Shown here one piece after another: positions 1-35,344 of a DNA stretch of 35,344 bases (its first letter is position 1; every line of letters starts with the position of its first letter). Below the pieces are notes generated by a model. That model ran no database searches, had not been told where the DNA came from, and saw only the letters and a program-made list of their open reading frames with translations. Location of the stretch: the NCBI GenBank assembly GCA_046542505.1, contig JBKHBH010000012.1, positions 1 to 35,344 of the forward strand. The letters are read 5' to 3'. A program made the translations under genes and the position numbers. The stretch is from Thermovirgaceae bacterium (GTDB taxonomy: Bacteria; Synergistota; Synergistia; Synergistales; Thermovirgaceae).

Positions 1-2
1 CG

Positions 3-443
3 GCCCTGCGCGTCGGGCTGCTGCACCCACCCGGAAAGAAAGGGCGACGAAAGCAGCTTCCCTACCGTCGTTTCGATCTCGACGGCGCCATGGTCCTGGT
101 GGGAAGGAATGAACGCGGCAACCGTCACGTGACTTTTGATCTGGCCAAAGGAAACGACCTTTGGCTTCATGCGAGGGATGTTCCGGGTTCACACGTGATG
201 CTCAGAAAACTTGACGGAAAGGAATCATCCTTCTCCCCCGATGATCGCAGACTGCTCTTTGCTGCATCCCTGGCGGCCTATTACAGCAAAAACAGGGGAG
301 CCGGGAAGGTCACGGTAGATTATACGGAAAGAAAACACGTGACTCCGCAAAAGGGAGCCGTCGCCGACGTCACCTACCATCACGGCCGATCCGTCAATGT
401 TTCTCCCCTCTACTGGAAAGAACAATCCGAAGGTACTCCCTGA
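3..443 (+). CDS. NFACT (Rqc2/RqcH, FbpA-like) family protein, C-terminal NFACT-R domain; 5'-partial
   Basis: Frame is open from the window start (ALRVGLLHPPGKK...) into ORF 90..443. Motifs VGRN..GN, DLWLHARDVPGSHV, AASLAAYYSK and VDYTERKHV are typical of NFACT-R. Confidence 0.88.
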   Translation, partial: ALRVGLLHPPGKKGRRKQLPYRRFDLDGAMVLVGRNERGNRHVTFDLAKGNDLWLHARDVPGSHVMLRKLDGKESSFSPDDRRLLFAASLAAYYSKNRGAGKVTVDYTERKHVTPQKGAVADVTYHHGRSVNVSPLYWKEQSEGTP

Positions 444-1383
444 GTTCCTCGGGAAGAACGGAACGGAAAGAGACCGTTTCACCTGTTTGAGGATGCGGAA
501 AGGACAGTTTCCAGGCATGCAGAAAAAGCCTTCCCGACGGGAGCGCTTTTTCCCGACGCGGTGCATAAAGCTGGTCACCGACGACAGGACACCCGAGCGA
601 CTTCATGTGTACGCGTATCTGGTGTGTTCTTCCCGTGTGGATCTTGCAACTCGCCAAGGACATTCCTGCGTGTGTCCATAACACCTTGTAATCCGTTACA
701 GCCCGTTTCCCGGAAGGGGAAACGGCCATGCGGAAGCGGTTCCGCCTGTCACGCCCTATGGGCAAGTCTACCCGTCCTTTAGACCTTTTCGGCCTTGACC
801 ACAAAAGTACCAGGTATTCCTTGTCGACGGCACGTTCCTTGAAGGCCCGGGCCAGTTTTTCGTGGGCCTTGGCGTTTTTCGCTACGACGAGAAGGCCTGA
901 GGTCATGGCGTCAAGACGATGCACGATGCCCGGCCGCATGAGGCCGCAACCGGCACTGATATCAGGAAATCTGTAAAGAAGTCCATGGACCAGTGTTTTA
1001 CTCCAGTGCCCCGGAGAGGGATGCACCACAAGTCCCGCCGGCTTGTCGATCACGATAAAGGATACATCCTCGTGGATCACGTCAAATTTCACCGGTTCCG
1101 GCTCCACAGCAGGAAGTTCTGCTGCGGGAAGACTCACGAAAATTTCCTTGCCTTCCGTGACCCGTGTCGATGATTTGGGTGCTGATTTGCCCGAATAAAT
1201 CACTCTTCCTTCCTTCAGCAAACCCTGTACAAAGGAACGTGGCCTATCGAGCTTTTCCGCCAGGAAGACATCGAGACGTTTCCCGTCGTCCCCGGAGCCA
1301 ACGACGAGCCGGGTGTTCTCCTCCTCATCAGAACCGTCGCCTTCGACGGAAAAATTTTCGTCGAAGGCGACATCTCCTGACAT
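394..1383 (-). CDS. rluD: RluA-family 23S rRNA pseudouridine synthase (RluD-like, S4 domain)
   Basis: RLDVFLA S4 start, DKPAGLVVHP, HRLDAMTSG (catalytic Asp), TGRTHQIRVH, GDQLY. Start placed at ATG 1383 (AAGGAAG upstream) rather than 1491, which overlaps the next gene. Confidence 0.92.
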   Translation of the reverse strand: MSGDVAFDENFSVEGDGSDEEENTRLVVGSGDDGKRLDVFLAEKLDRPRSFVQGLLKEGRVIYSGKSAPKSSTRVTEGKEIFVSLPAAELPAVEPEPVKFDVIHEDVSFIVIDKPAGLVVHPSPGHWSKTLVHGLLYRFPDISAGCGLMRPGIVHRLDAMTSGLLVVAKNAKAHEKLARAFKERAVDKEYLVLLWSRPKRSKGRVDLPIGRDRRNRFRMAVSPSGKRAVTDYKVLWTHAGMSLASCKIHTGRTHQIRVHMKSLGCPVVGDQLYAPRREKALPSGRLFLHAWKLSFPHPQTGETVSFRSVLPEELREYLRIVLSSRGEKH

Positions 1384-1427
1384 GAAGCTTCCTTTTTTTT
1401 CAGACAGCCTTGCCCTTTTATCCTCTT

Positions 1428-1796
1428 TCATTTCCGTTTCATCAGGGACTTTTCGAATTTCGTCCTGCACCCGAGACAATAACGCGCCCAAGGCTTCGCT
1501 TTCAAGCGTCCTTCCTCAATGATCATCCCGCACTTTTCGCATCTGCCCGCCTTCTCTGGATGGTTTTCAATCTTCTGTAAGGCATGTCCAATCTCGGCAA
1601 GTATATGGCGCAGCGACAGTATTTCCCCCGCTGTATACTCCCGTTGTGACAGATAGGACGCATACTCTGCAAGATGATCCGAATGGTCCGGTCCCTGTGG
1701 ATCAACACCCTCTTCTTCCAGCGACGTTATCAGATTTTTGATGCGCTTTTGCTCTTTTTTCAACCTGGCCTCAAGTTCTTCTATACCGTCAGCCAT
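1428..1796 (-). CDS. DksA/TraR C4-type zinc finger protein
   Basis: Coiled-coil N-terminus, then ALQKIE..GRCEKCG..I...RL...PWARYCLGC; G-rich RBS upstream. Confidence 0.88.
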   Translation of the reverse strand: MADGIEELEARLKKEQKRIKNLITSLEEEGVDPQGPDHSDHLAEYASYLSQREYTAGEILSLRHILAEIGHALQKIENHPEKAGRCEKCGMIIEEGRLKAKPWARYCLGCRTKFEKSLMKRK

Positions 1797-1833
1797 GCCA
1801 CTCTCCCCCTCTGCATTGGGGTTTTCGGATATT

Positions 1834-4644
1834 CTATATCTTTTCCGGATGATCGGCCTCCACCACTTTTCGGCATCTCGCGCAAAGGCCGTCTCCGTCG
1901 ACGTGGACGGAATACTTCCAACACCTCGGACACTTTGATCCCGGAGCTTTCCCGATTTCCAGAACTATTCCCGTCTCTTCATCATCGAATCGGACAAAAT
2001 CTCCCGTTGAGGGCTCTGAAAGGAATTCAAAGCCGGACGTTATGGCGATGGTTTCCCATTCTTTCTCCGGCAGTGACTGTAATGCATCCTTGTAATCTCC
2101 TTCTTCCGTCACTCTGACGCGGGCTTCAAGGGGATGGCCGATAAGCCCCTTGTTTCGAGCAGTCTCGAGCCCACGGCTCAAGGCCCCCCTGACTTCCAGA
2201 ATCCTTGACCAGAATTCTTCAAGCTTTACATCGGCAAGTTTCTGGTCAAAACAGGGCCAGTCGGTGAGAAACACGCTTTCAGGCAACTTCTCATCACGTT
2301 TTCTGATTTCCTGCCAGACTTCCTCCGCTGTAAAACTCAAAACTGGAGCAAGCATTTTTACCAGAGCATTCAGGACCTCCCACATCGCCGTCTGGCAGCT
2401 CCTTCTTTCAAGGCTGTCAGTGGGCTCGGCGTAAAGCCGGTCCTTGCTGATATCCAGGTAAAAAGCACTCAGGTCGTTGACGCAGAAATGATGCATGTTG
2501 TAACTCGGAAGATGGAAGGCATATTCGTCATAACCTTTCGTCACCCTCTCTATCAGCCGCTGTAGCCGCGAAACAACCCACCTGTCGAGAGCAGGCATCC
2601 TGCCGTGGGGCACCGCATCCCGACCTGGGTTGAAATCATTGAGATTCCCTAAAAGGAAACGAAGGGTGTTCCTGATCCTTCGGTATGATTCCACCAGGTT
2701 TTTCAGGATGTTTTCGGAAATCCTGATATCGTTGCGATAATCCGTGGAAGCCACCCAGAGTCGCAGGATGTCCGCTCCGTACCGGTTGATGATTTCCTGA
2801 GGAGCGATCACGTTCCCCAGGGATTTTGACATTTTCCGACCTTCCCCGTCCACGATGAAGCCGTGGGTCAAGACGGAGTCATAAGGAGCCCTGTCCCGGG
2901 TCGCCACGGAGGTCAACAGGGATGTCTGGAACCATCCCCGGTGCTGGTCGCTTCCCTCAAGATAAAGATCGGCGGGCCACTTGAGATCCTTGCGGTTCTC
3001 TAGTACCGCGACATGGCTGCAGCCCGAGTCGAACCACACGTCCATGATATCCGTCTCCTTGCGCAGATTGTGGCTCCCGCATTCGGGACAGACGTTGAGG
3101 TCATCAAGAAGCTCCTCCGGTGGGAAATTCCACCAGCAGTTGGACCCGTTTTTCGCCACCTTCTTCTGGACGCGCCTGATCCTCTCGGCGTCTACGATGA
3201 CATTACCGCAATCGTTGCAGTAAAAGGCCGGAATGGGAACTCCCCACACACGCTGTCTGCTGATACACCAGTCAGAACGGTCTCTTACCATGTTGGCGAT
3301 GCGGTCTTTTCCCCAGTCAGGAACCCAGGTGACCTTCTCGATCTGTTCAAGGGCCTCTTTTCTGAAGGAATCCACCGAGACGAACCATTGTTCCGTGGCC
3401 CTGAAAATGACAGGTTTCTTGCATCTCCAACAGTGGGGATAGGAGTGGCGCAGTTTCAGCCTTCCGAGAAGCCGCTCTCTTTCTTCCAGAATTTCGTATA
3501 TGCGCTCGTTTGCCTTTTCCAGGGGCAACCCGCCCACCATGGGCGTGTCTTTCAAGAAAACCCCCTTGTCGTCGACGGGATTCAACACCTCAATGCCATA
3601 TTTGATACCTGTTTCATAGTCTTCCACACCGTGTCCCGGTGCCGTATGGACGCAACCGGTTCCCTGTTCAAGACCTACGTACTCACCGAGAACAATGGTC
3701 ACTATCCTCTCGTCGTAGAAAGGATGTCTCGCCTTGAGGTATTCCAGTTCCCTGCCCTTGACTTTCAAAAGCGGCTCCTTGAAAGAGCGGCCCGTTTCCT
3801 TTTTGACCTGTTCAAGAAGCCCTTGGGCAATCAGGTATATTTCTCCGTTATCGGAGGATTCGACGAATACATAATCCAGGCCTGGGTTCAAGGCGATGGC
3901 CATGCTCGCCGGCAGGGTCCAGGGAGTGGTCGTCCAGACGGCCACATTCACCTTTTTGTCCGCAAGAACCGGGAAACGTCCCTGCTCATCAATAAAGGGA
4001 TAAGCCACATAAATCGACGGCGACGTCTCGTCTTCATACTCAATTTCCGCCGCCGCAAGCGCCGTCTGGCAGTCGACACACCAGAAAACAGGTTTCTTGC
4101 CCTTATAGACAAGCCCTCGCTCCACCATGTCGGCGAAAGCGCCGATCTGGGCCGCCTCATACTGGGCCCTGAAAGTCAGATAAGGATCCTCCCAGTCTCC
4201 AAGAACGCCCAGTCTCTTGAATTCGTCCCTTTGCACATCTATGTAGGTCTTTGCGTACTCCATGCAGTAGTCCCGGAGTCTTGCGGGATCGACGGATTCC
4301 TTGTCCTCGCCGCGCTCCTTGAGAACCCTCAGCTCTATCGGCAACCCGTGGGTATCCCAGCCCGGGACATATGGAGCACGGTATCCCCGCATCCATTTGT
4401 ACTTGGGAATGAAGTCCTTGAGGATCTTGTTGAAGGCCGTGCCGATATGTATGTTGCCATTTGCATAAGGCGGCCCGTCGTGAAGAACAAAGGTTTCGGC
4501 ATCTTTCCTGGATTCCATGAGCGATTCATAGAGCTTCACCGAGTTCCAGAAATCCAGCCACTCCGGCTCACGCTTGGAAAGGTTCGCCCTCATGGGAAAG
4601 GACGTTCTCGGAAGATTCAGGGTTTCTTTATAATCTACGGGCAT
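1834..4644 (-). CDS. ileS: Isoleucine--tRNA ligase (type 1)
   Basis: DYKETLNLP, LHDGPPYANG, HIGT (HIGH equivalent), DWCISRQR, EGSDQHRGWF, KMSKS, C-terminal CPRCW..LCARC zinc finger. Confidence 0.98.
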   Translation of the reverse strand: MPVDYKETLNLPRTSFPMRANLSKREPEWLDFWNSVKLYESLMESRKDAETFVLHDGPPYANGNIHIGTAFNKILKDFIPKYKWMRGYRAPYVPGWDTHGLPIELRVLKERGEDKESVDPARLRDYCMEYAKTYIDVQRDEFKRLGVLGDWEDPYLTFRAQYEAAQIGAFADMVERGLVYKGKKPVFWCVDCQTALAAAEIEYEDETSPSIYVAYPFIDEQGRFPVLADKKVNVAVWTTTPWTLPASMAIALNPGLDYVFVESSDNGEIYLIAQGLLEQVKKETGRSFKEPLLKVKGRELEYLKARHPFYDERIVTIVLGEYVGLEQGTGCVHTAPGHGVEDYETGIKYGIEVLNPVDDKGVFLKDTPMVGGLPLEKANERIYEILEERERLLGRLKLRHSYPHCWRCKKPVIFRATEQWFVSVDSFRKEALEQIEKVTWVPDWGKDRIANMVRDRSDWCISRQRVWGVPIPAFYCNDCGNVIVDAERIRRVQKKVAKNGSNCWWNFPPEELLDDLNVCPECGSHNLRKETDIMDVWFDSGCSHVAVLENRKDLKWPADLYLEGSDQHRGWFQTSLLTSVATRDRAPYDSVLTHGFIVDGEGRKMSKSLGNVIAPQEIINRYGADILRLWVASTDYRNDIRISENILKNLVESYRRIRNTLRFLLGNLNDFNPGRDAVPHGRMPALDRWVVSRLQRLIERVTKGYDEYAFHLPSYNMHHFCVNDLSAFYLDISKDRLYAEPTDSLERRSCQTAMWEVLNALVKMLAPVLSFTAEEVWQEIRKRDEKLPESVFLTDWPCFDQKLADVKLEEFWSRILEVRGALSRGLETARNKGLIGHPLEARVRVTEEGDYKDALQSLPEKEWETIAITSGFEFLSEPSTGDFVRFDDEETGIVLEIGKAPGSKCPRCWKYSVHVDGDGLCARCRKVVEADHPEKI

Positions 4645-4756
4645 TATGGAAATATCCTCCCTTCATGGTGAAGCGGAGCCGCCTCCCTGAGGCAGCTCCG
4701 CCTGAAAAAGCAGAACCCTCTCGGATGCCCTCCCTTGCGGGAGGGAATCAGCCTCC

Positions 4757-6754
4757 TCAGGAAACTACCGCTTTTCCCTTTTTCGCCTTTGTCATCTGCA
4801 GAAAATGCATCGAGCCAAGAACCGCAAGTCCTATGACGTCTGATATCAGGCCGGGAACCAACAGGGTCAGGGCTCCTCCAATGGCAAGGACCCTTTGCCA
4901 TCCGGCCATCCTGACCTTGTAAAAGCCGATCGACCCCATGCCGAGCAAAAACACACCCAACAGGGCAGTAGCAATAGAGAGGGTAAATGGAACGGCTTTG
5001 AAATTCACGAGAACGAGCATCGGGTTGAAGACATAGATATAGGGTATCAAAAAGCCCGCCAATGCAAGCTTCACGGCGGTGGCCCCCGTGCGCATCGGAT
5101 CAGCACCTGCTATTCCCGCGCCCGCATAAGCCGCAAGTGCGACAGGTGGACTCAAATCCGCGGCGATACCGAAGTAAAGGACGAACATGTAGGCCGCCAT
5201 GGGCGCTACATCCAGCTGCAGCAATGCAGGTGCCGCCATGGTGCTGGTGACGATGAAATTCGCCGTTGTTGGAAGCCCCGCGCCCAGGAGAATGCATGCC
5301 ACCATGGTGAGAAGCAGGGAAACGAGAAGGATGCCTCCCGAGAGAGCGATTATCGCACTGGCGATCCTGAGCCCGAGTCCCGTCAAAGTCGCCGTGCCGA
5401 CTATAATACCTACCGTGGCGCAGGCGCACGCGACACCAAGGGCTCCCGTTGCTCCGGCATACAGGGCGTCCTTGAACTTCGGAATCGTCATCATGGTCTG
5501 CTTGTTGAGGAACGAAACGCCTACAGTGATCAGAATACCGTAGTAGGCAGCCTTCAACGGAGTATACCCTGAAAGCAGGAAATAGATGATCCCCGCGAGG
5601 GGTACGAGGAGGTGCCCTCTCGTCTTCAAAAGAGGCCAGATTTTGGGCAGCTTCTCTCGGGGAAGGCCCTTGAGTCCGAGTCTCGTGGCTTCAAGATGGA
5701 CCTGGACAATGACGGCGAAATAATAAAGAAATGCCGGGACAATCGCTGCCGCTGCGACATGGAGATAGGGAACCCCGAGAAATTCCGCCATAATGAAGGC
5801 AGCCGCCCCCATGACGGGAGGCATGATCTGTCCTCCCGTCGAGGCAACAGCCTCGACGGCTCCCGAGAAATAGGGCTTGTACCCCACGCTTTTCATGAGT
5901 GGGATGGTAAACATCCCCGTTGTACAGACGTTCGCGACGGAAGACCCCGAAATGGACCCCATCAGCCCTGAACTGAGAACAGCCACCTTCGCCGGACCAC
6001 CTGTGGACCAGCCGGCAAGGGCCATGGACAGGTCAATAATGAAACGCCCCATCCCCGTTTGCTCAAGAAACGACCCGAACAGAATGAACATGAAAACAAA
6101 AGTGGCCGAAACACCCAGAGGTATCCCGAAAATCCCTTCCGTCCCCATGTACATGTGGTTGATGATCCTTGTGATGCTGAAACCCCTGTGTGCGAACATG
6201 GCCGGGAAATGTCTTCCGGCATAGCAATAGAAGAGGAAGAAAATCGCTATGCCTGGCAAAATCGGGTTCGAGACCCTTCTCGTCGCCTCCAGAAGCAGCA
6301 CGATTCCGACAAAGCCCGCCGTCAGATCCATCGTCGTCGGCAGACCGGACCGCGTAATCAGTTGATCGAAAAAAATCACGTGGTACAAAACGGCATAGGA
6401 TGCCAAACCGGCCAGGACGAAATCATACCAGGGCACGCCGCCTGACAGGGCTTTTTTCCTGGGAGGATAAAGCATGTAGACAAGGACCAGAACAAGAGCG
6501 AGGTGAACAGAACGCTGCTTTATGGCAAGCAGAAGGCCGAATCCCGATGTATAAAGATGGAAAAGGGAAAGGCCTATAGCGAGGACCGCGACGAATAAAG
6601 CCTGCCAGCCTTCCAGGAAACGGGTGTTCGCTTCGGTATCGAATTTTCTCCGAAGCTCGTCGAGGTCGATTTGCTCGGGCGGAGGCACTCCCAAGTCGGT
6701 CAAATCAGCCGATGCCTGGTCTTTTTCTTCGTGCTTCCTGTTTTCTTCCGTCAC
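4757..6754 (-). CDS. TRAP transporter fused 4TM/12TM permease (TAXI-type)
   Basis: EGIFGIPLGVSA, GGPAKVAV, GSISGSSVANV, VEAVASTGGQIMPPVMGAAAF, PPVALAAYA; polytopic hydrophobic protein. Confidence 0.95.
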   Translation of the reverse strand: MTEENRKHEEKDQASADLTDLGVPPPEQIDLDELRRKFDTEANTRFLEGWQALFVAVLAIGLSLFHLYTSGFGLLLAIKQRSVHLALVLVLVYMLYPPRKKALSGGVPWYDFVLAGLASYAVLYHVIFFDQLITRSGLPTTMDLTAGFVGIVLLLEATRRVSNPILPGIAIFFLFYCYAGRHFPAMFAHRGFSITRIINHMYMGTEGIFGIPLGVSATFVFMFILFGSFLEQTGMGRFIIDLSMALAGWSTGGPAKVAVLSSGLMGSISGSSVANVCTTGMFTIPLMKSVGYKPYFSGAVEAVASTGGQIMPPVMGAAAFIMAEFLGVPYLHVAAAAIVPAFLYYFAVIVQVHLEATRLGLKGLPREKLPKIWPLLKTRGHLLVPLAGIIYFLLSGYTPLKAAYYGILITVGVSFLNKQTMMTIPKFKDALYAGATGALGVACACATVGIIVGTATLTGLGLRIASAIIALSGGILLVSLLLTMVACILLGAGLPTTANFIVTSTMAAPALLQLDVAPMAAYMFVLYFGIAADLSPPVALAAYAGAGIAGADPMRTGATAVKLALAGFLIPYIYVFNPMLVLVNFKAVPFTLSIATALLGVFLLGMGSIGFYKVRMAGWQRVLAIGGALTLLVPGLISDVIGLAVLGSMHFLQMTKAKKGKAVVS

Positions 6755-6790
6755 CTTTATCCCTCCAGATCACATTATCAGCATCACAAA

Positions 6791-6814
6791 AACCGCTGCT
6801 GTAAACAGCGGGTT
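6791..6814 (-). terminator. Possible intrinsic terminator between DUF1850 and TRAP permease genes
   Basis: CCGCTG-N7-CAGCGG stem; minus strand continues TTTTT. Confidence 0.35.
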
Positions 6815-6857
6815 AAAAAACTTTCCCAAAAAGCTGGATTGATTGTATCACAGCCCG

Positions 6858-7385
6858 TTACCAGACCGGTATGCTTTTCCGGATCAGTCCTTCCACAAGA
6901 GGAAGATCGTACACCTGTACGAAAAGGACCCTTTCCGGAAGCACCCTGAATAGCTCATACGACACTTCTTTCCAAGGCTGCGCGAATTCTATCCTGTTTT
7001 GCCCGAAGCGCTCCGACCCGACCCGTAGAAGCAGCGTTTTCCATCGCCTTCGCCCGCCTCGGAAGACGAACCATTCAGGACCGGTGCTGAAGGATCCGTT
7101 CCTCGGAAATTCCGCCGGAAGGCCCGCGTTATGGGATTTGACCCGTTCCTGCCATTGCCATATCCATCCGCTGGATATCACGTATTCGTCTTCAACGGGT
7201 GTCTTCTGGACCGAATGGGTATATGTCGTCACCAGACGTTGTCCGAGGGGTACAGGAACACGAAGCCAGGTTCCCCTTTTTTCAGAAAGGGCAATCACTG
7301 AAACGGGAGAACAGAGGATAATAACACAGCTTGAAACTACGAAAAGCAATAAAAAATACATGCGAAGGCTGCGCAGCATTTTCAT
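6858..7385 (-). CDS. DUF1850 family protein
   Basis: N-terminal hydrophobic segment, YTHSVQKTPVEDEY, SHNAGLP; directly upstream of a fused TRAP permease as is usual for this family. Confidence 0.85.
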   Translation of the reverse strand: MKMLRSLRMYFLLLFVVSSCVIILCSPVSVIALSEKRGTWLRVPVPLGQRLVTTYTHSVQKTPVEDEYVISSGWIWQWQERVKSHNAGLPAEFPRNGSFSTGPEWFVFRGGRRRWKTLLLRVGSERFGQNRIEFAQPWKEVSYELFRVLPERVLFVQVYDLPLVEGLIRKSIPVW

Positions 7386-7430
7386 TCTCCATCTTTACCA
7401 AGGTTGGTCGTTCCGCCCGCTTCCGTTGTC

Positions 7431-8078
7431 CTAGTCGCTTTTTTCCTCGATTCCCGAAAGAAGTGGCACGAAACGACAGTAATCGTACCAGGTGTCTTTC
7501 AATCCCGTTTCGCCCTTTACTCTGAGAAGCAGTCGCTCTGTTCCAAACGAAACCTTTACCGGGGCCAGGATTTTCCCGCCGACAGATATTTGCTTTTCCC
7601 ACTCGGGGTGGACCTTGTCTGCTGCAGCTGTGACGAGAACCCGATCGTAGGGGGAGAACTCTTCCAGGCCTTCGCATCCGTCCGAAATCCTGACGACAAT
7701 GTCATATCCTGCGGCTGACAGGTTTTGTTGCGCCTGAAGGGCAAGGGCTGGAATTCGTTCGATGCTGTAAACATGCGCTCCGAGCTCTGCCAGAACGGCC
7801 GCCTGGTAACCCGATCCCGTACCGACCTCAAGAACGCTGCAGCCGCTACTTACATCCAGAAGTTCCGTCATTCTCGCAACCATGTAGGGTTGCGAGATTG
7901 TCTGCCCGTAGCCGATAGCCAAGGGGTAATCGTCATAGGCCAAGGCCTGGTCCCGAGGGCGGACAAAAAGGTGCCGCGGGACATCCATAAAGGCCCTGAG
8001 GAGCTCCTCCTGCCTCACACCCCTTGGAGCGATCTGTGTTTCGACCATGTGTTTCGCCCGTTTCCGCCAGTCTTGCAT
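7431..8078 (-). CDS. pcm: Protein-L-isoaspartate O-methyltransferase
   Basis: VPRHLFV, AYDDYPLAIGYGQTISQPYMVA, VLEVGTGSGYQAA, PYDRVLVTAAA, CRFVPL. Confidence 0.97.
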   Translation of the reverse strand: MQDWRKRAKHMVETQIAPRGVRQEELLRAFMDVPRHLFVRPRDQALAYDDYPLAIGYGQTISQPYMVARMTELLDVSSGCSVLEVGTGSGYQAAVLAELGAHVYSIERIPALALQAQQNLSAAGYDIVVRISDGCEGLEEFSPYDRVLVTAAADKVHPEWEKQISVGGKILAPVKVSFGTERLLLRVKGETGLKDTWYDYCRFVPLLSGIEEKSD

Positions 8079-8166
8079 CAGACATCACCACGAACCACAT
8101 TTTACCAGATCAACGGGATTCAACCGGACCATAGTGGGAAATACGACAATGACCTGCTCAGGCCAC

Positions 8167-8197
8167 AAAAAACCCGACAGGAGAAAACCTGCCGGGC
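8167..8197 (-). terminator. Rho-independent terminator downstream of tRNA-Arg
   Basis: Minus strand GCCCGGCAGG-TTTTCT-CCTGTCGGGT followed by TTTTT, 8 nt after the tRNA CCA end. Confidence 0.8.
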
Positions 8198-8205
8198 AAT
8201 ATTTC

Positions 8206-8281
8206 TGGCGGGCCTGGCCCGATTCGAACGGGCGACCTACGGCTTAGGAGGCCGTTGCTCTATCCCCTGAGCTACAGGCCC
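8206..8281 (-). tRNA. tRNA-Arg(CCT), 76 nt, encoded CCA
   Basis: GGGCCTGTAGCTCAGGGGATAGAGCAACGGCCTCCTAAGCCGTAGGTCGCCCGTTCGAATCGGGCCAGGCCCGCCA: 7-bp acceptor stem, anticodon loop CTCCTAA, GTTCGAATC T-loop. Confidence 0.97.
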
Positions 8282-8284
8282 GGA
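8249..8284. repeat. att direct repeat copy 1 (tRNA nt 1-33 plus 3 nt of leader)
   Basis: AGGCCGTTGCTCTATCCCCTGAGCTACAGGCCCGGA; 35/36 identical to 14923-14958. Confidence 0.93.
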
Positions 8285-8297
8285 CTGACAGGTCAAT

Positions 8298-8326
8298 ATG
8301 ATATCCGCCATGCCGCATTTTTGCAA
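8298..8326 (-). promoter_or_regulatory. Sigma70-type promoter for tRNA-Arg, located inside the island
   Basis: Minus strand TTGCAA-N17-TATCAT ending 16 nt before the mature tRNA 5' end. Confidence 0.7.
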
Positions 8327-8449
8327 GGGTTCACAAGCTTTTTCGGAGCCTCCTTCGTTACTGCCCATTTTGGCAGGTAAGGCCCTCAAAATGACCGTGG
8401 CCGATGCTCTAAAATGCCCCTTTTCTCCGCCTTTGCAGGGTTGACATTT

Positions 8450-9126
8450 ATGGAAGAAAGAGCCCATATTGTTTTGTTTCGGGAAATGTTCGGGTCCTGG
8501 GAGGAGACCCTGGAAGCCTTCATTCTGTTCAGGAAGGATGAAGGGTTTGCCGACAGGACACTCAAGGACTACCGCTATACCGTCTCCCGTTTCTTCCGGG
8601 AGCACCCCACAGCATGGGACCCATCAAATACCCGGGCCGCTGTCTTGTCTTATCTCGGGCAAGACGGTATCGCACCGACGACCTTCATCATACGAAGGAA
8701 GTATCTCAAGGCATTCTTCTCGTGGCTTGTGAAAGAAGGAGCCTTCCCGGAAAACCCCGTTCGTGGCATCCGGACCAGGAAGGCGGAACCCCGTGTGGTG
8801 CAGCACTCGGCAGAGATTCTTCAAAAACTTCTCCGCCTTCCCGACAAGTCTTCCTATTGTGGTAAGCGTGACTCTGCACTCATGTGCCTGTCCCTCGATA
8901 CAGCCATCCGGCCCTCTGAAGCACTCTCGCTTCTTATAGAAGATGTGGACCTTGAAGACATGTTAGTCAACATTAGAGCATCCATAGCAAAGACTCGCAG
9001 GAGCCGAATACTCCTCTTCTCAACAGAAACGGCAAAGTCAATTCAGGGCATGCTCATGGCACGGCCCAAAGAATGGGGCTCACCTTTTCTTTTTACCAGC
9101 CATGAAGGGAAGCAATTCAGAGCCTC
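8450..9126 (+). pseudogene. Tyrosine recombinase/integrase, C-terminally truncated
   Basis: SAM-like N-domain (RTLKDY, LKAFFSWL, ENPV), RDSALMCLSLDTAIRPSEAL (catalytic Arg) and KTRRSR (Lys). Similarity ends at the IS end at 9127, with no HxxR or catalytic Tyr. The frame runs on to a stop at 9205 inside the IS. Confidence 0.85.
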
Positions 9127-9492
9127 AGTCAAGTCCCAGAACTGCGGTAAATTTGGACCCGGTTACATATATTCACCGCCACGTCCTCTGATTGAGCCAT
9201 GTTGACTGGCTGTTTCATTGAGGCCTTTCCTTCCGTTCCCGTTCCGCCTTCGATTCCAGCGCATGCTTGAGGAGGTCCTTGACCACCGATTGAAGGCAGG
9301 TCTAGTCTCCCTGCAACAGGGACTGGACAATTTCGTTGTCAAGATTTCTGTCGTTTTTGTCACCGGTTCACCCCTTCGGTTTGTGTTTTCTCACTGACTA
9401 CACTGTAACCGAAGTCCCGGTGGTTTTTGTCTTCCCATCGATTGCCGCTTTTTTTTCAGACGACTTTTTTACAGCACTTCAGGGGCTCGATC
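9127..9492 (-). mobile_element. Internally deleted IS256-family element (366 bp, both ends retained)
   Basis: Imperfect terminal inverted repeats AGTCAAGTCCCAGAACTGCGGTAAA (9127-9151) and GATCGAGCCCCTGAAGTGCTGTAAA (minus, 9492-9468), 18/25 identical. The minus strand has RBS+GTG at 9363 and a frameshifted NLDNEIVQSLLQGD*TCLQSVVKDLLKHALE resembling IS256 transposase N-termini. Confidence 0.7.
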
Positions 9493-9627
9493 GATCCGCC
9501 CGCAGTTCAAAGTCCTAATGTAACCCTCTTCCTCAATGTTAAAATTATTGAAAGTTCCGCCTTGCATTTAAAGCCTCGGCGAAGGACCCGCTAAAAATTC
9601 GGGCGGAACGGAAAGGTCTGTTTCCAA

Positions 9628-10965
9628 ATGGCCCTTACCCACCGGATCCAGGAATTCGCAGGACCTCTTTCCAACAGGGACATCCGGGCAAACATCGGCT
9701 GGCTTTTGTCCGAAAGGGGCTTCCGGCTGATCGTGAGTTTTCTGGTCAGTATACTTCTGGCCCGTTACCTGGGGCCTCCAAGACTGGGGATCCTCAACTA
9801 TGCCCTCTCGCTGAAAACCTTCTTCGGCGCTTTCGTCTACATGGGGCTGAGCGGACTGCTGGTAAGGGAAATCGTCCGTTCTCCACAAGAAGAACCGGTA
9901 CTCATGGGTACCACCTTCGTCCTGAAAATGCTGGGGGCTTTTTTGGGTTTTCTGATCCTGGCCACCTTCGCCTTCGTTACTGATCCCGCCGCCGGGACCG
10001 AATTCATGGTGGTTTTCATTATTGGTCTAAGTCTCTTCCCGGGAGCCTTCGAGTGCATCGAGTTCTGGTTCGAGGCTTACGTGAGATCCAAATATTCTGC
10101 AATCGCAAAGAACATCGGTTTCACCCTCTCCTCGGGCCTGAAAATCCTGCTGGTTTTCTTCAACTGTGGGCTGGTCACCATAGCCGTCGTTTCCGCCCTG
10201 GAATTTTTTCTCTCGGGAGCCTTGCTGGCGCTCTTTTACTCCCACAAGGGAGGAAAAATCAAGGCCTGGACCTTCCACCTGGAAAAAGCTCTTTACCTGT
10301 TGAGCCAGTCCTGGATAATAATCCTTTCCGGTTTTCTGTCCATGGTTTACCTGAAGGTCGATCAGGTAATGCTGAGGTTCATGGCAGGAACGAAAGGGGT
10401 CGGAATCTACTCCGTAGCAGCCCAGATCTCGGAAGTCTGGTATTTCATAGCCATCTCCATTGCCGCCTCCGTTTTTCCCAGGCTTATCAAACTCAGGAAG
10501 GAAGATCCTGCGCTCTATCACAAGAACCTCCAGCAGGTTTTCGACGTGCTGTTCGTAATATCGCTGACTGTTGCTGTAATATTCCAGATACTGGCGGGAA
10601 GGCTTGTACCGCTTGTTTACGGCGAAGCATACCGGGAGACGGCGGTGATACTGCAGATCCATATATGGGCCGGAATCTTCATGTTCCAGAGGGCCCTGTT
10701 GAGTAGATGGTTTTTCATAGAGCACGCCCTGCGCTTTTCCCTCTACAGCCACGGTCTGGGAGCTCTTTCGAACATCCTGCTTAACCTGGCGCTGATTCCT
10801 GTACTAGAGGGCCGTGGAGCAGCCGTGGCAACAATAATAAGTTATGGTATGTCCTCCTACTTTTTCCTTTTCCTCTGGTCCATGACAAGGCCCATGGGAA
10901 GGATGATAACCAGATCCTACATGCTCCCGCTTCGACTTTATTCAAAATGGAGGCAGGGAAGATAA
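9628..10965 (+). CDS. wzx: Wzx-type oligosaccharide flippase (MOP/MATE-like)
   Basis: ANIGWLLSER, LARYLGP..G, YLKVDQVML, GIYSVA, NILLNLALIP..GAAVAT; many transmembrane segments. Confidence 0.92.
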   Translation: MALTHRIQEFAGPLSNRDIRANIGWLLSERGFRLIVSFLVSILLARYLGPPRLGILNYALSLKTFFGAFVYMGLSGLLVREIVRSPQEEPVLMGTTFVLKMLGAFLGFLILATFAFVTDPAAGTEFMVVFIIGLSLFPGAFECIEFWFEAYVRSKYSAIAKNIGFTLSSGLKILLVFFNCGLVTIAVVSALEFFLSGALLALFYSHKGGKIKAWTFHLEKALYLLSQSWIIILSGFLSMVYLKVDQVMLRFMAGTKGVGIYSVAAQISEVWYFIAISIAASVFPRLIKLRKEDPALYHKNLQQVFDVLFVISLTVAVIFQILAGRLVPLVYGEAYRETAVILQIHIWAGIFMFQRALLSRWFFIEHALRFSLYSHGLGALSNILLNLALIPVLEGRGAAVATIISYGMSSYFFLFLWSMTRPMGRMITRSYMLPLRLYSKWRQGR

Positions 10966-10966
10966 A

Positions 10967-12286
10967 ATGCTCACCCTTTCGGATGTAATCCAAAACCGGC
11001 TTTGCTGCAGCTGCGGCGCCTGCTCCGCGGCCTGCCCGACGGGCGCGGTGGATTTCGTGGAAACCACCGGGGGCAATATCCAGCCCCACATCGATCACGA
11101 AAAGTGTATTTCCTGCGGACGCTGCGTATCCGTCTGCCCAGGTGCGAGGCTCGCCGGCGAGGTACTCCGTAACATGCCCGAAGACATCTTTTCCGGCAAC
11201 GTCCTGGGATCTTACGTGGGAAAGGCCGGATACAGGGAAATCCATGAAGGAGGACAGGGGGGAGGTGTTGTCACTGCCCTTCTGCGGCATGCCTTCGAAA
11301 ATGACATGATAGATTCAGCAACGGCGGTTTCCATGGGATGGGGAGCTCCACCGAGGCCTCAACCAAGGCTTATAACCGACGTCGAGGAGCTTTACCTTGC
11401 CCAGGGATCGAAATACGCGCCGGTCCCCCTGCTTTCGGTACTCAAGGACAACGCTGAAAAAGGCCACCGGATAGCTTTCGCAGGCCTTCCCTGCCAGGTT
11501 CAGGGGCTGAGGAACCTGGCTTCCGTGGTTCCCGCTTTTCAGGAGAAAATCGTCATCACCATTGGTCTTTTTTGCGACCGGACCCTTACGGCGGCGGCAA
11601 TTGACTTTCTGATAACCGAAGCAGGGCTGACAAAAGATGACCGGTGCAGGCTCTCTTTCAGGGACAAGTCCTGCGGCGGCTTTCCGGGCAACGTATCGAT
11701 AAGGACCGAAGACGGCCGAACAAGGGTGCTCGAGGCAAAAAAACGCATGGAGATAAAGGATCTTTTTACCCCGCCGCGGTGCAGGATATGTTTCGACAAG
11801 ATGAACGTCTTTTGCGACCTGGCGGTGGGAGACCCTTGGGGAGTCAGGGAATATGACAGGAACCAGGGTGAATCCGTCATTGTCACAAGAACAAAAAAAG
11901 GGGAAAACTTCCTGGATTCGGCCATGGCTTCGGGGTCTATTCTGGCCAGGGAAGCTTCCTGCTACAGCATCCTCAAAGGGCAGCGCATTCACGAGAAACG
12001 AAGGGTTTGTACGAACTACCTGGCGGCCTGGAGGGATTTGGGCTATCATTTACCCGACTATGCGAAAAAAATCATGGATATTCCTGCGTCTTCTTCCGGT
12101 AATTTCCGCCGCTCCCTTCTCAGATCCGTAAGACTGGACGATTTAGCCTCCCGCAGGGAGCTTCTGGAAGAAGCAGCAAAAGAAACGCGATTTGTAAAAA
12201 TAAAAAGTAGCCTACAGTTTCCCTTGAAAATACTCCGTGGAATGATATCCTTCGCAGCCGCTTTTTTCAATGGGAAGAAGGAGTGA
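10967..12286 (+). CDS. Coenzyme F420 hydrogenase/dehydrogenase beta subunit (FrhB/FdhB)-like protein with N-terminal 2x[4Fe-4S] domain
   Basis: CCSCGACSAACP and CISCGRCVSVCP, GGVVTALL, QGSKY, GLPCQV, IGLFC, CRICFD, DLAVGDPW. Confidence 0.9.
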   Translation: MLTLSDVIQNRLCCSCGACSAACPTGAVDFVETTGGNIQPHIDHEKCISCGRCVSVCPGARLAGEVLRNMPEDIFSGNVLGSYVGKAGYREIHEGGQGGGVVTALLRHAFENDMIDSATAVSMGWGAPPRPQPRLITDVEELYLAQGSKYAPVPLLSVLKDNAEKGHRIAFAGLPCQVQGLRNLASVVPAFQEKIVITIGLFCDRTLTAAAIDFLITEAGLTKDDRCRLSFRDKSCGGFPGNVSIRTEDGRTRVLEAKKRMEIKDLFTPPRCRICFDKMNVFCDLAVGDPWGVREYDRNQGESVIVTRTKKGENFLDSAMASGSILAREASCYSILKGQRIHEKRRVCTNYLAAWRDLGYHLPDYAKKIMDIPASSSGNFRRSLLRSVRLDDLASRRELLEEAAKETRFVKIKSSLQFPLKILRGMISFAAAFFNGKKE

Positions 12287-13440
12287 CAAAAGTGTTTATT
12301 GAAATCAAGGGGGCGGAGTTCGTCAACAGGGGGGCGGAACTTATGCTCCGGGCGATCCTTCAGCGACTGCGGCCAGAGTTCCCCGGGGCCTGTTTTGTCC
12401 TTGCTCCATGGCTGGGCCGTGACAATAAGAAAAAAAGAGAGGAACTGGGGCTTTACAAAAAAATTTGGTTTCCTTCAAAGTGGGGTATCCAGCCGGGCTA
12501 CCTGGGCAACCTGGTTCCAGAAAAATTACGCAGGATCCGTGGATTTGTTGTTCATAACGAGATTTCCGTGGCCCTCGACTCTTCGGGCTTCGCTTATACC
12601 GACCAGATGGGAGAGGACAAGACCCTGGACATGGCAAAGGCCGCCAAAAGATGGGGCAAGCTGGGAACTTCGGTCGTCCTGCTACCCCAGGCTTTTGGAC
12701 CCTTTTCCTCCCGGAAAATTCGCTCGGCTTTCAGAACCATAGCCGAAAACTCCGAATACATCTTTCCCCGGGATGACGTATCCTACAGGTACGTTACGGA
12801 ACTGGCCGGGGAATCCCCCCGGATCATCCAGGTACCGGATTTCACCATAGGGGTAAGGGGCGTTGTCCCCGAAATCTTTCCGGAGGGACGCGTCGCAATA
12901 GTCCCAAACAGACACATGATCGGCAAAACGTCCAGGGAGGAAAGTTCAAGGTACGTGCCGTTTCTGGTATCCTGCATAAGAACCCTTGTTTCGGCCGGTG
13001 AAAAACCTTTCTTCCTGATCCACGAAGACAAAGGGGACCTGGAGATTGCCGAAAAAATTAATGCCGAATTTGATCCAGGCCTTTACATATACCAGGAAGA
13101 AGACCCCCTGCGTCTGAAGGGGACCATCGGCAGGTGCAAGGGAATGATAGGCTCCAGATTTCACGGCCTGGTAAGCGCGCTTTCCCAGGGAATACCGGCT
13201 TTCGCCGTAGGATGGAGCCACAAATACGAGGCTCTTTACAGGGACTTCAACTTTCGCGAGGGCATGCTTTCCCTGGACCTGGAAGGGCGGGAACTCGAGG
13301 ACAGGTTGAAGCCCCTGCTTGATCCCTGCTCGGGGAAAGAACTCAGCGTCAGATTGGAATCTGCAAAAGAGGAAAACATGATAAAAGTCGAAAAAATGTG
13401 GGAGTTAGTTATCGGACTCATTAGGAGCAAAACTGGCTGA
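12283..13440 (+). CDS. Polysaccharide pyruvyl transferase family protein (WcaK-like)
   Basis: NRGAELML, LPQAFGPF, IFPRDDVSY, VPD, IGSRFHGLVSALSQGIP, WSHKY; GTGA overlap with the upstream stop. Confidence 0.9.
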   Translation: MTKVFIEIKGAEFVNRGAELMLRAILQRLRPEFPGACFVLAPWLGRDNKKKREELGLYKKIWFPSKWGIQPGYLGNLVPEKLRRIRGFVVHNEISVALDSSGFAYTDQMGEDKTLDMAKAAKRWGKLGTSVVLLPQAFGPFSSRKIRSAFRTIAENSEYIFPRDDVSYRYVTELAGESPRIIQVPDFTIGVRGVVPEIFPEGRVAIVPNRHMIGKTSREESSRYVPFLVSCIRTLVSAGEKPFFLIHEDKGDLEIAEKINAEFDPGLYIYQEEDPLRLKGTIGRCKGMIGSRFHGLVSALSQGIPAFAVGWSHKYEALYRDFNFREGMLSLDLEGRELEDRLKPLLDPCSGKELSVRLESAKEENMIKVEKMWELVIGLIRSKTG

Positions 13441-13505
13441 AACCATCAAGCAGTATGAATTTGCAAGAAGGACTATCCCGGCAGAAAGGCATGCAGAGGA
13501 ACCTG

Positions 13506-14429
13506 ATGAAGACAAAGATAAGTATCATAGTCCCGGTATACAACGACCCAGAGGGGTTGAAAGACACCCTGGAATCCCTCGTGGCCCAGGATTTTCCACG
13601 GTCAGGTTTTGAAATTGTGGTCGTGGACAATGGTTCCACCGACAACACCCACGAATTGGCAGAAAGTTTCTCCGCACTTCACCCGAACATCGTCAAGGTG
13701 GCCATTGAAGCCAGGTTCAGGACATCCTACGCGGCCAGAAACAAGGGCATAAGGAGCAGCTCAGGGGAAATTCTGTGTTTCATAGACGCCAATATGACGG
13801 TGGATTCAGACTGGCTCAACAAAGTGTCAGAGCTTTTTTCCTCGGAAGCGGTGGACGCCGTCGGGTTTCACGTCAAGATCATGAGGGAAAACGGCTCCGG
13901 CATAACATCGCTGTACAACAAGGTCACGGGATTTCCCGTCAAAAGATATATCGAAAGAGCCGGTTTCGCCCCGACCTGCTGTCTGGCCGTAAGGCATTCG
14001 GTAATAGAACAGGTCGGCCCTTTCGACTGGCGGTTGATGTCCAGTGGAGACGTGGAATTCGGACACCGCCTTACAGGATCGGGGTTTTCTCTCCATTACG
14101 AAGCTTCCATTGTTATGTATCATCCCGCACGGGAAACCTTCGCCTCTCTGACCAAAAAATACGTGAGGATAGGAAGGGGATTGAGGCAGCTGAGAGTTTT
14201 CTATCCGGAAAGGTACAAGCCCTCGTATTTCATGAAACGGAACCAGCTGCCCCTGAATCCCATGGAATTCACCGAATGGGTCCGTAATACCCCGGAAGCC
14301 GCAAAACACTGGATAGGGATGACCATACTGCTTTATTGCATAGCCTGGTTAACCAAATTCATCAAGATCTTCGGCTATTTCAAAGAAGCGCTGAAACCAA
14401 AAAGGCTTCCCCAGCTTGGAACGGAGTAA
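13506..14429 (+). CDS. Glycosyltransferase family 2
   Basis: ISIIVPVYN, EIVVVDNGSTD, AARNKGI, ILCFIDAN. ATG 13506 has GAGGA upstream; the frame is open from 13455. Confidence 0.92.
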   Translation: MKTKISIIVPVYNDPEGLKDTLESLVAQDFPRSGFEIVVVDNGSTDNTHELAESFSALHPNIVKVAIEARFRTSYAARNKGIRSSSGEILCFIDANMTVDSDWLNKVSELFSSEAVDAVGFHVKIMRENGSGITSLYNKVTGFPVKRYIERAGFAPTCCLAVRHSVIEQVGPFDWRLMSSGDVEFGHRLTGSGFSLHYEASIVMYHPARETFASLTKKYVRIGRGLRQLRVFYPERYKPSYFMKRNQLPLNPMEFTEWVRNTPEAAKHWIGMTILLYCIAWLTKFIKIFGYFKEALKPKRLPQLGTE

Positions 14430-14459
14430 CACCCGGAAGCCGCAAAACGCCCGCCCGCT

Positions 14460-14867
14460 TCAGCAGGGAAGACCCTTTTTGCAGACGGTGTCAATGTTCA
14501 TGAGAATCTCGATATTTTCCAGTGGATTTTCGTCCAGCACGATAAAATCGGCCGCCTTCCCCTCTTCCGGCATGCCTAAACGGCCGTCGATCCCGAGTAC
14601 TTCCGCGGCCTTCCCCGTGGCGGATTTCAGCGCATCCATTGCTGACATACCCGCATCCATCATCAGCTTGAGCTTTAGGGCGGCCCCATCGTGCAGGTTG
14701 AAGGAAGTTTCCGAGTCAGTGCCCAATGCCACCTTGACACCCCTTTCGTGGGCTTCTCTGAAGCTTTCCAGGTGAAGGTCGGATATTCTTTTGGCCTTTT
14801 CCACCGCGAAGGAATGAATCCCCCATCGAAGCCGTGTTTCGTGTTTTATTATGAAATAAGGCGCCAC
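14460..14867 (-). pseudogene. Metal-dependent amidohydrolase, C-terminal fragment
   Basis: GVKVALGTD, AGMSAMDALKSATGKAAEVLG, EGKAADFIVLDENPLENI. The N-terminal metal-binding region is absent and there is no room for it before the att repeat. Confidence 0.8.
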
Positions 14868-14922
14868 CAGTTCGGAGGTAGTAAACTTTTGGGGATAGCC
14901 GAGTTTCGGTATACAAACAGGA

Positions 14923-14958
14923 AGGCCGTTGCTATATCCCCTGAGCTACAGGCCCGGA
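14923..14958. repeat. att direct repeat copy 2 (displaced 5' fragment of tRNA-Arg)
   Basis: AGGCCGTTGCTATATCCCCTGAGCTACAGGCCCGGA; one mismatch to 8249-8284; no T-arm or CCA follows. Confidence 0.93.
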
Positions 14959-14994
14959 AAACAGAGGATATATTGCCATGGGTGGAGTTTGAGT

Positions 14995-15942
14995 TCAATG
15001 CTCGCAGGACCCGGTATAAGAGATCCCCTGTCCATCCTTCGCCAGCCAGATGCCGAGTTTTTCTCCCAAACGATCCCAAGTTTGCCGGGTATGTGACACA
15101 TCGGCTCTAATCCTGGCAAGAAGTTCCTCCACACCGGCAAAACGCATCTCGTTCCTGATCCGGTCGAAAAAAAACAGATAAAGTTGTTTCCCGTACAAAT
15201 CATTTTCGCAGCCGAGAATATGGGCTTCGACACGAAGTCCCCGTACTCCATTGAAAGTCGGGTTGTATCCGATGTTGACGGCTGAGGGATAAAGGCCCCA
15301 TTCACAGAGGACCGCACCGGAGTATACGCCCCTGTCGGGAACAGTCTTTTCAGGAGGAAGACGAAGATTCGCCGTCGGGAAACCGAGCTTTTGGCCCCTT
15401 CCGTCACCGTGAACGACATTTCCCATAACAAAGAAAGGGTACCCCAACATTTCGCCGGCAGCGGCAACATCACCGGCTGTGACCATTCTCCTGACGGCGG
15501 AACTGCTTACTTTTTCGTTTTCCACCAGAACAGGCGGGACGACACGGACATCCCATCCCTTTTTTTCGCCAAGGGACCTCATCAATGCCGCATCCCCGCT
15601 TCTTGCCTTGCCAAACCGAAAGTCCTCTCCCACGACAACACCCTGTAGAAAATATTTTTTTTCAAGACAATCGACGAATTCTTCCGGTGAGAGCTCCGCG
15701 AGTACTCGCGTAAAGGGCAGACGGATTAATTCGGGAATTTCAAGCTTTCTGACAAGAAAATCTTTTTCCCTTTCCGTAAAGAGCATCGGAAAAGGCGCTT
15801 CTTTCAAAAGGGACTGGGGATGCGGGAAAAAGGTGATAACACCCCAGGAGTCGTGTTTTCGCTCCGCCATCTTCCGGGCTTTTGAAAACAGCTTCCGGTG
15901 TCCCCTGTGAAAGCCGTCAAATGCTCCGATCGCGGCGATCAT
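14995..15942 (-). CDS. ribF: Bifunctional riboflavin kinase/FAD synthetase
   Basis: IGAFDGFHRGH, VVGEDFRFG, VSSSAVR, GFPTANL, NIGYNPTF, EAHIL, IRNEMRF. Confidence 0.97.
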   Translation of the reverse strand: MIAAIGAFDGFHRGHRKLFSKARKMAERKHDSWGVITFFPHPQSLLKEAPFPMLFTEREKDFLVRKLEIPELIRLPFTRVLAELSPEEFVDCLEKKYFLQGVVVGEDFRFGKARSGDAALMRSLGEKKGWDVRVVPPVLVENEKVSSSAVRRMVTAGDVAAAGEMLGYPFFVMGNVVHGDGRGQKLGFPTANLRLPPEKTVPDRGVYSGAVLCEWGLYPSAVNIGYNPTFNGVRGLRVEAHILGCENDLYGKQLYLFFFDRIRNEMRFAGVEELLARIRADVSHTRQTWDRLGEKLGIWLAKDGQGISYTGSCEH

Positions 15943-16868
15943 GGATCCCGTCGACGCCCCTCTCCGATCAAAATGTTCGTCTCAGGCTTGAGCATGGTTT
16001 TTCCGGCGGTACGCACGCATTTTGCAAAAGAGAAGACACCTTTTGCCTGGAGAACAATGATCCCCGTATCCTCATGCCCTCCCCAGTTCTTCCTTTCGAG
16101 CTGTTCCGGTCCCAGGGCATTCCCGTTACGCAGAAGCTCACTGGATTCAGGGGGCACTATATAGTGCGGGAAGGCATCGGCAAGGATTTCCGGACCTTTC
16201 AAGTTTTTCTGGATGCAACCATCTTCCAGATCCTCCGCCTTCATTGCCTCGGAAACACTGAAGGGACCGATGGCCGTTCTCTTCAATTTCAATACGGAGG
16301 CAAAGGTCCCAAGCATCCGTCCCAGATCCCGGACGATGCTCCTTACATAAGTCCCCTTCCCACATTTCACGTTAAACCTGATGGTTCCCGATTCACAATC
16401 ATACTCGTAGAACCTGATATGCGATATATATACTGCCCTTGCAGGCAGATCAACGGGTTTTCCCTCCCTGGCAAGACAATGGGCTCTTTTCCCGCCGATG
16501 TGGACGGCGGAAATCCTGGGTGGTCTTTGATATGTCCATCCAAGAAATGCCGCAAGAGTCCGTCGGATCTCCTTTTCCGACACGCGGGTCACACCGGAGG
16601 TTGCTACCGGGGATCCCTCGCTGTCGAGGGTATCCGTTTCCATACCCAGAAGGGCCGTCACGTCATACGTCTTGGGGAGGCACATGACATACTGCGAAGC
16701 TCTGGTCATCCTTCCGAAAAGCAGAACGAGCAGGCCCTCAGCCGTGGAGTCGAGCGTCCCTGCATGACCTACTTTCACCCTGCGGCCGAGATGTTTTCGA
16801 AGGACGTTGACGCAGGCTGTGCTCCTTGAACCTCTCGCTTTATCCAGAAGGAGAAAACCGGTTTCCAT
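15939..16868 (-). CDS. truB: tRNA pseudouridine(55) synthase
   Basis: KVGHAGTLD, ETDTLDSEG, QRPPRISAV, CGKGTYVRS, LKRTAIGPF; position between rbfA/DHH and ribF. Confidence 0.96.
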   Translation of the reverse strand: METGFLLLDKARGSRSTACVNVLRKHLGRRVKVGHAGTLDSTAEGLLVLLFGRMTRASQYVMCLPKTYDVTALLGMETDTLDSEGSPVATSGVTRVSEKEIRRTLAAFLGWTYQRPPRISAVHIGGKRAHCLAREGKPVDLPARAVYISHIRFYEYDCESGTIRFNVKCGKGTYVRSIVRDLGRMLGTFASVLKLKRTAIGPFSVSEAMKAEDLEDGCIQKNLKGPEILADAFPHYIVPPESSELLRNGNALGPEQLERKNWGGHEDTGIIVLQAKGVFSFAKCVRTAGKTMLKPETNILIGEGRRRDP

Positions 16869-17832
16869 CGCTTGCTTCGACTTTCCTCGTGACTGATTCC
16901 AGTGCTTTATCCAGACCGCCTTCTATTTTGCAGCCTGCGGCCCTGACGTGTCCACCACCACCCCAGAGGCATGCCAGGTCCCTTGCACTGTATGGTTCTT
17001 TGGTCCGGATACTTACCCGCACATGGCCATCTTCCTCGACAAGAAGGAAGGCGATTTTGACCCCTCTCAGATGAAGGAGCTCGTTTACCAAATGCTCCGT
17101 ATCTTCCCTGGTTGCTTTCGTTTCATCGAAATCTTCATTTGCTAGCCAGGTGACGCAAGCCTTCCCGCAGGCGAATGTGCGTGTCCGAAGAAAACCGCGT
17201 CCCCACAGCTGCAAACCCGAAAGCGACTGGTTTTCGTAAAGGAGGGCGAAAATATCATGGGGTTTGACGCCGCGCTCCACCAGCTTCGCCGCAATCCCGA
17301 GCGTTTTCACACTGGTGCCCTCGAAACGGAAATGGCCCGTGTCGGTGACAAGGGCCACGTACAAAGCTTTGGCTTCTTCCAGATCCGGAAGCCACCGGGC
17401 GTACTCATACAAGTCCCAAAGTGGCTCTGCGACGGCCGGTGCTTCGCTGCAGACAAGATTCACATCGCCGAAAAGCCCATTGTCGCCGTGGTGATCAATA
17501 TTGAGCACTGTGGCAAGGCGTCTTGCTTCTTTAAACTGGACAGTCCTGTCGGCCGAGCTGATATCCAGAGCGACTATGGCTGAATTTGCCGGAACCTCGG
17601 CTGCGGAAAGGGTTTGAATCTTCCTGTATCTTTTGCTCCCCCAGAGAAAACCATAGGCCTCCGGCAAGTCATCGGTCCCGAACCAGGACCATCCCTTTCC
17701 AAGGATGTCCGCCCTTCTGGCCAAGGCGCTTCCACAGCCTATGGTATCTCCGTCAGGACGCTCGTGAGCAAGTATCACCCACCAGTCGGCACCGAGGAGG
17801 GCCCGGTGGATCTGCTCAAATTTATTTGCCAT
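16840..17832 (-). CDS. nrnA: DHH/DHHA1 phosphoesterase (NanoRNase/pAp phosphatase NrnA-like)
   Basis: HERPDGDTIG, NIDHH, VTDTGHF, GGGGHVRAAG; start placed at MANKFEQ. Confidence 0.9.
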   Translation of the reverse strand: MANKFEQIHRALLGADWWVILAHERPDGDTIGCGSALARRADILGKGWSWFGTDDLPEAYGFLWGSKRYRKIQTLSAAEVPANSAIVALDISSADRTVQFKEARRLATVLNIDHHGDNGLFGDVNLVCSEAPAVAEPLWDLYEYARWLPDLEEAKALYVALVTDTGHFRFEGTSVKTLGIAAKLVERGVKPHDIFALLYENQSLSGLQLWGRGFLRTRTFACGKACVTWLANEDFDETKATREDTEHLVNELLHLRGVKIAFLLVEEDGHVRVSIRTKEPYSARDLACLWGGGGHVRAAGCKIEGGLDKALESVTRKVEASDGNRFSPSG

Positions 17833-18196
17833 TTGTTCCGTTTTCCCCTTCTTTCTCATCATGCTTCAGCGAGTCCAGGACCGCCTCAATCTTTCTGGCC
17901 TCTTCTTCAACCTGATCGGGGATGAAGTGGAGCTCCGGAACCTTTCTGAGCCGCATCTGCCGGCCTATGAATCCGCGGAGTACGCCGGAAGCCTTTTCAA
18001 GGGATTTCTGGACAGCCTCCAGCTCTCGTTTATCCACCGTGGTGTAATACACTTTGGCATGTCCAAGATCTTTCGAGCAATCGACTTCGACAAAAACGGC
18101 CTTCTTCGCCGTTTCGTCCTTGATCTCAAACTTCAAGAGCTCCGAAAGCTCCCGAAGCAACTCCCTGTTTATCCGCTCAATCCGAAAATGTGTCAT
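17822..18196 (-). CDS. rbfA: 30S ribosome-binding factor A
   Basis: RIERINRELLRELSE, SKDLGHAKVY, RLRKVPELHF; ATG 18196 with GAGAGG RBS. Confidence 0.95.
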   Translation of the reverse strand: MTHFRIERINRELLRELSELLKFEIKDETAKKAVFVEVDCSKDLGHAKVYYTTVDKRELEAVQKSLEKASGVLRGFIGRQMRLRKVPELHFIPDQVEEEARKIEAVLDSLKHDEKEGENGTNGK

Positions 18197-18509
18197 ACCT
18201 ATCGACCTCTCGCTGGACTGAGACAATGTAGAAATCCGAGTCGTCCTCACGTCTTTGGACAAAATTTCCCACTTCTTCGAGTCGCAAAAAAACACTGTCG
18301 TAGGAACTGCCCAAAGTTCCCACGGCAATCCCTGCATCTGTCCACGAGTCTTTCGGGCCCAGGTCGGTCACTGTGACATTCCATTTTTTCTTCAGGCGCT
18401 CTACCAGTGACCGGACAACCTGACGCCTGTCTTTCAGGCTTGATGCTCCCGGTATCCGGAGGAATACAAGAAGGATCCCCCAGTACACTTCGTGAAAGGC
18501 AGGACTCAT
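18177..18509 (-). CDS. ylxP: DUF503 (YlxP) family protein
   Basis: IPGASSLKDRRQVVRSLVERLKKKWNV; conserved position between infB and rbfA. Confidence 0.88.
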   Translation of the reverse strand: MSPAFHEVYWGILLVFLRIPGASSLKDRRQVVRSLVERLKKKWNVTVTDLGPKDSWTDAGIAVGTLGSSYDSVFLRLEEVGNFVQRREDDSDFYIVSVQREVDRYDTFSD

Positions 18510-20458
18510 ACGTCCAGTGTCCTCTTCTCCTCAACGAGCTCGTAGGCTTCCAGAATATCTCCTTCCCGTACATCCTGGAAGTTGGCAAGGTTCATTCCGC
18601 ATTCGTATCCAGCCTTGACTTCCCTGACATCGTCCTTGAATCGTTTCAGGGCATCTAGGGAGCCGTCCCAGATCACCACTCCGTCGCGTATCAGGCGGAC
18701 CTTCGAATTCCGCTTTATCTGTCCTTCCTGAACATAGCATCCTGCGATCTTGCCGGCTTTGGGAACCTTGAAAACAGCTCGCACTTCGGCCTGGCCGAGG
18801 ACATTTTCCTTGATCGTCGGGGCAAGCATGCCTTCCAGGGCGGACCGGACATCATCGATGACATCGTAGATCACCCTGTAGAGCCGTATCTGGATACCCT
18901 CCGACTCGGCCATCTTCTTAGCATTTGAATCGGGCCTGACATTGAAGCCGATGATTATCGCCTCGGAAGCGGAAGCCAGCATGACATCCGATTCGGAAAT
19001 CCTGCCGACACCTTCGTGGATAAAATTGATTTGAACTTCATTGGTTTCTAGTTTCTGCATCGAGCTTTTCAGTGCCTCGAGAGATCCCTGGACGTCGCAC
19101 TTGATCACGACCTTCAGCGACGGTGTTTCGCCTTCCTGCATTTTTCCGTAGAGATCTTCCAGGGTTATCCGCCTCGAAGGACCCGCTTCGGCTTTCTTCT
19201 GTTCCTGGATCTTGTCATCGATGACCTGTCTGGCTTCTTTCTCACTGGGAACGATTCTGAAGACCTCTCCGGGCTGGGGAACGCTGTCAAAGCCAAGAAT
19301 CTCGACAGCCTTGCTCGGGCCGGCTTCATCGACCTGTTTGCCCAAGTCGTCGATCATGGCCCTGACCCTGCCCCATGCGCTGTCGGTCAACAGGATATCC
19401 CCCCTGCGGAGTGTCCCCTGCTGGACAATGACGGTGGCAACGGGCCCCTTTCCCTTGTCCAATTCGGCCTCGATAACGACTCCTTCCGGTTCTATTGTCG
19501 GGTCAGCCTTCAACTCGCTCATATCCGCCACGAGAAGGACCATCTCCAGAAGCTGGTCGACACCTTCCCCGGATTTGGCAGAGATTTCGGCAAAGATCGT
19601 CTCACCGCCCCATTCCTCGGGAATCAGCCCGTGATCGGCCAGTTGCTGTCTTACCCTGTCCGGGCGGGCGTCGGGTTTGTCTATCTTGTTGACGGCAACG
19701 ACGATAGGGACCCCGGAGGCCTTCGCATGGTTGAGAGCTTCCACGGTCTGGGGCATGACACCGTCGTCGGCGGCAACGACGAGGATGACGATGTCCGTTG
19801 CCTGTGCTCCCCTGGCCCGCATGGATGTGAACGCTTCGTGTCCCGGCGTATCGAGGAAAACGATGTCCCTGCCTTCGCATTCAAGGGTGGACGCGCCGAT
19901 GTGCTGCGTGATTCCGCCGGCTTCCCCTTCCGTTATTTTCGTTTTTCGAATATAGTCCAAAAGCGTCGTCTTCCCGTGATCAACATGCCCCATGACTGTT
20001 ACGATAGGTGCCCGCGCTTCCAGTTTCTTGCCTTTCGGGGCGGCTCGCTTTACGGGAGGAACCGTTTTTTTCTCTTCGGGTTCAACAAAAAACAGATCCT
20101 TCCCGAAAGCCTTCGAAAGCACCTCGGCCGCATCCTCTTTCAGCACAGCCGTCGCCGGGATCATGTGTCCCGCCGTCACCAGGGCCTTTACAGCTTCCGA
20201 GGGCTTTATATCCAGGGCTTCCGCGGCCTCAGACACCGTCGAACCCTTCGAAATCGATATTCTTTCCCGTTCTTCCCCTGTCTCTTCCTCCGGGCTTTCT
20301 TCTCCGCCGAGCGCCTCTTCCACGATCTGTGCCGTCTCGGAATCTATGGAGCTCATGTGGGTTTTTACTTCAATGCCAAGGTCTTTGAGCATTTTCATGA
20401 GTTCCTTGTTTGATATACCAAGCATTTTTGCCAGTTCATACACACGAATCTTACTCAT
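18506..20458 (-). CDS. infB: Translation initiation factor IF-2
   Basis: [49 protein letters not shown]. Confidence 0.99.
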
Positions 20459-20777
20459 TTGTATCGCCCCCCTCCGTCACGAGCGCCTCTACCTTCCCGG
20501 CCAGACCATTGGCCTCCGGAATGGCAAGGATCTGCGTCCGTCCAAGGCCAAGATGGGTTGCAACCGAGTTTCTCGTGACGCCTTTCAAAACAATGACCTT
20601 GCAACGTCCTCTTTCCCTGTAGCCGGCGACCGCCGACAAAACGTTTCGGGAATGGTCCTCCGTCAACAGGATCAGAAGTCTTTTGCCCCGACCCAGAGCC
20701 CTTCTGACCCTTGTCTGGCCTGATACCAGGATGTTCGCTTTCAACGCCATGCCGAGCACTTCGAATAGACGCGTCAA
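20451..20777 (-). CDS. L7Ae/L30e-like RNA-binding protein (YlxQ-like)
   Basis: LGMALKANILVSG..VRRAL; position between ylxR and infB. Confidence 0.75.
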   Translation of the reverse strand: MTRLFEVLGMALKANILVSGQTRVRRALGRGKRLLILLTEDHSRNVLSAVAGYRERGRCKVIVLKGVTRNSVATHLGLGRTQILAIPEANGLAGKVEALVTEGGDTNE

Positions 20778-21106
20778 AAATCCTTTTCTCCTCTCCCTGT
20801 TTCGGTTCCGACTGCTTCGTCACCCGAACAGAGCTCTTCAAGTGCGTCATATATCTCCCGCGGAACTTTCGTTTTCAGCGCCTTCGATATGGCGTCCCTT
20901 TTCCGCGCGGCACGAAGGCATTCGGCATTCCTGCACAAATAAGCGCCCCTGCCCGGAGCTTTCCCGCTCCTGTCGATCCGGACGTCTCCGTCGGGAGATC
21001 GGACCACCCTCAAAAGCTCACGTTTTCCTTCTTCTTTTCTGCAACCGACACAGGTTCTCGGCCTTTTCCGGCGATTCTTGCCCGTCTGGCTGGCCTTCTC
21101 GCTCAT
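20774..21106 (-). CDS. ylxR: YlxR/RnpM (DUF448) RNA-binding protein
   Basis: PRTCVGCR, ELLRVVR, GKAPGRGAYLC. Confidence 0.93.
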   Translation of the reverse strand: MSEKASQTGKNRRKRPRTCVGCRKEEGKRELLRVVRSPDGDVRIDRSGKAPGRGAYLCRNAECLRAARKRDAISKALKTKVPREIYDALEELCSGDEAVGTETGRGEKDF

Positions 21107-22212
21107 TCAGAGTCGTCGCTCTCCTCGTTGATGATATCTTCGAAAAGATCCTGAAGAGTCGGCAGACGCTCAGGTTCCAAGCCCTTGATATCAATCTTCC
21201 ACCCTGTGAGCCTGGCCGCCAGCCTGACGTTCTGTCCCGCTTTCCCTATGGCCAAAGAAAGCTGGTCAGGTCGAACATGGACCTGAACGGCCTTTTCCTG
21301 CTCTACCAGGGGTTCCACCTTTGCAACCCTCGCGGGTGAAAGGGAATTCCTGATGAACTGCAGGGGATCATTGTTCCACACTACCACGTCGACCCGCTCC
21401 CCGTTCAGTTCCTTGCTGATCGACTTGATCCTCGCGCCGTTGCTCCCGATGCAAGCACCGACGGGATCGACATTAGCGTCAAGGGTGCTGACCGCCACTT
21501 TTGCCCGGGCTCCTGCTTCCCTCACGATGCCCCTGATTTCCACCGTTTTCTCCTGGATTTCGGGAATTTCCAGTTCCAAAAGTTTTCTCAAGAGGCCCGG
21601 ATGGCTTCGCGACACCACGATTCTCGGCCCTTTTGAAGTCTGGCGGACCTCGAGAAGGTAAAACTTGAACCGTTCGCCCAATTTGTAGGATTCGCCCACG
21701 ATCCGCTCTTCTCTGGGCAGGATGGCTTCGGTTCTGTCATTTAGACGTACAAGAACGTGATCGTTCTCGGATTTGAAAATGATGCCGTTGACCATGTCGC
21801 CCAGCTTGTCGGAAAATTCCTCGAAAATAATCTGGCGCTCGGCATCTTTCAGCCTCTGGATAATGACCTGCCTCGCCGTCTGGGCTGCAATCCTGCCAAA
21901 GTTTTCGGGATCCACCTCAATCCTGATGATATCTCCGACACTGACATCGGGGAAACCCGCCTTTGAGGCATCCCCAACGGTCATCTCCTTGTCCGGGTCC
22001 TCTATCTCATCCACGATGCGCCTGACTTCGCAGATCGTCATCTGGCCGTTTTCGAGATCCAGATGGATTTCCACATCCTGGTCTCCATCCTTGTATTTCC
22101 GGTAGGCCGAAACCATGGCGGCCTCTATTCCCGATGATATGATCTCATGGGACAATTTTCTTTCCTGGGTTATCTGTCGTAAAGCGCGAACAAAATCACG
22201 CCCCAATTGCAT
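21103..22212 (-). CDS. nusA: Transcription termination/antitermination factor NusA
   Basis: FGRIAAQTARQVIIQ, VSRSHPGL, DPVGACIG, LSLAIGKAGQNVRLAARLTGWKIDIK. Confidence 0.99.
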   Translation of the reverse strand: MQLGRDFVRALRQITQERKLSHEIISSGIEAAMVSAYRKYKDGDQDVEIHLDLENGQMTICEVRRIVDEIEDPDKEMTVGDASKAGFPDVSVGDIIRIEVDPENFGRIAAQTARQVIIQRLKDAERQIIFEEFSDKLGDMVNGIIFKSENDHVLVRLNDRTEAILPREERIVGESYKLGERFKFYLLEVRQTSKGPRIVVSRSHPGLLRKLLELEIPEIQEKTVEIRGIVREAGARAKVAVSTLDANVDPVGACIGSNGARIKSISKELNGERVDVVVWNNDPLQFIRNSLSPARVAKVEPLVEQEKAVQVHVRPDQLSLAIGKAGQNVRLAARLTGWKIDIKGLEPERLPTLQDLFEDIINEESDDSE

Positions 22213-22739
22213 TACTTTTTCCTCCTTTTTTTCCGTTCCTGCTTTTTTTCGACGAGCCGTCGCGAGATTCCCTCTCCATCGTCAACCAACCTCGCCCTCG
22301 CAATTTTTTCGAAGGGAACTTCAAAAACAGTCTTCCCTTCTTCCCCGAAACGGATTGTTGCCTCCCCGACGCCGGTAATCTCCTCCGTCAGGTGCTTCCT
22401 GTTTTCTATCTTTTCGTGAAGCTTTACCTTGACTTTTCGTCCGGTGAACTTCCTGTAGTCATCAATGCTGAAAAGCGGCCTCTCCAGTCCGGGCGAGCTG
22501 ACCTCGAGAAAAAAATGTTCCGGAAGGAGATCTGCATGCCTGTCCAAAAGCCTGTTCAACTCCCTCGACACGGTTTCACAGTCGGCAACGGAAATGCCTC
22601 CAAGGGAATCAATATACACCCTGAAAACGGTCCTCCCGCTCTCGGTCACCCTTTCCACTCCGACGAACTCGTACCCCAGCGATTCGACAACCCGCTTTAT
22701 CGGTTCGTTGCCAAAACGTTCCTCAAAAAGGTCTTTCAT
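22212..22739 (-). CDS. rimP: Ribosome maturation factor RimP
   Basis: RVYIDSLGGISVADCETVSR, LEVSSPGLERPL. Confidence 0.96.
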   Translation of the reverse strand: MKDLFEERFGNEPIKRVVESLGYEFVGVERVTESGRTVFRVYIDSLGGISVADCETVSRELNRLLDRHADLLPEHFFLEVSSPGLERPLFSIDDYRKFTGRKVKVKLHEKIENRKHLTEEITGVGEATIRFGEEGKTVFEVPFEKIARARLVDDGEGISRRLVEKKQERKKRRKK

Positions 22740-22786
22740 GAGGTTCCCCCGTTTCGTTTGCTAAAAACCCGTCCGCCTCGACAGAT

Positions 22787-22823
22787 AAAAGGCGAAGAGC
22801 GGGCAGTGCCCGCTCTTCGCCTT
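22787..22823 (-). terminator. Terminator/attenuator hairpin in the rimP-nusA leader
   Basis: Perfect 16-bp inverted repeat AAGGCGAAGAGCGGGC-ACT-GCCCGCTCTTCGCCTT with a short U tract (TTTTATCT), downstream of the predicted promoter. Confidence 0.75.
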
Positions 22824-22856
22824 GAATAGATGCATATCCAGGCGGAAGACCGACAA

Positions 22857-22886
22857 ATTATACCATGGACGCTTCTATAGTGACAA
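22857..22886 (-). promoter_or_regulatory. Sigma70-type promoter of the rimP-nusA-infB operon
   Basis: TTGTCA-N18-TATAAT with extended -10 TG. Confidence 0.78.
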
Positions 22887-22922
22887 CCTGACTCCCGTAG
22901 GACTCAAAACCCAGCGGCATGA

Positions 22923-24395
22923 TCATTCGACCCAATAGTTCGGCGCTTCTTTGGTGATCATAACATCATGGGGATGGCTTTCCTTGACACCCGCTGCGGT
23001 TATCTTGACAAAGCGCCCCTTGGACTGCAACTCAGCGATATCCGCGGCACCGACGTATCCCATCCCGGATCGAAGTCCGCCGACAAGTTGCTGGACTACC
23101 CCGCCGAGAGGTCCCTTGTAGGGGACAAGGCCCTCTATCCCCTCCGGAACGAGCTTATCGTCGGTACGGTCCTGCTGGAAGTATCTCTCCCTGCTTTTTC
23201 CTTCCTTCATTGCGCCGAGAGATCCCATCCCCCTGTAGCTCTTGAAAGACCTCCCGCGGTAGATAACCACTTCTCCGGGACTTTCATCGGTACCCGCGAA
23301 AAGCGATCCGATCATGACGGAATCAGCCCCTGCGGCGAGAGCCTTTACAACATCGCCCGAATATCTGATGCCTCCGTCGGCTATCACTGTCTTTCCTTTT
23401 CTGTGGGCTACTTCGGCGGCTGCCATGACGGCGGTCAACTGAGGCACGCCGATGCCCGCCACAACCCTGGTCGTACAGATCGATCCCGGTCCGACCCCGA
23501 CTTTTACTCCGTCCACGCCGGCTTCGATCAGTGCCTCTGTTGCCTCACCGGTCGCGATGTTTCCCGCCAAAAGCGGAATATCCGGATGCCTCTTCCTGAG
23601 ATCCCTGACGGTCTCGATGACCGACCTTGAATGTCCATGAGCAGTATCCACGACGAGTACATCAACCCCGGCATCAATAAAGAGGTCCGCGGCTGAAAGC
23701 GCCGCTTCTCCCACTCCAAGGGCCGCGCCGACGCGCAACCGGCCGTGTTCATCCTTGCAGGCATCAGGGAAATCCTTTGCCTTGCGGATATCCTTTATGG
23801 TAACCAGTCCCTTGAGGACGCCTTCGGAATCCACAATGGGAAGTTTCTCCACCTTGTGTTTCCTGAGAATTTCCGTCGCGCCTTCAAGCTTCGTTCCTTC
23901 AGGTGCCGTAATCAGGTTTTCCCTCGTCATGACGTTCATGATCGGTTGCGTGTATTCCGTGACGAACCGGAGATCCCTGTTGGTGATAATACCCACGAGC
24001 TTCTTGTTTTTGTCCACGATAGGGACACCTGATATGTGATAATGCTCCATGAGTTCCACGGCTTCAAGGACAGGGTCCTCAGGGTGAAGGTAAAAGGGGT
24101 CGACGATGACTCCGGACTCGGACCGTTTGACCTTGTCTACCTCGGCAACCTGTTCCTCGATATCCATGTTTTTGTGCACAACACCGAGTCCGCCCTCTCT
24201 GGCAAGGGCGATGGCGAGTCGCCCCTCGGTCACTGTATCCATGGCGGAGCTGCAAATAGGGATATTCAGGGGGATCCCGGGGGTCAGACGGGATTTTACC
24301 TTGACTCCGGAGGGAAGCACTTCGCTGTAGCCCGGGACGAGCAGCATGTCGTCAAAGGTCAAACCTTCCCGGGGAACAAAACGGTCCTTTTTCAT
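22923..24395 (-). CDS. guaB: Inosine-5'-monophosphate dehydrogenase (with CBS pair)
   Basis: [53 protein letters not shown]. Confidence 0.99.
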
Positions 24396-24548
24396 GTCAC
24401 GTCGCCTCCTTGAGAAAAATAAAGCCGCCTGAAAACACGTATCCGGGATTTCATTAAAATAGATTCCGGCGCGTCTCCTGCGTCAATTCTTTCTCTTGAC
24501 CCGGGCGTTACGCCGGAAACCGAATTCCTCGCGGCTGGTTTGCACGAA

Positions 24549-24577
24549 ATTGTAGCTTTACGGTACTCGATACGCAA
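24549..24577 (-). promoter_or_regulatory. Sigma70-type promoter upstream of guaB
   Basis: TTGCGT-N17-TACAAT, about 150 nt before the ATG. Confidence 0.6.
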
Positions 24578-24624
24578 GCGGGAAATCCGCGCAAGCCGGG
24601 AATTTCTCTAAAAGTCCCTCAGGT

Positions 24625-25791
24625 TCAACCGGAAAGATCCTCAATGCCTGAAAGGGTGGCTACTGCATAGCATTCTACGGCTTCCGAGTTTCCGACAGAC
24701 CCGGTATTCTCGCCGCTTTTTGCACGAAGATTGACGATCCGGGGAAATCCGAGACGGCTGAAAATATTGTTGAGGGATTCTTTGATGCGCGGGATCTCAT
24801 TGCCGATTCGTGGCGCCTGGAGAACAATGACGGCGTCAATCCACTCGATGGACCAGTTTCTTTCTTGCAGCCGGGTGATAACCTCGGCGAGTAGCCCCGT
24901 ACTTTTGACTCCCTTGAGCGAAAGATCCGAAGACGGGAAAAGAACACCTATGTCGGGTTCGCCCGCGGCTCCCAAAAGGGCATCGCATATTGCATGGCAC
25001 AACGCGTCGCCGTCGGAATGCCCTGAAGCACCCAACGGGGAATCGATCTGAATTCCTCCCAGCATCATAGGTCTTTCAGGAGTCAGGGCGTGGATGTCAT
25101 AACCGATCCCTGTCCGGAAACGCCGTCTTGACCCGGCAATCCTTTCGGCCAGTTCAAAATCTTCCGGGTAAGTGATCTTGAAATTTTCAGGGTTTCCCTT
25201 TACCGTTTCGATTTCCCGTCCTGACTCCAACCAGGCCTGGCTGTCATCGACACAGGGTTCTTTCCTGGTCTGCAGCACCTCCAGAAGTTCCATCCTGGGA
25301 AAAGCCTGCGGGGTCTGCACCGCGTAAAGGTTCTCCCTTTCCACGTGTATTGGTCTCTCGTCAGCGTCAATTTGCTTCAGGGCATCATTAACGGCAATTA
25401 GAGGGATGGCTCCTTTCCCGCGCCGTACCTTTTTCATGAGTCTGTCGCACAACCCTGGTGTCGCAAAGGGTCTTGCAGCATCGTGGACGAGCGCGTTTTT
25501 CCTTTCCGTCGCTTCCAGACCTTTCATTACCGACTCGCATCGGGTGCAGCCGCCGCGTACTACCCACCAGATTCCTTTCATTTCCCCTGTCGGGATCCTG
25601 TGCTCAGCTTCAGCGCCATCCGGGACGACGACGACCGCCTCACGGACCTTTCCTGCTTCCATGAGACCGGCGGCCAGGCGTGCACTCCACATCCATAGCG
25701 GGAAAGACCCGAGCCTGCGGTATTGTTTCCTGCCTTTTGCGTACCGGCGGCTTTCCCCGGCCGCCAGAATGATAAAAGCCCAGTCATTCAC
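24625..25791 (-). CDS. ispDF: Bifunctional IspD/IspF (MEP pathway)
   Basis: IILAAGESRR, LVHDAARPF, VQTPQAF, NFKITYPED (IspD) fused to RTGIGYDIH, GHSDGDALCHAICDALLGA (IspF). Confidence 0.95.
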   Translation of the reverse strand: MNDWAFIILAAGESRRYAKGRKQYRRLGSFPLWMWSARLAAGLMEAGKVREAVVVVPDGAEAEHRIPTGEMKGIWWVVRGGCTRCESVMKGLEATERKNALVHDAARPFATPGLCDRLMKKVRRGKGAIPLIAVNDALKQIDADERPIHVERENLYAVQTPQAFPRMELLEVLQTRKEPCVDDSQAWLESGREIETVKGNPENFKITYPEDFELAERIAGSRRRFRTGIGYDIHALTPERPMMLGGIQIDSPLGASGHSDGDALCHAICDALLGAAGEPDIGVLFPSSDLSLKGVKSTGLLAEVITRLQERNWSIEWIDAVIVLQAPRIGNEIPRIKESLNNIFSRLGFPRIVNLRAKSGENTGSVGNSEAVECYAVATLSGIEDLSG

Positions 25792-26966
25792 GAGCGGACC
25801 TCTTTTCGGATCTTGCCGAAGACCATTCTTCCCGCAGACGTCTGGAGCATGGATGTCACGATGACTTCGATCCTCTTTCCGATGAATTTTTCGCCGTCCT
25901 CGACGACGATCATTGTGCCGTCGTCAAGATATCCGACACCCTGCTGCGGTTCCTTGCCTTCCCGAATGACATCGACAGTCACGGCCTCTCCCGGGAGCAG
26001 CATGGGCTTCAGGGCATTGGCAAGCTCATTGACGTTGAGAACATCGATCCCCTGTATCTGGGCAATCTTGTTCAGGTTGTAATCCGTTGTCACAACCTTT
26101 GCAGACATCGCCCCGGCGAGTTCGACGAGCCCCTCGTCTACGGAATCGACTCCAAGCTCCTTCAGGGACGTCTCCACGATCTGTACGGTTATATAGGGTA
26201 GTTTCTGCATCTCGTTGATGACATCAAGTCCCCTCCGGCCTTTTGTCCTCCTGGTGGGATCCGAGGAGTCCGCTACGGACTGCAGCTCCGTCAAGACGAA
26301 TCTCGGCAGTATAAAGGTCCCTTCTACAAATCCGGTGGAAGCGATATCAAGTACTCTACCGTCAATAATGACGCTGGTGTCGAGGACTTTGACCGAAGAC
26401 CGTATCTGGGAAACTTCGACGGTTTCAAGATCCGTCGGCATGTCTTTCTCCCCGCCTTCCCCATTCTTGATCTTCCGGCTTTTTATGCTGAAACGGCCTT
26501 TCAGTTCTCCAATGGACGACCACATGCCCAGGATTTCCTCCTTGCGCTTGAGGAATATCCTGACACCGATATAGCCGAGTACAATATTGAGGAGTATAGC
26601 GACATAGCTTCCGATCACCGGAAGATCCGCAAAAGGCAGGGCGACGAGGTTCGCCACGAGCAGTCCGGCAATGAGTCCGAAAATGGCTATGGAAATATCA
26701 TTCCAGCTGAGATTCTCCAGGTTCTTTTCCAAGGATAAACCAATAAAGCCCAGAATTCTAATAAACACGGGGGTTAAAAGGTACCCTATCAGGCCGCAGA
26801 GAACAACGGAAAGAATATAGGGGACGACATTCTCTGGAAACTCCACCCAGGGCCACCATTCCTCGGCGATGACCAACAGTGCAAGCTGGTATCCCGCCAC
26901 GCCTCCCAGAAGCACAAATATGCTTCTGGCGAGGATGGTGAGAACCTTCGTGAGTCCTTCAGCCAC
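25788..26966 (-). CDS. yacL: Membrane-anchored PIN/TRAM domain protein (YacL family)
   Basis: N-terminal TM helices, KVLDTSVIIDGR, KGRRGLD, TTDYNLNK, GVGYLDDGTMIVVE, LQTSAGRMVF; GTG 26966 with GGGAG RBS. Confidence 0.92.
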   Translation of the reverse strand: MAEGLTKVLTILARSIFVLLGGVAGYQLALLVIAEEWWPWVEFPENVVPYILSVVLCGLIGYLLTPVFIRILGFIGLSLEKNLENLSWNDISIAIFGLIAGLLVANLVALPFADLPVIGSYVAILLNIVLGYIGVRIFLKRKEEILGMWSSIGELKGRFSIKSRKIKNGEGGEKDMPTDLETVEVSQIRSSVKVLDTSVIIDGRVLDIASTGFVEGTFILPRFVLTELQSVADSSDPTRRTKGRRGLDVINEMQKLPYITVQIVETSLKELGVDSVDEGLVELAGAMSAKVVTTDYNLNKIAQIQGIDVLNVNELANALKPMLLPGEAVTVDVIREGKEPQQGVGYLDDGTMIVVEDGEKFIGKRIEVIVTSMLQTSAGRMVFGKIRKEVRS

Positions 26967-26970
26967 GGTA

Positions 26971-27600
26971 TCACTCCCTTCCTGTCTTTTTGTCCTGTTG
27001 CCTCGCTTCGACCCTTGATTCAAGGGATGCGTGAATCGTCACCCGGTCGGCGTACCCTATACTGCCACCGAGAGGCAGGCCGAAGGCCAAGCGGGTTACC
27101 TTCACATCAAAAGAAGCAAGGGCATCAAGCACAGTAAAAAAGGTCAGGTCTCCCTCGACCCGGGGATTCGTCGCAATGATCACCTCCCGAAAGGAACCGG
27201 ATTCCACGTACTCTTCCAGGGCCTGTATTCTTTCGGGAGCAAGGTCTTCTCCATCAAGGGGGGAAACCCGCCCCCCCAGAATAAAGTAGAGTCCTGAATA
27301 TGCCCCCGATTGTTCGAAGCTCAGCATGTCTTCCACGGTTTCAAGGACACAGAGGGTCTGTCTGTCCCTGAAGGGGTCACTGCAGATTGCACAAGGGTCC
27401 TGGTCTTTTGTCGTTATATTCCCACAAACAGAGCATGGAACAGTACGTTCCCTCAGATCCAGCAGAGCCTCCGTCAAATCCCTGGTGAAAGATTCCGGCT
27501 GTTGCAAAATATACAAGGCAAAGCGCCTCGCCGTCTTTTCTCCGACGCCGGGGAGCTTCCCTAAAATGTGGACAACCCGTTCCAGTGGTCCCTGAACCAC
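26971..27600 (-). CDS. recR: Recombination mediator RecR
   Basis: LPGVGEKTARR HhH, CSVC..CAIC zinc finger, EVIIATNPRVEGD Toprim. Confidence 0.97.
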   Translation of the reverse strand: MVQGPLERVVHILGKLPGVGEKTARRFALYILQQPESFTRDLTEALLDLRERTVPCSVCGNITTKDQDPCAICSDPFRDRQTLCVLETVEDMLSFEQSGAYSGLYFILGGRVSPLDGEDLAPERIQALEEYVESGSFREVIIATNPRVEGDLTFFTVLDALASFDVKVTRLAFGLPLGGSIGYADRVTIHASLESRVEARQQDKKTGRE

Positions 27601-27612
27601 GTCGGGGCGCCC

Positions 27613-27921
27613 CTACATGAGGCCCGGAATGCCAAGGCCCTGACTCAGTTTCCCGAGCCTGGACTGGGCAAGGTCCTTGCTCTTCGAAACAGCGTCATGA
27701 ATGGCGGCTATAACAAGGTCTTCCAGCATCTCCTTGTCTTCCGGATCAATGACGTCTTTCTCTATCGTAATCCCGAGGATCTCTCCCTGGCCGTTCGCCG
27801 AGACACGGACCATGCCACCTCCCGCCGAGCCCTCAACGGTCTCCCGCGCCAGTTCTTCCTGAATTCTGGTCATCTCCGCCTGCATTTTCTGCGCCTGTTT
27901 AAGCATTTGATCCATTTTCAT
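27613..27921 (-). CDS. ybaB: YbaB/EbfC nucleoid-associated protein
   Basis: KQAQKMQ, GSAGGGMV, DPEDKEMLEDLVIAA; upstream of recR. Confidence 0.95.
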   Translation of the reverse strand: MKMDQMLKQAQKMQAEMTRIQEELARETVEGSAGGGMVRVSANGQGEILGITIEKDVIDPEDKEMLEDLVIAAIHDAVSKSKDLAQSRLGKLSQGLGIPGLM

Positions 27922-27962
27922 GGGTATCATCCTTTCACTAAAGTCTGTCCTGCATCGAAAGC

Positions 27963-27991
27963 ATTCTAATGCCTAGTCTAGAACCAATCAA
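27963..27991 (-). promoter_or_regulatory. Sigma70-type promoter upstream of ybaB-recR
   Basis: TTGATT-N17-TAGAAT overlapping the rlmH stop codon. Confidence 0.55.
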
Positions 27992-28455
27992 TGATGATAG
28001 GAAGCCCCGGTCCGTATCATTGCAGCCCTGTACAGCTGTTCCGCCAAAAAAAGCAGGCAGAGCTCGTAGGGAAGAGTCATGGCGGAAAGGGAGATGATTG
28101 AGTCTGCCCTCTCCCGCAATTCTTCCGAGACTCCGTAGGCGCCGCCTATACAAAACACGAGAACACCGCCGGTTTTCTCCAGGGTCCCGTAAAGCCATTT
28201 CGAGAAGGACTCGCTCCCCATCATACGTCCCTTGGCATCGAGCAGGACGACATAGTCCCGTTCCAGAACACCGTCGATGAGTTTTTTTGATTCTTCGGCC
28301 ACAGCCTTGGCCCTTTCCTTGCGCCGTCCGCTTTTCGCCTGCACGTACTCGATCGAGGCCTGAAGGTGTTTTTGCAGGCGGCGGATATAATCCTCTATGC
28401 CGTCACGGTAATAGGGCGTCTTCGGCGTTCCCACGGCTCGTATGCAGATTTTCAT
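27988..28455 (-). CDS. rlmH: 23S rRNA pseudouridine(1915)-N3 methyltransferase
   Basis: MKICIRAVG, FCIGGAYG, SLSAMTLP, EQLYRA, YHH end; ATGA overlap with subunit D. Confidence 0.95.
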   Translation of the reverse strand: MKICIRAVGTPKTPYYRDGIEDYIRRLQKHLQASIEYVQAKSGRRKERAKAVAEESKKLIDGVLERDYVVLLDAKGRMMGSESFSKWLYGTLEKTGGVLVFCIGGAYGVSEELRERADSIISLSAMTLPYELCLLFLAEQLYRAAMIRTGASYHH

Positions 28456-29093
28456 CGTTTTCCGCCGCATTTTTTGCTTTTCGAGAATTTCTTTACGGCG
28501 AATCTCTCCTGGCGTTCACGTTCGTCAAGTATGTCTCCGATACGCTTCATGTCACTTTTCAGGTCGGGGAGCACCGTATGTTCCAAGGTGTTGACCTTTC
28601 TCATCGTCCGTTTGAGCTCCTTCTCCAGCGCCTTGAGTTTCACCTTGAGGTTGATGTATGCCCACAAAAGGTGCTCCGTCCCTATCAGGTGTTCCACCAG
28701 TTCATCCACGTAAGGGGACGTCAGCGCCGGGTCGAGGGAAGCTTCCTCAAAGGGGATGTCTTCCCTTTTTTTTTGGGGTTCGTACTGATAATAGGTGCAC
28801 CCCATGAGATTGTACCGTTCCGAGCGCACAGAAACGGACTTTCGCCCGACGGCAAGAAGCTTGATGAAGGACGGTCCTTCGAACATCCTGACGATTCCAT
28901 AGCTATAGGCGGTCTTCTGTACGTGATCAAGGAGCTCCCTTTCGATCTTTTGCAGTCTCCTTCGGTCCTCGTCAATGGCTCGAAGGAGAGCGTCCTTTTT
29001 CTTTTCGAGGAGACCTTTTCCAAATCTGACGATCTCCCTTTGGCGCCGAAGATACATCATGGTGTCCCTGGTGGGTGTCCTCTGGGCGCTCAC
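28452..29093 (-). CDS. ntpD: V/A-type ATP synthase subunit D
   Basis: PTR, GKGLLEKKKDALL, ELKRTMRKVNTLEH, LDERERQE; GTGA overlap with subunit B stop. Confidence 0.93.
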   Translation of the reverse strand: MSAQRTPTRDTMMYLRRQREIVRFGKGLLEKKKDALLRAIDEDRRRLQKIERELLDHVQKTAYSYGIVRMFEGPSFIKLLAVGRKSVSVRSERYNLMGCTYYQYEPQKKREDIPFEEASLDPALTSPYVDELVEHLIGTEHLLWAYINLKVKLKALEKELKRTMRKVNTLEHTVLPDLKSDMKRIGDILDERERQERFAVKKFSKSKKCGGKR

Positions 29094-30481
29094 GCGCTTC
29101 CCGCCTTTCGTATCTTCTGTTTGATGACCGATTCGGGCAGTTTGAAGAGGAGTTCCGTCGGCAGGCTCGAAAGACAATTCCAGGACGCCTGCACCGATTC
29201 CTCGAGAGTCCTCATCTGTTCTCCCTGATGCAGGAATTTCTTTTCGAACGTCTCGCCGAACTCCAGAAAATGTCTCTCTTCCCTGGTCAAGCCGTCATCG
29301 CCGACGATCAAGCGAAGTCTTTCGACTTCCTTGGCTCGGGCATAGCTCGCATAAAGCTGGTCCGCCAGGGCCCTGTGCTCTTCAAAGGTCTTCTGTTTGC
29401 CGATCCCCTTGTTCATCAGCCTGCTGAGGCTCGGCAGAACGTTAATCGGCGGGTAGACCCCTCTGTCGGAGAGACTCCGGTCGAGGACAATCTGGCCTTC
29501 GGTGATGTAGCCTGAAAGGTCTACAACAGGATGGGTCATATCATCATCAGGCATGGTAATGATAGGAAGCTGAGTAATGCTTCCCGGCCTGTCCTTTACG
29601 CATCCTGCCCTCTCGTAAATGCTCGCAAGGTCTGAGTACATGTATCCAGGGAATCCCCTGCGTCCCGGAACTTCCTCGCGGGCTGCGCCTATCTCCCGGA
29701 GGGATTCGCAGTAATAAAGCATGTCCGTCATGACAACGAGAACGTCGTACCCGAGGTTGTAGGCAAAATACTCGGCGGCCGTCAGCGCCAGGCGAGGCGT
29801 CAGGATGCGCTCCACGGCGGATTCTCCGGCAGTGTTGATAAAAAACACGCCGTGGTCGACAGCTCCTGATGAACTGAAGGCATCGATAAAGAAATCGGCT
29901 TCCCTGGAAGTGATGCCCATCGCCGCAAAAACGATGAGGAACTTCGAGGCGGAAGAGGGAACCGTCGCCTGGTTGACGATCTGGGCCGTGATCCGGCCCG
30001 CAGGAAGCCCCGATCCCGAGAAAACGGGCAGTTTCTGCCCCCGGACAAGGGTATTCATGATATCTATGGAGGAGATCCCCGTCTGGATGAAGGCGTTTGG
30101 GCTCGAACGCCGTACAGGATTCAAGGGGAGTCCGTGAACAGGCAATTCTTCCTCCACGTATCCGATTCCGCCAAGCCCGTCCACAGGTTTGCCTCTTCCG
30201 TTGAGAATCCGGCCGAGAAGGCTCCTCCCTACGGGAATCCTCGCGATGTCTTTCTCGAGCCATACGGTCGTTCTGCCCGATTTGACGCCTATGGTGTCCT
30301 CGAAGACCTGAACGATACACAGTTCTTCCTCCACATCCAGGATCTGTCCGGAAAGCCACCCGTCATCGGTCTCGATATTGACCAGTTCCCCGAATCCCGC
30401 GTTTGGTACATGCTCAACGAAAAGAAGGGGGCCGCTTACTCCACGGACAGCTCGGCTGCCTTCACGGTAAAGGGTCGTCAT
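29090..30481 (-). CDS. ntpB: V/A-type ATP synthase subunit B
   Basis: SGPLLFV, MNTLVRGQKLPVFSGSGLP, EEVPGRRGFPGYMYSDLASIYERAG, YPPINVLPSLSRLM. Confidence 0.97.
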   Translation of the reverse strand: MTTLYREGSRAVRGVSGPLLFVEHVPNAGFGELVNIETDDGWLSGQILDVEEELCIVQVFEDTIGVKSGRTTVWLEKDIARIPVGRSLLGRILNGRGKPVDGLGGIGYVEEELPVHGLPLNPVRRSSPNAFIQTGISSIDIMNTLVRGQKLPVFSGSGLPAGRITAQIVNQATVPSSASKFLIVFAAMGITSREADFFIDAFSSSGAVDHGVFFINTAGESAVERILTPRLALTAAEYFAYNLGYDVLVVMTDMLYYCESLREIGAAREEVPGRRGFPGYMYSDLASIYERAGCVKDRPGSITQLPIITMPDDDMTHPVVDLSGYITEGQIVLDRSLSDRGVYPPINVLPSLSRLMNKGIGKQKTFEEHRALADQLYASYARAKEVERLRLIVGDDGLTREERHFLEFGETFEKKFLHQGEQMRTLEESVQASWNCLSSLPTELLFKLPESVIKQKIRKAGSA

Positions 30482-32247
30482 TCAAAGGCCACCTCCATCT
30501 CGTTCAGTGCCTCCTTCAGTTCATCCAGGAACTTTTCGATCCGCTCTTTCATCTTCTTTTCGTCTTCTTTCAGGATATCAAGCAATTCCGCTGCAAGCGG
30601 CCTTTCCTGGACCTGGTGAAAAAGAAGCCCCTCTTCGAGTCTGTCGTGAACGGTTTCATCGAGGCGCTTGAAGCAGTCGAGCAAAAGAAGCTGTTTCCCG
30701 AGCGAACAGTAGGCATCGGTCCGGTCAAAGGCGCTCTGCTGAAGGTAAGCGACGCGGATGAGTCCGCCAAGGTGCAGTTTCCATTTATCCTCCTCCGTCA
30801 GTGCGTCTCGTCCCACAATCTGGACAAGCTCCTGCAGGCTCTTCTCCTTGTCAAGAAGATCCCTCAGATAAGCCACGTCAGTATGCCATTTTGCCCCGAG
30901 TTTCTCCGTAAACCATCTTTTGAGGCTTTCCTCATACAGTGAAAAACTCTGCCTCCAGTTGATGGAGGGAAAGTGTCTCTGCTGTGCGAGCGCCTTGTCG
31001 AGAGCCCAGAAAGCGCCCGAAAGACGAAGGCTGGCCTGGGTGACAGGTTCCGAAAAATCGCCCCCCGCAGGGGAGACGGCGTTGATGACAGTCACCGAAC
31101 CGGTGCGGGGGGTTTTGCCCAAAGTTTCCACCCTGCCGGCCCGTTCGTAATACTGCGAGAGCCTCGACGAAAGGTATGCCGGGTACCCTTCCTCCCCGGG
31201 CATTTCCTCCAGGCGGCCCGCGATTTCCCTGAGCGCCTCGGCCCACCGTGACGTCGAATCGGACATAATCGCCACATCACACCCCTGGTCCCTGAAGTAT
31301 TCCGCAATCGTCATTCCGAGGTATATACTCGATTCCCTTGCCGCTACGGGCATGTTGGAGGTGTTTGCAATCAGCACCATTCTGTCGAGCAGGGGACGGC
31401 CCGTATGGGGGTCCTGAAGTTCCGGAAATTCCTCCAGGACTTCTGTCATCTCGTTTCCCCTCTCCCCGCACCCGATGTATACGATGATGTCTGCATTGCA
31501 CCACTTGGCCAGCGACTGCTGTGTCACCGTCTTGCCCGTGCCGAAGCCGCCTGGGACCACGGCTGCCCCCCCAAGGGCGACGGGGAACAAGGTGTCTATA
31601 ACCCTTTGGCCGGTGACAAGGGGTTCGGAAAAACCAAGTCTGCGCCCATAGGGCCTTCCTTTCCTGACGTGCCATTTCTGAACCAACCCGGAGGAGAAAC
31701 CCGAATCGATCTCGACAAGCGTTTCCTCCGCGGAATAGGTCCCCCGCGGTTTGATCCTGACAACCTTTCCTGGCTTTGCATCGGGTTGGATCATAATCTT
31801 GTGCCTGAACACACCCCTTTCCTGCACGACGCCGAAAACATCACCGGGGCTTACCTCATCGCCTTCCGACACAACGGGATCGAACTCCCAGGCCTCATCA
31901 TGGTCAACTGCCGATGCCTCTATGCCGGCACCAATGAAGATCCCCTGTTCCGCAAGGACATGAAGCGGCCGCCCGATTCCGTCGAGCACACCGCCCAGTA
32001 GCCCCGGTCCGAGATCTACGGAAAGAAGGTCACCCGTGAAATCCACTGGTTCTCCGATACGCATTCCCGAGGTGTCTTCATAAACCTGCAGGTCTACTCG
32101 ATGACCATCGATTCTCACGACTTCCCCGAGAAGGCCCTGTTTACCCACATGCACGACTTCGTAAAGGGAAACTGACGCATCTGTTCTGGCCTTGACTACA
32201 GGACCAGCTATGCCGGTAATCTTCCCGGTCTTTCCCATAAAGGGCAC
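30478..32247 (-). CDS. ntpA: V/A-type ATP synthase subunit A
   Basis: PGGFGTGKT Walker A, GCGERGNEM, DSTSRWAEALRE, EMPGEEGYPAYL. Confidence 0.98.
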   Translation of the reverse strand: MPFMGKTGKITGIAGPVVKARTDASVSLYEVVHVGKQGLLGEVVRIDGHRVDLQVYEDTSGMRIGEPVDFTGDLLSVDLGPGLLGGVLDGIGRPLHVLAEQGIFIGAGIEASAVDHDEAWEFDPVVSEGDEVSPGDVFGVVQERGVFRHKIMIQPDAKPGKVVRIKPRGTYSAEETLVEIDSGFSSGLVQKWHVRKGRPYGRRLGFSEPLVTGQRVIDTLFPVALGGAAVVPGGFGTGKTVTQQSLAKWCNADIIVYIGCGERGNEMTEVLEEFPELQDPHTGRPLLDRMVLIANTSNMPVAARESSIYLGMTIAEYFRDQGCDVAIMSDSTSRWAEALREIAGRLEEMPGEEGYPAYLSSRLSQYYERAGRVETLGKTPRTGSVTVINAVSPAGGDFSEPVTQASLRLSGAFWALDKALAQQRHFPSINWRQSFSLYEESLKRWFTEKLGAKWHTDVAYLRDLLDKEKSLQELVQIVGRDALTEEDKWKLHLGGLIRVAYLQQSAFDRTDAYCSLGKQLLLLDCFKRLDETVHDRLEEGLLFHQVQERPLAAELLDILKEDEKKMKERIEKFLDELKEALNEMEVAFE

Positions 32248-32248
32248 C

Positions 32249-32518
32249 TCACTCCCTGAAGGGCTTGAGCGAAGGGAATACTATCCATGAGGGCTTTGTG
32301 GACGCATCAATGCGCCTCCGCAAAAGATCCGGAAGCCCTTCGTACCATTGTTCCTCGATCAGCACCAGCGCCACATCGTCAGCAAAGCCAGTCCGCATGA
32401 CTTCGTAGAGGTCTTCAGGCGTCTCGCAGAGCAAGGGTTCAAACCCGCAAAGCGCCCACAACTCGATGAAATATTCCCTGCCCGCGACAAGGACGCGCTC
32501 CAGTTCTCCCGTGCTCAT
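32249..32518 (-). CDS. ntpF: V/A-type ATP synthase subunit F
   Basis: 89-aa alpha/beta protein between subunits C and A; the call rests mostly on position and size. Confidence 0.75.
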   Translation of the reverse strand: MSTGELERVLVAGREYFIELWALCGFEPLLCETPEDLYEVMRTGFADDVALVLIEEQWYEGLPDLLRRRIDASTKPSWIVFPSLKPFRE

Positions 32519-33591
32519 GGTTTTTCCTGTTCCTCCATGAATGTCAGCCTTGAAACGATGTCGTCGGCTTCAAAACCCAGTTCGAGACCAGCGGCCAGGA
32601 TGTTCATGTTCTGCCATTCCGTCAACTGGTGTGCAATGTAACTGATAGCCACCTCTATACCCAGTGGATCCTGCCTGTACAGTTTCATTTGCCAGAGGGC
32701 GAAATCAGTGGACATGACGCTCTGGAGGGGAACCTGGGGGCCTCCGCCGGAAACACGGCCTATAGCCCTCTGCCATGGCGTTTCAAGCAGCAGTTCGCGA
32801 ATATTCCTCGACTCCGACAGCCTCTGGACTGACAGGCATCCGCCGCCTTCGAGAAAGGGCTTGTCAAGCTGGTCCTTTTCGCCCTCGGTTCTCTTCCTCC
32901 TGGAAAAAATATTCACGTTCCAAATATCGATCATTCGTCCGAGGTACTCTTTGACAAGATCCGCGTTTTTCCCCTTGTGGGCCTTGAGGATTTCAAAACA
33001 GTGCTGCAGAATTTCGCCCAAAAGACGGCGTTCAGCAAAAACCAGCTGCCCCGAGTTCTTGAGCTCCCTACAGGCATGGGCGAGGTTGACTGCAAAGGGG
33101 TGCCCATAGAAGAGAGCTTTTTCGATTATTTCATCCACGTCCCGGCTGTCCCAAAGATCCTGGAAGAACACCTCCGGCAGGGTTCCATATCCGTGCCAGA
33201 AAGGTTCCTCCCCGCCCCCCATGGTTTCCGTCCGGCTCGCCCTCAGGATATACCTACAGTTATAGATATCCGCCCGGGAAAGCAGGATCTCGAAAAAATC
33301 CGCGGGCTCTCCCTCGGCGAAGGATTTTGCTTCCTTCAACCTGCGGGTCGCCGTATGGGCAAGGGCCATTTCCATACGTCTGTTGAGAGACAGATTCTGC
33401 CTGAGAAGCCCTTTTCGGTAGCTTTCACCGTATGTGCTGTCGATAAGAAACAGTTCGAGCTCTTCTATGCTCCCTGACGCAAGTTTTACGAATTCCTCCC
33501 TGGGGAGAAATTCCGTCATCCGGGAACGCAGCCGGGCGTTAAGATACCCGTAATTGCTGGGCGGTTCGCTCAAGAATCTCAAAAACATCAT
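32515..33591 (-). CDS. ntpC: V/A-type ATP synthase subunit C (d)
   Basis: YGYLNARLRSR N-terminal signature, DPLGIEVAISYI..EWQN C-terminus; exact start uncertain. Confidence 0.87.
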   Translation of the reverse strand: MMFLRFLSEPPSNYGYLNARLRSRMTEFLPREEFVKLASGSIEELELFLIDSTYGESYRKGLLRQNLSLNRRMEMALAHTATRRLKEAKSFAEGEPADFFEILLSRADIYNCRYILRASRTETMGGGEEPFWHGYGTLPEVFFQDLWDSRDVDEIIEKALFYGHPFAVNLAHACRELKNSGQLVFAERRLLGEILQHCFEILKAHKGKNADLVKEYLGRMIDIWNVNIFSRRKRTEGEKDQLDKPFLEGGGCLSVQRLSESRNIRELLLETPWQRAIGRVSGGGPQVPLQSVMSTDFALWQMKLYRQDPLGIEVAISYIAHQLTEWQNMNILAAGLELGFEADDIVSRLTFMEEQEKP

Positions 33592-34186
33592 GAAAAGATT
33601 CCGAAAGACGGAAACGCAGGCTTTTCTCCGCCCGCTCCCATCTTGTCTTCAAGGTATTGTCCACCAACCGTGTCCCGGTGGCGGCATCCATGACAACGCA
33701 ACCGCCCCAGCGGTCCACGGACTTCTCCTGTACGCTTTCGAGCAGCGGATGTTCAAGGGGCAGGTCACCTTCACCGGTATCGACGAAGACAACGGCAGGT
33801 TCACCCAGAATCTCAATTGCTTCCGTCGCAAGGCTTTGCATGAGCGGGAGATAGGTTTTCGGATCCTCACGTAGCCTGGTGATCCTTTCCTCCATCTTCT
33901 CAAGGGCGAGTGCAACCGATTCATTGGTAAAAACCGACACCTTGTGCCGCATACCGGTAAGAATGTGTTCCTGGGCTTCTTTCAGTACCTTTTTATACCG
34001 TTTTTCCTGGTCACTCCGCCTCCTTGCGACCTGAAGCTCGACTTCCTGTCGTTTTTTTGACGCCGCATCGGAAAGCTCCTCTTCGTACTTCGCCCGGAGC
34101 TTTTCCATCCGCTTTTGGTATTCATTCCGGAGTGAGGCCTTGAAGGCCTCCAGGTACATGCCCGGTTCGTGACGCTCTTCGGTCAT
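33539..34186 (-). CDS. ntpE: V/A-type ATP synthase subunit E
   Basis: Long charged N-terminal helix, GGCVV, VDNTLKTR; position between K and C. Confidence 0.82.
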   Translation of the reverse strand: MTEERHEPGMYLEAFKASLRNEYQKRMEKLRAKYEEELSDAASKKRQEVELQVARRRSDQEKRYKKVLKEAQEHILTGMRHKVSVFTNESVALALEKMEERITRLREDPKTYLPLMQSLATEAIEILGEPAVVFVDTGEGDLPLEHPLLESVQEKSVDRWGGCVVMDAATGTRLVDNTLKTRWERAEKSLRFRLSESFHDVFEILERTAQQLRVS

Positions 34187-34205
34187 CGGTACCGCTTCCA
34201 CGGGA

Positions 34206-34424
34206 TCAGGCAAACTGGAGTATGAGCATGATGGCGATGACAAACCCGAGTATGACCATTGTTTCAGGGATTGCCTCGAGAATGATGATGATTCCGCCCG
34301 TCTCCGGTTTTTCGGCGATAGTCCCCGCTCCTACACTTCCGATTTTCGCCTGGGCGAAAGCCGTTGCAAGGGCGGGAATGCCGATGGCAAGAGCAGCTGC
34401 TATGGCTATGATGGCTTTTTCCAT
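34206..34424 (-). CDS. ntpK: V/A-type ATP synthase proteolipid subunit K (c), single hairpin
   Basis: Two TM helices, TAFAQAKIG..AEKPE..IPETMVILG; AAGGAGG RBS. Confidence 0.95.
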   Translation of the reverse strand: MEKAIIAIAAALAIGIPALATAFAQAKIGSVGAGTIAEKPETGGIIIILEAIPETMVILGFVIAIMLILQFA

Positions 34425-35344
34425 GATTTCAATCTCCTCCTTGCGAAGGGTTTGTAGTCTTTGCCGCCGCCGGAATAGAACTTCCCGAAGAACTCGACAT
34501 ACTGCAGGCGCGCCGAATGAAGTCCCGACCCGGCAAGGGCAAGAATGAAATTCAGAAGATGCATCGCAAGAGCAACAAGGATCCCGAGCAAGGTTACACC
34601 GAAAACATCAACAAACTGTGTCGCCACCATGGCGAGGATAGCCGATGACAGACCTATGGCGGCAATACGGACGTAGCTCAGGATGTTGCCCACCGCTCCG
34701 ATGGATTCCACGAGGCCTCCAATACCGCCTCCGGCAAGAAGCAAGACGATTCCTGCCACCAGCATGGTCACGGAAAGTGAGAAGACCCCGTCCGGCAACC
34801 AGCCCTTTATGGCGACCATGGCCCCGATAAGCCCGGCCAGGACGACGAGGTTCCCGAGTTTTTCAAGCCAGACGTGTCGCTGCCTGTTTCGTATTCCCTG
34901 GACAAACCCAAGCAAAAGTCCCAGGATCACGTGAAACACACCGAGCCCCAGGGTAAAAACCATCACCGGAACGACGACTTGCGAACGTTCCACCCAAAGC
35001 GGCTCCATATGAAAGAGTCGGTGTCCCAGGTCTCCGAAGAATTCTCCGTAGGCGATGCCCCAGAGTATACTCCAGGTACCCACAAAAAGGAGGATCCTTC
35101 CGATGTCGGACATCACCGGCCGAAATTTTTTTCTCGCCAAAAAAAGGCCCAGCAGGGAAATGACCGCCCCGTACCCGACATCACCCACCATGCATCCTGA
35201 AAAGAAAGGGAAGAAAACGCCCACCAGGACTGTGGGGTCGATCCCCTTGTAACGCACCGTCGGCATGAGCTTGAGGAAAAGCTCGAAGGGCTTGAAGAGC
35301 GGAGGGTTTCTCAGCGCCGTCGGCACTGCATGCCACTCCGTTTC
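34406..35344 (-). CDS. ntpI: V/A-type ATP synthase subunit I (a), 5'-partial
   Basis: Frame open from the window end; IDPT, MVGDVGYG, GNILSYVRIAAIGL, HSARLQYVEFFGKFY. Confidence 0.95.
   Translation of the reverse strand, partial: ETEWHAVPTALRNPPLFKPFELFLKLMPTVRYKGIDPTVLVGVFFPFFSGCMVGDVGYGAVISLLGLFLARKKFRPVMSDIGRILLFVGTWSILWGIAYGEFFGDLGHRLFHMEPLWVERSQVVVPVMVFTLGLGVFHVILGLLLGFVQGIRNRQRHVWLEKLGNLVVLAGLIGAMVAIKGWLPDGVFSLSVTMLVAGIVLLLAGGGIGGLVESIGAVGNILSYVRIAAIGLSSAILAMVATQFVDVFGVTLLGILVALAMHLLNFILALAGSGLHSARLQYVEFFGKFYSGGGKDYKPFARRRLKSWKKPS

Follow-up and report, generated by a model that had tools for sequence, protein, structure and literature searches.

The locus raises the question of how a 5' fragment of tRNA-Arg(CCT) came to lie upstream of the intact gene, with an integrase gene between the two. 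Within the window, the whole 35,344-nt stretch of Thermovirgaceae DNA that was analysed, the only tRNA called by ARAGORN was the intact tRNA-Arg(CCT) at 8206–8281 (minus strand), and a whole-genome search of the assembly, a 142-contig MAG, found no second full copy of this gene elsewhere. A direct-repeat search reproduced the 36-nt repeat of the original prediction: the copy adjoining the integrase (8249–8284) comprises tRNA nt 1–33 plus 3 leader nt, and the orphan copy (14923–14958, minus strand), delimited by repeat search and junction comparison, consists of a 3-nt host leader and nt 1–33, the last 12 nt of which may be derived from the site S3 described below. The two copies are identical at 35 of 36 positions and form the longest direct repeat within 7000–16500; the orphan was recovered with E = 4.9e-11 in the whole-genome search. 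The sole mismatch, a T in place of G22, disrupts a base pair of the D-stem. The proposed 1-nt-gapped extension of the match across the CCT anticodon is present as described, and the distance of 36 nt from the orphan to the ribF stop codon agrees with that given. The orphan, a 5' portion of the tRNA, has the orientation of the intact gene and is located upstream of it; the integrase-like ORF (8414–9205, plus strand) adjoins the intact tRNA and is directed away from it, again as claimed.

The leader at the integrase-side tRNA is unlike the native leader and was found by alignment to be common to the element in L068. It contains an element-borne promoter-like site, TTGCAA-17-TATCAT (8298–8326, minus strand; 9/12 in the promoter scan), which lies 16 nt ahead of the 5' end of the tRNA. 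Junction alignment placed the native leader with its promoter remnant beside the orphan copy (14959–14994, minus strand), where the −10 reads CAATAT, as compared to TAATAT in the sequences of seven relatives; the promoter scan called no promoter in this remnant. The native terminator hairpin (8172–8197, minus strand; terminator scan) is the one kept after the tRNA in empty sites. From these comparisons we infer that the intact tRNA is a chimera, with its 5' part from the element and its 3' part from the host, and would be transcribed from the promoter of the element.

The host flanks are pcm, encoding protein-L-isoaspartate O-methyltransferase, downstream of the tRNA (7431–8078, minus strand; Pfam PCMT 1.3e-48) and ribF upstream of it (14995–15942, minus strand; Pfam FAD_syn and Flavokinase). 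The claim that the ancestral site was an empty ribF-tRNA-pcm locus was borne out among the relatives, as evidenced by direct joining of the flanks in 12 of 19 related genomes, including two of the same genus; pcm is syntenic in all 12, and the last ribF codon is 42 nt away from tRNA nt 1, a spacing also seen in the G005 empty site. In three of the 19 (G004, G002 and G024) the site is occupied by different islands with a homologous integrase and the same upstream geometry, and the integrase is intact in these three and truncated in the window. The native leader on the ribF side of G004 is identical to that of the G003 empty site and its leader beside the integrase is of the G005 type; therefore, the 5' part beside the integrase was imported. 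The proposal that attP carried the tRNA 5' half is thus backed by the junction alignment, by the occupied relatives and by a consistent geometry in the integrase family.

These sites bear directly on the view that the orphan arose as a full tRNA paralogue since decayed, or by local duplication, with nothing but ordinary chromosomal genes between the copies. The far copy in G004 and L068 does resemble a near-complete pseudo-tRNA with its own terminator, and tRNA-His loci have two complete copies; yet in the empty sites ribF is followed at 42 nt by just one tRNA, which adjoins pcm, the far copies continue on their 3' side into a module conserved in elements with different tRNA targets, and every occupied site comes with a homologous integrase, which leaves this view barely credible. 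Only marginally less improbable is an assembly artefact, in which the MAG contig would misjoin the island and the ribF-tRNA-pcm locus across shared tRNA sequence. The source genome is in 142 contigs, contigs of several relatives end inside tRNA-Arg(CCT), and no contig bridging the pcm-side junction (8284–8330) was found among the matches listed. Nevertheless, the shared repeat is just 36 nt long, and the ribF-side junction is bridged by contigs of two studies, a 3412-nt contig of the probable source run covering 12376–15300 and a 420-nt contig of another study's run (14770–15189) with zero differences. Moreover, the identical architecture, with the order int-tRNA-pcm, was observed in the closed chromosome G004 of the same genus, and the int-leader-tRNA junction sequence of the window was found again in the independent contig L068.

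It is also conceivable, albeit unlikely, that the locus was imported in an already decayed state by homologous recombination via the ribF and pcm flanks, the same island mechanism having acted elsewhere. The integrase is dead and the far-end site damaged, the site varies within the genus, being empty in some members and differently occupied in others, and leaders of one genome type occur in elements of another, all of which would suit an import; but no feature sets it apart from decay in situ, and a donor with the same interior was not found among 20 relatives. We consider it highly probable that 8282–14958 is the immobilised remnant of an element that inserted 5' of the tRNA and later decayed.

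The Xer-like tyrosine integrase of this remnant (8450–9120, plus strand) was delimited using Pfam PF00589, tblastn and alignment to the intact integrases of G004 and G024. Its true start is probably the ATG at 8450; DNA homology stops at 9120, beyond which the ORF continues outside the homology. The window copy represents about residues 1–222 of 312 (tblastn and the two alignments) and matches PF00589 at profile positions 9–108 of 172 only. The catalytic set of tyrosine recombinases is, in order, R, K, H/Y-x-x-R, H/W and a nucleophilic Y. R154, K181, R251, H252, H274 and Y283 are invariant in six intact relatives, and the window integrase is without the LRH, GHS and Y boxes, including the catalytic Tyr, of an active tyrosine recombinase. 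Since its integrase is a truncated pseudogene, the window copy is unable to move by itself. The original prediction made no mention of the truncation. At 9127–9492 lies an internally deleted IS256-family element that has retained both ends and no transposase, as recognised from matches to IS copies: 9127–9256 and 9242–9492 match the two ends of an approximately 1.35-kb element with a Transposase_mut ORF, of which G004 has at least nine copies. The family assignment follows the L117 element, which these ends match and whose ORF is Transposase_mut at 1.1e-108. When the G004 integrase was scored against the NCBIfam XerC, XerD and XerA equivalogs, all values fell below the curated cut-offs (XerA_Arch, 125.5 bits vs 220; XerC, 121.9 vs 335; XerD, 111.4 vs 330); its best PDB match was 4a8e, XerC-like (7e-23), and the protein is Xer-like in architecture only.

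The interior encodes, on the plus strand, a Wzx-type polysaccharide flippase (9628–10965; Polysacc_synt 1.4e-23), an FrhB/FdhB-like Fe-S protein (10967–12286; FrhB_FdhB_C 3.7e-29, FrhB_FdhB_N and Fer4), a polysaccharide pyruvyl transferase (12283–13440; PS_pyruv_trans 1.7e-31) and a family-2 glycosyltransferase (13455–14429; Glycos_transf_2 2.7e-27), followed on the minus strand by a C-terminal amidohydrolase fragment (14460–14867; Amidohydro_1 9.2e-20, profile positions 219–342 of 345 only). The cargo (9500–14867) had no DNA match in any of 20 relatives or 61 related loci. Intact relatives are 5–12 kb in size and carry a primase-polymerase/helicase replication module. The glycan-modification cassette is the present interior of the remnant, and might possibly have travelled with the element.

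Two tRNA-like sites accompany the elements. S1 (8398–8412, minus strand), a mimic of tRNA nt 20–34 with three mismatches, is situated 38–52 nt upstream of the integrase ATG; this position is kept in five of five aligned elements, and an S1-related motif was present in 43 of 46 loci as opposed to 0 of 46 control windows. S3 with its terminator module occurs in all seven aligned far ends and is missing from the window, where the 5' fragment directly adjoins sequence whose counterpart in G004 and L068 lies behind S3, a site some 110 nt deeper in the element. This conserved element end (14868–14922, minus strand) is 83% identical over 66 nt to L035 (5018–5083), and its flank was also seen in L068. 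Since the fragment is fused to S3-flank sequence, the junction at nt 33 is a secondary deletion, and the end of the repeat at this position is not a crossover marker. The argument for an anticodon-loop crossover from the end at nt 33 had to be abandoned, as the orphan copies of intact relatives reach nt 47–68. The anticodon stem-loop is nonetheless our best guess for the crossover, since nt 22–47 are all that the identity blocks of reversed relatives share with those of conventional ones. S1 and S3 would be bound by the integrase.

A survey of integrase homologues agreed with the expectation that they abut tRNA 5' ends. Among 47 loci with at least 47% integrase identity, a cut-off picked after the data were seen and a set with many near-copies that are not independent, in 43 the 600 nt upstream of the integrase contained a tRNA, or a 5' piece of one, in divergent orientation (30 called by ARAGORN, 13 by BLAST), and none had a co-oriented one; among 14 more distant loci, eight were co-oriented and none divergent. 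In integrated copies a distance of 113–260 nt, or 516 nt in one case, separates the integrase from the tRNA upstream of it. A single change suffices to explain the known orientations on a tree built from 46 full-length integrases (quick search, midpoint root, relations of the three clades unresolved). Far-end 5' copies ending at nt 47–68 were located beyond the integrase in L059, L064, L072, L073, L102 and G004, the last from a longer sequence stretch. The displaced fragment expected at the far end was therefore found, but not throughout: of 17 reversed loci with a tRNA called by ARAGORN and 5 kb or more of sequence past the integrase, only 9 showed it. The conventional L061 carries a far-end 3' copy that starts at nt 22. 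The tRNA-His elements are flanked by complete tRNAs on both sides, which leaves their own ends as the sole reference for "upstream" in them; L068, L075 and L080 are possibly free or arranged in arrays. The survey supports a consistent upstream orientation of insertion by the close relatives of the window integrase.

We propose that a two-domain Xer-like tyrosine integrase would insert a small element 5' of a tRNA gene, using as attP a promoter-bearing copy of the tRNA 5' part (the whole tRNA in some relatives) between S1 and S3. Recombination within the tRNA body, most likely in the anticodon stem-loop, would leave the host promoter and 5' part as an orphan beside ribF, and beside pcm the sole tRNA-Arg(CCT) would be rebuilt, its promoter and 5' part coming from the element and its 3' part and terminator from the host. 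Decay, its events presumably in this order, has removed the C-terminal third of the integrase, with its RH, H and Y motifs, at the IS256-family remnant, deleted the far-end pseudo-tRNA and terminator module between tRNA nt 22–33 and the near-identical S3, and given over the interior to a glycan-modification cassette found in no related element.

A broader reading, which we offer tentatively and judge slightly more apt to fail in some part than to hold as a whole, is that a Synergistota-wide clade of short Xer-like integrases switched wholly to the reversed geometry, with the element on the upstream side as donor of the promoter and the 5' part, and that the nearest relatives in Bacillota phages and islands stayed conventional; the flip would be possible because the crossover falls in a dyad-symmetric anticodon stem-loop. 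The attP would have an undescribed layout, a promoter-tRNA-terminator cassette between S1 and S3 at about 100–165 nt, both sites being direct copies of the tRNA D-stem/anticodon-stem segment. For an integrase without an arm-binding domain they would replace arm-type sites and, partly co-varying with the target, permit hops among at least seven tRNA species.

The upstream 5' geometry is rare but already in print, and calling it little described was an overstatement. As far as the available text goes, pelagiphages HTVC021P, 022P, 201P, 121P, 105P, 109P and 120P have integration modules in tRNA genes, with a core that likewise overlaps the 5' end or middle of the host gene and a phage-borne partial 5' end that complements the disrupted tRNA gene (10.1101/410191). 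Unlike the window element they are podoviruses of SAR11, likened by geometry and not by integrase sequence, and the S1/S3 architecture of the Synergistota elements is not reported in the available part of that work (10.1101/410191). Klebsiella arg2 islands with clade I.d integrases also lie upstream of tRNA-Arg with a repeat of the 5' part, described there as acceptor 5' strand, D-stem and D-loop only ("D-loop sublocation"; 10.1101/2020.11.02.365908), whereas identity blocks in the present family extend through the anticodon arm to nt 47–68. According to the accessible sections, the authors ascribe to arg2 integrases the classical island-integrase domain set, in contrast to the short Xer-like protein of the window (10.1101/2020.11.02.365908). 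The pTN3-like integrases of archaeal Thermococcales, in the portions available, similarly use a tRNA 5' half as attB and rebuild a full tRNA parted from its original promoter, with attP inside the integrase ORF, which is split on integration (PMC8371274; PMC5495485). The present elements are bacterial, with attP outside the ORF and the G004 integrase gene intact when integrated. A "suicidal" integrase of the SSV/pTN3 type was rejected, as the integrated copies in G004, G024 and many metagenomic sequences keep an unbroken ORF of 312–319 aa. The closest named relative found was the integrase of Moorella phage MTATph1 (OR602862.1; 42% identity over 95% of the G004 integrase), the gene of which has an annotated tRNA 99 nt upstream; that tRNA is co-oriented with the integrase, the conventional arrangement, unlike in the window, and the phage is 177 kb with a Bacillota host.

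What stands out at the family level, and is of moderate interest, is the orientation flip together with the conserved flanking sites S1 and S3, which are directly testable candidate accessory binding sites of a minimal two-domain integrase. One integrase family with two clade-bound orientations constitutes a clean natural experiment on integration direction at a symmetric tRNA site. The window locus would be a tangible example of the lasting rewiring of an essential gene by a mobile element, in that the host's only tRNA-Arg(CCT) would rely on the promoter and 5' half of an element now unable to leave. Islands catalogued by Islander resemble it in having a tyrosine integrase beside the regenerated tRNA and a displaced fragment marking the far end; according to the available text the fragment in conventional islands is usually the 3' part, downstream, as opposed to the 5' part, upstream, in the window (PMC4383910). 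The claim that finders based on 3' fragments miss this geometry did not hold for Islander, whose configuration filter, as described in the accessible portion, excludes two arrangements only, 5' fragments lying downstream and 3' fragments lying upstream (PMC4383910), so that the upstream 5' arrangement is not missed by design. The lesson for island finders is a modest one, to allow upstream 5' fragments as Islander already does; such fragments can show long leader identity or be complete tRNAs.

The only tRNA that ARAGORN called in the window is tRNA-Arg(CCT), on the minus strand at 8206–8281. A repeat search of positions 7000–16500 identified the 36-nt pair at 8249–8284 and 14923–14958 as the longest direct repeat. 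The two copies are identical at 35 of 36 positions and comprise three leader nucleotides plus tRNA nt 1–33, which confirmed the duplication of the tRNA 5′ part described in the original prediction; the sole mismatch, G22 to T, disrupts a D-stem pair. A search of the whole assembly recovered the second copy with E = 4.9e-11 and revealed no further tRNA-Arg(CCT) gene. The host flanks are pcm (7431–8078, minus strand) and ribF (14995–15942, minus strand), and within the window the island could not be distinguished from its surroundings by base composition. Contigs from two studies bridged the ribF-side junction; no bridging piece was present for the pcm-side junction (8284–8330) among the matches listed, and one run showed a low-depth 106-nt skip from 8341 to 8448.

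The tRNA-Arg(CCT) locus was compared in 19 related genomes (20 regions) by mapping the window proteins and the tRNA onto each. As had been anticipated, an empty site with ribF, the tRNA and pcm contiguous exists; it was observed in 12 of the 19, namely G003 and G005 (same genus as the window), G006, G008, G010, G013, G014, G015, G016, G017, G018, and G035. In the G005 empty site, 42 nt separate the final ribF codon from tRNA nt 1, exactly the spacing of the orphan copy in the window. Three genomes (G004, G002, and G024) were occupied in a window-like manner, with the order ribF, 5′ copy, island, an integrase homologue directed away from the tRNA, and the intact tRNA. G004, a cultured relative with a closed chromosome (CP159918.1), has a 5′ copy of nt 1–67, an island of 12.3 kb and an integrase 85% identical, and G024, from a different family, has a 5′ copy of nt 1–46/47 and an integrase 46% identical; the occupied site of G002 lies on two contigs, both breaking inside the repeat. 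Four genomes were left uncounted: the contigs of G001 and G009 stop at the tRNA or inside it, G030 is without pcm, and G026 was rejected as a carrier of an island of the same family, its 7-kb ribF-to-tRNA stretch containing neither an integrase nor a tRNA fragment. This ~7-kb interval of G026 (region L050, 2096–8468) encodes a CorA transporter and two proteins with Mrr-type restriction-endonuclease domains, one of which carries HARE-HTH.

Junction alignments showed that the ribF-side leader of G004 is identical to that of the G003 empty site, and that its integrase-side leader is of the G005 type. Hence, the 5′ part beside the integrase was imported with the element, in agreement with the proposal that the attP carried the tRNA 5′ part. 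In the window, the integrase-side leader is unrelated to the native leader beyond 3 nt and is common to a metagenomic element, L068; it contains a promoter-like site, TTGCAA-17-TATCAT, 16 nt upstream of the tRNA. The native leader of the orphan (14959–14994) has lost its −10 match (CAATAT versus TAATAT in the sequences of seven relatives). This change and the D-stem-breaking substitution fit relaxed selection on the orphan.

The integrase of the window (ORF 8414–9205, plus strand) is dead. Intact homologues are 312–319 aa long; the window protein could be aligned only to approximately residue 222 and is without the region of the family-invariant residues R251/H252, H274, and Y283. DNA homology ends at 9120 and an internally deleted IS256-family element, with both ends and no transposase, occupies 9127–9492, linking the truncation of the integrase to an IS event. 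At least nine full copies of the same IS256-family element are present in G004, and in G024 and the genome that contains the window many contig ends carry its terminal sequences. The integrase is Xer-like by architecture and scores under every Xer cut-off.

To place this integrase in a family, alignment scans yielded 12 loci from genomes, mostly of Synergistota, and 49 from metagenomes (L-numbers). We defined a close set of 47 loci with integrases at least 47% identical to that of G004, a cut picked after inspection of the data, many of the loci being near-copies; the other 14 are more distant. As the original prediction had suggested for homologues, a divergent tRNA or tRNA 5′ piece was located within 600 nt upstream of the integrase in 43 of the 47 close loci (30 tRNAs by ARAGORN and 13 tRNA 5′ pieces by BLAST), and a co-oriented tRNA in none of the 47. 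The other four were undecided in orientation, the DNA upstream of the integrase amounting to less than 200 nt in three and to 780 nt in L097. The ARAGORN-called targets of the close set were Arg-CCT (12), Gly-TCC (6), His-GTG (4), Glu-TTC (4), Trp-CCA (2), Gly-CCC (1), and Arg-TCT (1). Eight of the distant loci (14 in total) were co-oriented (Arg-CCG, Lys-CTT, and Ala-TGC), none was divergent and six were undecided. Given the post hoc cut and the near-copies, orientation is more fairly tested by phylogeny. On a tree of 46 full-length integrases, with one internal-stop locus and all partial matches left out, a single change suffices to account for the known orientations. The main reversed clade (33 rows) had an SH-aLRT of 100, a second reversed group (5 rows) 99, and the conventional clade (6 rows) 96; the tree came from a quick search with a midpoint root and does not settle the mutual order of the three clades. 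Among named relatives, the nearest is the Moorella phage MTATph1 integrase, at 42% identity. Unlike the reversed clade, in which the tRNA is divergent, MTATph1 has a tRNA co-oriented with its integrase, 99 nt upstream.

Some loci departed from the simple arrangement. Adjoining the integrase in L085 (9806–9876), L087 (1–55), and L084 (1–23) is a chimeric tRNA-like sequence whose first 14 nt match tRNA-His and whose nt 7–77 match tRNA-Arg(TCT); it received no ARAGORN call and possibly represents an off-target integration by which a tRNA gene was broken or is being retargeted. In L086 (11–283), an intact tRNA-Gly(TCC) is followed by a second leader and a copy of tRNA nt 1–38 before the integrase, with an S3-like site (see below) between the tRNA and the second copy; this arrangement resembles a scar left in a tandem array by an earlier, nearly all-deleted element. 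In L075 and L080, the integrase adjoins only a piece of tRNA-Arg(CCT) (290–338 and 2438–2486, respectively), nt 1–49 without the 3′ half, surrounded by S3-like and S1 sites; these loci may represent either attP in its free form or an inner array junction.

Far-end 5′ copies in the correct orientation ended at tRNA nt 47 (L059 and L064), 49 (L073), 65 (L102), 67 (G004), and 68 (L072), with leader identity extending over 28 to at least 59 nt; in the conventional L061, the far-end 3′ copy starts at nt 22. The expectation of a displaced 5′ fragment at the far end held in 9 of the 17 reversed loci that had a tRNA called by ARAGORN and 5 kb or more past the integrase, a count including three identical tRNA-His loci and G004, and did not extend to all: no far-end copy was found within the available DNA of L070, L079, L081, L083, L089, L095, and L109. 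Each tRNA-His element is flanked on both sides by a complete tRNA, and the two copies have the same terminator. Exchange never involves the portion of attP 3′ of the crossover, so the limits of identity confine the crossover to nt 22–47, which, as judged from these alignments, would place it in the anticodon arm.

All seven aligned far ends share a conserved module after the tRNA copy, consisting of a terminator hairpin and, beyond it, a site designated S3. S3 has the consensus TTTAGGAGCGTCGGCCTGT and mimics tRNA nt 20–33. The layout of L068 matches this module, and in L058 S3 lies at the contig end. A second copy of the motif, S1, was located on the tRNA-sense strand; it precedes the integrase start by ~50 nt, or by 68 or 83–86 nt in two sub-groups. 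The loose form of S1 was detected in 43 of 46 loci, versus 0 of 46 control windows inside the integrase gene. S1 matches its target exactly in Arg-CCT elements and tracks the tRNA-His stem in His elements; such agreement was not seen in Glu or Trp elements. We infer that S1 and S3 are putative sites bound by the integrase.

The original prediction had invoked anticodon-loop crossover for a repeat that runs to nt 33. That endpoint was rejected as the crossover, because the far-end alignments showed the window fragment to be joined at nt 33 straight to the post-S3 sequence of G004 and L068 (83% over 66 nt); the far-end att site of the window is thus also damaged. The tRNA segment and S3 of G004 have 14 identical nt, ~110 nt apart, and a deletion between the two would have generated the secondary junction at nt 33.

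The geometry was not upheld as new, with upstream or 5′ integration already in print. Klebsiella clade I.d integrases are described as inserting upstream of arg2 (10.1101/2020.11.02.365908), pTN3-like integrases as targeting the 5′ half of tRNA genes, rarely met in bacteria (PMC8371274; PMC5495485), and several pelagiphages as integrating at the 5′ end of tRNA genes, with the phage providing the 5′ part (10.1101/410191). Nor would island finders necessarily miss such islands, as had been supposed: the stated Islander filter excludes only 5′ fragments that lie downstream and 3′ fragments that lie upstream (PMC4383910). The window copy is of a known, uncommon kind and has decayed. An incomplete literature search on 5′-side integration found no published description of the Synergistota reversed clade, and it is the clade-wide reversal and the S1/S3 layout that merit pursuit.

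The elements of G004 and L073 encode an NrS-1-type primase-polymerase and a D5_N/DUF5906 helicase, and the ~5.2-kb L068 element a Lin1244-type protein. Three further proteins are encoded in the G004 island at 10629–13039 of region L035: a second, unrelated tyrosine integrase (341 aa), an ankyrin-repeat protein (267 aa), and a full-length transposase of the IS256 type (407 aa). The interior of the window's island had no match in the G004, L073, or L068 elements or in 20 relatives, in which the cargo search matched IS ends only. Its other interior ORFs encode a Wzx flippase, an FrhB-like Fe-S protein, a polysaccharide pyruvyl transferase, a GT2 glycosyltransferase, and a C-terminal fragment of an amidohydrolase. 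At 10967–13440, the FrhB/FdhB-like Fe-S gene overlaps the start of the pyruvyl transferase gene by 4 nt, and with the Wzx flippase and GT2 genes beside them the pair looks like a compact glycan-pyruvylation cassette.

Follow-up and report, generated by a model that had tools for sequence, protein, structure and literature searches.

An FrhB-like iron-sulfur flavoprotein and a homologue of the polysaccharide pyruvyl transferases (PF04230; here PvT) are encoded side by side in a four-gene cassette of a Thermovirgaceae bacterium (Synergistota). As judged from domain content, gene order and comparison with Escherichia coli O-antigen clusters, the two proteins probably form a two-step module that modifies a surface glycan exported by Wzx with a lactyl (1-carboxyethyl) ether on one of its sugars. 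The cassette is found on contig JBKHBH010000012.1 of assembly GCA_046542505.1, the 35,344 nt of which are referred to as the window. In the first step, the PF04230 enzyme would move the enolpyruvyl group from PEP onto one sugar hydroxyl. In the second, the FrhB-like flavoprotein would reduce the C=C bond of this vinyl ether to a lactyl ether, ahead of ketal closure by a second hydroxyl. The electrons would be donated by a low-potential carrier such as ferredoxin, and not by F420, and would pass from the protein's own 2x[4Fe-4S] domain to the core [4Fe-4S] cluster and from there to the flavin. The neighbouring GT2 glycosyltransferase would probably add the sugar concerned, be it with the lactyl group already in place or not, and the co-inherited Wzx flippase would flip the finished lipid-linked unit. 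The modification itself would take place either on a nucleotide sugar or on the lipid-linked oligosaccharide.

The four genes of the cassette are encoded on the same strand between positions 9628 and 14429 in the order Wzx flippase, FrhB-like protein, PvT, and GT2 (Table 1), with the stop codon of the flippase gene 1 nt before the start of the FrhB-like gene. An earlier note on this DNA had described the FrhB-like and PvT genes as overlapping in the tetranucleotide GTGA, and this can be read directly in the sequence: the TGA stop of the former occupies positions 12284-12286 and the GTG start of the latter positions 12283-12285. An alternative in-frame GTG at 12292, placed 8 nt 3' of a GGAG, could be the true start of the PvT gene, in which case the two genes would be separated by a gap of 5 nt instead of overlapping; the coupling of the pair is tight both ways. 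The same note had placed the pair between a flippase and a GT2 gene, which indeed flank it upstream and downstream, respectively. The rest of the window contains rluD, ileS, a TRAP permease, pcm, ribF, truB, nrnA, rbfA, infB, nusA, rimP, guaB, ispDF, recR, rlmH, and V-type ATPase genes. Neither the Pfam search nor the gene survey of the window revealed any subunit of a hydrogenase or formate dehydrogenase, as had been noticed before for the surroundings of the pair.

Table 1. Features of the cassette and of the islet that carries it, in positions of the window.
Feature	Position	Strand	Basis
tRNA-Arg(CCT)	8206..8281	-	ARAGORN
Truncated tyrosine recombinase (integrase remnant)	8414..9205	+	Pfam Phage_integrase, profile positions 9-108 of 172
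Wzx-type (MOP) flippase, operon gene 1 of 4	9628..10965	+	Pfam Polysacc_synt 84 bits, Polysacc_synt_3
FrhB-like flavo-iron-sulfur oxidoreductase, 439 aa	10967..12286	+	Pfam, NCBIfam, AlphaFold model, Foldseek
PF04230 polysaccharide pyruvyl transferase homologue (PvT), 385 aa	12283..13440	+	Pfam 110.6 bits, tree
GT2 glycosyltransferase, final operon gene	13455..14429	+	Pfam Glycos_transf_2 96 bits
Amidohydrolase gene fragment, C-terminal part only, within islet	14460..14867	-	Pfam Amidohydro_1 positions 219-342 of 345
Right 36-nt direct repeat, islet end	14923..14958		Repeat search, sequence read

The FrhB-like protein (PF04422 and PF04432 family) consists of an N-terminal 2x[4Fe-4S] ferredoxin domain and an FrhB core, and ends in a helical tail about 95 residues long. 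In Pfam, it matches FrhB_FdhB_N with 71.9 bits (cut-off 22) and FrhB_FdhB_C with 102 bits (cut-off 23.3), and the 4Fe-4S dicluster models as well. The two CxxCxxCxxxCP motifs formerly assigned to this protein are legible in its translation (C13/C16/C19/C23-P24 and C47/C50/C53/C57-P58). Six residues are invariant across 22 aligned FrhB-like sequences, namely C176, C203, C272 and C275, which we take to be the ligands of the core [4Fe-4S] cluster, and G99 and G100, presumably the glycine-rich flavin motif. The AlphaFold model has a pLDDT of 90.2, and the best PDB folds for it in Foldseek are F420-reducing enzyme beta-type subunits, Fsr, FrhB and HCAR, with E-values of 7.9e-19 for 8riu_B, 2e-16 for Fsr (7np8), 2.4e-16 for FrhB (9r51_B), and 1.7e-13 for HCAR (5dqr). 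This result is in line with a profile search of the PDB (HCAR 5dqr, E 1e-13). In the proposed module, the protein would be the reductase of the enolpyruvyl ether.

The automatic names of all the database relatives would instead make this protein a true F420-linked subunit of energy metabolism (hydrogenase, formate dehydrogenase, or F420H2 dehydrogenase beta), with its position next to glycan genes due to chance, and the NCBIfam FrhB and FpoF models do match it. However, the NCBIfam matches, at 81-102 bits, are far under their cut-offs of 269-475 bits (for instance, FrhB with 81 bits against 331.5, and FpoF with 93.5 against 475), and no partner subunits are encoded in the window. A profile search for the F420 ligase (PF01996) gave no match in the genome, which is 93.5% complete. 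Moreover, a PvT gene adjoins the FrhB-like gene in 56 of 64 relatives, and homologues are found in O-antigen clusters of E. coli. The F420-subunit reading is therefore extremely improbable and close to refuted. Since no F420 ligase was found, electron input of the ferredoxin type is likely, as the earlier note had suggested; the protein's own 2x[4Fe-4S] domain and the presence of homologues in E. coli are consistent with it.

The PvT covers the whole PS_pyruv_trans profile of Pfam (positions 1-280 of 280) and has all the family-wide residues (D107, G139, R163, D186, D252, R292, and H294), two of which, R292 and H294, occur in every one of 102 aligned PvT domains. These two residues form an R-x-H motif that corresponds to the reported PEP-binding residues of Pvg1p (K337/H339) and CsaB (H308), which are members, together with WcaK, of the same Pfam family (PMC10435577). 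The possibility that the window PvT is the housekeeping CsaB of the phylum was ruled out by the NCBIfam score (68 bits with the CsaB equivalog TIGR03609, the cut-off of which is 213.1) and by the tree; there is no NCBIfam match to WcaK either, and PvTs of same-genus genomes do pass the CsaB cut-off (235 and 239 bits). In the PvT tree, a separate CsaB clade of 23 rows (SH-aLRT 99) contains no FrhB-linked member. The window enzyme lies apart from this clade and from WcaK, which are ketal makers without an FrhB-like partner, within a group of 58 rows that are all FrhB-linked and include the E. coli O58 enzyme; the branch that joins it to the latter has an SH-aLRT of 89 in a quick search, which is not strong support. 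Consistent differences from the CsaB clade are found at several positions, such as W311-S312-H313 in place of Y-D-P. In the proposed module, the window PvT would act as a PEP-dependent enolpyruvyl (1-carboxyvinyl) transferase.

The pairing of both families was followed in 64 loci encoding the closest relatives, which were collected by a DNA search from an alignment of 16 FrhB-like sequences. In the 56 positive loci, the PvT gene either lies on the same strand at a distance of no more than 150 nt (49) or is fused (7); PF04230 was confirmed by Pfam in all but one of 59 tested neighbouring ORFs, and a wzx-like gene immediately flanks the pair in 36 of the 64 loci. Cultured strains of Syntrophus buswellii, Desulfogranum marinum and Desulfocicer vacuolatum are among the carriers of the pair. 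As an independent sample, 401 genomes from a different order were searched with PF04432 only. This gave 10 matches in 9 genomes, and for every one of the ten a PvT is the direct neighbour, a fusion partner, or at a distance of one gene. Fused FrhB-PvT proteins are present in the protein database too (P0112 and P0113). The earlier observation that the pair recurs in other polysaccharide loci is thus confirmed, and gene order indicates that the pairing is not a product of chance. The domain fusion argues for one coupled reaction. A prediction of the complex between both proteins scored 0.00 against a mark of 0.32, which is no evidence either way.

In E. coli, with serogroup labels that are RefSeq annotation names and not serology, the PvT and FrhB-like genes are side by side in the O58 O-antigen cluster, while the O124/O164 cluster (equal to that of Shigella dysenteriae type 3) has the order wzx-FrhB-PvT-GT2, the same as the window. 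All these loci share the two Pfam families, encoded on one strand by overlapping or adjacent genes of a Wzx-dependent glycan locus. According to a review, lactyl groups and not ketals are found in the respective antigens, where they modify L-Rha (O58) and D-Glc (O124), and O164 is devoid of the lactyl group owing to a frameshift in wfeP (PMC7685785). The PF04230 gene of O124 is apparently wfeP. Of six genomes with the O124/O164-type cluster, three have a 1-nt deletion that splits the PvT gene next to an intact FrhB-like gene, in agreement with the frameshift published for O164 and its loss of the lactyl group. The wzx and wzy genes of the O58 genome are annotated as frameshifted. The pair also occurs in a third E. 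coli O-type (seven genomes), to which the NCBIfam matches gave no serogroup, and distant DNA searches with the O58 and third-type pairs produced no further E. coli types. The comparison comprises O58 and O124/O164, the O124 cluster being reached only via glf; the searches did not reach the clusters of O146, O69 and O150 (lactyl) or those of O149, O112ac and O156 (ketal). Klebsiella K22, K37 and K66 probably carry carboxyethyl-GlcA. The main text of PMC4616057 reports PvT genes but no pyruvate ketal for these three types.

The window module also differs from these E. coli systems. Its FrhB-like protein is 24% identical to the O124 reductase, and the PvTs are not alignable to that of O124 by BLASTP. 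The O58 and O124 reductases have no 4Fe-4S dicluster domain by Pfam, whereas the window protein has a complete 2x[4Fe-4S] domain. In addition, the four genes of the window cassette form an islet beside a tRNA gene instead of belonging to a full O-antigen cluster.

These comparisons bear on an alternative explanation, in which the PvT alone carries out an ordinary ketal pyruvylation and the FrhB-like protein serves the same glycan pathway with a redox function that is accessory or unrelated. The characterised PF04230 enzymes CsaB and Pvg1p all make ketals (PMC10435577), and the window PvT retains every residue that is universal in the family. Nonetheless, PF04432 is absent from six of nine PvT-bearing control genomes, which are E. 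coli K-12 and five others. The K-12 chromosome possesses wcaK and gave no PF04432 match, so the colanic-acid ketal is made there without an FrhB-family gene, and linkage to such a gene is equally missing from the CsaB clade (0/23). The antigens of the pair-bearing E. coli clusters are listed with lactyl groups, and the fusion of both domains in 7 of 64 loci speaks for a single coupled reaction. Ketal formation by the PvT alone is accordingly rated as quite improbable. The preference of the earlier note for a lactyl ether over a ketal, by a route like that of MurA and MurB, appears well placed on comparative grounds, in view of the O58 and O124/O164 pairs and of the K-12 ketal.

The linkage to PvT is not a general property of the FrhB-like genes. 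In the window's phylum, a PvT gene was found within 1.5 kb in only 10 of 29 FrhB-like loci examined, and the idea that all FrhB-like genes are PvT-linked was rejected because many of this phylum are not. On the FrhB-like tree, 13 changes of PvT linkage have to be assumed, and well-supported branches make at least 8 of these unavoidable; the O124 reductase groups with paralogues from metabolic, non-glycan contexts. The O124 PvT, in turn, belongs to a second clade and not to the group of the window and O58. The number of linkage changes and the placement of the O124 reductase indicate that the reductase family is versatile and that phylogeny alone cannot give the function. PEP transfer might be coupled to reduction but lead to another product, such as a further-reduced or rearranged three-carbon substituent, or the reduction might take place elsewhere on the modified sugar. 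The several origins of PvT linkage, the distance of the window clade from the E. coli enzymes, and the catalytic diversity of the family, which includes hydroxymethyl (HCAR), vinyl (BciB), and sulfite (Fsr) reduction, would be compatible with such an outcome. It is nevertheless considered unlikely, as the sole structural correlates, O58 (same PvT group) and O124 (second group), both point to lactyl ethers.

The lactyl-ether reading shares its proposed logic with MurA/MurB: a sugar hydroxyl first receives the enolpyruvyl group of PEP, and a flavin-dependent reduction, which is the reaction of MurB, then gives the lactyl ether. The target would be a surface glycan in the case of the window module, while it is peptidoglycan for MurA/MurB. 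Unlike in MurB, the electrons would probably come from an Fe-S chain and not from NADPH. The enolpyruvyl transfer from PEP by MurA has been described (PMC6801904, PMC10435577). The window proteins belong to neither of these families: Pfam gives PF04230 only for the PvT (no EPT), and the FrhB families and Fer4 only for its partner. A relative of the latter is BciB, also annotated as FrhB, which contains FAD and Fe-S and reduces a vinyl to an ethyl group in a ferredoxin-dependent manner (PMC4836224). BciB and HCAR have the same fold and family as the window protein and act outside methanogenesis, but on a tetrapyrrole substrate, with no PvT partner and no glycan locus. The lactyl-ether idea is not new, given that the title of a paper by Senchenkova (2006, BBRC) on enterobacterial O-antigen genetics already assigns two genes to glucolactilic acid. 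Our literature searches found no enzyme assay and no explicit assignment for the FrhB-like gene. To our knowledge, the enzymology of lactyl ethers outside MurA/MurB is untested.

The cassette is carried on a 6.7-kb islet at a tRNA-Arg gene, bounded by 36-nt direct repeats. The left copy (8249-8284) is the 5' half of the tRNA gene, and the right one is a partial copy of this half with 35 of 36 bases identical. The islet also contains the remnant of an integrase, of which a same-genus genome (G482) has a full-length version at the same site, and a fragment of an amidohydrolase gene (Table 1). That a small islet linked to a tRNA gene carries the module, together with a flippase and a glycosyltransferase of its own, is new here.

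The window also adds a version of the FrhB-like protein with a complete ferredoxin domain, from an anaerobe whose genome gave no match to an F420 ligase; these are details rather than a new principle. The chances are about even for a broader proposal, in which the mobile tRNA-Arg cassette would add a lactyl-ether side sugar to a surface glycan. The FrhB-like protein would then reduce the enolpyruvyl ether with electrons from ferredoxin, as a counterpart of MurB that has an unrelated fold, and would make up, with clade-specific PF04230 enzymes whose reaction ends at the enolpyruvyl ether, a lactyl-ether pathway extended across many bacterial phyla. In O-antigens and capsules, sugars with lactyl ethers serve as acidic epitopes. 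If the lactyl-ether reading is true, the database name "coenzyme F420 hydrogenase beta subunit" would be wrong in polysaccharide loci, and the pair could predict lactyl ethers rather than pyruvate ketals straight from sequence, to the benefit of serotype genetics and of efforts to predict glycan structures.

The window is a housekeeping stretch with nearly all genes on the minus strand (rluD, ileS, TRAP permease, pcm, ribF, truB, nrnA, rbfA, infB, nusA, rimP, guaB, ispDF, recR, rlmH, and V-type ATPase genes), into which four plus-strand genes break: a Wzx/MOP flippase, an FrhB-like protein, a PF04230 polysaccharide pyruvyl transferase (PvT) and a GT2 glycosyltransferase. The flippase and FrhB-like genes are 1 nt apart, the FrhB-like and PvT genes overlap by 4 nt (GTGA), and 14 nt separate PvT from GT2; the real start of PvT could be an in-frame GTG at 12292, with GGAG ahead of it. 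In the FrhB-like protein, both FrhB Pfam domains are accompanied by two complete CxxCxxCxxxCP motifs, and its C176, C203, C272, C275 and GG motif do not vary across 22 relatives. Therefore, the overlap, the protein's own two Fe-S motifs, and the flippase and GT2 on either side, as described in the earlier note, are confirmed by gene calls and Pfam. An exact 17-nt direct repeat, with copies 141 nt apart, may be a recombination scar. Elsewhere in the window, a 175-residue ORF showed no NCBIfam match at E <= 1e-20; its product has a hydrophobic start resembling a signal peptide.

Positions of the features discussed in the text
Feature	Sequence	Position	Strand	Remark
175-residue ORF	window	6858-7385	-	between TRAP permease and pcm
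tRNA-Arg(CCT)	window	8206-8281	-	
36-nt repeat, left copy	window	8249-8284		tRNA-Arg 5′ half
Truncated integrase	window	8414-9205		between the repeats
Wzx/MOP flippase	window	9628-10965	+	
FrhB-like protein	window	10967-12286	+	
PvT (PF04230)	window	12283-13440	+	
GT2 glycosyltransferase	window	13455-14429	+	
17-nt repeat, first copy	window	14291-14307		CCCGGAAGCCGCAAAAC; GT2 3′ end
17-nt repeat, second copy	window	14432-14448		past GT2 stop
36-nt repeat, right copy	window	14923-14958		35/36 bases identical to left
Second FrhB-like gene (L087)	own genome, contig C85	1-1143		4Fe-4S dicluster domain; runs off contig end
O-antigen cluster L088	NZ_CP096837.1	7829-15641		E. coli
Molybdoenzyme locus L162	G540:C22	6079-10161		same order

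The four glycan genes lie between the 36-nt repeats, together with the truncated integrase and an amidohydrolase fragment. The repeat copies the tRNA up to the anticodon loop, a 5′ half instead of the more usual 3′ end; as a result, the DNA now found upstream of the intact tRNA is that of the islet. In G482, a complete genome from the same genus, this site (ribF on one side, tRNA-Arg/pcm on the other) is occupied by another element, of about 12 kb, which carries two integrases, a Mutator-family transposase, a D5_N primase and an ankyrin protein and lacks glycan genes. Thus, the tRNA-Arg site is an integration hot spot and the cassette of the window is acquired cargo. The whole G482 genome contains zero FrhB-family genes; the second repeat copy at its tRNA-Arg site is 70 nt long.

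The earlier note had stated that the pairing is known from other polysaccharide loci, and this holds widely. All 120 listed database relatives of the FrhB-like protein (30-54% identity) are unnamed or called "coenzyme F420 hydrogenase beta", and in two of them PF04230 forms part of the same polypeptide. Among contigs taken at one genome per species, 64 loci encode FrhB-like relatives; of these, 49 have a co-directional PvT gene no more than 150 nt away (36 downstream, 13 upstream) and seven have it fused. In L030, L034 and L055 PvT is farther away or broken, in L018 it is 5.5 kb off on the opposite strand, in L019 it is absent within 6 kb, and in L038, L045 and L048 the sequence stops at the FrhB gene. 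Pfam verified PF04230 in 58 of 59 neighbour ORFs, the sole miss being a 111-residue fragment at a contig end. An independent search with PF04432 alone, without the window sequence, in 401 genomes of the order of L057 gave 10 matches in nine genomes, all with PvT nearby (six adjacent, three fused, one a gene away). The pairing is thus a rule, not chance. Since a wzx-like gene immediately flanks the pair in 36/64 loci, mostly upstream, a conserved three-gene unit is suggested, along with a match between the flippase and the modified repeat unit.

The converse fails: the presence of PvT does not imply an FrhB-family gene. Because PF04230 is present in nine of 14 control genomes and PF04432 in four, E. 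coli, B. subtilis, T. thermophilus, D. radiodurans, T. maritima and L. lactis have PvT but zero FrhB-family genes; the K-12 chromosome has wcaK and no PF04432 match. In the phylum of the window, PvT occurs in 150 of 151 genomes and an FrhB-family gene in only 41. This near-universal PvT is CsaB, whose same-genus copies score 235 and 239 bits (cut-off 213), versus 68 bits for the PvT of the window. The islet copy is the single PF04230 match in its genome, where the housekeeping csaB either lies in an assembly gap (completeness 93.5%) or is really missing.

Known glycan chemistry also bears on the pair, which the earlier note proposed to act like MurA/MurB and form a lactyl ether on a surface glycan. 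Through the low-GC relative L078, the pair was found in a third type of E. coli O-antigen cluster (L088), present in 7/5,426 genomes. This cluster contains wecB, rmlBDAC, wzx, PvT, FrhB-like, GT2, wzy, GT4 and DUF1972, has no serogroup name in RefSeq and NCBIfam, and may represent another lactyl serogroup. From this type the RefSeq-labelled O58 cluster was reached (rmlBDAC, wzx(O58), acetyltransferase, PvT, FrhB-like, wzy(O58), glycosyltransferases, manCB), and through glf the O124/O164 cluster (galF, wzx, FrhB-like, PvT, GT2, GT32, wzy, GT2, glf, GT2, gnd), in which wzx, FrhB-like, PvT and GT2 follow the order of the window and the FrhB-like and PvT genes overlap by 4 nt. In agreement with the proposal, both the O58 and O124 clusters carry the pair and a review lists lactyl in both, on L-Rha and D-Glc, respectively; it also attributes the replacement of lactyl-Glc by Glc in O164 to a wfeP frameshift (PMC7685785). 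In three of six genomes with the O124/O164 cluster, a 1-nt deletion breaks the PvT gene in two, with FrhB-like intact, which fits wfeP being the PvT gene. Another study reports PvT genes with unpyruvylated capsules in Klebsiella K8, K22, K37 and K66, and counts a single "coenzyme F420 hydrogenase" gene and two labelled "nitroreductase" in 79 loci (PMC4616057). A preprint describes a 234-Da sugar, proposed to be glucolactilic acid, in Campylobacter species with a pyruvyl transferase gene in the pgl operon.

The O124 reductase is 24% identical to the FrhB-like protein of the window and the two PvTs are not alignable by BLASTP; by these comparisons, the pairs of the window and of E. coli are not close in sequence. 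In a tree of 101 PvT domains, from which duplicate loci and domains covering <250 profile positions (O124 PvT among them) were dropped, the PvT of the window falls in a 58-row group of exclusively FrhB-linked PvTs, including O58 and the third E. coli type (SH-aLRT 89), while a 23-row CsaB clade (SH-aLRT 99) and WcaK are unlinked. Linkage requires five changes versus a shuffle mean of 25.5 (0/500 shuffles as low), a clustering partly built in because likeness to the window largely decided which linked rows were included. The O124 enzyme is in a second clade; four of the five "unlinked" PvTs there share their contig with an FrhB-like gene at a distance of 2.2-5.7 kb, and the fifth lies at a contig end. 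The FrhB-like tree (107 rows) is less tidy, with 13 changes in PvT linkage, at least eight of them forced. There, the O124 reductase groups with paralogues outside glycan contexts, whose neighbours are an AbrB-family membrane protein, an aminotransferase or a molybdoenzyme. The second FrhB-like gene of the window's genome is one of these paralogues; it adjoins an AbrB-family membrane protein and MsrB, and its orthologues in relatives (L159, L160) are also in non-glycan contexts. In L162, an FrhB-like gene is directly upstream of molybdopterin (xanthine dehydrogenase-type) and [2Fe-2S] subunits, another possible use of the module, as electron-entry subunit.

Regarding mechanism, the confident structure model of the FrhB-like protein (pLDDT 90.2) matches beta-type subunits of F420-reducing enzymes, Fsr, FrhB and the plant chlorophyll enzyme HCAR, and a profile search agrees. 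Residues about 341-434 lie outside the part covered by the FrhB, Fsr and HCAR matches and are modeled as long helices; close relatives conserve this C-terminal extension of ~95 residues (motifs GQ..KR..W and LP.Y), which might dock PvT or the membrane. According to PMC4836224, BciB, an FAD and Fe-S enzyme annotated as FrhB, reduces vinyl to ethyl with ferredoxin electrons, the kind of reaction proposed here. F420 seems an unlikely electron donor, since its ligase was found neither in the window's genome (93.5% complete) nor in the E. coli control genome, yet E. coli hosts FrhB-like homologues. All residues shared by every one of 102 aligned domains are retained in the PvT of the window, among them R292 and H294, which correspond to reported PEP-binding residues of Pvg1p and CsaB (PMC10435577); several positions set the enzyme consistently apart from the CsaB clade, for instance 311-313, with W-S-H in place of Y-D-P. 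Given the fold, the BciB precedent, the improbable F420, and the retained residues and CsaB differences of PvT, the pair most likely performs enolpyruvyl transfer followed by reduction. PvT would transfer the enolpyruvyl group onto a presumed sugar acceptor and the FrhB-like reductase, with its putative donor, would convert it to a lactyl ether, both on the cytoplasmic side, and GT2 and Wzx would handle the modified unit.

The word "lactyl" is absent from a review of pyruvate substitution (PMC6801904), and no assay of such an FrhB-like reductase was found in the literature searched. The pair of the window belongs to a kind already inferred from genetics; the features peculiar to it are the tRNA-linked islet and the complete ferredoxin domain.
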